36,277 bases of DNA from IMG/VR virus record IMGVR_UViG_3300020043_004003, positions 1 through 36,277 of that record. The stretch is one strand, 5' to 3'. The notes beneath the pieces were generated by a model. That model did not search any database and was not told where the DNA came from. It saw only the letters and a program-made list of their open reading frames with translations. Of the stretch, positions 1 through 36,277 are shown piece after piece (position 1 is the first letter of the stretch; each line of letters begins with the position of its first letter). Made by a program: the position numbers and the translations under genes. The stretch is from a virus (taxonomy: Duplodnaviria > Caudoviricetes).

Positions 1-1
1 T

Positions 2-1048
2 GGCATTCGGTGTGGTGCTTCCCATCCCGATATTTCCAGTCCCAGCGTTTAAGATTAGTGTAGAGTTACCGTTTACTCCAGAATCAATACTTGCACCAGT
101 TGAGCCAGATTTAGCCCAAATCCTCAAGTTTGAAGCAGCCGTAGAGTTATATACTGAAATACCGCCTGAAGAGGTGTCAGTCGCTTGAGTGATTCCCAAT
201 TTCCCTACCGGATTCACTGTTCCTATACCAAGATTTCCTCCGGTATCCAGTGTCATGTCAATGATGCTGTCTTGATGGCTCCAATTAATCGGGAAAGGCG
301 TACATGTTCCGTTGGCTTTGGTATTAAAACGCATACCACTTGAAGTCATATACATTCCAAAATCGCAAGAGTCCGTTAAGTCAGCAGCAGTATCATTTTG
401 AAAAATTTTAATACCAGCAATCATGGAGTTAGACGTTCCACCTACAGTACCATTAGGAAACAAAGCAAAGCGCATTGCTGAATTAGCTGTTACAGGTCTA
501 TTGACATAATACGCCAAACTTCCACTACCACCAGGATTTGTAATATTGTCGTAATAAGCAGACCAAACATTGTTTAAAAATAATGACGATGTTGAACCTG
601 AACCTTTGATGTTAAAAGAACCACCAGCAAGCTCCAATTTTTGAGTTGGATTAGCGGTTCCGATACCAACACTGTCAGTCGATGTTATTGTAGATACTGT
701 AGTTCCAGCATCTTCCCAACCGCTACTTGTTCCAGAAGGTAGCTGAGCCTGAAAAACTTCCCAATTAATAGAACTGGAAGTCCCTCCATTATTAACCAGA
801 AACTCTTGAGCGTTGGTCAATGCCGTCAAATCAGGGTAGGCTGTCCAATTAATGCCTGAGCTAGAACCTGAACTAGGAATATTCCCAATCTGAACCTTCT
901 TGGTTGAACCATCATCGCTGTCATAAATAACGAACTCATCCGCAGAGTCCGGTGGATTTTTTTCGGTATAAGAATGGATTGTTCCAGCAATCGCCGGAGT
1001 ACAGATAACTAATAATAATAATAAAAACAAATAAATATATTTTCTCAT
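2..1048 (-). CDS. Tail fibre/adhesin-like protein with G-x-x-GIGT repeats and an N-terminal signal peptide; truncated by the window edge
   Basis: Absent from the ORF track (runs off the edge). Hand translation from ATG 1048, which overlaps the upstream TGA: MRKYIYLFLLLLLVICTPAIAGTIHSY...DSVGIGTANPTQKLE...GNLGIGTVNPVGKLG...GNIGMGSTTPNA. Confidence 0.75.
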   Translation of the reverse strand, partial: MRKYIYLFLLLLLVICTPAIAGTIHSYTEKNPPDSADEFVIYDSDDGSTKKVQIGNIPSSGSSSGINWTAYPDLTALTNAQEFLVNNGGTSSSINWEVFQAQLPSGTSSGWEDAGTTVSTITSTDSVGIGTANPTQKLELAGGSFNIKGSGSTSSLFLNNVWSAYYDNITNPGGSGSLAYYVNRPVTANSAMRFALFPNGTVGGTSNSMIAGIKIFQNDTAADLTDSCDFGMYMTSSGMRFNTKANGTCTPFPINWSHQDSIIDMTLDTGGNLGIGTVNPVGKLGITQATDTSSGGISVYNSTAASNLRIWAKSGSTGASIDSGVNGNSTLILNAGTGNIGMGSTTPNA

Positions 1049-1308
1049 TTGACCTCCGACGGGCATTTAATAAATTTTCCTGTTTGTTCGCTACGGCATT
1101 TTTTAACTATCTTCTTAAATTTATTACGCAACTTATTTGCATCTTCACAATATATAAACCGACCTTTAGAATCGGTGCATTGTTCGGTGTATTCTTCGCA
1201 GACCTTATTGCCATCTGAATCTTCAAATGGAAGGCAATCCAGTTTCACTGTATCAGCACTGGCATTTAATGAAACTAACATCAATAATACAAAAATGTAT
1301 TTACCCAA
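1045..1308 (-). CDS. Small Cys-rich protein with signal peptide
   Basis: MGKYIFVLLMLVSLNASA|DT signal-like N-terminus, 6 Cys, overlaps both neighbours. Confidence 0.7.
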   Translation of the reverse strand: MGKYIFVLLMLVSLNASADTVKLDCLPFEDSDGNKVCEEYTEQCTDSKGRFIYCEDANKLRNKFKKIVKKCRSEQTGKFIKCPSEVK

Positions 1309-1987
1309 TTAAATCTCCTCCCGGAGTGGTGACGAAATCGCCACCGGGGGTTGTTAAATAAATATCTTCGTTTGTACCAAACAAGAATGTAACGCCTTCC
1401 CCTGCGTTACCGACAATATAAATCTTTCGTAAATCATCAATGTTTAAGGTTATGGGCGGATGGTTAGGAAGTAAGTGAATACCCCTATCACGACGAACAT
1501 TAGAGTTTCCAATCCAAATCTTTCCTAAATTCGTGAACTTAGCCTGAATCGTGACATACTGAATAGTCGTCTCAAGCGTGTCTAATTGTGTGGCTATCCC
1601 GTCAACAAGCAATAAACGCCAGTTTGTTTCAAGCAAAGGTGTTTGATAATGTGGATAAGCGTCTGCTTGTGTGTCAAATAGGATTCCGCCATCAGTATCT
1701 AGCTGATAAGGGCTGGTATATCCACCTAGTCCATGCGCCCCATAGTTTGTATCATATAAAACCATACCGTTAGAATCCAACAACGGCTCACCATCAGTAT
1801 CTAGCAAGGGCTGTCCAGGGCATCCAGTAAATATCTTATTCCCCTGTTCATCCGTAATAAACTCGCCGTCAGTATCTTGTAAATACCAACCATCAGGAAA
1901 CTCTACGTCTATGGAGCCGTAACCAATATATTTAGAAGTTATTTTTCGTGATATGCCACGTAACGGCGTATCTATAATAATAGACAT
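1301..1987 (-). CDS. Putative virion protein with LxDTDG repeats
   Basis: ORF in structural operon; repeated LQDTDG/LLDTDG/LLDSNG/QLDTDG and C-terminal TTPGGD x2. Confidence 0.65.
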   Translation of the reverse strand: MSIIIDTPLRGISRKITSKYIGYGSIDVEFPDGWYLQDTDGEFITDEQGNKIFTGCPGQPLLDTDGEPLLDSNGMVLYDTNYGAHGLGGYTSPYQLDTDGGILFDTQADAYPHYQTPLLETNWRLLLVDGIATQLDTLETTIQYVTIQAKFTNLGKIWIGNSNVRRDRGIHLLPNHPPITLNIDDLRKIYIVGNAGEGVTFLFGTNEDIYLTTPGGDFVTTPGGDLIG

Positions 1988-2254
1988 CTAAGTCGTCTCC
2001 CAATACCTAACATCAGCTTCACCCGACGCTACAACTCCCCAAATCGGCCCCAAATAAGCACCGAACCCCCTTGCATGACCACGACTCTGGTTCTCATAAA
2101 AGGGGGTTCCGGTTTCTACAGTTACATTTTCATCCTGACCGATATAAACAACAATTTCTTCTTCATTATTCGTAATAATAATTTCTTTTCTGTCGCAGTT
2201 AGCGTCAATGATTAGTGTCGGCTCTGTTGTGACTGGAACTGCTCCATATTTCAT
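1988..2254 (-). CDS. Small putative virion protein
   Basis: Abuts neighbours; beta-rich composition. Confidence 0.6.
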   Translation of the reverse strand: MKYGAVPVTTEPTLIIDANCDRKEIIITNNEEEIVVYIGQDENVTVETGTPFYENQSRGHARGFGAYLGPIWGVVASGEADVRYWETT

Positions 2255-2745
2255 TTACTTGGCTTCCTAATTTGTTCTTCACCAAATCCACCGATGATGT
2301 CATTTCCAGAACCAGAATAATCTTTACCGCCAGCTAGAACTTCAATCTCATTAACTTTTTTTTCAACTTCATGGGCTTGAACCCTTGAAATCTTTTCTTC
2401 AAACTTTTTCTTGTCTTTAGCTTCATCATAACCAATAGCCTTCAAATATTCTTCAACGCTATTAAATCCACGGTTACGGACAGACTGGATAAATTCAGGG
2501 TCGTTACGAAAATCATTTCCTAAAAATCCGTCGCCATTTGTTTCTTTAAAAATAACTGCTAATGCGGCTCTATCTGGGCCGTCATACAGGAAAGAATCTC
2601 CTGTTTTTAAAAACTCTTTGCTGGAAGAAATTGTAACTCCTGCTGGTAAATCCTTCCGAGCAATATCTTTTTTCCCTTGATAAACGAGATTAACAGATTC
2701 TTTAGCTGGATGAAATACACCTTTTTCAGATACGAATGTAGGCAT
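2251..2745 (-). CDS. Hypothetical protein (charged)
   Basis: ORF with AGGAAGG RBS; within late operon. Confidence 0.7.
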   Translation of the reverse strand: MPTFVSEKGVFHPAKESVNLVYQGKKDIARKDLPAGVTISSSKEFLKTGDSFLYDGPDRAALAVIFKETNGDGFLGNDFRNDPEFIQSVRNRGFNSVEEYLKAIGYDEAKDKKKFEEKISRVQAHEVEKKVNEIEVLAGGKDYSGSGNDIIGGFGEEQIRKPSK

Positions 2746-2777
2746 TTTAACTTCCTTCCTTTTGGGATTGGGATTGG

Positions 2778-3071
2778 TTAAACTTCTGTTGTTATTTCTG
2801 CAATTACTATCGTTGTGTTTGAATCATGGTCATAAAAACACCCTGCTGGGAATAAAAGACCACCTTCAAAATTTTGTGTTACTGAACGGCTGATTGTCCC
2901 TGCAATCGTAATCCATGCCGTATCGGAAGCTGCAGTTCCATTCCTAAGAACCAATACACCTGCCGAACCACCAGAAAGCCAAGTAACGCTCCATACTCTT
3001 ACTGGCTTACCGGAAGGCCCAAGTGCTCCGTCTGCGGCAAGGGTGACGGTTCCATGTGTTGTGTTTGGCAT
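2778..3071 (-). CDS. Small putative virion/decoration protein
   Basis: AAGGAG RBS; G/A/T/S-rich beta-type sequence. Confidence 0.65.
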   Translation of the reverse strand: MPNTTHGTVTLAADGALGPSGKPVRVWSVTWLSGGSAGVLVLRNGTAASDTAWITIAGTISRSVTQNFEGGLLFPAGCFYDHDSNTTIVIAEITTEV

Positions 3072-3778
3072 AGTTTCTCCTTTATTTTAGCTATATCGAA
3101 TACACACTTATATTTTAACCAGTCTTTATAGATATAAAAGTCATCAATGTTGTTATAAGCATTAGTTTTGTTGAATGTATCATCAGCCTCGCCATCATTA
3201 AAATACGCACTACGATGAACATATCTAACGCTTTCGTCACAAAACAACACGTTCATCCGGCGGCCAATCCAATACCAGATATTATCGCCAGCACTATGCC
3301 TTAATTTAGGATATTGAATCCACCCCAAAGCCCGTACAATATCGCCATCAATACAACTTGTATAAGGAAATGTATGCGGGTCAATAGGTCTTGGCGTTGT
3401 CGTTCCATATTTTTTAAGAGCATTTTCTTCAACACCGCAATAAATTTTTCCTTTAACGCATAATTTTTCATCCCAACCCGGCGTTAAGTAAACCATGTCA
3501 TCATTAGTTACGCTATAAAACTCATAATCATCGTCTTGTTTGAACGCGCGATTAAGAATCTCGGTAGTTAAAGTATTATCGTATTTTCTATCAAATACTT
3601 TAATCTGCGCCCACGAAGGAAGAACTTTAAAATAATTACCTAAATCTTTGTCGTCCCTATCAAGCAATATTTGTAATCTTGTATTTTCAAGATTGCATGT
3701 TTTCTCGATACTATCCAAAAACGGTTTTATGCGTTCTGAACGTCCACGACTAGGGCATAGTAAAAGCAATTTCTTCAT
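2999..3778 (-). CDS. Glycosyltransferase, GT-A fold (family 2-like)
   Basis: N-terminal LLLLCPSRGR strand, ILLDRDD, TNDD (DxD-like), later GDNIW and VHR motifs. Start placed at MKKLLL (3778); 3808 is the alternative. Confidence 0.7.
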   Translation of the reverse strand: MKKLLLLCPSRGRSERIKPFLDSIEKTCNLENTRLQILLDRDDKDLGNYFKVLPSWAQIKVFDRKYDNTLTTEILNRAFKQDDDYEFYSVTNDDMVYLTPGWDEKLCVKGKIYCGVEENALKKYGTTTPRPIDPHTFPYTSCIDGDIVRALGWIQYPKLRHSAGDNIWYWIGRRMNVLFCDESVRYVHRSAYFNDGEADDTFNKTNAYNNIDDFYIYKDWLKYKCVFDIAKIKEKLCQTQHMEPSPLPQTEHLGLPVSQ

Positions 3779-3783
3779 CAGAT

Positions 3784-3812
3784 ATGGATGGGGATTTTTA
3801 GTCCCCATCCAT
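3784..3812. terminator. Perfect 11-bp hairpin upstream of the glycosyltransferase (attenuator or mRNA stabiliser)
   Basis: ATGGATGGGGA-N7-TCCCCATCCAT; no U-tract on the minus strand. Confidence 0.45.
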
Positions 3813-3823
3813 TATCCTTTCGT

Positions 3824-4633
3824 TTAGAAACTAACGTAGAATACAGCGTGTTCCGTAGATGCCTGAGCAGCAACAAGGCATTGACCGATGACTCTCTCAT
3901 CAATTAAGTCAAGAACTGCTGTAGAACCACCACCAGCAACCTGAACTTGACCGGCTTCGCTGTCAGAAATAGTAATCATCTCACCGATAGCAATAGTACC
4001 ATCGACTTGAAGACCAACTGTTCCACGACGAAGAATCCAACCATAAGAACCAGATGTCATAACTGCGGTTGTAACACCAACAGCATAGTTATCGGTTCCG
4101 GTCGTCGCAGCTTCAAGATTACCGAAGGCATTACCGACAATAGCAATGTCAGTAGTGTTATCAACGGCAATTTTAATGGCATCATATAATTCCAAACGGA
4201 AATTACCAGATGCAGGGTCGCCCGTAGCTGTGTTGCCTTTAATACGATATGTATAACCGACACCAGTATCCTTGCAAGTCACAAGAGTTCCGCCAGCGAA
4301 CAAATTTGCTGTTACGGAAGCTAATGTGATTTCCAAAAATTTGCTGCCGATTTTACCATCGTTCGTATTAACTGCTGACGCAGAAGCTACGATTTTATTT
4401 GCCTGAACAGAAGCGTAACCACTTTCGCTGATGTCCTGAGCAACGACTAAGCCCGGATTAACAGCGGCTCCAAAATGACCATACGTAAATACATCGCCGT
4501 TTCCAGCCTGTAACGTATAGCCCAACGCAAACTGCTGAGTAGAATGAATTGCCTTGAAGTCAATTTCTCCACCAGCAACTTGCGGTACGCTATTGATCGA
4601 AAATGAACTACGAGTTGCGAGATTAACAGCCAT
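3824..4633 (-). CDS. Putative capsid decoration/cement or head fibre protein
   Basis: Two genes downstream of the capsid gene; A/G/T/V-rich; SYGWILRRG motif. Confidence 0.55.
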   Translation of the reverse strand: MAVNLATRSSFSINSVPQVAGGEIDFKAIHSTQQFALGYTLQAGNGDVFTYGHFGAAVNPGLVVAQDISESGYASVQANKIVASASAVNTNDGKIGSKFLEITLASVTANLFAGGTLVTCKDTGVGYTYRIKGNTATGDPASGNFRLELYDAIKIAVDNTTDIAIVGNAFGNLEAATTGTDNYAVGVTTAVMTSGSYGWILRRGTVGLQVDGTIAIGEMITISDSEAGQVQVAGGGSTAVLDLIDERVIGQCLVAAQASTEHAVFYVSF

Positions 4634-4685
4634 TTTATTTTCCTTTCCTTATCCCCTTATTGCAAGGGCATCGGTATTATTTTAA

Positions 4686-4955
4686 TTAAGCACCAGTTGT
4701 TCTAACAATCATTGTTAAGCCGAGAGCATCAACGCCCGGATAGAACGTAAATGTCCCTGACGACTCAGTAATATTAATACCTGCACTTGTATTTGTCGTC
4801 GGGTCAGAAGTTACCTGACCAACGTAAGATACAACTCTGGAACCGAATCCAGAAGCCCAAGTATCAGCATCACTTACTGTCGTGAACTTAGCAATTACTT
4901 CTGTGTAAGCCCCTGCTGTATTCTTAACGATAGAGGCGGGTACGATAGCAGCCAT
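4686..4955 (-). CDS. Small putative head protein
   Basis: Directly after capsid gene; AAGGAGG RBS. Confidence 0.6.
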   Translation of the reverse strand: MAAIVPASIVKNTAGAYTEVIAKFTTVSDADTWASGFGSRVVSYVGQVTSDPTTNTSAGINITESSGTFTFYPGVDALGLTMIVRTTGA

Positions 4956-4968
4956 TTATGCCTCCTTA

Positions 4969-5928
4969 TTAAGTAATAGAAACAAGTTTAGCCTGACGAC
5001 GACGGTTGTTAGTAATCAAGTTACCTCTCCAGAGAATATATGCAACACGAACCATCTGATTAGTCGGCTGAATGAACGGAGTAGTAATCATATCCGTTGC
5101 ACTATCGACAACCAATTTAATATAGTTCATATTCAACATATAAATAACACCGCTGGAAATAAAATTACCATACATAATGGGCGTACCCTTGAACGTAAGA
5201 TTCTTAAAACCAGCATTAGCAGACAAATCACCATTGGAAATACGTTCCAACGGAAGACGGGTCTGTTCATACTTCTGGAAGATACTCTTGGTCGTCAAGA
5301 TATGAGTCGGGTTATCTTCATTAGCACCAGAAGAAACAGCATAATAAGCCGTGTTCATGTCCGTAAGACCCTGAGTAGCAAATGCACCAGACGTAACTGA
5401 TGTAGCTTGCCAAAACGTATCTGTAGCACCTGCGATAGAACCTAACGTACCAGTACCAACCAAGCTAGTTAAATCAATAAGATTTCCAGCATTAGCAACA
5501 GGAACTGAAAAACCTTGACTCATACGTTTTGCGATGGCTTTCTCGGAAAGCATCGTTTTCGTAGCAACCAAGTCAAGAATCTTATGTTCACTACCGCTAT
5601 TGGAGCGTTCTTCATCACGAGTAAGCTGAATAGGCTCATAAGCGTTCTGCCATTTGTATTCAACCATCGTCAACGAATTGGTCTGATTGCTGTTAAGAAC
5701 GTCACCACCAGCATAGAAACCACCATCGTTCTGTTCGGATTCGATGAGAGGTTCGACAATGCTGCCGCCACCATCTTTAAGGTCTTTATACTGATTCAAT
5801 AATTTCAACTCGACGTTGCTGTTGTAAGCGTTGTCTACGAGTTTTGAACTATAGTCCGCCAAAGTCGTATTGAGCACGAAAGTGTCAATCGTTGACGGGA
5901 TAAATTGCGGGCCTGAAGGTGTTGCCAT
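4969..5928 (-). CDS. Major capsid protein (HK97 fold inferred)
   Basis: 319 aa, follows portal and scaffold; AAGGAG RBS; GGGSIVEPL...YKWQNAYEPI...GFKNLTFKGTPI pattern resembles podovirus coat proteins. Confidence 0.8.
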   Translation of the reverse strand: MATPSGPQFIPSTIDTFVLNTTLADYSSKLVDNAYNSNVELKLLNQYKDLKDGGGSIVEPLIESEQNDGGFYAGGDVLNSNQTNSLTMVEYKWQNAYEPIQLTRDEERSNSGSEHKILDLVATKTMLSEKAIAKRMSQGFSVPVANAGNLIDLTSLVGTGTLGSIAGATDTFWQATSVTSGAFATQGLTDMNTAYYAVSSGANEDNPTHILTTKSIFQKYEQTRLPLERISNGDLSANAGFKNLTFKGTPIMYGNFISSGVIYMLNMNYIKLVVDSATDMITTPFIQPTNQMVRVAYILWRGNLITNNRRRQAKLVSIT

Positions 5929-5941
5929 GTTTTACTCCTTA

Positions 5942-6796
5942 TTATTTAGCTCCAGCCATCTGTTTTGCTTCTGCGAGTCTCCGCTTTCCTAACTCAACAA
6001 AATACTGCTTGCTAGATTGATTAGCACTTTGTTTAGGAACATCGGAATTCGGGACTATCGAAGCTCCAGACGGTACTACTGAAGCATTTATTCGTTCTTG
6101 ATTTTGATTATTTTTGTCGCTCAATCCCATTTTATATGCTCTTAAAACAGCGTTGTCATAGTCCTGTACTTTCCATAAATGCTCACGAGTAGCTCTGACA
6201 GTCCCATTCATCATTCCTTGCATTAGATTATCAATAGCTTCGGGATTATAGTTAGCGTACTTAGACATAAGACGAGCATCTTCTTCTTTCTTGAGCGTCT
6301 GCAACTGCTGGCTTTTAAGGAACCCCAACTCCTGTTCCATACTAGCCAATTTTTGCTTTTCCGTATCAGTCAACTGTGAGTATTCTTCCGTCGTCATTCC
6401 ATCCGGCGGGGTAGAAGGAACTATTGACTGTGCGGCTTGTACGAACTGCGGGTCTTGCAACAATGACTGTACCCTTTCAGGAGTCCATTGTTGTGACTTT
6501 TCTAACTGTTTTCTTATCTCTGCAAGGTCTTGGAACTTACGGTTAAAACCGCTTTCCAAAGACTTGCTTTTCTTAATTAATTGCTCTTTGATTACAGGGT
6601 CTGTAACCCCTTCAAGTAATTTATCTAACTCCTGACTATTGAAATCAACCTTATCAACAACAGGATTCTTGGGCGCATTATTCTCAACAAATTTTGAAGC
6701 CCTTGCGATAATATCTTGTGTAGGGTCACTAGAAACAACAGGTTCCGTGCTTACTACCGTCGGTGTTTCGTTACCACTAATAACTTGTTCTTCCAT
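5942..6796 (-). CDS. Capsid scaffolding protein
   Basis: Acidic/Gln-rich helical protein just before the capsid gene; FNRKFQDLAEIRK coiled-coil motif. Confidence 0.7.
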   Translation of the reverse strand: MEEQVISGNETPTVVSTEPVVSSDPTQDIIARASKFVENNAPKNPVVDKVDFNSQELDKLLEGVTDPVIKEQLIKKSKSLESGFNRKFQDLAEIRKQLEKSQQWTPERVQSLLQDPQFVQAAQSIVPSTPPDGMTTEEYSQLTDTEKQKLASMEQELGFLKSQQLQTLKKEEDARLMSKYANYNPEAIDNLMQGMMNGTVRATREHLWKVQDYDNAVLRAYKMGLSDKNNQNQERINASVVPSGASIVPNSDVPKQSANQSSKQYFVELGKRRLAEAKQMAGAK

Positions 6797-6807
6797 AACT
6801 TCCTTCC

Positions 6808-7197
6808 TTACCCCGGATTGGGATTGGTTATGTTTTTAAACTGTCTATCAATATTTTCTATCTGCTCGTCGGTAGGCAATAGTCCTGCTTCACGCAATGC
6901 TCTGATTGCAACGCTACCTAATCTAATGTTACCTTTTTTATCGGCAGTCAATTTTATAGCGTTTATGATCTCTCTGGCCTTCGGTGATAATGAATATTCT
7001 TTTCTAGGATTTTTCCTGTCATAATCATCAGCCAACTCACACGCAATATCAAAAGGAACCATTTTTCCTTGTTCCATAAGCCTAATAAAATGTTCTTTCC
7101 CCTCGACAAAACAACCTAAAGAATTATTCCACCCACGATACTGATGGTCTTCTAAGTGTCCGAAATGTTTATTAAGTTGTTTCTCTGTCAGTCTCAT
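6808..7197 (-). CDS. Hypothetical protein between portal and scaffold
   Basis: ORF overlapping upstream gene by ATGA. Confidence 0.7.
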   Translation of the reverse strand: MRLTEKQLNKHFGHLEDHQYRGWNNSLGCFVEGKEHFIRLMEQGKMVPFDIACELADDYDRKNPRKEYSLSPKAREIINAIKLTADKKGNIRLGSVAIRALREAGLLPTDEQIENIDRQFKNITNPNPG

Positions 7198-7388
7198 ACG
7201 CTTAAAAATTGTTTGGTTAAATCAATACCAGATTTGCCAAGCGTCTTCATAAACGAAGATATATTTGTTTCTACGTGATACGAATTTCCGCTCTCCATCG
7301 TAACAATAAATTTTTTATTCTTTATCTCGACGGACTCTATCATCTCAGGATTAATCATTACGTTTTTTTGTATTCCTATAAGTTCCAT
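7194..7388 (-). CDS. Small hypothetical protein (INPxxIxxVE motif, FlbD/SwrD-like)
   Basis: Coupled to portal stop; motif resemblance only. Confidence 0.55.
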   Translation of the reverse strand: MELIGIQKNVMINPEMIESVEIKNKKFIVTMESGNSYHVETNISSFMKTLGKSGIDLTKQFLSV

Positions 7389-9436
7389 CAGAATGTATTA
7401 ACTCCGCCTTTAGAAAGATTCACTTGCTTACCAGTCTCGGTATTTTTTTCCTGAGCCTGTTGCAATAACGCCGACTGTATCTGAATCAACTGTTCAAGAA
7501 CATCTGAGGTCTGCTGTGCCATCTGTAATAACTGCTGTATCGACGTGTAAACTTCCAACTTCGCTACGTGGTCATCGGTTTCTACGGGAGGATATGGAAC
7601 CCGCTGATTAGTCAAAGCCGCATTAACATTCTCTTTCGCCTGTCGTATCTGCTGAACACTCACGAACCCTTCCGATTCTTCAGGGCGAATGTTTCTAAAC
7701 ACATCAGGATTATTAATACGCATACGCAATAACATCTGCTCTATCAAAGGTGATAACTGCAACGTCTTTCCTTCTGTAGCTAACTTCTGAGCAATAATCG
7801 GGTCTTGAATACCCTGCATCATCAACTGCAACGCTTGCCCAAACTGCTGTAACTCCTTCTCAGGATTTTCAGGCAACATAGAAATAACGTCTAACTCAAC
7901 GTCAACGTCGGCCTGTAACTCTTCCTTCGTCGGATTATCAGACCATTCCAAATCCATTGAACCAACGATACGAACAGCGTCTTCATAAGGCGTGTACTGC
8001 TTAATCAACTGATTTATATACAGAACACTTTCCTTCAAGAAATCAGCCATAATGTCCTGACGATACGCAGGACGAGCCGAGCCACCTGCATTACGTATCT
8101 TGACGGAAGCCGCAGACTCTTCTCCGCTCTGCAAAGCTCCACGCTTTAAGTCAGTAACGCCAGACTTATCTTCCAATTCCTTCTGCAACCGCTGGTCAAT
8201 TAAATACAGCTCCGAAGACGCACCGCCACCAGCCGACGCAACGAACATTCTGTCTCTGGGATTACCGCTGTCAAATAACACAATCGTATTATCGCCTTGC
8301 TGTACCTTCTGGACTTCTTCTTCGTTCGTTCCTTCTTTAGAAATACCAACCCAAGTCTTGCTATTCTCCTGTGCATTACGAACCTGAATATTGCGAATAA
8401 CATTCTTTAAATCGCCAACGTCTTTATAGGTGTTAATATCAGGGATACCAAAATCTTTGTCAGGAACTTCATTGAACATCAATATTCTCGACGGAAAACC
8501 CTCAGCATTAATGCCCCATTTATTTTCACGCAACGGTTTATCTTGGTCAAATGTCAATAATAAAATACTACCCGTCGAGCCTTCACGTTCTTCTTTCTTC
8601 GTCGGGCGTAAAAATATTTCATAGCATCTAACAAATTTACACGCTGAAGATTTTCGGAACCGTTCGCTGGAAAAATCTAAAAGAGATTTGTAATATGACT
8701 CTGGACGTTTAGCATCACCACCGCCTGAATCACGAAATTTATTGTAACTTGCCTTACCAATCTTCTGACCGTAACCGTCAAATCCTTTTATCTTTTTCTT
8801 TTCAACATTCAACTTTTCATCTTCGATCAAATCCTGCAAAGGTATATCAATAATTCGACCAACCCATCGAGCCTCGTCGATGTCTGCATAATTTACCATC
8901 GGGTCTTTAATGAATCGCAATGGCGATATGCGCTTGACGAATACTCGTCCTTTTTTAATATAGAACGACTGCTCCTCGGTCATCCCAAAATCGCCTTTAT
9001 ATCCATGCCACAAAACACCGTGCGGAAATAACAGCGAATCCAATAATACTCGACGAGTTTCGTTCTTATATTTAATTTCACCCAACGAATAATTTAATAT
9101 CGCTTCCTGAGTCTTGGCAGACTTAGATGAATCAAATTCAGTCTCGACCATCTGACCGCTTATGGGGTCACGGCGTTTAGCGATAAATGTTTTATTGCGT
9201 GGTTTTAGGAATGCTCTGGGATTACGAAAAAATATGGAAGGTAAATTATTTTGGATAATCGGATATACTTCGTTAAGGACAATATCCCAATCCATTCCGA
9301 ACGGAGGAGTGAAATCGCCCATATATCGCTTACATGATTCAATAACGATAGGTTGCAATTCCTCGACGTTGATAGCTTCCGCCATCCGTATCTCGTCTTT
9401 TAATTGCTCTACTCTATCTTTAGATATATCAGCCAA
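7388..9436 (-). CDS. Portal protein (P22-like long portal)
   Basis: 682 aa directly after large terminase; VKRISPLRFIKDP, SGVTDLKRG...ESAA motifs; Gln-rich helical C-terminus; AGGAGG RBS. Confidence 0.8.
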   Translation of the reverse strand: MADISKDRVEQLKDEIRMAEAINVEELQPIVIESCKRYMGDFTPPFGMDWDIVLNEVYPIIQNNLPSIFFRNPRAFLKPRNKTFIAKRRDPISGQMVETEFDSSKSAKTQEAILNYSLGEIKYKNETRRVLLDSLLFPHGVLWHGYKGDFGMTEEQSFYIKKGRVFVKRISPLRFIKDPMVNYADIDEARWVGRIIDIPLQDLIEDEKLNVEKKKIKGFDGYGQKIGKASYNKFRDSGGGDAKRPESYYKSLLDFSSERFRKSSACKFVRCYEIFLRPTKKEEREGSTGSILLLTFDQDKPLRENKWGINAEGFPSRILMFNEVPDKDFGIPDINTYKDVGDLKNVIRNIQVRNAQENSKTWVGISKEGTNEEEVQKVQQGDNTIVLFDSGNPRDRMFVASAGGGASSELYLIDQRLQKELEDKSGVTDLKRGALQSGEESAASVKIRNAGGSARPAYRQDIMADFLKESVLYINQLIKQYTPYEDAVRIVGSMDLEWSDNPTKEELQADVDVELDVISMLPENPEKELQQFGQALQLMMQGIQDPIIAQKLATEGKTLQLSPLIEQMLLRMRINNPDVFRNIRPEESEGFVSVQQIRQAKENVNAALTNQRVPYPPVETDDHVAKLEVYTSIQQLLQMAQQTSDVLEQLIQIQSALLQQAQEKNTETGKQVNLSKGGVNTF

Positions 9437-9505
9437 TTAAGCCTCCTAAGCTCGAAATACTATTAGCACAAAAAATATATTTATCAAACTGTTTATTGAA
9501 ATATT

Positions 9506-11080
9506 TTATATCGGGCATGTAACGCTGTTAAATGGAAATACACGCTTACCCTTACCGCCGAAAACAAAAGTCTTTCTTTTGTCCTGGGTAATAGCCCACT
9601 TACGCAGTTGCATAAATTTATCGTCCTTAGAATCTTCTTTCTTAATAACCCTGCCTTTAGGAAAATCCAACAACTGACATAAGCCCTGAACAGCGTCGGC
9701 CAAGTCGTCATGCGGCGTCGAGCGTATACGAGTCATCTGCAATTCCAACTCACCCATACCAGCTTTATGGAACAGCGAATGCTGTGCATACCTCGGCTGA
9801 CATCGAACCATTATCCGCTGTATCTTATCCGCATCCCAAACTAAGTCTTTAAACGAAATCCAATGGTTGTTCTTCTTCATCCACTCACGGAATAAGTGCT
9901 TATACACCTTCTCCAGCTTTGCCTTCTCTAACCCAACTGGTACATAATATCCCGTCAGCGCACGTAGACGTTTCTCCATCTCGACGACGGTAGCCATAAA
10001 CACATCGGGCTTAACACCCTTCTTGTGAAAATAATCATCGACGAGTAAATACGACTCAGGCGTTAAAAAACCGGGGACAATAGCTGTAGAATCACTCTCT
10101 CTTTTTTCTTCCCATGCTAGGTCGCATGATATGGCAGCTCGACAGGTTCTCAACTCGCCCCGGCATATAATAGAATCGTTCTCGTCGTACAATACATAAT
10201 CGTTCTCAATTATTTTCCATCGTCTAAAGTCAGAAGCCTTAATATCGTTCATATCGCCGTGCGACGGGTCGTTTTGGTATTCTTTCGCAAATACCGCTGG
10301 CTTCTTAGCCCGTAAATCTTCCAACTCCGCTACGCTCATCTTCTCAGGCCACAAACTCTTGCCACTATCGCCTAACGCCTTATACAATAACTTCCTGTAT
10401 TCAGGATATTCGCCCTTAGACACCAACAAAGCCATTAACGCATCGTCATGTAATATCGTCCCGATGACAATAACATCCATCGTCTCTTTATCACCAGCAG
10501 GTATCAATGCTTCATCAAACGTCGCACGTAAATTCTTGCGTCTAATAGGGTTTCTTACCAGCTCGTCATCTTCCAAGTCGTCAACTAATATCAAATCAGG
10601 TCGCCACGCACCAAACTTTTCTCCTCTAACGCCACCTAACTGCTCCGCACCCTTACACAATACCCTTGTCTCAAACCCGTCTTTATGGCGGAATATACTA
10701 TCGCCCTCACTATCCTTCGTTATTCTTACACCTAGCTCCTTTATCTTCGGATTCTCACGGTATTCTTTCTTAATGTTCTCCAAAGACTGCGTTGCTTTGT
10801 CATAAGTGCTCTGCGCTATAACAATAAAATGCTTCCGTTTAAAAAATATCGCATGGCTCGGAGTTAATAACGTCAAAATCGTGCTTTTAGCGAACCCACG
10901 AGGAGCCGCTACCGCCAAAAATCTGTTATACTTCGCCTCTTTTACGATCTTTAAATGAAAAGGAGCACTCCCCACTCGGAAATGCTCCTTCAAATAGTAC
11001 ATACCCCACAATAAAGAATTGTTCTCAAACTCTTTTACTATGGACTCGGTGATACTGACATCACCCGACGGATTTAACAC
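9506..11080 (-). CDS. terL: Terminase large subunit
   Basis: Walker A APRGFAKST, Walker B LILVDDLE, VIGT coupling motif, EYQNDP, nuclease CDLA...D and HDDLADA. Confidence 0.92.
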   Translation of the reverse strand: MLNPSGDVSITESIVKEFENNSLLWGMYYLKEHFRVGSAPFHLKIVKEAKYNRFLAVAAPRGFAKSTILTLLTPSHAIFFKRKHFIVIAQSTYDKATQSLENIKKEYRENPKIKELGVRITKDSEGDSIFRHKDGFETRVLCKGAEQLGGVRGEKFGAWRPDLILVDDLEDDELVRNPIRRKNLRATFDEALIPAGDKETMDVIVIGTILHDDALMALLVSKGEYPEYRKLLYKALGDSGKSLWPEKMSVAELEDLRAKKPAVFAKEYQNDPSHGDMNDIKASDFRRWKIIENDYVLYDENDSIICRGELRTCRAAISCDLAWEEKRESDSTAIVPGFLTPESYLLVDDYFHKKGVKPDVFMATVVEMEKRLRALTGYYVPVGLEKAKLEKVYKHLFREWMKKNNHWISFKDLVWDADKIQRIMVRCQPRYAQHSLFHKAGMGELELQMTRIRSTPHDDLADAVQGLCQLLDFPKGRVIKKEDSKDDKFMQLRKWAITQDKRKTFVFGGKGKRVFPFNSVTCPI

Positions 11081-11111
11081 TTCTTTCCGCCCTTTTTTCC
11101 TTTAGATTTCT

Positions 11112-11690
11112 TCACTGTGCATCACCTCCAGCCGAACTTTCACCGCCACCAACCATCCCAACAGCATTTAAATACTCACTTAAATTATTCAACCTGTTCT
11201 CCCACCCATCTGCATACTGACCATACTTTTCAGGGTCTTTAGCTATCAGTTTTTGCATCAATTCCCGACGACGACCAATATACTCGCCTACCAACGCATC
11301 CTCACCGTTCTTAGCCACATAGTCCATAATAGCACCATGTGTCTGATTCCCGTATATCCCGTCAGCCTTTACGCCAACTACCCTCTGCAAATCCTTTATC
11401 GCCTGTGTCGTCCCAGAATTATACCCGTAATCAAAAGCCGCTACCCCTACCTTCGTCGGTAAATTTCCCAAACCAACGCTGTCATAATACATATCCCTTG
11501 CTATCGTATACGCCGTATCACTCCCCATGTCCTTAACGCTCAACTTCTCCTTGCTACCCGTCTTACGCAAGTAATTATCCAGCGTCGTCTGCGTTACCCC
11601 GTAGTTTGTAGGCCCTGCATGGTCTACCACATAACCACCCTCAACATCCGGTCTAAACGTGAACGCCGACGCTATATCGAAATTATCCAC
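11112..11690 (-). CDS. Glycoside hydrolase family 108 lysozyme with peptidoglycan-binding domain
   Basis: EGGYV..HAGPTNYGVT catalytic motif, FDYGYNSG, LQRVVGVKADGIYG, GWENRL. Confidence 0.85.
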   Translation of the reverse strand: MDNFDIASAFTFRPDVEGGYVVDHAGPTNYGVTQTTLDNYLRKTGSKEKLSVKDMGSDTAYTIARDMYYDSVGLGNLPTKVGVAAFDYGYNSGTTQAIKDLQRVVGVKADGIYGNQTHGAIMDYVAKNGEDALVGEYIGRRRELMQKLIAKDPEKYGQYADGWENRLNNLSEYLNAVGMVGGGESSAGGDAQ

Positions 11691-12147
11691 CGACTATCTC
11701 CCCGTCCTGAACCTCGCCCATCTCCAACACCTTATTCATCCCCCGCAACCGCTCCGCCACCAGTAATAAATGCGCCCTGTCCTCCGCCGATAATACTATC
11801 CGGTGATTAACATCCACCCCACCCTCAACCTTCAAATTTATACTCTCCCACCCACGCGCCTTCATGCCTTTATCTAAAAATTTCTCTCGCACAACTAAAT
11901 CAGGAACTTCCGACATAACATAACTGCCATTAACCAACTTATCTACATTCTTAACAGCACTCAACCCCTCATCCAATACCCTAGCAAGTCTCTCATCCGT
12001 CACCCCAGCCCTATCCAATGCCTCTAAACGCCTCTGTATTGAAGCCTCTGCCCTAGATAGTCCTCGACCTACACTACCATCCAAAGATTCAACTGCGTCA
12101 ATCCTAGCGTTATCCAGTGCCTTCGTAGCCATGTCTCTACTTAACAT
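11683..12147 (-). CDS. Putative terminase small subunit
   Basis: First gene of late operon; helical; PDLVVREKFLD motif; size and position. Confidence 0.55.
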   Translation of the reverse strand: MLSRDMATKALDNARIDAVESLDGSVGRGLSRAEASIQRRLEALDRAGVTDERLARVLDEGLSAVKNVDKLVNGSYVMSEVPDLVVREKFLDKGMKARGWESINLKVEGGVDVNHRIVLSAEDRAHLLLVAERLRGMNKVLEMGEVQDGEIVGG

Positions 12148-12248
12148 GTTTTCTTGTTGTGGTCAAGTTTAAAATTTTTTGGCGCGTGCGAGTGATGGCT
12201 AGCACAAGCACCCCCACCCCCTACCCCCGAATTCGTCCGACAATCCCA

Positions 12249-12264
12249 CGTTCCACGTGAAACA
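12249..12264. promoter_or_regulatory. parS-like ParB/Spo0J binding site
   Basis: CGTTCCACGTGAAACA, one mismatch to the canonical TGTTNCACGTGAAACA. Confidence 0.75.
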
Positions 12265-12285
12265 ACATATTATGTCAAGTACGCA

Positions 12286-12313
12286 AGCTAACATAATATC
12301 AATTATAGGTAGT
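12286..12313 (-). promoter_or_regulatory. dif-like XerC/XerD recombination site
   Basis: Minus strand ACTACCTATAA-TTGATA-TTATGTTAGCT, 11-6-11 layout; compare B. subtilis ACTTCCTAGAA-TATATA-TTATGTAAACT and E. coli GGTGCGCATAA-TGTATA-TTATGTTAAAT. Confidence 0.7.
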
Positions 12314-12334
12314 AATATAGCTTAAATGTATGTG

Positions 12335-12347
12335 TATCAATAGGTTA
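12335..12347 (+). promoter_or_regulatory. IHF consensus site
   Basis: TATCAATAGGTTA matches WATCAANNNNTTR exactly; the motif is short and degenerate. Confidence 0.4.
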
Positions 12348-12551
12348 TGTGCATTATCCATATCCTACCTGCTACCACTGCCCTATGCCATGCTCTATCT
12401 AACACCGGAAAACGCAACTACGTGGCATCCTGACGCAAATAACAGGCATCTAAGAATCGTGTCTAATGGCATCTAGCAATGCCAGGTGATATGCCCTGGG
12501 CGCAACCAAAAGCAAGCGATAAAATACCCCAGAAATTACCAATAAACTAAC

Positions 12552-12578
12552 TTAGCACTCTACCACCAAGACTGCTAG
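12552..12578. promoter_or_regulatory. CIRCE-like HrcA operator
   Basis: TTAGCACTC-N9-GACTGCTAG against TTAGCACTC-N9-GAGTGCTAA: 16/18 with exact spacing. Confidence 0.7.
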
Positions 12579-12609
12579 TTATACTTGCATTGTTTTACAT
12601 TCTTTGACA

Positions 12610-12840
12610 TACAGCCTATATTCCATGTTTACAGCGCATTATTAGAGAACGACTGCCTATATATATATAGAGTACAGCTTATACAGCTTATATTCCTATA
12701 TTTTAAATAAAGAAAACATAAAATAGAGAATAGAGAATATAGAGAGTATAGGAAAAAAGTATGGAATATGAGCTGTAAACGCTGTCCAAGCACAAAATTA
12801 CTTAAAAAATGAGCTGTAAAGAAAAAAAAATGAGCTGTAA
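12610..12840. repeat. Iteron-like direct and inverted repeats around an AT-rich core; putative replication origin
   Basis: ATGAGCTGTAA at 12768, 12809, 12830; inverted TACAGC(C/G/T) copies at 12610, 12630, 12673, 12682. Confidence 0.6.
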
Positions 12841-12918
12841 TCACAAAACAAATAAAAACATTATTTTCAATCTTGTTGTAACTCATTGGTATATAACATG
12901 AAATACTTGATAATATTC

Positions 12919-12947
12919 TTGCATATCATTTTATCATCTGTTATACT
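12919..12947 (+). promoter_or_regulatory. Sigma70-type early promoter
   Basis: TTGCAT-17-TATACT with extended TG. Confidence 0.7.
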
Positions 12948-13008
12948 TCTCATTAGTTAGATGTTAACAGATTGACACATAACAACACAGAAACAGGGAG
13001 AAAAAACC

Positions 13009-13209
13009 ATGATAGAAAAACAAAAATATGCCGTTAAATACCAATTAAGCAATGACCCCGTTAACCGCTGGCACAGGTCAATCAAGGCGGCCATTAGAGA
13101 CCTTAAGTCGTGCCAACGGGCGGCCATTAATGGCGGAGATACGCAGGGCATATATCTTGTGGTGGATAATGGCGATGCGCAGATGTTTTTTGACCATACA
13201 GACATTTAA
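13009..13209 (+). CDS. Early hypothetical protein
   Basis: AGGGAG RBS; first ORF after promoter. Confidence 0.7.
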   Translation: MIEKQKYAVKYQLSNDPVNRWHRSIKAAIRDLKSCQRAAINGGDTQGIYLVVDNGDAQMFFDHTDI

Positions 13210-13333
13210 ATAAACGCAAACAAACGGTCGCGCCCCGTGCGATATGCAAGGCGCAGTACAGGCGATCATTAAGACGGCGATTGCTTACGGTAGGACATTG
13301 GATTAAATAACCAAACTAAAAAAGGCGGATGAA

Positions 13334-13561
13334 ATGAGCATGGCAAAATGCAAATGCGGTGTAATATTCGATACAGACATACACCTGGAGACAGATGAAA
13401 GCGGAAATTGCTGTTGTGATAATTGCTTTGAAAAAATCATGGTATCTTTTGAAGAAGATATTGAGGACGCAATTAAAAGATCAACAGACGAAGTTGTAGA
13501 TATAAATGTTGCAAACATGGTTGAGATACTAACTAACAAAGGTTATAGAAAGGTAAAATAA
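13334..13561 (+). CDS. Small Cys-rich (Zn-binding) early protein
   Basis: CKCG...CCCDNC; AAGGCGG RBS-like sequence. Confidence 0.65.
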   Translation: MSMAKCKCGVIFDTDIHLETDESGNCCCDNCFEKIMVSFEEDIEDAIKRSTDEVVDINVANMVEILTNKGYRKVK

Positions 13562-13564
13562 AAC

Positions 13565-13720
13565 ATGGAACTACTAACCGACTACATCGGCACAAACTTT
13601 GAAAAGGGAACAAGATTGCAGTTAGAAAAAATCGCTTATGAGAAAAAAGTCAATCTCTCGACGGTGGTGAGGTGGGCGGTGGATGAGTATCTGAAAAAAG
13701 AATTGGAAAAAATTAGTTGA
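13565..13720 (+). CDS. Ribbon-helix-helix (CopG/Arc-like) regulator, 51 aa
   Basis: Hand translation MELLTDYIGTNFEKGTRLQLEKIAYEKKVNLSTVVRWAVDEYLKKELEKIS; RHH pattern. Confidence 0.65.
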   Translation: MELLTDYIGTNFEKGTRLQLEKIAYEKKVNLSTVVRWAVDEYLKKELEKIS

Positions 13721-13744
13721 CATTGGCATGGGTTTAATTATAAT
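13717..13744 (+). promoter_or_regulatory. Consensus sigma70 promoter for the replication operon
   Basis: TTGACA-16-TATAAT. Confidence 0.75.
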
Positions 13745-13796
13745 AAAATCTATGTTCAAAACGGCAAGACTTAAAAACCTGAACAAATACTATGAG

Positions 13797-13837
13797 ACCT
13801 CAACGAGACCTTAATATCTCGTTGAGGTTTTTCTTTT
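13797..13837 (+). terminator. Intrinsic terminator in the replication operon leader
   Basis: 12-bp perfect stem ACCTCAACGAGA/TCTCGTTGAGGT followed by TTTTCTTTT. Confidence 0.75.
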
Positions 13838-13905
13838 GCCACTAGGGGTTGTCTTGCCGACTTCAAGCCATGTAAATGGTTGCCCTTAGTGGCTTTTTTA
13901 TTTTT
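13838..13905 (+). ncRNA. Structured leader element: 11-bp closing stem, inner GNRA hairpin, U-tract
   Basis: GCCACTAGGGG/CCCTTAGTGGC; AGCCAT-GTAA-ATGGTT; followed by TTTTTTATTTTT. Confidence 0.55.
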
Positions 13906-13915
13906 GGAGTTTAAA

Positions 13916-14404
13916 ATGAGAGTATATGCAAGCATAAAATGTCCTACTAAAAATTGTAATAATAATTCTAGAAAGAGAAAACCGTTTTGCTGTAAATGTT
14001 GGGCTAAGATAGACAAAGGATTAGATCCAACTAAAAAAAATAAATGTTCTGGAGCAAGAAATGTAAATTGGAAAGGAGGAATTTTTCAATACCCCAATCA
14101 TGCGTTAATGAAAAGAAATAGATTGTTAAAATTAAAAGAATGTAATTATATTTGCCAGCAATGTTTTAAAAACAGGGCGACAGAGATCCACCACAAAGAT
14201 TTTTCAAAAGACAATCATTCCTTGGATAATTTAATCCCAATGTGTCGCCCCTGCCACGGATTAAACAGATCAAATAGTTTAATTAAAATTTATGGCAGAA
14301 GCATGAAGCAAATACAGCAAGAATTAAACATTCCGTTAAGCGCTGTTTATACGCTTCATTATAGAAGTAAATTAAAAAAAATATTAAACCTCACCCAAAA
14401 ATGA
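13916..14404 (+). CDS. HNH endonuclease
   Basis: CQQC...IHHKD...NHSLDNLIPMCRPCH; NWKGG motif; start moved to ATG 13916 after GGAG. Confidence 0.85.
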   Translation: MRVYASIKCPTKNCNNNSRKRKPFCCKCWAKIDKGLDPTKKNKCSGARNVNWKGGIFQYPNHALMKRNRLLKLKECNYICQQCFKNRATEIHHKDFSKDNHSLDNLIPMCRPCHGLNRSNSLIKIYGRSMKQIQQELNIPLSAVYTLHYRSKLKKILNLTQK

Positions 14405-14428
14405 GGCCATTCATTTCATCGAGGGAAA

Positions 14429-15769
14429 ATGTCAGAAATCGACGTTATGTTCTCAATCGCACAAGGCATTGCCGCCGGAAAAACCGGACACGAATTTGTC
14501 TATTGCATGGATGAGGACAAATACTATATATATGCGGATGAATACTGGAAGCGGATAAACGAAATTGAATTGATGAGCATAGCCTTGAAGCATTTCACCG
14601 GAGAAAATAACACGGTAAACATAACACGCTATACGGCGTCACGAAGAGCGCAAATTCCAGAAAATTTGAGATTTTTGATATATCAAAAACTACAGGACTT
14701 TAATAAAAACGGATACCTTAATTTTCCAGAAGGCGAAATGGATATGGAAACGGGATACGTCCATAACCACGACAAGAACAACTATTCAACTTTGCGAATG
14801 CCTTATAACTTTAGGATGGGAGCTGATTGCCAGTTGTGGTTAAAGTCGTTAGACGAAATATTTGAAAAGGAAAAAGACCCGAAGAAATGCGCTGAAAAGA
14901 TTGCCATATTACAGGAATTTTTCGGGTACTGCCTGACTAGAGACACGGAGCAAAGAAAAGCACTATTGTTAATTGGGGAATCTAACTGCGGGAAATCGAC
15001 AATATTATGGACGCTCCGCAATATGCTTGGGGATCATAATTGCTCATCGGTATCAATGAAGAATATCAGCAATGCACAATTCACGAGCAGTCTTATGAAT
15101 AAGGCGGTCAATATCGACACGGATGTGTCCACAGATGCACGGGAGTATGAAGAATCTTTCAAAAAGATTGCAGGTGGCGAACCTGTTAATTGCAATAGTA
15201 AGTACCTGGAGCCATTTGATTTTTTCCCGTGGGCAAAAATTATCATGGCAAGTAATGGTTTCCCCCGCTGTTCCGACCATAGCGACGCATTCTTTAACAG
15301 GCTTATAATTATCCCTTGTGAGCGCATATTTGAAGAAAATGAACAAAATAAAAAGTTGCCGAAGTTATTAAAGGAAGAATTGCCGGGGATATTTAACTGG
15401 GCATGGGAAGGGCTGAAGCGATTAAATGCAAGGGGTCAATTTGATATAAAAGATTTCGTCGCACAGGCTCGGCAAGACTTGAGGGATGAGAGCAATCCGA
15501 TTGATGTTTTTTTTAGGGAAACTATAGACGCAACTAAAATATTTGAAGATTATATTGGCAAACAAGAATTATATCAAAAATATCTCGATTGGTGTCGGAA
15601 CAATGGGAATTCCCCGATGTCCAATATCAAATTTGGGAAAGCAGTATTTCAGAAATATAACAAGACAACAGAAAAAGATTCAAAGTTAGATAACGGGATG
15701 AGAGTCTGGCGATGTATGAAACCAAAAGAAAATAGACCACCACAGGATGACATCCAATGGCAGGAATAG
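14429..15769 (+). CDS. D5/P4-type SF3 helicase (primase C-terminal family) with no obvious primase domain
   Basis: LQEFFGYCL, Walker A GESNCGKST, FKKIAGGE, IIMASN, FFNRLIIIP, C-terminal LYQKYLDWC winged helix. Confidence 0.88.
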   Translation: MSEIDVMFSIAQGIAAGKTGHEFVYCMDEDKYYIYADEYWKRINEIELMSIALKHFTGENNTVNITRYTASRRAQIPENLRFLIYQKLQDFNKNGYLNFPEGEMDMETGYVHNHDKNNYSTLRMPYNFRMGADCQLWLKSLDEIFEKEKDPKKCAEKIAILQEFFGYCLTRDTEQRKALLLIGESNCGKSTILWTLRNMLGDHNCSSVSMKNISNAQFTSSLMNKAVNIDTDVSTDAREYEESFKKIAGGEPVNCNSKYLEPFDFFPWAKIIMASNGFPRCSDHSDAFFNRLIIIPCERIFEENEQNKKLPKLLKEELPGIFNWAWEGLKRLNARGQFDIKDFVAQARQDLRDESNPIDVFFRETIDATKIFEDYIGKQELYQKYLDWCRNNGNSPMSNIKFGKAVFQKYNKTTEKDSKLDNGMRVWRCMKPKENRPPQDDIQWQE

Positions 15770-15945
15770 TCGAATACATGAATGTTAAAGGCTTTGACGT
15801 TCTCGACATGAGCCGAATAATCAAATGCCTATCGCTAGGCGGTGAGATCACTAATATATTTGACTGTACTTGGATGGAGTTGAATGCGGATTATATCGCC
15901 CGCCTAGAATATCTTACAAAAACCCAAACAGGAGAAGTGAAATGA
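15757..15945 (+). CDS. Small hypothetical protein
   Basis: Overlaps both neighbours in operon fashion. Confidence 0.55.
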   Translation: MAGIVEYMNVKGFDVLDMSRIIKCLSLGGEITNIFDCTWMELNADYIARLEYLTKTQTGEVK

Positions 15946-16526
15946 CAGAACAAACAACGCAGTTGGAGGTATTAAAGGAGCCTATGGCATTAGGTGAAGT
16001 TTTTGCGGCGTCAGGGATGTTCCCAGACATAAAGACACAGGCGCAAGCCGTGGTTAAGATTATGGCAGGGAAAGAGCTTGGCCTAAGTGCTTTTCAATCA
16101 GTGTCAGGCATCTACATGGTCAACGGACGTCTTGCCCTACAAGCTGGGGTTATGTCGTCGCTGGTAAAGAGAAGCCGCAAATATGATTATACGGTTGACG
16201 AGTTGACTGCCGAAATTTGCAAGTTGACCTTTTATGACATTAGCAAAGATGAACACAGGCCACTAGGAACAAGCGAGTTTACCTTTAAAGACGCCGCTAA
16301 AGCGGGGCTGGTCAATAAAGACAACTGGAAGTCATACCCTAAAAACATGCTTTTCGCTAGAGCGTTGTCTAACGGCGCAAGATGGTATTGCCCCGATGTT
16401 ATCTGCGGTTGGTATACCGAGGAAGAAGTGCAGGACATCGAACAGCCACCAATCGACGCCAACAAGACAGTAATCGACTTAACAGCAGAGGGGGTTCGTA
16501 GTGAGCCGAGTTCATCGAGCGTATAA
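15942..16526 (+). CDS. RecT/Red-beta-like single-strand annealing protein
   Basis: IMAGKELGL...IYMVNGR...AAKAGL..KDNWKSYPKNMLFARA...CPDV; start at ATG 15942 after AGGAG. Confidence 0.75.
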   Translation: MTEQTTQLEVLKEPMALGEVFAASGMFPDIKTQAQAVVKIMAGKELGLSAFQSVSGIYMVNGRLALQAGVMSSLVKRSRKYDYTVDELTAEICKLTFYDISKDEHRPLGTSEFTFKDAAKAGLVNKDNWKSYPKNMLFARALSNGARWYCPDVICGWYTEEEVQDIEQPPIDANKTVIDLTAEGVRSEPSSSSV

Positions 16527-17124
16527 AAATTCTTTGCCATCGGTGACAACTATCTTGGGCGTGTTACGTAAGCCTGGGCTAGAGCATTGGTTTAAAATGA
16601 ACACTTTAAAATTCATTACCAACGCAACAAACAAGGGCAAAACCATAGGAACACAGACACACGAGGCCATAGAACACTTCATAACCACAGGGAAAGCAAG
16701 GGTAGAATCTGAATACCCCACGGAAGTTATTAATGCGCTTAGTTCCTTCATGCTGTTTAGAAAAGAACATCCAGAATGCGATCTAAAGCTGTCAGAGACT
16801 GCGCTAGTACATTCTGTACATAATTATAACGGAACTATTGACGCCCCTAGCCCGCCGGATTTGTACGACTGGAAAAGCGGGGAAGCTAAAGAGTTAGACA
16901 AGCCGAAAGTATATCCAGAGTGGCTTTACCAGTGTTCAGCCTACACACATCTTTGGAATGATAATTACCCCGACACGCCAATAAGACGAGCGCATATAGT
17001 GGCTCTAGCCAAAGATAAAGTAGCGTATAACCTCTACACGATGGAAGAAGAAGAAATCAACAGTTGTTTTAACGAAGTGTTCTTATCTTGTTTAAGAATA
17101 CACAACTACCAAAGGAGAAAGTAA
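16501..17124 (+). CDS. PD-(D/E)XK exonuclease
   Basis: PSVTTIL, GTQTHEAIE, E...GTID...DWKS, QCSAY. Confidence 0.8.
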   Translation: MSRVHRAYKNSLPSVTTILGVLRKPGLEHWFKMNTLKFITNATNKGKTIGTQTHEAIEHFITTGKARVESEYPTEVINALSSFMLFRKEHPECDLKLSETALVHSVHNYNGTIDAPSPPDLYDWKSGEAKELDKPKVYPEWLYQCSAYTHLWNDNYPDTPIRRAHIVALAKDKVAYNLYTMEEEEINSCFNEVFLSCLRIHNYQRRK

Positions 17125-17558
17125 TGGGAGATTATCAAGACGACATGAAGGACGAAAAGAAGCCAGCCACAATATTACCAGAGGGGTTAAGGCTGGTTCG
17201 GGTTACTGAAATGTTGAGCGGTGTCAGTAAGGCAGGCAATAAACAATTTGTGACCACAATCGAGGACATTAAAACCAGAGAATCTATGCAGGTCTGGTTA
17301 GTTGCCGAGCCGAAAAAAAGATGGCTTTTAAAGAGCCTTTTGGCTGCCGTAGGTGCGCCAGCTAGTGCAGACGGTGTTTATGACTGGTCAACCACCGATG
17401 TTATCGGCAAGGTAGTTGTAGCCCAAGTTAAACACTTCAAAGAACCGTGGGTTAATAGAGAAGGTAACGAAGTATTGCTTGATAAGTGCAAGGTGTCAGA
17501 GTTCTTAGTGCCTGATGCCAATGTTCAGACGGCCACAAACAATAATTGGGAAGAATGA
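17124..17558 (+). CDS. Putative ssDNA-binding protein (DUF669-like)
   Basis: LPEG...SKAGNK...LKSLLAAVG...VIGK pattern; acidic/aromatic tail; start at ATG 17124 after AAGGAG. Confidence 0.6.
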   Translation: MGDYQDDMKDEKKPATILPEGLRLVRVTEMLSGVSKAGNKQFVTTIEDIKTRESMQVWLVAEPKKRWLLKSLLAAVGAPASADGVYDWSTTDVIGKVVVAQVKHFKEPWVNREGNEVLLDKCKVSEFLVPDANVQTATNNNWEE

Positions 17559-18007
17559 AAATAATCATAGATACAAGAGAGCAGAAGCCCCTAGTTTTCA
17601 ACCATAAGTCAATAACAGCAGTTGAGGTTAAATGCTTGTCGGTTGGGGACTATGGGGCTATGTCCTCGGAATATGTGCATCCGGTAGTGTTTGAACGTAA
17701 ATCCATCAACGATCTGTACGGAACATTATCGCAAGGCTACGAGCGATTCAAATGTGAAATAGAACGAGCCAAAGAACAGAACACAAAGATTATTATCATA
17801 GTTGAAGGCCACTTAAAAAGAATCCTCCTGGGTACGGCCTTCTCTAAGAGAACCCCCGAAAGCATCGTCTATCAATTATTTACCTTGCGTGTTCGCTACG
17901 ACGTGGAAACGGTATTTTGTGCTAACCGTGAAGAAATGGCCGAGTACATAACCCAATTTTATATTGCCCACCACAAAGAATATCTCGACAAAACTATTTT
18001 AAAATAA
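17555..18007 (+). CDS. ERCC4-domain (XPF/Mus81-like) nuclease, putative resolvase
   Basis: IIIDTREQ, GDY, ERKSINDL, IIVEG. Confidence 0.85.
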   Translation: MKIIIDTREQKPLVFNHKSITAVEVKCLSVGDYGAMSSEYVHPVVFERKSINDLYGTLSQGYERFKCEIERAKEQNTKIIIIVEGHLKRILLGTAFSKRTPESIVYQLFTLRVRYDVETVFCANREEMAEYITQFYIAHHKEYLDKTILK

Positions 18008-18010
18008 TCC

Positions 18011-18038
18011 TTGCTTTTGTATCTAATTGATATATACT
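18011..18038 (+). promoter_or_regulatory. Sigma70-type promoter
   Basis: TTGCTT-16-TATACT in an intergenic gap. Confidence 0.55.
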
Positions 18039-18063
18039 TAGAGAGAAGTCAAGAGAGGAAATA

Positions 18064-18234
18064 ATGAATAAAAAACCACTATATCCACAACCGAAGATGA
18101 TACGGTTTACCGAGCAACAAGAAAGAGACGGCGTAAAGCTAGCGGTTCGCAGAGGATTGACATTCAATCAACTTATTCGTGATCTGTTAGACAGCGCAAT
18201 CAAAATCGACGGTATAACTAGAAGCATGAAGTAA
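18064..18234 (+). CDS. Second RHH-like regulator, 56 aa
   Basis: Hand translation MNKKPLYPQPKMIRFTEQQERDGVKLAVRRGLTFNQLIRDLLDSAIK...; GAGG RBS. Confidence 0.6.
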   Translation: MNKKPLYPQPKMIRFTEQQERDGVKLAVRRGLTFNQLIRDLLDSAIKIDGITRSMK

Positions 18235-18265
18235 ACAAAACCACAACCAAACAGGAGAAAAAACC

Positions 18266-18412
18266 ATGACCAATCCCACCACAAGACCAATTTCAAGTCC
18301 CGAAGATGTCTACCAATTCATGCAAGACGGACAGGAAGAATACCGCCGTCAGATTCAGATGGAAGATATCGTTTCCCATATTTCTAGGTCAAATCAATTA
18401 AATTGGAATTAA
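18266..18412 (+). CDS. Small hypothetical protein, 48 aa
   Basis: AGGAG RBS; MTNPTTRPISSPEDVYQFMQ... Confidence 0.55.
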   Translation: MTNPTTRPISSPEDVYQFMQDGQEEYRRQIQMEDIVSHISRSNQLNWN

Positions 18413-18416
18413 TAAC

Positions 18417-18574
18417 GGTTGCTGTGGCGGAAAAGGTAGACGCAGTGGAGTTGATAAAACACACGAGTCGGAGTAAGGTTCCCGATTCATGCAGGGTGAC
18501 TATACGAGTAAATGCCGTGATGTTTAATCGGAGTAAAGGTGGAAGTGCCTCTCGTCAAATCCCTGCCAGCAACC
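18417..18574 (+). ncRNA. tRNA-like element (Leu-type D arm, expanded T arm, no canonical anticodon arm)
   Basis: 8-bp closing stem GGTTGCTG/CAGCAACC; TGGCGGAAAAGGTAGACGC; GCAGGG...CAAATCCCTGC. Confidence 0.65.
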
Positions 18575-18586
18575 TAAACAATAAAC

Positions 18587-18647
18587 AGCCCCGCCCGGTG
18601 GTTCGGGTTTCCGGCCTCTGCCGTGTAAAAGCGGTGGAGGCGGGGCT
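18587..18647 (+). ncRNA. GC-rich structured element following the tRNA-like element
   Basis: AGCCCCGCC/GGCGGGGCT closing stem with inner hairpins. Confidence 0.45.
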
Positions 18648-18663
18648 AGGATAAGGAGAGAAG

Positions 18664-19056
18664 ATGAAGATATTTGATTCATATTCAGGATGGGATTCAA
18701 AAGTAAACTTTTCCGATAACAACAATCTTGTTGTTGGGTATGACACTTATCAGAGTTGCTGTGAACATGCCGATTGGTTTATAAGCAAAACCGAAGACAA
18801 TAATATTGAAGGCAAAGAACAACCCAAAGATGGCCTTGAAGAATATGTCTTTGATAAGCAATATTTCGTATCCGTTGAACCCGCCAGAAACGAGTGGGGA
18901 AGCTGTTTAGATTCAGGTGGTATGGTTCGTTTTAAAATGATTGCCGATGGGAAACCGGATTTATTTCTACATATTTACAATTCACACAACGGTTATTATT
19001 CACATGGTTTTGATTTTAAAGAAGGCAAAACCATTATTCAATCTGGAAACATTTAA
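18664..19056 (+). CDS. Hypothetical phage protein (QSCCE...HNGYYSH motif)
   Basis: AAGGAG RBS; motif type recurrent in phage accessory proteins. Confidence 0.75.
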   Translation: MKIFDSYSGWDSKVNFSDNNNLVVGYDTYQSCCEHADWFISKTEDNNIEGKEQPKDGLEEYVFDKQYFVSVEPARNEWGSCLDSGGMVRFKMIADGKPDLFLHIYNSHNGYYSHGFDFKEGKTIIQSGNI

Positions 19057-19067
19057 GGAGCAATAAC

Positions 19068-19250
19068 ATGCCAACCAACAAAGCGACCCCCATCAACCCC
19101 GCCCAAGCCAGACAGAAATTAGATTGTTTGACGAGGTATAGGGAGGCGTTGGAATTAATAGCAGGAGTGACATATAACAAAAGTCTGACATTAGCTGGTT
19201 GTAAAGAAATAGCAAGTGAAGCCCTAAAAGAAGAAAGCGAGAGGTTATGA
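19068..19250 (+). CDS. Small hypothetical protein
   Basis: AAGGAG RBS; ATGA overlap with next gene. Confidence 0.6.
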   Translation: MPTNKATPINPAQARQKLDCLTRYREALELIAGVTYNKSLTLAGCKEIASEALKEESERL

Positions 19251-19645
19251 AAATACTAGAAGAAATCAAAAAACTTAGAAGAAACGCTAAAGAAATTCGT
19301 GACTTATTCTTGGTTCGCATACCCTCCTGGGCAGAATATCCCAAGACCTACGATAAAACCGGCTGGGGTTTTAATGGTGATGATCGTTTTAAGTCCTGTT
19401 CAAATGTACAAGTATTTTTCTACAGCTTGATGGGAACCTATGGAAATTCATCCTGTACTACTCAATGCTCGCTGGATGCCGACGTTTTTGCAAGTCACCT
19501 TATCAAATATTTAAACAAGAATCAGAAGGCCATAATGCTTGCGATAGCAGACCAAATCGAGGATGAAGCTCGTTCAATAAAAGAAAAAGCAGAGAACGAA
19601 TTAAACCAAGAATTGAACAGCCTTAAAGAATTGGAGACTAAATAA
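19247..19645 (+). CDS. Hypothetical protein
   Basis: GAGG RBS; operon packing. Confidence 0.7.
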   Translation: MKILEEIKKLRRNAKEIRDLFLVRIPSWAEYPKTYDKTGWGFNGDDRFKSCSNVQVFFYSLMGTYGNSSCTTQCSLDADVFASHLIKYLNKNQKAIMLAIADQIEDEARSIKEKAENELNQELNSLKELETK

Positions 19646-19646
19646 A

Positions 19647-20045
19647 ATGTACAAATACTCCAAACCCACAAAAGAGCAGGATATAGGGTTTTTCTTAATG
19701 TCATTATTCTTCGTTATTGTGTTTTGGTTTGTGTTTAGTGTTTTGGGTGTGGCTCATGCCGATACGCTAATTAACGGCTACACCGTAGATCAATACGTTG
19801 ATGCAATCGGCAAGACGGAAAACTCTAAGAAATTCCCCTACGGTATTAAGTCCATTAAATGCCACGGCGAATCTGAGTGTCGTCAGATATGCCGAAACAG
19901 CGTGGTGAACGCAAACAAGAGGTGGATTAAAGCCGGTAAACCAGAGGACTTTGTTACCTTTATGGGGCGACGCTATAGTCCGCCGGACATTAATCCTAAT
20001 TGGGTAAGACTTGTTAAGCACTTTTTAAAAAAGGACAAAACATGA
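19647..20045 (+). CDS. Membrane-anchored or exported minimal lysozyme/transglycosylase-like protein
   Basis: N-terminal hydrophobic segment ending AHA|D, then VDAIGKTENS...YGI and RRYSP motifs. Confidence 0.5.
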   Translation: MYKYSKPTKEQDIGFFLMSLFFVIVFWFVFSVLGVAHADTLINGYTVDQYVDAIGKTENSKKFPYGIKSIKCHGESECRQICRNSVVNANKRWIKAGKPEDFVTFMGRRYSPPDINPNWVRLVKHFLKKDKT

Positions 20046-20197
20046 AAACCGAACGAGAGAAGTTAATAGAAGAATTAATGTGCATTGTCATTAGAAACAA
20101 TGATGGAGGGCAAGCTATAGAAGCTATAGCGGATTTTATGCTGGAAGATCGCAGAAGAATAGGCGAGGAACACAGATTAGCAACGGGCAGGGGGTAA
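20042..20197 (+). CDS. Small hypothetical protein, 51 aa
   Basis: Hand translation MKTEREKLIEELMCIVIRNND...; AAGGA RBS; ATGA overlap. Confidence 0.55.
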   Translation: MKTEREKLIEELMCIVIRNNDGGQAIEAIADFMLEDRRRIGEEHRLATGRG

Positions 20198-20200
20198 GCC

Positions 20201-20374
20201 ATGAGTCTCTACGAACAATGGTGGCAAAGCTGGTTCGGGCAGAATGATTTCAAGCCAGTAGAAAAAGAGGACGTTATGCTTAAATGTGAGGAGTGTCCGA
20301 CAATGATTGAGGAGCATCAACACTATGTAAACGGCGGACTTTGTTTTAAGTGCATAATGAATATCGGGAAATAA
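20201..20374 (+). CDS. Small Zn-finger protein, 57 aa
   Basis: Hand translation MSLYEQWWQSWF...CEEC...CFKC. Confidence 0.5.
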   Translation: MSLYEQWWQSWFGQNDFKPVEKEDVMLKCEECPTMIEEHQHYVNGGLCFKCIMNIGK

Positions 20375-20375
20375 T

Positions 20376-20618
20376 ATGCCTCCGGTAAGCAAATTACAAG
20401 CTAAGTTAGACGCCAGACACGCCAAAGACCAAAAGCGAGTAGCCACAACCAAGAAGAAACTCTACGGCAAAGTCATGCAGAAGAAAAAGGCTTTGGGCAA
20501 GTTTTATATGAACCGGAGTGATTTAGTACCGAAGTTAACCAAAACACAAAAAAACCACTTTATTAAACGTAAGGGGATACAGACGGAAGAACAAATTAAA
20601 AAGATAGTGAGTATTTAA
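20376..20618 (+). CDS. Small basic protein
   Basis: Lys-rich ORF ending 1 nt before the ncRNA array. Confidence 0.6.
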   Translation: MPPVSKLQAKLDARHAKDQKRVATTKKKLYGKVMQKKKALGKFYMNRSDLVPKLTKTQKNHFIKRKGIQTEEQIKKIVSI

Positions 20619-20619
20619 C

Positions 20620-20764
20620 GGAGCGTCCGTGGCGGAAAAGGTAGACGCTAGAGCCATCTTAATTCATTCACAATTTGTAGGGCGACGACCGAATAGGATG
20701 ATGGCTTGAGATTGGACGCCTCCACAATACTTGTAGGGTGCAAATCCCTGCCGGACGTTCTCCA
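20620..20764 (+). ncRNA. tRNA-like unit A1 (cloverleaf with 41-nt insert in place of the anticodon loop, ends CCA)
   Basis: GGAGCGTCCG/CGGACGTTCT stem + CCA; D arm identical to 18425-18443; GAGCCATC/GATGGCTT stem; T arm GTAGGG-TGCAAAT-CCCTGC. Confidence 0.7.
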
Positions 20765-20771
20765 ATATGAC

Positions 20772-20851
20772 GGGTCGGGTAAATGGTCGCTCGCATGACC
20801 GTTCCGAGAGGTAAGAGCAAAGGTCGTTAATATTGACACCTGCCCCGGCCC
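20772..20851 (+). ncRNA. Unit B1: structured RNA closed by GGGTCGGG/CCCGGCCC
   Basis: 8-bp stem; 3' CCTGC stacked on it as in A1; internal hairpins. Confidence 0.6.
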
Positions 20852-20861
20852 AAAATTAAAC

Positions 20862-21003
20862 GGAGCGTCCGTACCGTGTCAGAGGTAGGTAAGACGCCAA
20901 TCGGTGAACCCACGCATGACTGACAGCCCGCGAGGATAGCCCGATAGGTGAAGCGACAAATTATTGTCGTTGGAGCCAAGTGAGGAATCTGGCCGGACGT
21001 TCC
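20862..21003 (+). ncRNA. Unit A2: same closing stem as A1, unrelated interior
   Basis: GGAGCGTCCG/CGGACGTTCC 10-bp stem; GCGACAA/TTGTCGT hairpin; T-like GCCA...AAT-CTGGC. Confidence 0.6.
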
Positions 21004-21013
21004 ACAATATGAC

Positions 21014-21124
21014 GGGTCGGGTGGCTTCAGAAAATAGAAGCTGGAATCGAACACACTACAGGCGTTCTCTGGTGTTGATAATCAGTCCGAAGGATTGAGG
21101 CGAACACGAACCCTGCCCCGGCCC
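21014..21124 (+). ncRNA. Unit B2: same closing stem as B1, unrelated interior
   Basis: GGGTCGGG/CCCGGCCC; GCTTC/GAAGC hairpin; long arm CAGG.GTTC...GAAC.CCTG containing GTGTT/AACAC and TCAGTCC/GGATTGA. Confidence 0.6.
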
Positions 21125-21143
21125 AAAATTAATCGGAGGAAAT

Positions 21144-21299
21144 ATGAAAAGAGTAAATATTGAAATAACCCCGTGTTCATATGACCTATTTAATAGCCTG
21201 TTAGTCCTATGTTCTTTATCTTCCGATGGAAAAGTTACAATTACCGACGATAAAGGCAATAGGTTTGAAATCCAGAAGATACCAACATATCAAGAATAA
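21144..21299 (+). CDS. Small hypothetical protein, 51 aa
   Basis: GGAGG RBS; MKRVNIEITPCSYDLFNSLL... Confidence 0.6.
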   Translation: MKRVNIEITPCSYDLFNSLLVLCSLSSDGKVTITDDKGNRFEIQKIPTYQE

Positions 21300-21329
21300 A
21301 TACTGGCCCAAAATTAAGAGGATGGGAAG

Positions 21330-21959
21330 ATGAAAGTATTAAATTTATACGCTGGCATAGGAGGTAATCGCAAGTTGTGGACTGATGTTGAAATTACGTC
21401 AGTTGAACTTGACCCAAAGATAGCTTCTATTTATAAAGACTTTTTTCCGAATGATACTCTGATCGTTGGTGACGCACATCAATATTTGCTAGAGCATTAC
21501 GCAGAGTTTGACTTTATATGGGCGAGTCCTCCATGCCCTACGCATAGCCAGCTGGGGAGACTTAGAGTCTTATCAGACAGCAAAGTAACCGGCGCTTATT
21601 TATCAAAAGCTAAATATCCAGACATGAAACTCTATGAAGAAATAATTCTACTTAAACACTTCTTTAAGGGCAAGTGGTGTATAGAAAACGTAATCGCCTA
21701 TTACCAACCTTTGATTAAACCGACCGAAATACAGCGACATCACTTTTGGCATAACTTCCATATACGTCAAATCGAGTTAGACGCGGACAATATTGATTGT
21801 GGGAAAGTTAAAGAATGGGAAAACAAGTTAGGTTTTGATCTGTCCAAATATCCCAATCTCGACAAAAGAAAAGCGCTGCGGAATTGTGTAAGGCCAGAAT
21901 TAGGGCTTCATATTTTAAACGAATCAAAATTTGATATTCACCAGGAATTATTTATTTAA
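21330..21959 (+). CDS. DNA cytosine-5 methyltransferase (short, orphan)
   Basis: Motif I LNLYAGIGG, motif IV SPPC, motif VI ENV. Confidence 0.88.
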   Translation: MKVLNLYAGIGGNRKLWTDVEITSVELDPKIASIYKDFFPNDTLIVGDAHQYLLEHYAEFDFIWASPPCPTHSQLGRLRVLSDSKVTGAYLSKAKYPDMKLYEEIILLKHFFKGKWCIENVIAYYQPLIKPTEIQRHHFWHNFHIRQIELDADNIDCGKVKEWENKLGFDLSKYPNLDKRKALRNCVRPELGLHILNESKFDIHQELFI

Positions 21960-21991
21960 CACCGCCCAACCCAAAACCAAGCAAGGGGGAG

Positions 21992-22138
21992 ATGATGGAA
22001 ATTGTATTTAAAATAGGTGAAGAGTTTTCTTGGGATACTGTTGATAACAAGCGTTATGAGGGAATTATTGTCGAAGTTTCCAGTGAATATGTTTATGTCA
22101 AATGCACTGACGGAAAAACCAGACGAGTTGAAATTTAA
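21992..22138 (+). CDS. Small hypothetical protein, 48 aa
   Basis: Hand translation MMEIVFKIGEEFSWDTVDNKRYEG...; GGGGGAG RBS. Confidence 0.55.
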   Translation: MMEIVFKIGEEFSWDTVDNKRYEGIIVEVSSEYVYVKCTDGKTRRVEI

Positions 22139-22160
22139 CCCACCCCGCTGAAGGAAGGAA

Positions 22161-22529
22161 TTGAGAATGAAAGTGTTCGCAGAGCATATAAATAAATACC
22201 GGATTAAGGATGGGCCGCTAGGATCTGATGATAGCTACGGTATGACAGGTCAATGGAGAATCCCCTTGCCTTGCGGCTTAAAGGCTCTGGTTATATCTTC
22301 GGACGGCATGGGGTGGGAACACGTTTCGGTAAGCACAGGCGAACGCTGTTTGACTTGGGATGAGATGTGCTTTATTAAAGACCTCTTTTGGAATGATGAT
22401 GAGGCTGTAATGCAGATTCATCCGCCGAAGGACACATACATTAAAAACCATCCGTACTGCTTACATCTTTGGAGGCCGACACGATCAACAATACCATTAC
22501 CGCCAGATATTTTAGTCGGTGTTAAATAA
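22161..22529 (+). CDS. Conserved-type phage hypothetical protein (GWEHVSVS...TWDEMCFIKDLFW...CLHLWRP)
   Basis: Recognisable phage family motif; function unknown. Confidence 0.8.
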   Translation: MRMKVFAEHINKYRIKDGPLGSDDSYGMTGQWRIPLPCGLKALVISSDGMGWEHVSVSTGERCLTWDEMCFIKDLFWNDDEAVMQIHPPKDTYIKNHPYCLHLWRPTRSTIPLPPDILVGVK

Positions 22530-22587
22530 ACCCTAACCCCCTTGTGACCATAGGGAGAAAACAACCGTCTCATAGAGTGGAGGGAAG

Positions 22588-22764
22588 ATGAAGAAAATAG
22601 CTAAACCAAACAGAATGTCTGTAGAGCACTCTAGGGAAGAATTGAAGGTGATAGCCATGAATCTTAACAATGGATTTGTTAGCGGTCAATTTGTCAGTAA
22701 TGACAAAGATGAATTTATTGAATGGAAATTGATAATTAAGAGGAGTAAACAATTTAAATCTTAA
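22588..22764 (+). CDS. Small hypothetical protein, 58 aa
   Basis: Hand translation MKKIAKPNRMSVEHSREEL...; GGAGG RBS. Confidence 0.55.
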   Translation: MKKIAKPNRMSVEHSREELKVIAMNLNNGFVSGQFVSNDKDEFIEWKLIIKRSKQFKS

Positions 22765-22786
22765 CCCCCTTCAGGAAGGAGAGGCA

Positions 22787-23032
22787 ATGGACGATCAAGC
22801 GGAAACGCTAGAACAAGAATTACAAAGACTTTTTAGCGAAGGATATTTTGATGCTGAAGGGGAGTCCCACGTATTTACAAGGTGGGGTGAATTAGCTATC
22901 TACGTCCAGCGCATGATCATCGAAGCGCGGATTGATGAAATAAAAACAGGTTTAAATCGTGGACATTACTGTAACCAAATGGCATTTGAAAAGCGCCTCG
23001 CAGAACTCCGGGCAGAGAGGGATTTGATATGA
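22787..23032 (+). CDS. Hypothetical protein
   Basis: AAGGAG RBS. Confidence 0.65.
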   Translation: MDDQAETLEQELQRLFSEGYFDAEGESHVFTRWGELAIYVQRMIIEARIDEIKTGLNRGHYCNQMAFEKRLAELRAERDLI

Positions 23033-23238
23033 CCACCAACGCTAAGGGGATGAAGCCGTCGGATATAACAAATGAAATTGTAATGGAAATTAAATATGCT
23101 TTATATGAATTGAGCCATGTTCAGCATGGTGAGCGTTGTTTTACTCCTAGAAAGTGGGCGCAGATAGAAGCTGTTATTTATCCAATTGTTGAATCAAGGA
23201 TATACAAGCAACAGCACGAAGCGAAAGGGGAGGTATGA
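23029..23238 (+). CDS. Hypothetical protein
   Basis: ATGA overlaps on both sides. Confidence 0.6.
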   Translation: MTTNAKGMKPSDITNEIVMEIKYALYELSHVQHGERCFTPRKWAQIEAVIYPIVESRIYKQQHEAKGEV

Positions 23239-23507
23239 GTACAGCTAAGACGGGCGGGAGGGCTAAAGTTATAAGCTGGAAGACTTTTATTAGCGAGAAT
23301 ACAAAATATTATAAATCCCCACTTCTTAATTTAGACCACCATGGGTATTGTGAGATAAATAGCGATGCTCTCTACAAAATAGACCTTAAACCAAAATTGT
23401 GGGCTGAAGAAATGGCTAATAGATATCCACGTTATAAAAGTTTTGTATACCGAGTTACTGCACATACTTTTGGTGAACGATATGTTTATTTATATGGAAA
23501 GTGTTAA
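23235..23507 (+). CDS. Hypothetical protein
   Basis: GGAGG RBS; ATGA overlap. Confidence 0.6.
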   Translation: MSTAKTGGRAKVISWKTFISENTKYYKSPLLNLDHHGYCEINSDALYKIDLKPKLWAEEMANRYPRYKSFVYRVTAHTFGERYVYLYGKC

Positions 23508-23523
23508 CCGGAGGAATCGAAAG

Positions 23524-23901
23524 ATGCCCGACTCGAAAGTGGAAGTTAAAGCCATGAGCAACGAGGATATAAAAGGAAATCAAATGGAAAAAATCAATAT
23601 TGTATTTTCAGGTGAAATGCCTAATCTAATATTTGTTGAAGTTGAGGACGTAAATGGAAAAAGCGTTTCTGTTGGTGAATGGATTAAAAAAGAAGAATTT
23701 AGTATTTTACAAATCCCCATGAACACCCGCTCACCAATCGCCAATAACGGCGTGAGCTTTGATAGTATTGTAGACAAATTAACACATCTCAATGGCGATC
23801 ATCTCATGGGTTTAGAATTAAACGACATTCATATTATTGCTAACTTTATAACCAGACTCCAACCGACTGCGCCACGGGGCGGCGGGGAGGAGCAATCATG
23901 A
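23524..23901 (+). CDS. Hypothetical protein
   Basis: Track ORF 23443..23901; start moved to MPDSK after GGAGG. Confidence 0.6.
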   Translation: MPDSKVEVKAMSNEDIKGNQMEKINIVFSGEMPNLIFVEVEDVNGKSVSVGEWIKKEEFSILQIPMNTRSPIANNGVSFDSIVDKLTHLNGDHLMGLELNDIHIIANFITRLQPTAPRGGGEEQS

Positions 23902-24203
23902 AAACACTGGGCGATTTAAAGGGGTTGCTGCCGGCAAGATCAGACCGCTGGTATGATGGTACTACAGAAGATGCTATTGGTCTGCATAAAAACAAAATCA
24001 TCAACCAAATCTCCGCCATCCCGCTCCTAGATGTGGTCAAGAAGGCCGTGGAGAGTGGGGCGGTTGTGATTAAACCTTGCACTGCTAACTGTTTAAATGG
24101 GATTATTACAGATTATGAAGGAGCAGAGGTTAGAGACATTGTATGCCCAACATGTTCAGGCAGAGAATATGTAATCACCGAAGGAGAGGTCGGCGGTGGT
24201 TGA
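23898..24203 (+). CDS. Hypothetical protein with DnaJ-like CxxCxG Zn ribbon
   Basis: CTANCLNG...CPTCSG. Confidence 0.65.
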   Translation: MKTLGDLKGLLPARSDRWYDGTTEDAIGLHKNKIINQISAIPLLDVVKKAVESGAVVIKPCTANCLNGIITDYEGAEVRDIVCPTCSGREYVITEGEVGGG

Positions 24204-24894
24204 AAACTTAGAAGATTTAAGAGAAGAATTTTTAAAGAACGGCGGGCATGAAATAACTGACGCCATAACGGTTATTAAATTTATGCTTAGTAAAGGATTT
24301 TCCCGCCGACCGAAGCTGGTTCCGTTGGATGAAAATACCGTCTTTAATTGGTTTCGTTCGACATTCAAATATGATTTAAAGAGTGGTTTTGGAGTAAACA
24401 AAAGAACGAAATTCTTCAAAGATAAATCTAAAGAATTTTGCCGCGCCTTCTCTGCCCAGCCAGCATCGCAGGGGTTGCCTTTTCCTGGTTTTCATGATGA
24501 CGATTTTTTTGAGACGCTTAAACACTATTCTGGCGGTTTAATTAATGACAGCAATGGAACAGCGGTTGCAAATGCCGTAGCCGAGAGAGCCAATATAGTT
24601 CTTGAAATGAAGTTGCGGCTCGCTAAGAAAGCGGAAGATTATTTGTCCGCCTCATCAGTTAATGCGGAGGTAGTTAAGGCTCTTAAAAACTGTGCTGGAA
24701 AACTTCAGACATACGTTGATAGTGGCAATCCAAGATCACCGTACAAAAACGGCATCAATCCATTTTATGTCCTTGGTAGTAAAGAAGCCTTAAAAGATGC
24801 CGAACAAGCCCTCAACTCCATCAAAGCGGGAAAGGAACCAAATGCTCATAAAGATGAATTTGCCGGAGAGAATCGACAATCCACATCACTGTGA
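24196..24894 (+). CDS. Hypothetical, apparently mosaic protein
   Basis: 232 aa ORF with short domains joined by linkers. Confidence 0.65.
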   Translation: MVENLEDLREEFLKNGGHEITDAITVIKFMLSKGFSRRPKLVPLDENTVFNWFRSTFKYDLKSGFGVNKRTKFFKDKSKEFCRAFSAQPASQGLPFPGFHDDDFFETLKHYSGGLINDSNGTAVANAVAERANIVLEMKLRLAKKAEDYLSASSVNAEVVKALKNCAGKLQTYVDSGNPRSPYKNGINPFYVLGSKEALKDAEQALNSIKAGKEPNAHKDEFAGENRQSTSL

Positions 24895-25099
24895 ATACGA
24901 AAACGGACACAATAATTGTTGGGATAAAATATTTTCCATGAACCAACCCCTTGTCCGCGGGATGGAAATTGATAAACAAGAACTAGCAAATATTATGAAA
25001 GAATTTAGAAAGAATCAGCCGATTATGAAATACAGCATGGAACTGATGGCTCAACACATAATTGATAATTCTATTCGTTGGTTAAAGGAAGCGGTTTAA
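24842..25099 (+). CDS. Hypothetical protein
   Basis: Track ORF 24797..25099; likely start MLIKMNLP after AAGGA. Confidence 0.55.
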   Translation: MLIKMNLPERIDNPHHCEYENGHNNCWDKIFSMNQPLVRGMEIDKQELANIMKEFRKNQPIMKYSMELMAQHIIDNSIRWLKEAV

Positions 25100-25411
25100 C
25101 ATGAGCGATGATCAAAAGAGAATACTCGAATTTTTACACAAATGTTTAGACCCATACTTACCACCTATAATTTCCTATTCAAACCAGTCATTAGAATTAA
25201 TCGCCAAGACGATTGATGAATATTATAAATTTAGAAATCCATATTAAAGCCAACGCCCACGTATGGCTGAAAGAAGTGGAGAAAGGAAAGTGATGGAAAT
25301 AATATTAGCCATAGCGCAGTGCATCTGCGCCTGTTTTATTTGGGTTGTTATAGTTTACTTAGTAACCAAATTTAATAACTGCATGAACAAATACTTGGGG
25401 GAGGGGGAATA

Positions 25412-25702
25412 ATGCTTCAAATAATTTATATCATCGTCGGGATTATCGCAGTCTTAGCAATATCCGCCTGTACGCTCTGTTGTTGCTTCGCATGGGCTAT
25501 AGAGCTGATCGACAAATGGCGTGAGCCTTATTGGAGGGCTGGAACTTCACAAATGTACGCTAGGTTAGCCAATGCCTTTAGAGACGAGAAAATAACTTAT
25601 ATATTCAAACGTCTAAGAGACGACAATGTTCAAGGCTTTGGTTTAGATGTTTGGCAATTTAGAGACGAAGTTGAAGAAAAGTTTAAGGAGAAAACTACAT
25701 GA
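25412..25702 (+). CDS. Membrane protein
   Basis: N-terminal TM segment; GGAGG RBS. Confidence 0.65.
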   Translation: MLQIIYIIVGIIAVLAISACTLCCCFAWAIELIDKWREPYWRAGTSQMYARLANAFRDEKITYIFKRLRDDNVQGFGLDVWQFRDEVEEKFKEKTT

Positions 25703-25772
25703 CCAAAACCCTCTTATTCCTAACCCTCATGCTTGTCGCTCCGGTGGCGGGGGCTTTAAAGGAGTACAACTA

Positions 25773-25928
25773 ATGCTCGGCTCAATCCTAGTCCTAACAG
25801 GAATCTTCGTATTTATCCAATTCGCAACGATCAATAATATTACGGGCAATATCGGCAATGTCATAACCATGATGGCCGTCATTTTACTTTTATCTTTTGG
25901 TGGGCTTTTAGCGAGGAGGGATTTTTAG
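25773..25928 (+). CDS. Small two-TM membrane protein
   Basis: MLGSILVLTGIFVFI...MMAVILLLSFGGLL; AAGGAG RBS. Confidence 0.55.
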   Translation: MLGSILVLTGIFVFIQFATINNITGNIGNVITMMAVILLLSFGGLLARRDF

Positions 25929-26138
25929 ATGGACGGAAACATACAAGCAAATATTCAACAAATCAGGGATTGTTTACAGAAATATAGTACTTGGGGCGAA
26001 AACCACATCATTAACATTTGTTCTGGTCAGACTCATGTTATCCCGTGGGGGATTGAGGATTATTTACTTATTATGATTTTAATATTTATTCTTATTATGG
26101 TTTCTTTCTTCATATTTTTAACATGGAGGAATTTTTAA
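25929..26138 (+). CDS. Small membrane protein
   Basis: C-terminal TM segment; GGAGG RBS. Confidence 0.6.
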   Translation: MDGNIQANIQQIRDCLQKYSTWGENHIINICSGQTHVIPWGIEDYLLIMILIFILIMVSFFIFLTWRNF

Positions 26139-26617
26139 TGTCAAACGCTCAAGCTGAACTCGGAGATATGTACGGAAAGCCAATAACCCGCCGAGACATT
26201 GGTAAGAAATGTGGTTTTCAAAACTGCCCGACAGTATTAAACGCTTACAACACCGGAAACTTCTGCTACGCCCACGCCAGCGAGCAAGTCAAGCGATACG
26301 ACAACGGCGAACGCAACCAAAAGTACAAAACCTACAAGCGTACTAACCGATCAAACCCAGACATACTCGCCCTAACAACAAAGGACTTTATGAATGTTGA
26401 CATCCTTTCCAAAATCGTAAGCAACCACTACGGAGTAAGAAAGATTTACAAAATAATCGAATCATGGGACGAGACAAAGACCGCCGTAGAGAACGCTAAG
26501 ACCACCAAGATTCATCCGGTTTATGCTAGGGTGGTAGCTAAGAAGTACGGGCTTAAATTTAAGGTTGTTAGGTTGCCGAATAATAGTTTGGTTAAAAAAC
26601 GGAAAGGAAAAAAATGA
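26138..26617 (+). CDS. Basic hypothetical protein with Cys/His cluster; last early gene
   Basis: CGFQNC...CYAH; start MSNAQ after GGAGG, TAATG overlap. Confidence 0.65.
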   Translation: MSNAQAELGDMYGKPITRRDIGKKCGFQNCPTVLNAYNTGNFCYAHASEQVKRYDNGERNQKYKTYKRTNRSNPDILALTTKDFMNVDILSKIVSNHYGVRKIYKIIESWDETKTAVENAKTTKIHPVYARVVAKKYGLKFKVVRLPNNSLVKKRKGKK

Positions 26618-26666
26618 CCTATTTACTAATCATGGTAATAGTTATTATATTGTCCGTAGCTGATAG

Positions 26667-29150
26667 TTAATATCCAGAAACCCCCTTAGATATTAACATC
26701 TGAATTAATCTAGCATTTTTGATGGATTCTCCAGCTTTAATAGTTTTCTTAGATGCCGCCTTAATAATTTCTTTGTTCTTTAGAGAGAATTGTGCCATCT
26801 TAGACAGAATTACAGGTGACATAACATAAGCTAGACCACCCTTAGCTAAAGCACTTGTGGCCGCTGTCCCAGCTCCGATAGCACCAGTTGCACCAGCTAT
26901 GCTAGAGCCAACGCCACCGTAAAGACCAATGTTTTGTGCTACTCTTGGAAACCCACCGCCCGGACGCCAAGATTGGAATATTTGTTTGGCTTTAAAGAAA
27001 TCATCTTCGTTTCTAGCTGACTGAATCAATTCTTCTAAATCAGCTTTCTGACTTGTCCTAAACTCATGTAATTTTCGGTCAAAAGACTCTCTTATCAAGT
27101 CTGTTTCTTTGGCGTTGTCATCGGACATTTTTCTGAATAAAGTTGATAGAGTTTTTCCTTCTTCAGTAACTAAGGCTCCTTGCTGTTTAAGTCCTTTAAG
27201 AGAATTTCTGAATTCTGATACAACTTTTCTTTTAGACATATCTGCTTTTGTTTTAGCGGCTGTAAGGAATTTAAGTTGCTCCGATTCGATTGCTTTATAG
27301 CTGTCGGTCATTCTTTTTAATGGTGCAGATGCTTTAAACTGACTTTTATTTTCAATAGATAACAATTCACGCATAAAATTCTTCTCGCCGTTTTCCATTG
27401 CGTTCATAACATACTTAGCATTAAATATGCGTCCTTTACCATCTGCGGTGTCTTTGTAGAGTAAACTATCAAAGCCTTTAATAGCATCCTTCATTGTTCC
27501 GTATTTTTTGTATACAGACTTTAATTCCGAAACATAACTTCTAGCCGCTGGCGATAAGTCGTCAAGGTAATTAGAAACATCTAACGCCGAACCTATCATG
27601 TCCGATACTTTACCGAAACCAGTCCCCTCGCCAAGACCTTCCTGCAACCACTTCTTAGGAAGAACACGCTCATAGATACCTTTGTTAAATCTCAACTTAT
27701 ACATATTGATAACGCCGTTTTCGGAGAAGTCATTAACCAAAGAGTTAAGACCAGACTCAATATCCCCAGCTACACCAGTACCAATATCATGCCCAACCCT
27801 AGACCTTATCTTAAACTTTCCCTCTTCAAATGAAGCCCTAAAAACACGGCTTTCATTAATAGCTGTAATAACATTCTTAACAACATTAGATGTCTTAGCA
27901 CCCTCGGTTGGATAGTCGTCAACCATCCTTGTTAAAACATCATCAATCTCGCCGTCAACCTGACCTTTATAATCATCCAAAGTCTTTTTGAACCCAGCAG
28001 CCCAAGTCGTCATTTCATCATCTAATGCGTCCTTTGCTAATTTAACGGATTTATCGTACTGAACGGCGGCATTAGCTAAAGACTCACGGTTATTAAAATT
28101 AAGCTCTTCAACTGATGCCCTAGTTGTTTCTCTCAAATCTGAGATAGCTTGTTTTACGTTATCGGACTTGGAGTCAACGATTTGTTTTTTAGCAATCTCG
28201 TCGTCCCTAATTAATAATTCATTACGACGAATTTGTTCTCTTTCCTGTTTTTGGAACTCTTGCTTCTTCTCAAATAAATCCTGTTCTTGCTTATTCCTGA
28301 ATTTAACAACACGCTCTTGGTTGGTATTGTAAACATCTTCATATCTCTGCGGTGACTTAGCCATGTACTTTTTAGGGTCAGCTAAGAATCCGTCAATTTC
28401 TTTAGTTGGAACGCCCATAGATTCAGCCATGCTACGGAACACTTTTTTTCCGTATTTCGGGATAAATGCCCCTAACTTCTCAAGCGATACTCCAGCTCCT
28501 TTAAATGCAAGACCAATCGTTCCTGTAATAGCTGCGCCTTGAGCAAATTGACCTGCAAATTGACCAGGAGACAGACTCTCACCTGTTCCTTCTGCTTCTT
28601 TACGACCATATTCATCTAAAGCCTGTAATACGCCACCTCTTAGAGCCAAAGAACCAACTCCAGCACCAGTACCTGCAAACTCTGCACCAGCTAACGGAGC
28701 TGTACCAACCATCTGCCAAACCCAACTGTTAGGGTCTTGGTATTTCATAGATGACGATACGCCTTCCCAATATTTAACATTTTCAGTAAGACGTTTTTGG
28801 ATTTCGTCTTTTCCTAATATTGGTAATCCTAAAATGGCATTAACAGCTAATAATTTCTGGTTAAATCCAATAGAACTTTCGGCATAGCCTTTAGCCATGT
28901 CGTTAAATATGGTTTGGACTGGGTTTCCATGTTTCCTAGTCTCTATTTTCTGTTCATTTGTTATTGACGATTCTTCTTGTTTTTTTGGCAATATAGAATT
29001 AACATCAGCGATTACCGCATCAATATCTTGAGGTTCTTGCTGTTGATAACCGCTTCCAATATCCTCAGCAACCATAGAAGATACCCGACTCTGACTATTG
29101 CTTTTTAGCCTATTATTTACATCTGCAATGACTTGATCAATATTAGCCAT
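26667..29150 (-). CDS. Large internal virion/DNA ejection protein
   Basis: 827 aa; last late gene; G/A-rich hydrophobic patches plus coiled coil; P22 gp16-like position. Confidence 0.6.
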   Translation of the reverse strand: MANIDQVIADVNNRLKSNSQSRVSSMVAEDIGSGYQQQEPQDIDAVIADVNSILPKKQEESSITNEQKIETRKHGNPVQTIFNDMAKGYAESSIGFNQKLLAVNAILGLPILGKDEIQKRLTENVKYWEGVSSSMKYQDPNSWVWQMVGTAPLAGAEFAGTGAGVGSLALRGGVLQALDEYGRKEAEGTGESLSPGQFAGQFAQGAAITGTIGLAFKGAGVSLEKLGAFIPKYGKKVFRSMAESMGVPTKEIDGFLADPKKYMAKSPQRYEDVYNTNQERVVKFRNKQEQDLFEKKQEFQKQEREQIRRNELLIRDDEIAKKQIVDSKSDNVKQAISDLRETTRASVEELNFNNRESLANAAVQYDKSVKLAKDALDDEMTTWAAGFKKTLDDYKGQVDGEIDDVLTRMVDDYPTEGAKTSNVVKNVITAINESRVFRASFEEGKFKIRSRVGHDIGTGVAGDIESGLNSLVNDFSENGVINMYKLRFNKGIYERVLPKKWLQEGLGEGTGFGKVSDMIGSALDVSNYLDDLSPAARSYVSELKSVYKKYGTMKDAIKGFDSLLYKDTADGKGRIFNAKYVMNAMENGEKNFMRELLSIENKSQFKASAPLKRMTDSYKAIESEQLKFLTAAKTKADMSKRKVVSEFRNSLKGLKQQGALVTEEGKTLSTLFRKMSDDNAKETDLIRESFDRKLHEFRTSQKADLEELIQSARNEDDFFKAKQIFQSWRPGGGFPRVAQNIGLYGGVGSSIAGATGAIGAGTAATSALAKGGLAYVMSPVILSKMAQFSLKNKEIIKAASKKTIKAGESIKNARLIQMLISKGVSGY

Positions 29151-29151
29151 G

Positions 29152-30276
29152 TTATTTACCTTGTTTGGTTGAACGAACTTTTCTAAGGGCTTTCATAATT
29201 GTAACATCGTCATATTTACCTGTTCCTCTAGCGGCAGTTATCCATTCTCTGTCGGATGAATACGGATCCATTTTATCAAACACCGTCTTTGACTTATCTA
29301 TAATTCCTTTAATTATTCCTACTGCAACTTTAGGGTCTTGAAACTGTGCTGGTATACCCCTCTTTGCTAATATACTTTCTATCGTCTTGTTCTCTTGCGG
29401 AGTTAATGCAGAACCACCTTGAAAGAATTTTCTGTTTGCAGCTATCTGATTAGCCCAAATTAATGTTTCTTGACCATAAGCATCTCCGGGCCATCCCAAT
29501 GTTCTTAGGGCTGTAGGGTCTTTATCCAATCTTGTTAATAATTTTGAGCCAGCTTTTGTCATTTCGTCTAATGCTGTGAACTTTGTTAATTCTTCTCCAG
29601 AAAATGTTGGCTGTTTTTCAATAGAATCAAGATATGTTTGTGCATGCGTTTTGTCAAGTTTATCCATTTCCATAGCTTTATTAATACGAGCAGTCTCATA
29701 AGCCATAGTTTTTTCGTAGCGGTCTTTTTCTTGGGCTGGCTGTTCCCCACGTAACTGTTGCTGTTTAATTTGATTATCTAGTTGCAATCCAGTATTCGTA
29801 GGGTTCAAATCCATTCCCGTCAATTTACTTAATAATCCTTTGCTAGTATTTCCATATTGTTGTTGCAACGGTGGTTGCATTGGCTGTGCTGATTGTTGCG
29901 GTGGCTGTTGAGCCATAGATAATAAACTTTGCAATAAAGGAGCAACATTCTGTTGTTGCTGTTGCATTCCCATCTGTGCCGATTGATTAGCAATCATCAT
30001 CGGGTCTGAACCCTTCATTAATGCTTCACTAGCGTGTGCATAACCACTCTCATTAAGTGCTTTATCGACACCTTTTTGGTAAGCATTAGCTTGTGGTTTC
30101 TGCGGTTGTCCACCGCCACCGCCCATACGCTGTTCATTAGCACTAATATCCGACTGAGCAACGCCCATCTGCGCCTGTTGCTGTGGAGCCGTCTGTAGCA
30201 ATGAAGATAACAACTGCAATAGCTGATTAGGCTGTTGTTGTGCGTCTTGTCTCATTTGTTGTGGTATTTGTGGCAT
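29152..30276 (-). CDS. Gln-rich internal virion/ejection protein
   Basis: Q/P/M-rich N-terminal half; P22 gp20-like position; AAGGAGG RBS. Confidence 0.6.
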   Translation of the reverse strand: MPQIPQQMRQDAQQQPNQLLQLLSSLLQTAPQQQAQMGVAQSDISANEQRMGGGGGQPQKPQANAYQKGVDKALNESGYAHASEALMKGSDPMMIANQSAQMGMQQQQQNVAPLLQSLLSMAQQPPQQSAQPMQPPLQQQYGNTSKGLLSKLTGMDLNPTNTGLQLDNQIKQQQLRGEQPAQEKDRYEKTMAYETARINKAMEMDKLDKTHAQTYLDSIEKQPTFSGEELTKFTALDEMTKAGSKLLTRLDKDPTALRTLGWPGDAYGQETLIWANQIAANRKFFQGGSALTPQENKTIESILAKRGIPAQFQDPKVAVGIIKGIIDKSKTVFDKMDPYSSDREWITAARGTGKYDDVTIMKALRKVRSTKQGK

Positions 30277-30286
30277 TTAATCCTCC

Positions 30287-30871
30287 TTAAAACATAAATC
30301 CAGAAGCCGCTTCACCAGCACCCTTACCAAAAGAACTTCCGGCACTCTGCTGAAAACTCTTCAAAAACGGATTCATAGCCTTAACAGTCGAAGTGCCATT
30401 ATAAGTCCTTAGACCGGCTAAACTATTTCCAAGCTGTGCGGCATTTTGATTCATCGGAGCCTGTACCGATGCCTGCCCACCAATAGCCAAATTTAATAAC
30501 TGTTGTAATGACTGGACATTGAACTGTGCGTTTTGATTTCTAATATCACCAGAAGTTCTAGAAGCTATTGAAGCCGCAACGCCACTATCTAATATCCCGC
30601 TTTGTTGGAACATTGGGTATAAATCTTTTAGAGATTGGTCAACCATGCCTTGCGTCTGCTGTTCATTAATTCCCATCGAACCACTTAAATAACCCGGTAA
30701 CGCACTACCAGTCAATAATTGATTGACTAGGTTCGAAGCATTTCTATTCATTGCTATTTGGTCATTCTCTCCAGCCGATTGTATTCTTCCCTGACTAGCT
30801 AACAATGCCCGTTCTTCTGGTGTTGCGGTAGCCTGTTGATTTGTGCTGGTAGTTGTTTTATCCGCTCCCAT
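30287..30871 (-). CDS. Small ejection/pilot protein
   Basis: MGADKTTTST start, Q/A/S/G-rich, RGxxxS-like QSGILDSG; P22 gp7-like position. Confidence 0.6.
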   Translation of the reverse strand: MGADKTTTSTNQQATATPEERALLASQGRIQSAGENDQIAMNRNASNLVNQLLTGSALPGYLSGSMGINEQQTQGMVDQSLKDLYPMFQQSGILDSGVAASIASRTSGDIRNQNAQFNVQSLQQLLNLAIGGQASVQAPMNQNAAQLGNSLAGLRTYNGTSTVKAMNPFLKSFQQSAGSSFGKGAGEAASGFMF

Positions 30872-31286
30872 AGCTATTCTCCATTATTCTGATTCTATTA
30901 TTACGATTAGTTTCATGCCCTATAAAATAAGAACAGTCCCTGTTGATTTTCCTAAATATTTGTTTCAAGTATTTTATCGCAATGCTATTTCGGTATTTTT
31001 TATGAACAAACAAAGCGCTAATGTAACAAATAGAACCATCCGTAATATTTTCATCAAAAACATAAAAATCTTTGTCTAAAACTTTCCTGAATTGCTCTGG
31101 AGTTATTCTCCAAAACTCGACATAACCGCACAACTTATCCCCGTCAATAAATATAATTATATTACCACTAGATAATAGACGGATAAAATATTCCATTGAA
31201 TCTTCAACTGACAATTTCTTAACGTGCCAGTTTTCGTGGTTGTGATATATGTCTATAAGCTGATCTATAATATTATGATGTTGCAT
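30858..31286 (-). CDS. GNAT-family acetyltransferase-like protein
   Basis: DGDKLCGYVEF...CYISALFVHKKYRN motif A. Confidence 0.7.
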   Translation of the reverse strand: MQHHNIIDQLIDIYHNHENWHVKKLSVEDSMEYFIRLLSSGNIIIFIDGDKLCGYVEFWRITPEQFRKVLDKDFYVFDENITDGSICYISALFVHKKYRNSIAIKYLKQIFRKINRDCSYFIGHETNRNNRIRIMENSYGSG

Positions 31287-32121
31287 ATTTGTATAAGTAT
31301 GCTGTTCCGGTTAATGTCATTGAACCGCCCGTTTCAATGGTAATGCTAGATAGCGCCGTATCAGAATCAACAATTCCCATTGCCGAATGTTGGGCAAATG
31401 TTCCCGCATTATCAACGCTCATTCCATTTAATATGAATCTTGTTTTCGTTGTATCAGTTGCTATTGTCCCAAATCCAATAGTCCAACTTCCTATTGTTGG
31501 GCTAGAAGTATTTAATCCAGAAGAAATATTATGAAATGCAAATTTATTACTAGAAGAATAATTTGAAGTTGCCTTTATTGTTGATAGCGTTCCGTTTGTA
31601 TAAATCAATAATTCTTCATTAGCCGAAGCTACTGATAGATCAACAACTAATAAGTATGGAATAGCTGTTGTTAATCCAGTAATTGTTTTAGTCGTGTCAC
31701 CAGAAAACGTCGTAGCCGATACAAAACTCAAACCAAAAGCCGGAAGATTAGCAACTGGTATAACACCAGCACCGCTAGGGATAGAAGCTAAAGATGTTAA
31801 TGCCGCACCTGACACTTTACCTGCGGTTGATATTGTGCTTAATTTGCTATCCGCAATCGAACCTGCTAGATCAGCATTAAGGATTGCTCCAGTTAAGGAT
31901 AATTTGCTATAAGCTATCGCCGCACTAGCGTTAACATCAGCATTAAGTATCGAACCTGTTAAAGCTAATTTACTGTAGGCTATAGCCGCTGAACTTTTAA
32001 TATTAGCATTATCAATATTCCCATTAATAGCATTTTTAAGTGTGCTAAAATTATCGTTATGTTCAGATGCAACTATTGTTGCTCCAGCTGAAAATACATA
32101 TTGTATTGTGATAAGACTCAT
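31273..32121 (-). CDS. Tail fibre/spike protein
   Basis: Shares N-terminal domain with 32126-32755; internal SAAIAYSKLxLTGxILNAD x2. Confidence 0.65.
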   Translation of the reverse strand: MSLITIQYVFSAGATIVASEHNDNFSTLKNAINGNIDNANIKSSAAIAYSKLALTGSILNADVNASAAIAYSKLSLTGAILNADLAGSIADSKLSTISTAGKVSGAALTSLASIPSGAGVIPVANLPAFGLSFVSATTFSGDTTKTITGLTTAIPYLLVVDLSVASANEELLIYTNGTLSTIKATSNYSSSNKFAFHNISSGLNTSSPTIGSWTIGFGTIATDTTKTRFILNGMSVDNAGTFAQHSAMGIVDSDTALSSITIETGGSMTLTGTAYLYKYATS

Positions 32122-32125
32122 TATA

Positions 32126-32755
32126 TTAAGCTCCTAATGGTATAAAACTTAAAGCAATTAATGTCGGGGAACCACCGGCAATAGTAATCTTATAATAGTT
32201 GTTCTTCTTTATTGGGTACATGATATTCCCACGCAGAGTACTCGAACCATTATATACTAATTGTTGAACTACTTCCGTCGGAGGCGTTGCTGAATCCGTA
32301 TATAATACTGCCTGATCGCCAGATACTAATGTTGCACAGTATGAAACGAAACCATCCGTTGCCGCCTGATAAATTGTGTCTACAGATTTAGATACGCTTG
32401 TTCCAACTAAACCACCAATATTTGTTAATAATGCCCCGCTAACTGCCGGTATCTGTGCGCTACCGTTTAACTTCAATATCTTATTAGCCGTAGTCCCCGT
32501 ATCAATATTCGCAACTGGAATTAATCCAGCACCCGACGGTATTGACGTTAATGATGTCAAGGAAGCACCAGAAACCTTACCCGGTGTTGTTATTTGAGCT
32601 AACTTGCTGTCAACTATACCAGCAGATGCTTTAATATTTACATTCTCAATATTTCCATTTACAAGAGTAAATAATCTATTAAAATTCTCGTTGTGCTCTG
32701 CTGCAACAATAATCGTTCCAGCTGTAAATGTATAACCAACGCTAATTAATGCCAT
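32126..32755 (-). CDS. Tail fibre/spike protein (paralog)
   Basis: FxAGxxIVAxEHNxNF N-terminus; C-terminal YQAATDGFV...PIKKNNYYKI tip domain. Confidence 0.65.
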   Translation of the reverse strand: MALISVGYTFTAGTIIVAAEHNENFNRLFTLVNGNIENVNIKASAGIVDSKLAQITTPGKVSGASLTSLTSIPSGAGLIPVANIDTGTTANKILKLNGSAQIPAVSGALLTNIGGLVGTSVSKSVDTIYQAATDGFVSYCATLVSGDQAVLYTDSATPPTEVVQQLVYNGSSTLRGNIMYPIKKNNYYKITIAGGSPTLIALSFIPLGA

Positions 32756-33096
32756 TATGCGTCTCCTACTATTGTTTTTTTACTATATTCTTTCATATAA
32801 TTTTCTTTTCTATATTCAGTCCAGTTTGGATATAGTGAAGATTCGACAAGATCGGTAGTCTCTTTATCCCATCCTTTAATAACGCATTCCATAATTGAAT
32901 TTCTATCTTCCGGTTTAATATTATCAGCACATTTTAGACATAGAGCAACACGCATAACAGAACCATCATTAAGTTTAAATTCTTTTTCAGTATACTCGGC
33001 AGTCAATCTCCTTTGAGACTTGCCCTCTATAACCTCATCTATCAACATATTCTTATGACATTTTACACAATGACCATACTGATCCCAGTCCATCAT
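32755..33096 (-). CDS. Zn-finger hypothetical protein
   Basis: CVKC...CLKC. Confidence 0.65.
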   Translation of the reverse strand: MMDWDQYGHCVKCHKNMLIDEVIEGKSQRRLTAEYTEKEFKLNDGSVMRVALCLKCADNIKPEDRNSIMECVIKGWDKETTDLVESSLYPNWTEYRKENYMKEYSKKTIVGDA

Positions 33097-33103
33097 ATCG
33101 ACC

Positions 33104-33472
33104 TCACTTTAATAAAAATATTGTAAATGTTACACTTGCAACACTACATTTTAAGTAAACATTTGTGCTTGTCCATGCCGTACCACTATCATATAAAGAA
33201 CCAGCTTTATCCTGCTTTAAAACGATATACCCTACCGGAACAGCCCCGATTGTATGGGCAACAGTATCTTCTGTATCTGGTGTTGCGTTAGATGTGAACA
33301 CCTGAAACTCACCGCTAATATTCTCACCCCTATCACCATCTGTACCAGACCCAAACCTTACACGACCATGTAATGCAGTAAATAAACTGGATATATCAGC
33401 ATCAAGATTCTTGTCATACTGATTTGTCTTATCTTCTCTTGTCGATAAATTAGCAGTCTTTACTAATTTCAT
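33104..33472 (-). CDS. Small tail-associated protein
   Basis: Follows nozzle gene; VAHTIGAVPVGY motif. Confidence 0.55.
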   Translation of the reverse strand: MKLVKTANLSTREDKTNQYDKNLDADISSLFTALHGRVRFGSGTDGDRGENISGEFQVFTSNATPDTEDTVAHTIGAVPVGYIVLKQDKAGSLYDSGTAWTSTNVYLKCSVASVTFTIFLLK

Positions 33473-35004
33473 ACGTTTGTTTCCAAATGAGCCTGTATTC
33501 CCAAACCGTCGATTTGTATTGTCTCGCTTAATGTACTATTTGAAAACTTAAACCTTACAACCCTGCCCCTACCTAATAAGTCAACTCTTTTAACTTTCCC
33601 TCCAGAAGAACCATAAACATCTACACCATATATTGCAGAACCGTATGCTGCAGTTCCAGCACTAAGATTAATACTTATAGAAAATTGTTCAGCATTTTCG
33701 AAATCATAGGAATAACTTATGTTTAATACTGAATTTGCTGTCTGATAATAAATGTATATATGAGGTATTCCTTTTTGATCTACTAAATCATCAAAGTATA
33801 TCCAGTTCGTAAAATAATATTTATTAATAGCTGTCTGTACTTTTAATGGATAATCATCAGCCCCCGTATCAGCCCTATAAACATAGCCAGCATAGTCACC
33901 AAAATAAGGACGCTCATCAACCCCATCGACATAAACAGTTGCCATCGACGAACAAGCCATTCCGTCATATATGCTCCAAGAATTATTAAAAATATCAAAA
34001 ACAAATACTAGATCATTTTCTGTATCTGTTGGTAAAGCACATAAATATCTGTTCTTGTTCCTTTGTACGCAAGACCTAGCCTGATTCAATCGTGTTGTAT
34101 TTGTCTCTAAGAATGTCGTTGTAATTTTCTCAGATATTTTATAGCTGTTATTTCCATCGTAGAAATACCATCCATCGTGGCTTAAGAATATATGACCGTT
34201 CTCAAGTTCCTGAATACTAAACGGAGCAACACAACCGACAGCTGAATTGGACTTACCACCGCCAGGAAGAATGAATGGTATATCACTATCACCAGTAAAA
34301 AGCATATTATAAATAGACCTGCTTTTATAAATCACTAGCCTATCTGATAATACTCTTATCCCTGTTATATCCTGACCATCATCTTTAGCAACTTCAATAA
34401 AATTAGCGGAATCCCAAGTGCCTGTATCTTTAATATTGCTCCAATAAACTCTTGACTGATGAACTGTTCCAGATACTGTTACATTTGCTAAAAACAAATA
34501 ATTATTATATTGCTTGACAAATTTAGCTTTAGTTAAACCTGTAGGTACTGTCATTGCAGCACCATTGCCTGAACCTGACCACTTGAAAGGAACATCCACG
34601 TTATTAGTTATATAAACCTCGTTTAAGAAGTTGTCAAAATCGCAAAAGTTCCCTTCTGTGATGGTTAAAGAGCCTGTAATATCATCCCAAGTCCCGTCTA
34701 AATCATCCATCTTAAATAGTTTACCATCAGCAACTGTAATCAGTTTCCTAGTTAAAGTTCCGGAAAGAACGGCCTCATACCAATGAAGGCCGTCGTTGGT
34801 GGGTGCACTGGAGATAGCTGTGGAGTTTAGGTGGGTGTAGCCGTTACGCTTGAGGATAGAACCGAATTTATTGAAATCAACATTCCTTAGATCAGATGAC
34901 TCGCTATTCTCTAATCCCAATGAACCAGCAGTTGAATTTAAACCGCCTGTAAAATTCCGTAATGAGAATGGTTGTGAAGGAGTTGTATAATTACCGCCCG
35001 CCAT
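33469..35004 (-). CDS. Tail nozzle/stabilisation protein (P22 gp10 / T7 gp12-like beta-propeller)
   Basis: NFTGGLN...NVDFNKFGSILKRNG N-terminus, NNYLFLA, RVYWS, GCVAPFSI. Confidence 0.75.
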   Translation of the reverse strand: MAGGNYTTPSQPFSLRNFTGGLNSTAGSLGLENSESSDLRNVDFNKFGSILKRNGYTHLNSTAISSAPTNDGLHWYEAVLSGTLTRKLITVADGKLFKMDDLDGTWDDITGSLTITEGNFCDFDNFLNEVYITNNVDVPFKWSGSGNGAAMTVPTGLTKAKFVKQYNNYLFLANVTVSGTVHQSRVYWSNIKDTGTWDSANFIEVAKDDGQDITGIRVLSDRLVIYKSRSIYNMLFTGDSDIPFILPGGGKSNSAVGCVAPFSIQELENGHIFLSHDGWYFYDGNNSYKISEKITTTFLETNTTRLNQARSCVQRNKNRYLCALPTDTENDLVFVFDIFNNSWSIYDGMACSSMATVYVDGVDERPYFGDYAGYVYRADTGADDYPLKVQTAINKYYFTNWIYFDDLVDQKGIPHIYIYYQTANSVLNISYSYDFENAEQFSISINLSAGTAAYGSAIYGVDVYGSSGGKVKRVDLLGRGRVVRFKFSNSTLSETIQIDGLGIQAHLETNV

Positions 35005-36218
35005 TAAACTCTCCGTCCATAGTTAGCACCAATTTGTGCGTAAGATAAATATGGATGAACCATACCAACTCGACTTGTATTTGGTCTACCTTGTTTAGGA
35101 AACCAGTCAATCTTATCAGCATTAGTACGCCTTAAAGAACGAATCTCATCTTGATACAAAGCATAGAATTTGTCACCCTCATTCTGATTGTTCTCATACT
35201 TCATCTTCGATGTCGCTAATAATATGATAGCTTCATCAAATTCCTGACCTAACTCATGTACATCTTCAGCATTAACGAGTCTATAAGGGTCTTTATAATA
35301 CTGGACATTGATTGGGAATATATCGTTTGGAAGAGGGAATAATTGTATTTTTTTATACTGGATTCCAGCAGTCGTATCTCCGACTGGTAATACGGCAACA
35401 GTGTTATTACTAGAATTAGACGTTACAGTAACTCGACCTATCGTTGAACCTGATTTAACGACACGCTCAACCTTTGTGAATGATTTACTTCCAGCAGCGG
35501 ATGTTGTTCCATTCAAGTTGATAGTCTCATAATCAGGATAACCGCTAACCGTACCGAATACTGTCACTGAACCAGTTGTATCTGATGCACTAGACGACAC
35601 GATAGTTATAACAGATGCCTCTAATAACTGACTTATAACCATATCCTCGCCCCACATACGATAGGCGACTGGCGTTGATTCAGTTGTTGTGATTACACCT
35701 GAACCAAAAAACTCTTGGTCTGGGACATACTGTAACTGTAGAGGATAACCCCAAACTTCATGCCAGATAAACATCTTATGTCCTGCCTGTATCGGAAGAT
35801 TGTATTCTTCTTGGGCTAGGATGCTATAGTCGCCAGATGTTGTTGATTCTCCACCATAATTCTGATCTATGGTAAGCGTTGTTTCACCAGTAATCGTCTT
35901 AATGGTAAATACATTTGAATCACCAGATAGCGATATACGACGACCAACTTTAATACCATCCGTTATGAACGTAGCACCTGTAACAGATACACTCTTAGAA
36001 CCGTTGTTAAATGTTCCCGCTCCTGTACCTGTACTATATGTTGTGACAGTATCAAATGTTGTCTTGCGCCTTAATGGTCGCCATAACGCTTCTCTTGACA
36101 CCCTAAACAGAGAAGTATTTATAAGATTACTGATGGCAACATCAAAATTACTTCCACCAGAATCTTTTTGCGCCCTACGCTTGACTTCTACTTGTAAGTC
36201 TGAGAATGTCATTGACAT
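35004..36218 (-). CDS. Head-tail adaptor with inserted beta-rich domains
   Basis: MTFSDLQVEVKRR...LINTSL...W N-terminus; LFPLP...YYK...FDEAIILLA C-terminus; T/S/G-rich inserts. Confidence 0.65.
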   Translation of the reverse strand: MSMTFSDLQVEVKRRAQKDSGGSNFDVAISNLINTSLFRVSREALWRPLRRKTTFDTVTTYSTGTGAGTFNNGSKSVSVTGATFITDGIKVGRRISLSGDSNVFTIKTITGETTLTIDQNYGGESTTSGDYSILAQEEYNLPIQAGHKMFIWHEVWGYPLQLQYVPDQEFFGSGVITTTESTPVAYRMWGEDMVISQLLEASVITIVSSSASDTTGSVTVFGTVSGYPDYETINLNGTTSAAGSKSFTKVERVVKSGSTIGRVTVTSNSSNNTVAVLPVGDTTAGIQYKKIQLFPLPNDIFPINVQYYKDPYRLVNAEDVHELGQEFDEAIILLATSKMKYENNQNEGDKFYALYQDEIRSLRRTNADKIDWFPKQGRPNTSRVGMVHPYLSYAQIGANYGRRV

Positions 36219-36277
36219 TTATTTTACCTCGTTAGTTATACTTAAAGAATCTATCACGCCAGTATTTTAACATCTTT

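Follow-up and report, generated by a model that had tools for sequence, protein, structure and literature searches.

The stretch of DNA analysed here (the window) is the entire 36,277-nt record of an uncultured tailed phage, estimated by CheckV to be 84% complete, and the sequencing runs that contain its sequence are mainly wastewater metagenomes. Late genes run leftward from 12147 (a terS-like ORF, a variable lysozyme gene, terL, a gene in the portal position and the major capsid gene), and early genes run rightward from 13009 (HNH, D5 helicase, RecT, exonuclease and methylase). The two divergent sets are separated by an 861-nt intergenic gap that holds a parS site, a dif site, a CIRCE element and a block of iterons. 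The genes that matter for what follows are:

9506–11080, minus strand, terminase large subunit (phrog_38, E = 1e-63)
11112–11690, minus strand, GH108 lysozyme (Pfam), a variable insert between the terS-like gene and terL
11683–12147, minus strand, terminase-small-subunit-like gene, a lead only, from its position and an Atlas feature match of 0.92 to a Terminase_2 cluster
14429–15769, plus strand, D5/P4-type SF3 helicase (D5_N, DUF5906 and Pox_D5 in Pfam; phrog_864)
15870–17124, plus strand, RecT-like annealase and exonuclease (domain and PHROG matches)

The terS-like ORF itself has no Pfam or PHROG match. The lysozyme gene is a presence/absence module, being absent from a sister phage (L001, with a TerL about 100% identical) and skipped by contigs in all four of the runs analysed (joint 11129–11696); the HNH gene that precedes the helicase (13690–14413) is likewise skipped in several strains, which fits a mobile endonuclease. 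As the preliminary description of this DNA had stated, a tyrosine integrase, a resolvase, ParA and ParB are all absent from the 84% of the genome that is sequenced. Neither a CI-type repressor nor a chaperone gene was recognised among the 60 ORFs of the window, and no structured RNA matched Rfam. The missing part of about 7 kb is probably structural, because in a complete relative that part falls within a one-directional late operon. Cultured relatives are distant (best TerL identity about 30%, helicase about 28%), and one complete family member sits in a named bacterial bin, where it may be misbinned. Five copies of the E. coli Chi octamer lie at 621, 3930, 4569, 5705 and 8226; the minus strand, which is the coding one, carries every copy, a bias that may just mirror Ala-Gly codons.

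The intergenic gap and its immediate surroundings contain the following sites:

12211–12228, minus strand, G-rich tract (C-rich on the plus strand), anchored in 45 of 76 family loci
12249–12264, no strand assigned, host-type parS in a single copy, 1 mismatch; 0 of 2000 shuffles
12270–12280, plus strand, lone XerD-type arm, identical to the F. alni XerD arm in the comparison table of Kono et al.; 1 of 2000 shuffles exact, 32 of 2000 loose
12286–12313, minus strand, dif-like Xer site with 11-6-11 geometry; 4 of 2000 shuffles
12313–12303, minus strand, XerC arm of dif, ACTACCTATAA, identical to the predicted B. cereus arm in the same table
12302–12297, minus strand, dif spacer, TTGATA
12296–12286, minus strand, XerD arm of dif, TTATGTTAGCT
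12335–12347, plus strand, weak IHF-like match; 198 of 2000 shuffles, with one core mismatch in L001
12424–12479, plus strand, conserved block with three GGCATC repeats starting at 12424, 12445 and 12468 (spacing 21 and 23 nt)
12552–12578, no strand assigned, CIRCE (HrcA operator match), 16/18 with a 9-nt spacer; 0 of 2000 shuffles
12610–12840, no strand assigned, candidate origin, opposed AGCTGTA-type iterons around an AT-rich core (12697–12762)
12610, 12630, 12673 and 12682, minus-strand iterons
12771, 12812 and 12833, plus-strand iterons

All five motifs named in the preliminary description (for ParB, XerD, XerC/D, IHF and HrcA) are present where it placed them, and the iteron-like repeats that it reported after the HrcA site are real, with four opposed copies on the left and three on the right. 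Its judgement that chance is an unlikely source of the cluster was assessed with 2000 dinucleotide shuffles of the 861-nt intergenic region, using the consensus words for parS, CIRCE and IHF. That judgement stands for parS, dif and CIRCE (0, 4 and 0 shuffles) but falls for IHF alone (198 shuffles); the lone XerD arm recurred exactly in 1 shuffle and in relaxed form in 32. Genome-wide, the IHF word occurs at chance frequency (3 found, 3.5 expected), as does the loose XerD arm (81 found, 81 expected). Two features had been overlooked: the G/C tract at 12211–12228, which marks the upstream side of terL across the family and may serve as a packaging signal, and the three phased GGCATC repeats at 12424–12473. 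A triple of this kind appeared in 6 of 2000 shuffles, and the block, on the XerC side of dif, may supply accessory or operator sites. The ORF at 13565–13720 (51 aa, no Pfam match) presumably resembles ribbon-helix-helix regulators, and is a candidate binder of these repeats.

The dif site has the top dif score in the window, matching 18/22 positions when compared with three published seeds from Kono et al. (PMC3025954); its arms were compared with 30 of the 33 rows of supplement 2 of that work. The lone XerD arm lies tail-to-tail with the XerD arm of dif, and parS, 21 bp from dif, fills the place where a XerC arm for this lone arm would stand. This parS is the sole site in the genome with at most one mismatch. 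Between the tract and parS, at 12234–12243, lies a XerC-arm-like word; 7 of 40 family loci have a similar word close to the tract, against 0.76 in shuffles, with a pattern chosen post hoc. It may be that parS was inserted into an older forward dif. The site is 300 bp from the candidate origin, unlike a chromosomal dif, which lies opposite the origin, and KOPS do not converge on it: 2 of 6 GGGNAGGG octamers point toward dif and the KOPS-like octamer at 12219, inside the G/C tract, points away, although this octamer may not be the one used by the host. Genome termini at dif were considered and rejected, as contig ends show no pile-up at a fixed distance from it. Raised contig depth over 12242–12643 is uninterpretable, because short overlapping contigs are summed there.

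CIRCE/HrcA operators control groESL and dnaK in bacteria and lie over or just behind a vegetative promoter, and the geometry of the window's copy agrees with the consensus, TTAGCACTC-N9-GAGTGCTAA. A -10-like TATAAC on the minus strand (12583–12578) abuts CIRCE and faces the packaging genes; it has no -35 element, and no full sigma-70 promoter was called at CIRCE. To the right, the candidate origin comprises a 66-nt core of 82% AT between the four left and three right iteron copies. The iteron block has a hairpin z score of -3.6, and the cumulative skew reaches its minimum at 12696, which could be explained by the switch of coding strand alone. In the helicase, the ATPase and D5_N domains are clear and the winged-helix matches are weak (Pox_D5, E = 4.6e-4, just under the cut-off); this protein is the likely initiator for the iteron origin.

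We then compared the locus with L001 and with the strains in four sequencing runs. L001 keeps parS (16/16), the lone XerD arm (11/11), dif (24/28, 86%), the GGCATC block (48/56, 86%) and CIRCE (25/27, 93%), with intervening spacers at only 35–53%. Identity at parS and the lone arm is little informative, because the surrounding block is near-identical anyway (98–100%). The true islands of conservation against L001 are therefore dif, the GGCATC repeats and CIRCE only. Within 12190–12640, none of the 40 variants listed (of 68) in the four runs falls in parS, the lone arm or 12286–12311. Many strains carry T12337C, which disrupts the IHF core. An abundant contig in two runs joins 12263 to 12552 through a different intervening sequence, so that parS and CIRCE persist while the dif–IHF–GGCATC segment is swapped in abundant strains. 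The origin block is also strain-variable and is replaced elsewhere (joints 12604/5–12846). In two runs of one study, contigs depart from the window at 12289, a position within the dif XerD arm; this divergence could mark another phage, a recombinant or a host junction.

To place the sites in a wider family, we assembled relatives of the terminase from three collections, around an alignment of 59 TerL sequences; 119 loci at or above 39% identity gave 88, of which 76 had at least 150 nt upstream, 45 were tract-anchored and 40 had enough sequence beyond the tract. Among these 40 anchored loci, the window and L001 included, dif was found in 9 (0.02 in shuffles), IHF in 7 (1.1), parS in 3 and CIRCE in 2. 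Because the first dif pattern had been tuned after seeing matches, the test was repeated with the published seeds: all 12 matches of at least 18/22 in the 88 loci (679 kb), two of them (L117 and L169) doubtful by eye, lie within 2.5 kb upstream of terL, a zone that makes up 16% of the family-locus bases. About a quarter of the family loci thus have a dif near terL. In most relatives that carry one, the site lies inside the packaging operon, and in several it comes directly after the terS-like gene. Spacers drift among close relatives, with 11 in 24 distinct rows, 4 in 31 and 4 in 6.

The sites are nonetheless optional in this family. On a quick TerL tree of 52 rows, with 11 dif labels assigned by eye (L117 scored as lacking it, L169 omitted and L148 added), the dif label changes 9 times against 10.2 in shuffled labels, at least 5 changes being forced by strong branches; this scatter indicates that dif was repeatedly gained or lost. 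Ten near-complete viral relatives yielded one poor dif match with 3 mismatches, no parS and no CIRCE, with a tyrosine integrase in one and no resolvase or ParA in any. A circular, complete 45.4-kb member (G007:C1) carries dif, and parS, CIRCE, an integrase, a resolvase and ParA were not found on its contig; between its tract and terL, at about 300–700 (L436), are six TGTCACGAC repeats. Dif is thus dispensable in the terminase family, CIRCE is confined within it to the lineage of the window, and parS is rare. A search of 185,579 bacterial genomes returned 4 family matches, none shown to be resident or integrated, and none of the 17 family viral records is classed as a provirus. Conservation of the cluster, which the preliminary description had proposed to check in related phages, is thus kept in the sister phage and strains and stops at the species-level group. 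Its five-site panel does not survive as a unit, given parS in 3 and CIRCE in 2 of 40 family loci, a broken IHF core and a swapped dif segment; parS, dif and CIRCE look like independently gained, optional add-ons and not a single system.

Beyond the family, scans for a C- or G-run followed by dif returned 55 and 78 loci, respectively, in 32 clusters overall, and by our tally 19 of these have terL or the portal gene beyond the XerC arm. Because the tract requirement biases such scans toward terminases, we also ran a dif-only scan (59 loci forming 39 clusters, with annotation for 68 of 71 long ORFs). Here 23 of 39 clusters have terL no more than 3 kb away, compared with a baseline of about 15% for a random 6-kb window, itself a rough estimate, and dif is upstream of terL in 21 of 39. 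Of these 21, 17 have the XerC arm toward terL and 4, like the window, the XerD arm. Across unrelated phages the XerD arm is fixed, the XerC arm looser and the spacer free. Extra XerD arms occur close to dif in 7 of 39 phage clusters and in 11 of 264 distant windows. The general signal is therefore dif beside terL, recurring in many unrelated uncultured phages.

Other elements of the window's arrangement travel less well. The G/C tract was rejected as a dif-specific partner, its mirror-image control giving 78 loci against 55 and the tract being present in 7 of 39 unbiased clusters. Among the 32 tract-selected clusters, 8 have an exact IHF word after the XerD arm and none has one on the XerC side (shuffles 0.17), but in the unbiased set only 1 of 39 has it, and one-mismatch words stand at 7 against 7. 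Helical phasing of IHF was likewise set aside: offsets of +14, +15 and +25 are suggestive, but a large cluster has +19, and the unbiased set has 1 of 39 exact. The first scan for parS with dif found 14 loci, consisting of microviruses, tandem-parS look-alikes and the sister phage; a recurring unit of parS and a XerD arm was rejected, because 48 loci in 21 clusters have no fixed spacing. Microviruses of about 6.2 kb, encoding a replication initiator and a pilot protein (L005, L006, L009, L010, L012, L013 and L015), carry a parS-like word 25 nt before a dif-like site, with spacing as in the window. Among tract-selected dif-bearing records, a weak parS match was found in 1 of 15.

We also asked what kinds of phage carry these sites. 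A tyrosine integrase is missing from 12 of the 14 near-complete tract-selected records, and none of the 30 tract-selected records is a provirus. In the unbiased set 8 of 30 records are proviruses: 2 have an integrase, and the other 6 come from one cluster, in which the member with annotation is a Mu-like transposable phage that bears a single dif 570 nt from the record end. That cluster (L511, with L488, L509, L517, L520, L527 and L528; G067 and G071–G075) consists of Mu-like prophages of 35–47 kb with distant similarity to Pseudoalteromonas phage HS6 and their own transposase; each has one dif-like site, 70–580 nt short of the record end, with a conserved palindrome containing a XerC-like arm ahead of it. 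In the two integrase-bearing proviruses (L490 and L510), dif comes directly after the portal gene. Since Mu-like proviruses with their own transposase carry one, dif sites need not be attP. A tailed IMEX was considered for the proviruses with dif near the end and dropped, as they are Mu-like in the single annotated record.

CIRCE of the window's variant occurs at at least 119 viral loci in 54 clusters (about 170 stretches). Within 38 full-flank clusters, the sister phage included, terL lies no more than 2 kb from CIRCE in 11 (52 of 66 ORFs annotated). Viral copies (L314–L432) stand beside terminases, primase-helicases, integrases or anti-repressors, and no chaperonin was matched near them among 52 ORFs tested.

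We read the gap as the control hub of an integrase-free phage that opportunistically borrows host proteins during infection, and give this a probability of roughly 0.45. The reading builds on what the sequences show: the motifs and how sister strains conserve them, dif turning up repeatedly beside terL, and no recombinase or partition gene of the phage's own in the sequenced 84%. The RecT-like annealase and exonuclease would generate circles and multimers of the phage genome, and the D5 helicase would act at the iterons to begin theta replication. Host XerC and XerD would then recombine two copies of the phage's own dif, converting multimers to monomers, perhaps steered toward such self-by-self recombination by the IHF-like site and the GGCATC block on the XerC side. 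Host ParB may load at parS, as it does on phi29 (PMC2731898), and host HrcA may damp a leftward packaging-gene promoter until chaperones are stressed. Self-recombination fits the drift of spacers among close relatives. Several observations run against this reading: the family can do without dif, as the near-complete relatives and the scatter on the TerL tree indicate; in most phages the XerC arm faces terL, whereas in the window the XerD arm does; the IHF link is unstable (8 of 32 against 1 of 39 clusters); no full promoter was called at CIRCE; and the dif spacers of gokushoviruses vary too, yet gokushoviruses integrate (PMC7062461). The function shared across phages is perhaps not resolution, since a Mu-like phage has no obvious circular dimer.

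Three other readings are retained because gokushoviruses integrate despite variable spacers and the Mu-like case strains resolution. XerCD, ParB, IHF and HrcA, bound next to the packaging signal with no strand exchange, might shape or shield the DNA for the terminase, or they might be drawn off the host chromosome as copies of the phage genome build up, a decoy role that the preliminary description had also raised. The firm association of dif with terL in different terminase families, the proximity of viral CIRCE to terL (11 of 38 clusters), the placement of dif right after the terS-like gene in several relatives, the extra lone XerD arms near dif and the dif of Mu-like phages all point this way, but one copy of each site makes a poor decoy, pure binding has no need of the full 11-6-11 geometry that is kept, and contig ends do not cluster at any set distance from dif; we consider this architectural or decoy role unlikely. 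Rather unlikely, too, is the host-run mini-chromosome that the preliminary description had put forward as one option. Here the phage would last over many generations at low copy number, with host ParABS/SMC segregating its circle through parS, recombination at dif keeping it monomeric and HrcA holding off the late operon until proteins are under stress. The part of that claim that stands comprises host-type sites conserved in the sister phage and an origin-like block, so that all the needed cis sites lie with it within 600 bp; the phage's own integrase, ParA, ParB and a recognisable CI repressor are absent from the sequenced part, and strains in which the segment between parS and CIRCE is swapped still keep both of these sites. 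The part that does not stand is the conserved unit, and the single parS also counts against it. Moreover, KOPS octamers mostly point away from dif, bacterial genomes hold next to no members of the family (4 matches in 185,579) and gave no sign of lysogeny or carriage, near-complete relatives lack parS, CIRCE or a convincing dif, and none of the features described would silence the early replication genes. Its fullest form we regard as distinctly unlikely: a mini-chromosome segregated by host ParB/SMC, kept monomeric by host XerCD with the help of an accessory cassette built by the phage, and with HrcA as a lysis switch that frees the packaging operon under chaperone overload. It would be the most complete case of a widespread, undescribed habit among uncultured phages of placing host chromosome signals next to the terminase.

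Integration in the manner of IMEX elements, with dif as attP and host XerCD inserting the genome at the chromosomal dif, is in our estimate improbable. An intact dif with no integrase in the sequenced part, the contigs of two runs that depart at 12289 within the XerD arm, and a patchy distribution and variable spacer, as in the integrating gokushoviruses (PMC7062461), would suit it. However, no integrated family member was found in the 185,579 bacterial genomes, proviruses number 0 of 17 family records and 0 of 30 tract-selected dif-bearing records, and of the 8 proviruses in a further 30 records, 6 are Mu-like and 2 have an integrase; the site lies inside the packaging operon in most relatives, and the loose end at 12289 may be another phage's. 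Spacer drift and the dif of Mu-like phages also speak against an attP role. Such insertion, if it occurred, would leave CIRCE and the origin severed from the late genes. That the matches are look-alikes due to chance, relics or operators for proteins of the phage is very improbable as a general account: this explanation holds for IHF alone and accords with the optional nature of the sites in the family, but the shuffle statistics, the islands of conservation and the Xer-typical pattern seen in unrelated phages, where the XerD arm is constant, the XerC arm more relaxed and the spacer unconstrained, speak against it. Taken together, the gap holds a real, species-level-conserved, lineage-specific collection of optional sites, and not a demonstrated mini-chromosome.

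Singly, such sites are already known: parS on phi29, Xer sites on plasmids and IMEX elements, and CIRCE on bacterial chaperone operons. In a literature search that was thin on subscription journals, we found no paper on dif beside the terminase in tailed phages or on CIRCE with a terminase, and host parS on phages for phi29 only. The locus adds three sites and an origin in one place, swapping at the level of strains, and counts for dif beside terL: in more than half of the viral clusters with this type of dif, the site stands immediately upstream of terL, mostly in integrase-free phages, and transposable phages carry it too. If host XerCD acts during the replication or packaging of tailed phages, it would be an unrecognised host factor for many environmental phages, and both ‘no integrase’ and ‘has a dif site’ would be poor guides to lifestyle. 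Sites for three host proteins lie here within 330 bp.

The CIRCE of the window resembles those of groESL and dnaK in its 9-9-9 inverted repeat and 16/18 match, but faces packaging genes, with no chaperone gene recognised. P1 has loxP/Cre near pac and lambda has IHF at cos, a recombination site and a bending-protein site close to where packaging starts, and thus a possible parallel to the dif and IHF-like matches of the window; P1 encodes its own recombinase, whereas this phage has none in the sequenced 84%. Phage-plasmids of the P1 and N15 type have their own partition genes, resolvase and repressor, which were not found here in that same 84%.

In SaPIs (PMC9371898), the origin has at least two opposed iterons on each side of an AT-rich core and lies directly downstream of rep. 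The window likewise has opposed short iterons flanking an AT-rich core and encodes an SF3 helicase, but its origin is 1.6 kb upstream of the helicase gene, no primase domain was recognised, and the C-terminal winged helix of SaPI Rep has here only a weak match. Phage phi29 (PMC2731898) bears five host-type parS sites used for spore entrapment; like it, the window phage has a host-type consensus parS without ParA or ParB, but a single one, close to dif. Integrated forms are on record for CTXphi, TLCphi and gokushoviruses (PMC5357621, PMC7062461). With these and the IMEX elements the phage shares a dif-like site, the lack of an integrase, a patchy distribution and a variable spacer; those elements are filamentous or ssDNA phages, satellites or islands, whereas this is a tailed phage of the 43-kb class with an intact XerD arm, and no integrated form was found in the records searched. 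Further parallels are the plasmid sites cer (ColE1) and psi (pSC101), where about 200 bp of accessory sequence on the XerC side acts with PepA plus ArgR or ArcA (PMC11724359, PMC5357621). As in cer, psi and the FtsK-dependent xrs, a 28-bp 11-6-11 core sits on an extrachromosomal replicon, and as in cer and psi there is conserved sequence on the XerC side, within about 170 bp, that here is swapped together with dif. Unlike all three, the site is on a tailed phage beside the terminase, with a XerD arm and parS abutting its XerD side (PMC11724359, PMC5357621).

Follow-up and report, generated by a model that had tools for sequence, protein, structure and literature searches.

The window analysed here is an entire virus record of 36,277 bases, and a PHROGs scan of its 52 ORFs identified genes for terminase, a major head protein, a primase, a RecT-like protein, an exonuclease and an ERCC4-type nuclease. 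In public runs, the region is found mostly in wastewater, biofilm, aquatic and groundwater metagenomes. The RecT-like annealing protein and the exonuclease are encoded on the plus strand at 15870..17124 (phrog_561 and phrog_298). Farther along the same strand lies a tRNA-shaped element of 158 nt, A3 (18417..18574), which is intergenic and is placed inside the co-oriented early operon, between a 48-codon ORF (18266-18412) and a GC-rich three-way hairpin (18587..18648, plus strand, folding energy -39.8 kcal/mol). This hairpin, directly 3' of A3 and 5' of the ribosome-binding site of ORF 18664 (18654-18660), has no match in Rfam, is retained in alleles that lack A3 and has a second loop that varies in relatives; it may be a structured RNA in its own right. 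A promoter-like TTGCTT-16-TATACT at 18011-18038 was spotted by eye; it is absent from the list of a consensus scan, which found no excess of promoters (7 vs 7.7 expected). The first gene past this site, a 56-codon ORF (18064-18234), looks by eye like a ribbon-helix-helix regulator; it has no family match and is present on 7 contigs. Relatives of this phage omit whole early genes at ribosome-binding-site borders (18658-19641, 18668-19062 and 19241-19641), which marks the early region as a modular cassette array.

A3 is closed by an acceptor stem of 8 bp, in which GGTTGCTG at 18417..18424 pairs completely with CAGCAACC at 18567..18574; no CCA follows. Next come U8 and a tRNA-Leu-type D arm (18425..18443) with a 3-bp stem, A14, A15 and the loop GG. 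The original prediction had described a D arm identical to that of a sibling element, A1, combined with a different but fully paired closing stem, and both statements are accurate: a 20-nt D-arm word has exactly two copies in the window, at 18424 and 20629, with 0 expected from 100 shuffles. Variable segment 1, of 47 nt (18444..18490), replaces the anticodon and variable arms; it consists of a weak hairpin and a 7-bp hairpin (18465-18488), ends in a conserved CAU that contains U48, and is exchanged in relatives (joint 18444 to 18488). Six base pairs (18491..18496 with 18561-18566) make up the T stem, which encloses an expanded T loop. Its 5' junction (18497..18508) includes UGAC, a 3-nt linker and the 5' strand of an insert helix (ACGAG, 18504-18508); variable segment 2, the T-loop payload (18509..18550), contains one or two predicted hairpins, and its first part is exchanged in relatives; the 3' side (18551..18566) includes the other strand of the insert helix (CTCGT, 18551-18555), CAAAU (predicted T-loop positions 56-60) and the 3' strand of the T stem. 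All these features are on the plus strand. The insert had been placed correctly within the T loop, but its length, between G18498 and C18556, is 57 nt rather than about 55 nt, and the whole loop region is 64 nt. The word CAAATCCCTGCC matches the window exactly at 18556 and 20741; with two mismatches allowed there are 6 matches vs 2.7 expected, which alone is not striking. The fold of A3 has a z-score of -2.42, with 1 of 200 shuffles equally stable. ARAGORN reports no gene in A3 at default settings and noise only at relaxed thresholds, and the Rfam scan of the window has no match to A3. The score of A3 with the model R1 is 113.9 bits, which is the score of a training member because R1 was trained on A3 itself. 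The 6-bp T stem and the 47-nt variable segment at the anticodon position were not part of the original prediction.

The minimum-energy fold of A3, as a single sequence, favours a rival UGAC/GUCA helix over the predicted ACGAG/CTCGT pairing by 1.0 kcal/mol, whereas comparison across relatives favours the ACGAG/CTCGT-type pairing. When a scan specified nothing beyond the T stem and its edges, it recovered 45 stretches (42 distinct), all of a single kind. The 5' side is UGAC in 41 of the 42, although it was not specified in the scan, and the 3' side is CAAAU in 39 and GAAAU in 3. The A-U pair of the UGAC/GUCA helix is broken in 10/42 without compensation, and GGCA is present in 31 of the 101 members of a 5'-anchored scan. 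Conversely, the ACGAG/CTCGT-type helix has compensating changes at 5/5 positions in the unconstrained set and at 3/5 in the alignment described below; its firm core is 4 bp, because the first pair is often A-G. The edges of the insert are a conserved signature of the family, a feature that the original prediction did not include.

T-loop length forms a continuum from 7 to 120 bases within one UG..CAAAU frame. The loop has 7 nt in a plain class, 9-37 nt in 20 matches, 15 of which start with UGAC, and 28-120 nt in 101 of the 113 matches anchored at the 5' side only; among the remaining 12, 11 close by eye with one mismatch and 1 is cut off. No loop among the 113 is longer than 120 nt, and none could accommodate an ORF or an intron capable of self-splicing. 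Strict bulge-helix-bulge geometry is found in 0/110 members, and the joints listed for contigs of 7 runs (X6 had no cover, and contigs drop rare forms) include none that removes the insert. The lack of a bulge-helix-bulge fit and of an insert-less contig suggests an expansion arm rather than an intron, and the idea that the insert is spliced out finds no support. We infer that the exit point of this arm lies between T-loop positions 55 and 56. The tRNA backbone turns at these positions, so that an extra helix leaving at the turn should still allow U54-A58 and G19-C56 to form. The accessible text of PMC10424219 describes how positions 55 and 56 contact the D loop.

The T-arm junction alone matched 24 viral stretches, and a relaxed pattern matched 110; in genomes, the junction pattern gave 30 matches, 21 of them with a paired T stem. 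Incomplete pairing of the T stem excluded 9/30 genome matches and 12/110 viral matches, and L287, with 5/6 pairs, was retained. The fully paired 6-bp T stem is found in 98 of the 110 distinct viral matches, in 16 sequence variants. A D-arm start lies upstream in 82 of these 98 members, although it was absent from the search pattern, and at least 7 contiguous acceptor pairs are found in 75 of the 82, a count that is biased upward because the script picked the best register. For the analysis of covariation we aligned 42 of the 82 members, picked mainly for moderate length. Across all four helices, insert helix included, 98.2% of the 924 cells are paired, and 15 of the 22 pairs changed on both sides (0/500 shuffles were as high; slid registers, 38-46%); all 8 columns of the acceptor stem changed on both sides. 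The covariation that had been suggested from the closing stems of two elements therefore holds in the family. It should be noted that A14 and A15 were imposed by the search pattern, and their counts carry no evidence. U48 is retained in 107/110 insert-class members, and in the first 8 acceptor pairs there are 17 G-U vs 4 A-C. Folding of insert-class interiors exceeds that of shuffles (mean z about -0.9). An outer duplex of up to about 21 bp is characteristic of the insert class (74/110 members; control 24%) and not of the plain class (31/90; control 26%), a trait that may follow lineage because the two classes were sampled from different phages; A3 is without a long outer stem (-3.8 kcal/mol).

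Parts required for decoding are rare in the family. A canonical anticodon arm after the D arm is present in 1/110 insert-class and 3/90 plain-class members, and an encoded CCA in 1 to 4 of 110 insert-class members; CCA can be added after processing. The absence of an anticodon arm and of an encoded CCA, noticed originally for A3, is therefore a property of the family, and the claim that the element is not a decoding tRNA holds across it. Among the 21 genome loci, 10 are titled Saccharibacteria, Parcubacteria and kin and the others are spread across several phyla; the genome bins may contain stray phage contigs. Loci of 31-55% G+C share this junction. Rfam has no match on insert-class members (40 loci). 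A search for related loci via the ERCC4-type gene found none, and the sole match of a metagenome scan (L335) was rejected as a relative of A3: it is a tRNA-like gene with a different T loop and with CCA present. Tandem arrangements resembling the A1-B2 array of the window were seen at G004:C37:4004-4328 (an insert-class element plus a second match) and at L010:3001-3474 (two insert-class copies with repeated linkers). At L089:499-676, the 5' junction is doubled in tandem within the insert, which is a trace of a duplication or recombination event at this junction. A weak R1 match in the window at 24188-24311 (16.6 bits, E 0.005), produced by an 8-bp closing stem where ORF 24196 begins, is probably due to chance. 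We conclude with high confidence that A3 is a selected, non-decoding structured RNA gene.

The window contains further units of related shape. A1 (20620..20763, plus strand; R1 50.1 bits, E 5e-12) has a plain UGCAAAU T loop and a long hairpin at the anticodon position, where its insert had been placed originally, and belongs to the plain class. It is followed on the same strand by the stem-closed units B1 (20772-20851), A2 (20862-21003) and B2 (21014-21124), the last with a different insert in its T-like arm. B1 and A2 are without an R1 report and B2 scores 6.6 bits (E 2.5); these three folded units may belong to the family and are treated as candidates only. The junction of B2 is a GUUC/GAAC helix extension, differing from UGAC..CAAAU, and its ends are retained in relatives while the interior varies. 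The plain class comprises an estimated 720 or so stretches and is present, unannotated, in phi3T, Listeria phage B054, Enterococcus phage EH-TP1, Lacticaseibacillus phage R29.1 and Lactiplantibacillus phage H1-Guo. The phi3T member (L135:2501-2640; KY030782, about 50190-50328, minus strand) lies just past a yonN-like HU gene, and a DUF3800-VIII Rfam match is found 1.3 kb beyond it. One plain member (L139) reaches 26 bits on the Rfam tRNA model, under the cut-off of 29. A true tRNA-Asp in a Saccharibacteria bin (L265:1341-1412, minus strand) has the T loop UGCAAAU, as in the plain class. RNA motifs of known phage types (int-alpA and DUF3800-V) are found a few hundred bases at most from family members (L146:126-196; L260:1731-1826).

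Contigs of related phages reveal four states of the A3 locus: the allele of the window; a refilled scaffold with other interiors (X18 record 3 and X7 record 18); an empty allele that joins 18414 to 18588 (runs X1, X18 and X19, and DNA run X7); and a different filling of 111 nt (run X5). The A3 gene is thus an accessory allele that is present, absent or refilled, a point beyond the original prediction. Because the empty allele is also found in the DNA run, it represents a genomic difference and not RNA splicing. In run X1, the depth of about 1,900 drops to 3.5 across the A3 interior. The ends of A1 and B2 are likewise retained around different interiors, and one X5 contig links an A3-type 5' junction with an A1-type 3' end. 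That interiors differ between relatives with common flanks bears out the view that the scaffold accepts payloads at different arms. Seven pairs of members with the same 3' end include 2 with unrelated interiors, 2 intermediate pairs and 3, all from one CPR lineage, with conserved interiors. For example, upstream identity is 0.97 for L003/L006 and 0.92 for L007/L017, and their interiors have identities of 0.20-0.38 (baseline 0.45). Within this lineage, changes in the payload stems come as compensating pairs, and the loops are nearly fixed. The edges of the swaps in public runs coincide with the conserved blocks; together with the presence of the RecT-like protein and the exonuclease, this makes short-homology recombination the likely driver, with these two proteins as the likely agents of segment swapping. 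A3 is partially covered, with the insert attached and in contigs only, by two RNA-labelled runs from a single study; the RNA-labelled run X18 yielded the same pieces as DNA run X7, and these contigs therefore cannot speak for transcription.

In CPR bins, the tRNA-shaped element comes after two paired genes, for Rep and a tyrosine integrase, that belong to a small integrated element, and before variable cargo (L477 at G001:C3:48000-66000, L260, L266, L274, L275, L282, L284, L286, L287 and L289). The cargo includes DNA methylases, an EcoRII-type nuclease, NYN and DUF3800, and two copies of the element flank 5.2 kb in G001. These loci look like a defence-cargo hotspot anchored on the RNA gene of the element. 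Two copies in G006 were considered as attachment sites and rejected, as they are part of a 2.6-kb identical duplication.

What has been established is a tRNA fold, by covariation, without decoding parts and with a second cargo site in the T loop within the UG(AC)..CAAAU frame. Our best explanation, which we put forward tentatively and rate somewhat short of probable, is that A3 acts as a carrier with a tRNA fold but no decoding role: released from the early transcript, it would display recombination-swapped hairpins in trans. The RNA would be transcribed within the early operon and excised by host enzymes, either tRNA-processing or double-strand nucleases. Many insert-class members have a long outer stem, which could offer a route through RNase III when the elbow is masked. 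The stable RNA would then show its two hairpin payloads to factors of the host or of rival phages, and the payloads might serve as protein baits or act by short pairing. The conserved blocks would act as short homologies for RecT-type swapping. A carrier role is supported by interiors that fold better than shuffles and by the covarying payload stems of the CPR lineage. As a precedent, the accessible text of PMC3753655 describes an engineered scaffold that consists of the acceptor, D and T arms and shields, in E. coli, an RNA placed at the anticodon arm.

Searches for targets and partners gave the following results. Payload pairing with the element's own flanks equals that with control flanks, and matches of 9-10 nt between payloads and the window equal those of shuffles, in comparisons that would miss short split seeds. 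Anti-Shine-Dalgarno content of payloads is unremarkable in 11/12 tests; CTCCT occurs 6 times in plain members vs 2.1 (2/200 shuffles). A long trans target in one host genome (G003) was not found (best non-self E 0.45). The 99 neighbouring ORFs include no recurring partner gene and neither RtcB nor TROVE, and payloads share no motif outside one related subgroup. In the absence of a recurring motif, payloads may be neutral filler, and the many strains without the A3 gene count against the carrier. A broader version of the proposal, a "tRNA-scaffold vector", seems to us rather unlikely: it envisages a widespread natural leucine-tRNA core with two programmable ports, at the anticodon arm and the T-loop expansion, with recombination-swapped cargo aimed at host defence or regulatory factors. 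If true, such a vector would be a diversifying library of RNA effectors without a dedicated protein partner.

Among the alternatives, the one that survives best, although we consider it doubtful, is that the L-shaped core alone matters, as a mimic or decoy, and that the interiors are filler reshuffled by recombination. The core is invariant and the interiors share no motif, some T loops carry almost no payload, and true tRNA genes are close to 9/109 and 7/80 loci. In this reading, the core would bait defences that sense or cut tRNAs, or regulators that bind them. Against it, the helix at the elbow should hinder elbow readers. Filler is also hard to reconcile with interiors folded beyond the level of shuffles and with CPR payload stems that covary around retained loops.

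A cis-acting signal is less probable still: cleavage at the tRNA-like fold by RNase P, RNase Z or RNase III of the host would segment or stabilise the early polycistronic mRNA, with the released RNA as a by-product. The intergenic position in a co-oriented early operon is compatible with this reading, and a ribosome-binding site with ATG is found at most 50 nt downstream in 17/110 members vs 7 in the control and, in a second set, in 21/90 vs 5. RNase P is also known to act on tRNA-like structures in mRNAs and other RNAs (PMC4919922, accessible text). However, most members have no such downstream site, A3-less alleles are common, and a cis signal leaves the folded, exchanged payloads and the invariant T-loop junction unexplained.

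It is very unlikely that the element acts mainly at the DNA level, marking the borders of cassettes as an attachment-like site or a handle for recombination. The CPR genomes, in which it lies about 20 nt past the tyrosine integrase and before variable cargo, with the two G001 copies 91% alike over 203 nt around the 5.2 kb of cargo, fit such a handle. Conversely, the 17 to 4 ratio of G-U over A-C in acceptor pairs suggests a single strand, U48 and the D loop persist, the scan of the 52 window ORFs found no integrase, and most neighbourhoods are without one.

An intron-bearing tRNA gene, with the T-loop insert spliced as an archaeal-type bulge-helix-bulge or a shrunken group I intron, is highly improbable. 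Exact excision would yield UGCAAAU, as in A1, or UUCAAAU, and the single-sequence fold has a 4-bp helix with a 3-nt bulge. This bulge-helix-bulge register was rejected by comparison, given the broken central A-U pairs, the GGCA variants and the lack of strict geometry reported above, together with the lack of insert-removing joints among those listed; moreover, the spliced product would still have no anticodon. A group I intron was rejected on loop length among the 113 matches and on the lack of an Rfam intron match, and a parent intron with an ORF was found in none of the 113. The catalytic core of group I introns takes 200 nt or more.

A decaying tRNA-Leu pseudogene is scarcely credible: the D arm matches an annotated Caulobacter phage tRNA-Leu and R1 gives T4 tRNA-Leu 17.8 bits, but the compensatory changes throughout, the intact derived T stem of the 98 pattern matches and the same junction across the range of G+C content are not those of a decaying gene. 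The 83-codon ORF 18403-18654, which would have counted against the original prediction had it proved to be a conserved translated protein, has next to no probability of being the real gene despite its open TTG frame, as it has no PHROG, Pfam or NCBIfam family, is missing from a collection of 15 billion proteins in which three neighbours are present, has its frame open in 3/110 members and loses 173 nt in relatives.

Few parts of tRNA are as resistant to change as the T loop. Yet more than 100 phage genes retain a helix in it, with up to about 110 extra bases, and the junction that leads into this helix is nearly invariant. This expansion represents a new structural motif and possibly a second cargo site for RNA engineering. 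Because hundreds of phages, among them the model phage phi3T, have the plain form in their genomes without annotation, its role can be tested in Bacillus subtilis. If the cargo of the carrier that we prefer is targeted, the family would constitute an overlooked, fast-evolving RNA arm of the conflict between phages and hosts.

Several known systems resemble the element in part. As in class II tRNA-Leu (Rfam RF00005), an acceptor stem closes both ends and is followed by U8 and the GGCGGAA..GGUAGACGC D arm, A15 is accompanied by U48, and the T arm has the C56 and A58 positions; the conserved tRNA positions used for this comparison follow the accessible text of PMC10424219. Unlike tRNA-Leu, the element has no anticodon arm or CCA, a T stem of 6 bp instead of 5 bp with a 7-nt loop, G at position 55, an acceptor stem often longer than 7 bp and a helix within the T loop. 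A tmRNA was rejected, because ARAGORN reports none and A3 has U3-A70 in 7-bp numbering, not G3-U70. In C4 and CI RNAs, variable loops set specificity. The C4 antisense RNA of P1/P7 and the CI RNA of P4 resemble the proposed carrier as phage RNAs with variable loops that are excised from a longer transcript. The element differs from them in having no Rfam match, no complementary targets in flanks or genome, and true tRNA-Leu D and T arms. For C4 of P1/P7, cleavage from the longer transcript by RNase P is given in the title of a work cited in PMC4919922.

YrlA Y RNAs (PMC4201824, accessible text) share with the element a non-decoding tRNA-like domain with tRNA tertiary contacts, in bacteria and phages. 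According to the same text, YrlA carries its acceptor-like stem as an internal stem-loop and has Ro60 encoded within 4 kb, whereas the acceptor stem of the element is formed by the ends of the RNA. The GNCGAAN0-1G motif near the 5' end is found in 1/110 members, no Ro60/TROVE gene is found among the 99 ORFs within about 1.1 kb, and none is named among the 52 window ORFs (PHROGs). T4 rnaC and rnaD (species 1 and 2), of 139 and 119 nt, are likewise oversized stable RNAs of a phage tRNA cluster; they have neither the D arm nor the T-loop junction of the element, and R1 has no match to them at E up to 1. We know of no function for rnaC and rnaD. The tRNA-Other of Bacillus cereus is an island-linked pseudo-tRNA with a regulatory-RNA part outside translation (PMC3399842); compared by description only, it differs in retaining a Trp anticodon, and the accessible text of that paper does not describe swappable payloads.

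No account of the family was found by title or abstract start, although supplements of structured-RNA surveys or B. subtilis transcript tables may contain it, and the accessible parts of PMC2965217, 10.1101/2021.11.22.469490 and PMC7824862 do not mention the element. Most likely, by analogy, it works like the engineered tRNA scaffold of PMC3753655, in which, as the accessible text has it, the acceptor, D and T arms are retained and folded cargo replaces the anticodon arm. Unlike that scaffold, the element is natural and phage-borne, has no encoded CCA, offers a second cargo site in the T loop and has its cargo swapped among strains. The conserved element, undescribed in the sources searched, is kin to the non-decoding tRNA-shaped RNAs of phages, to which it adds a new T-loop expansion motif.
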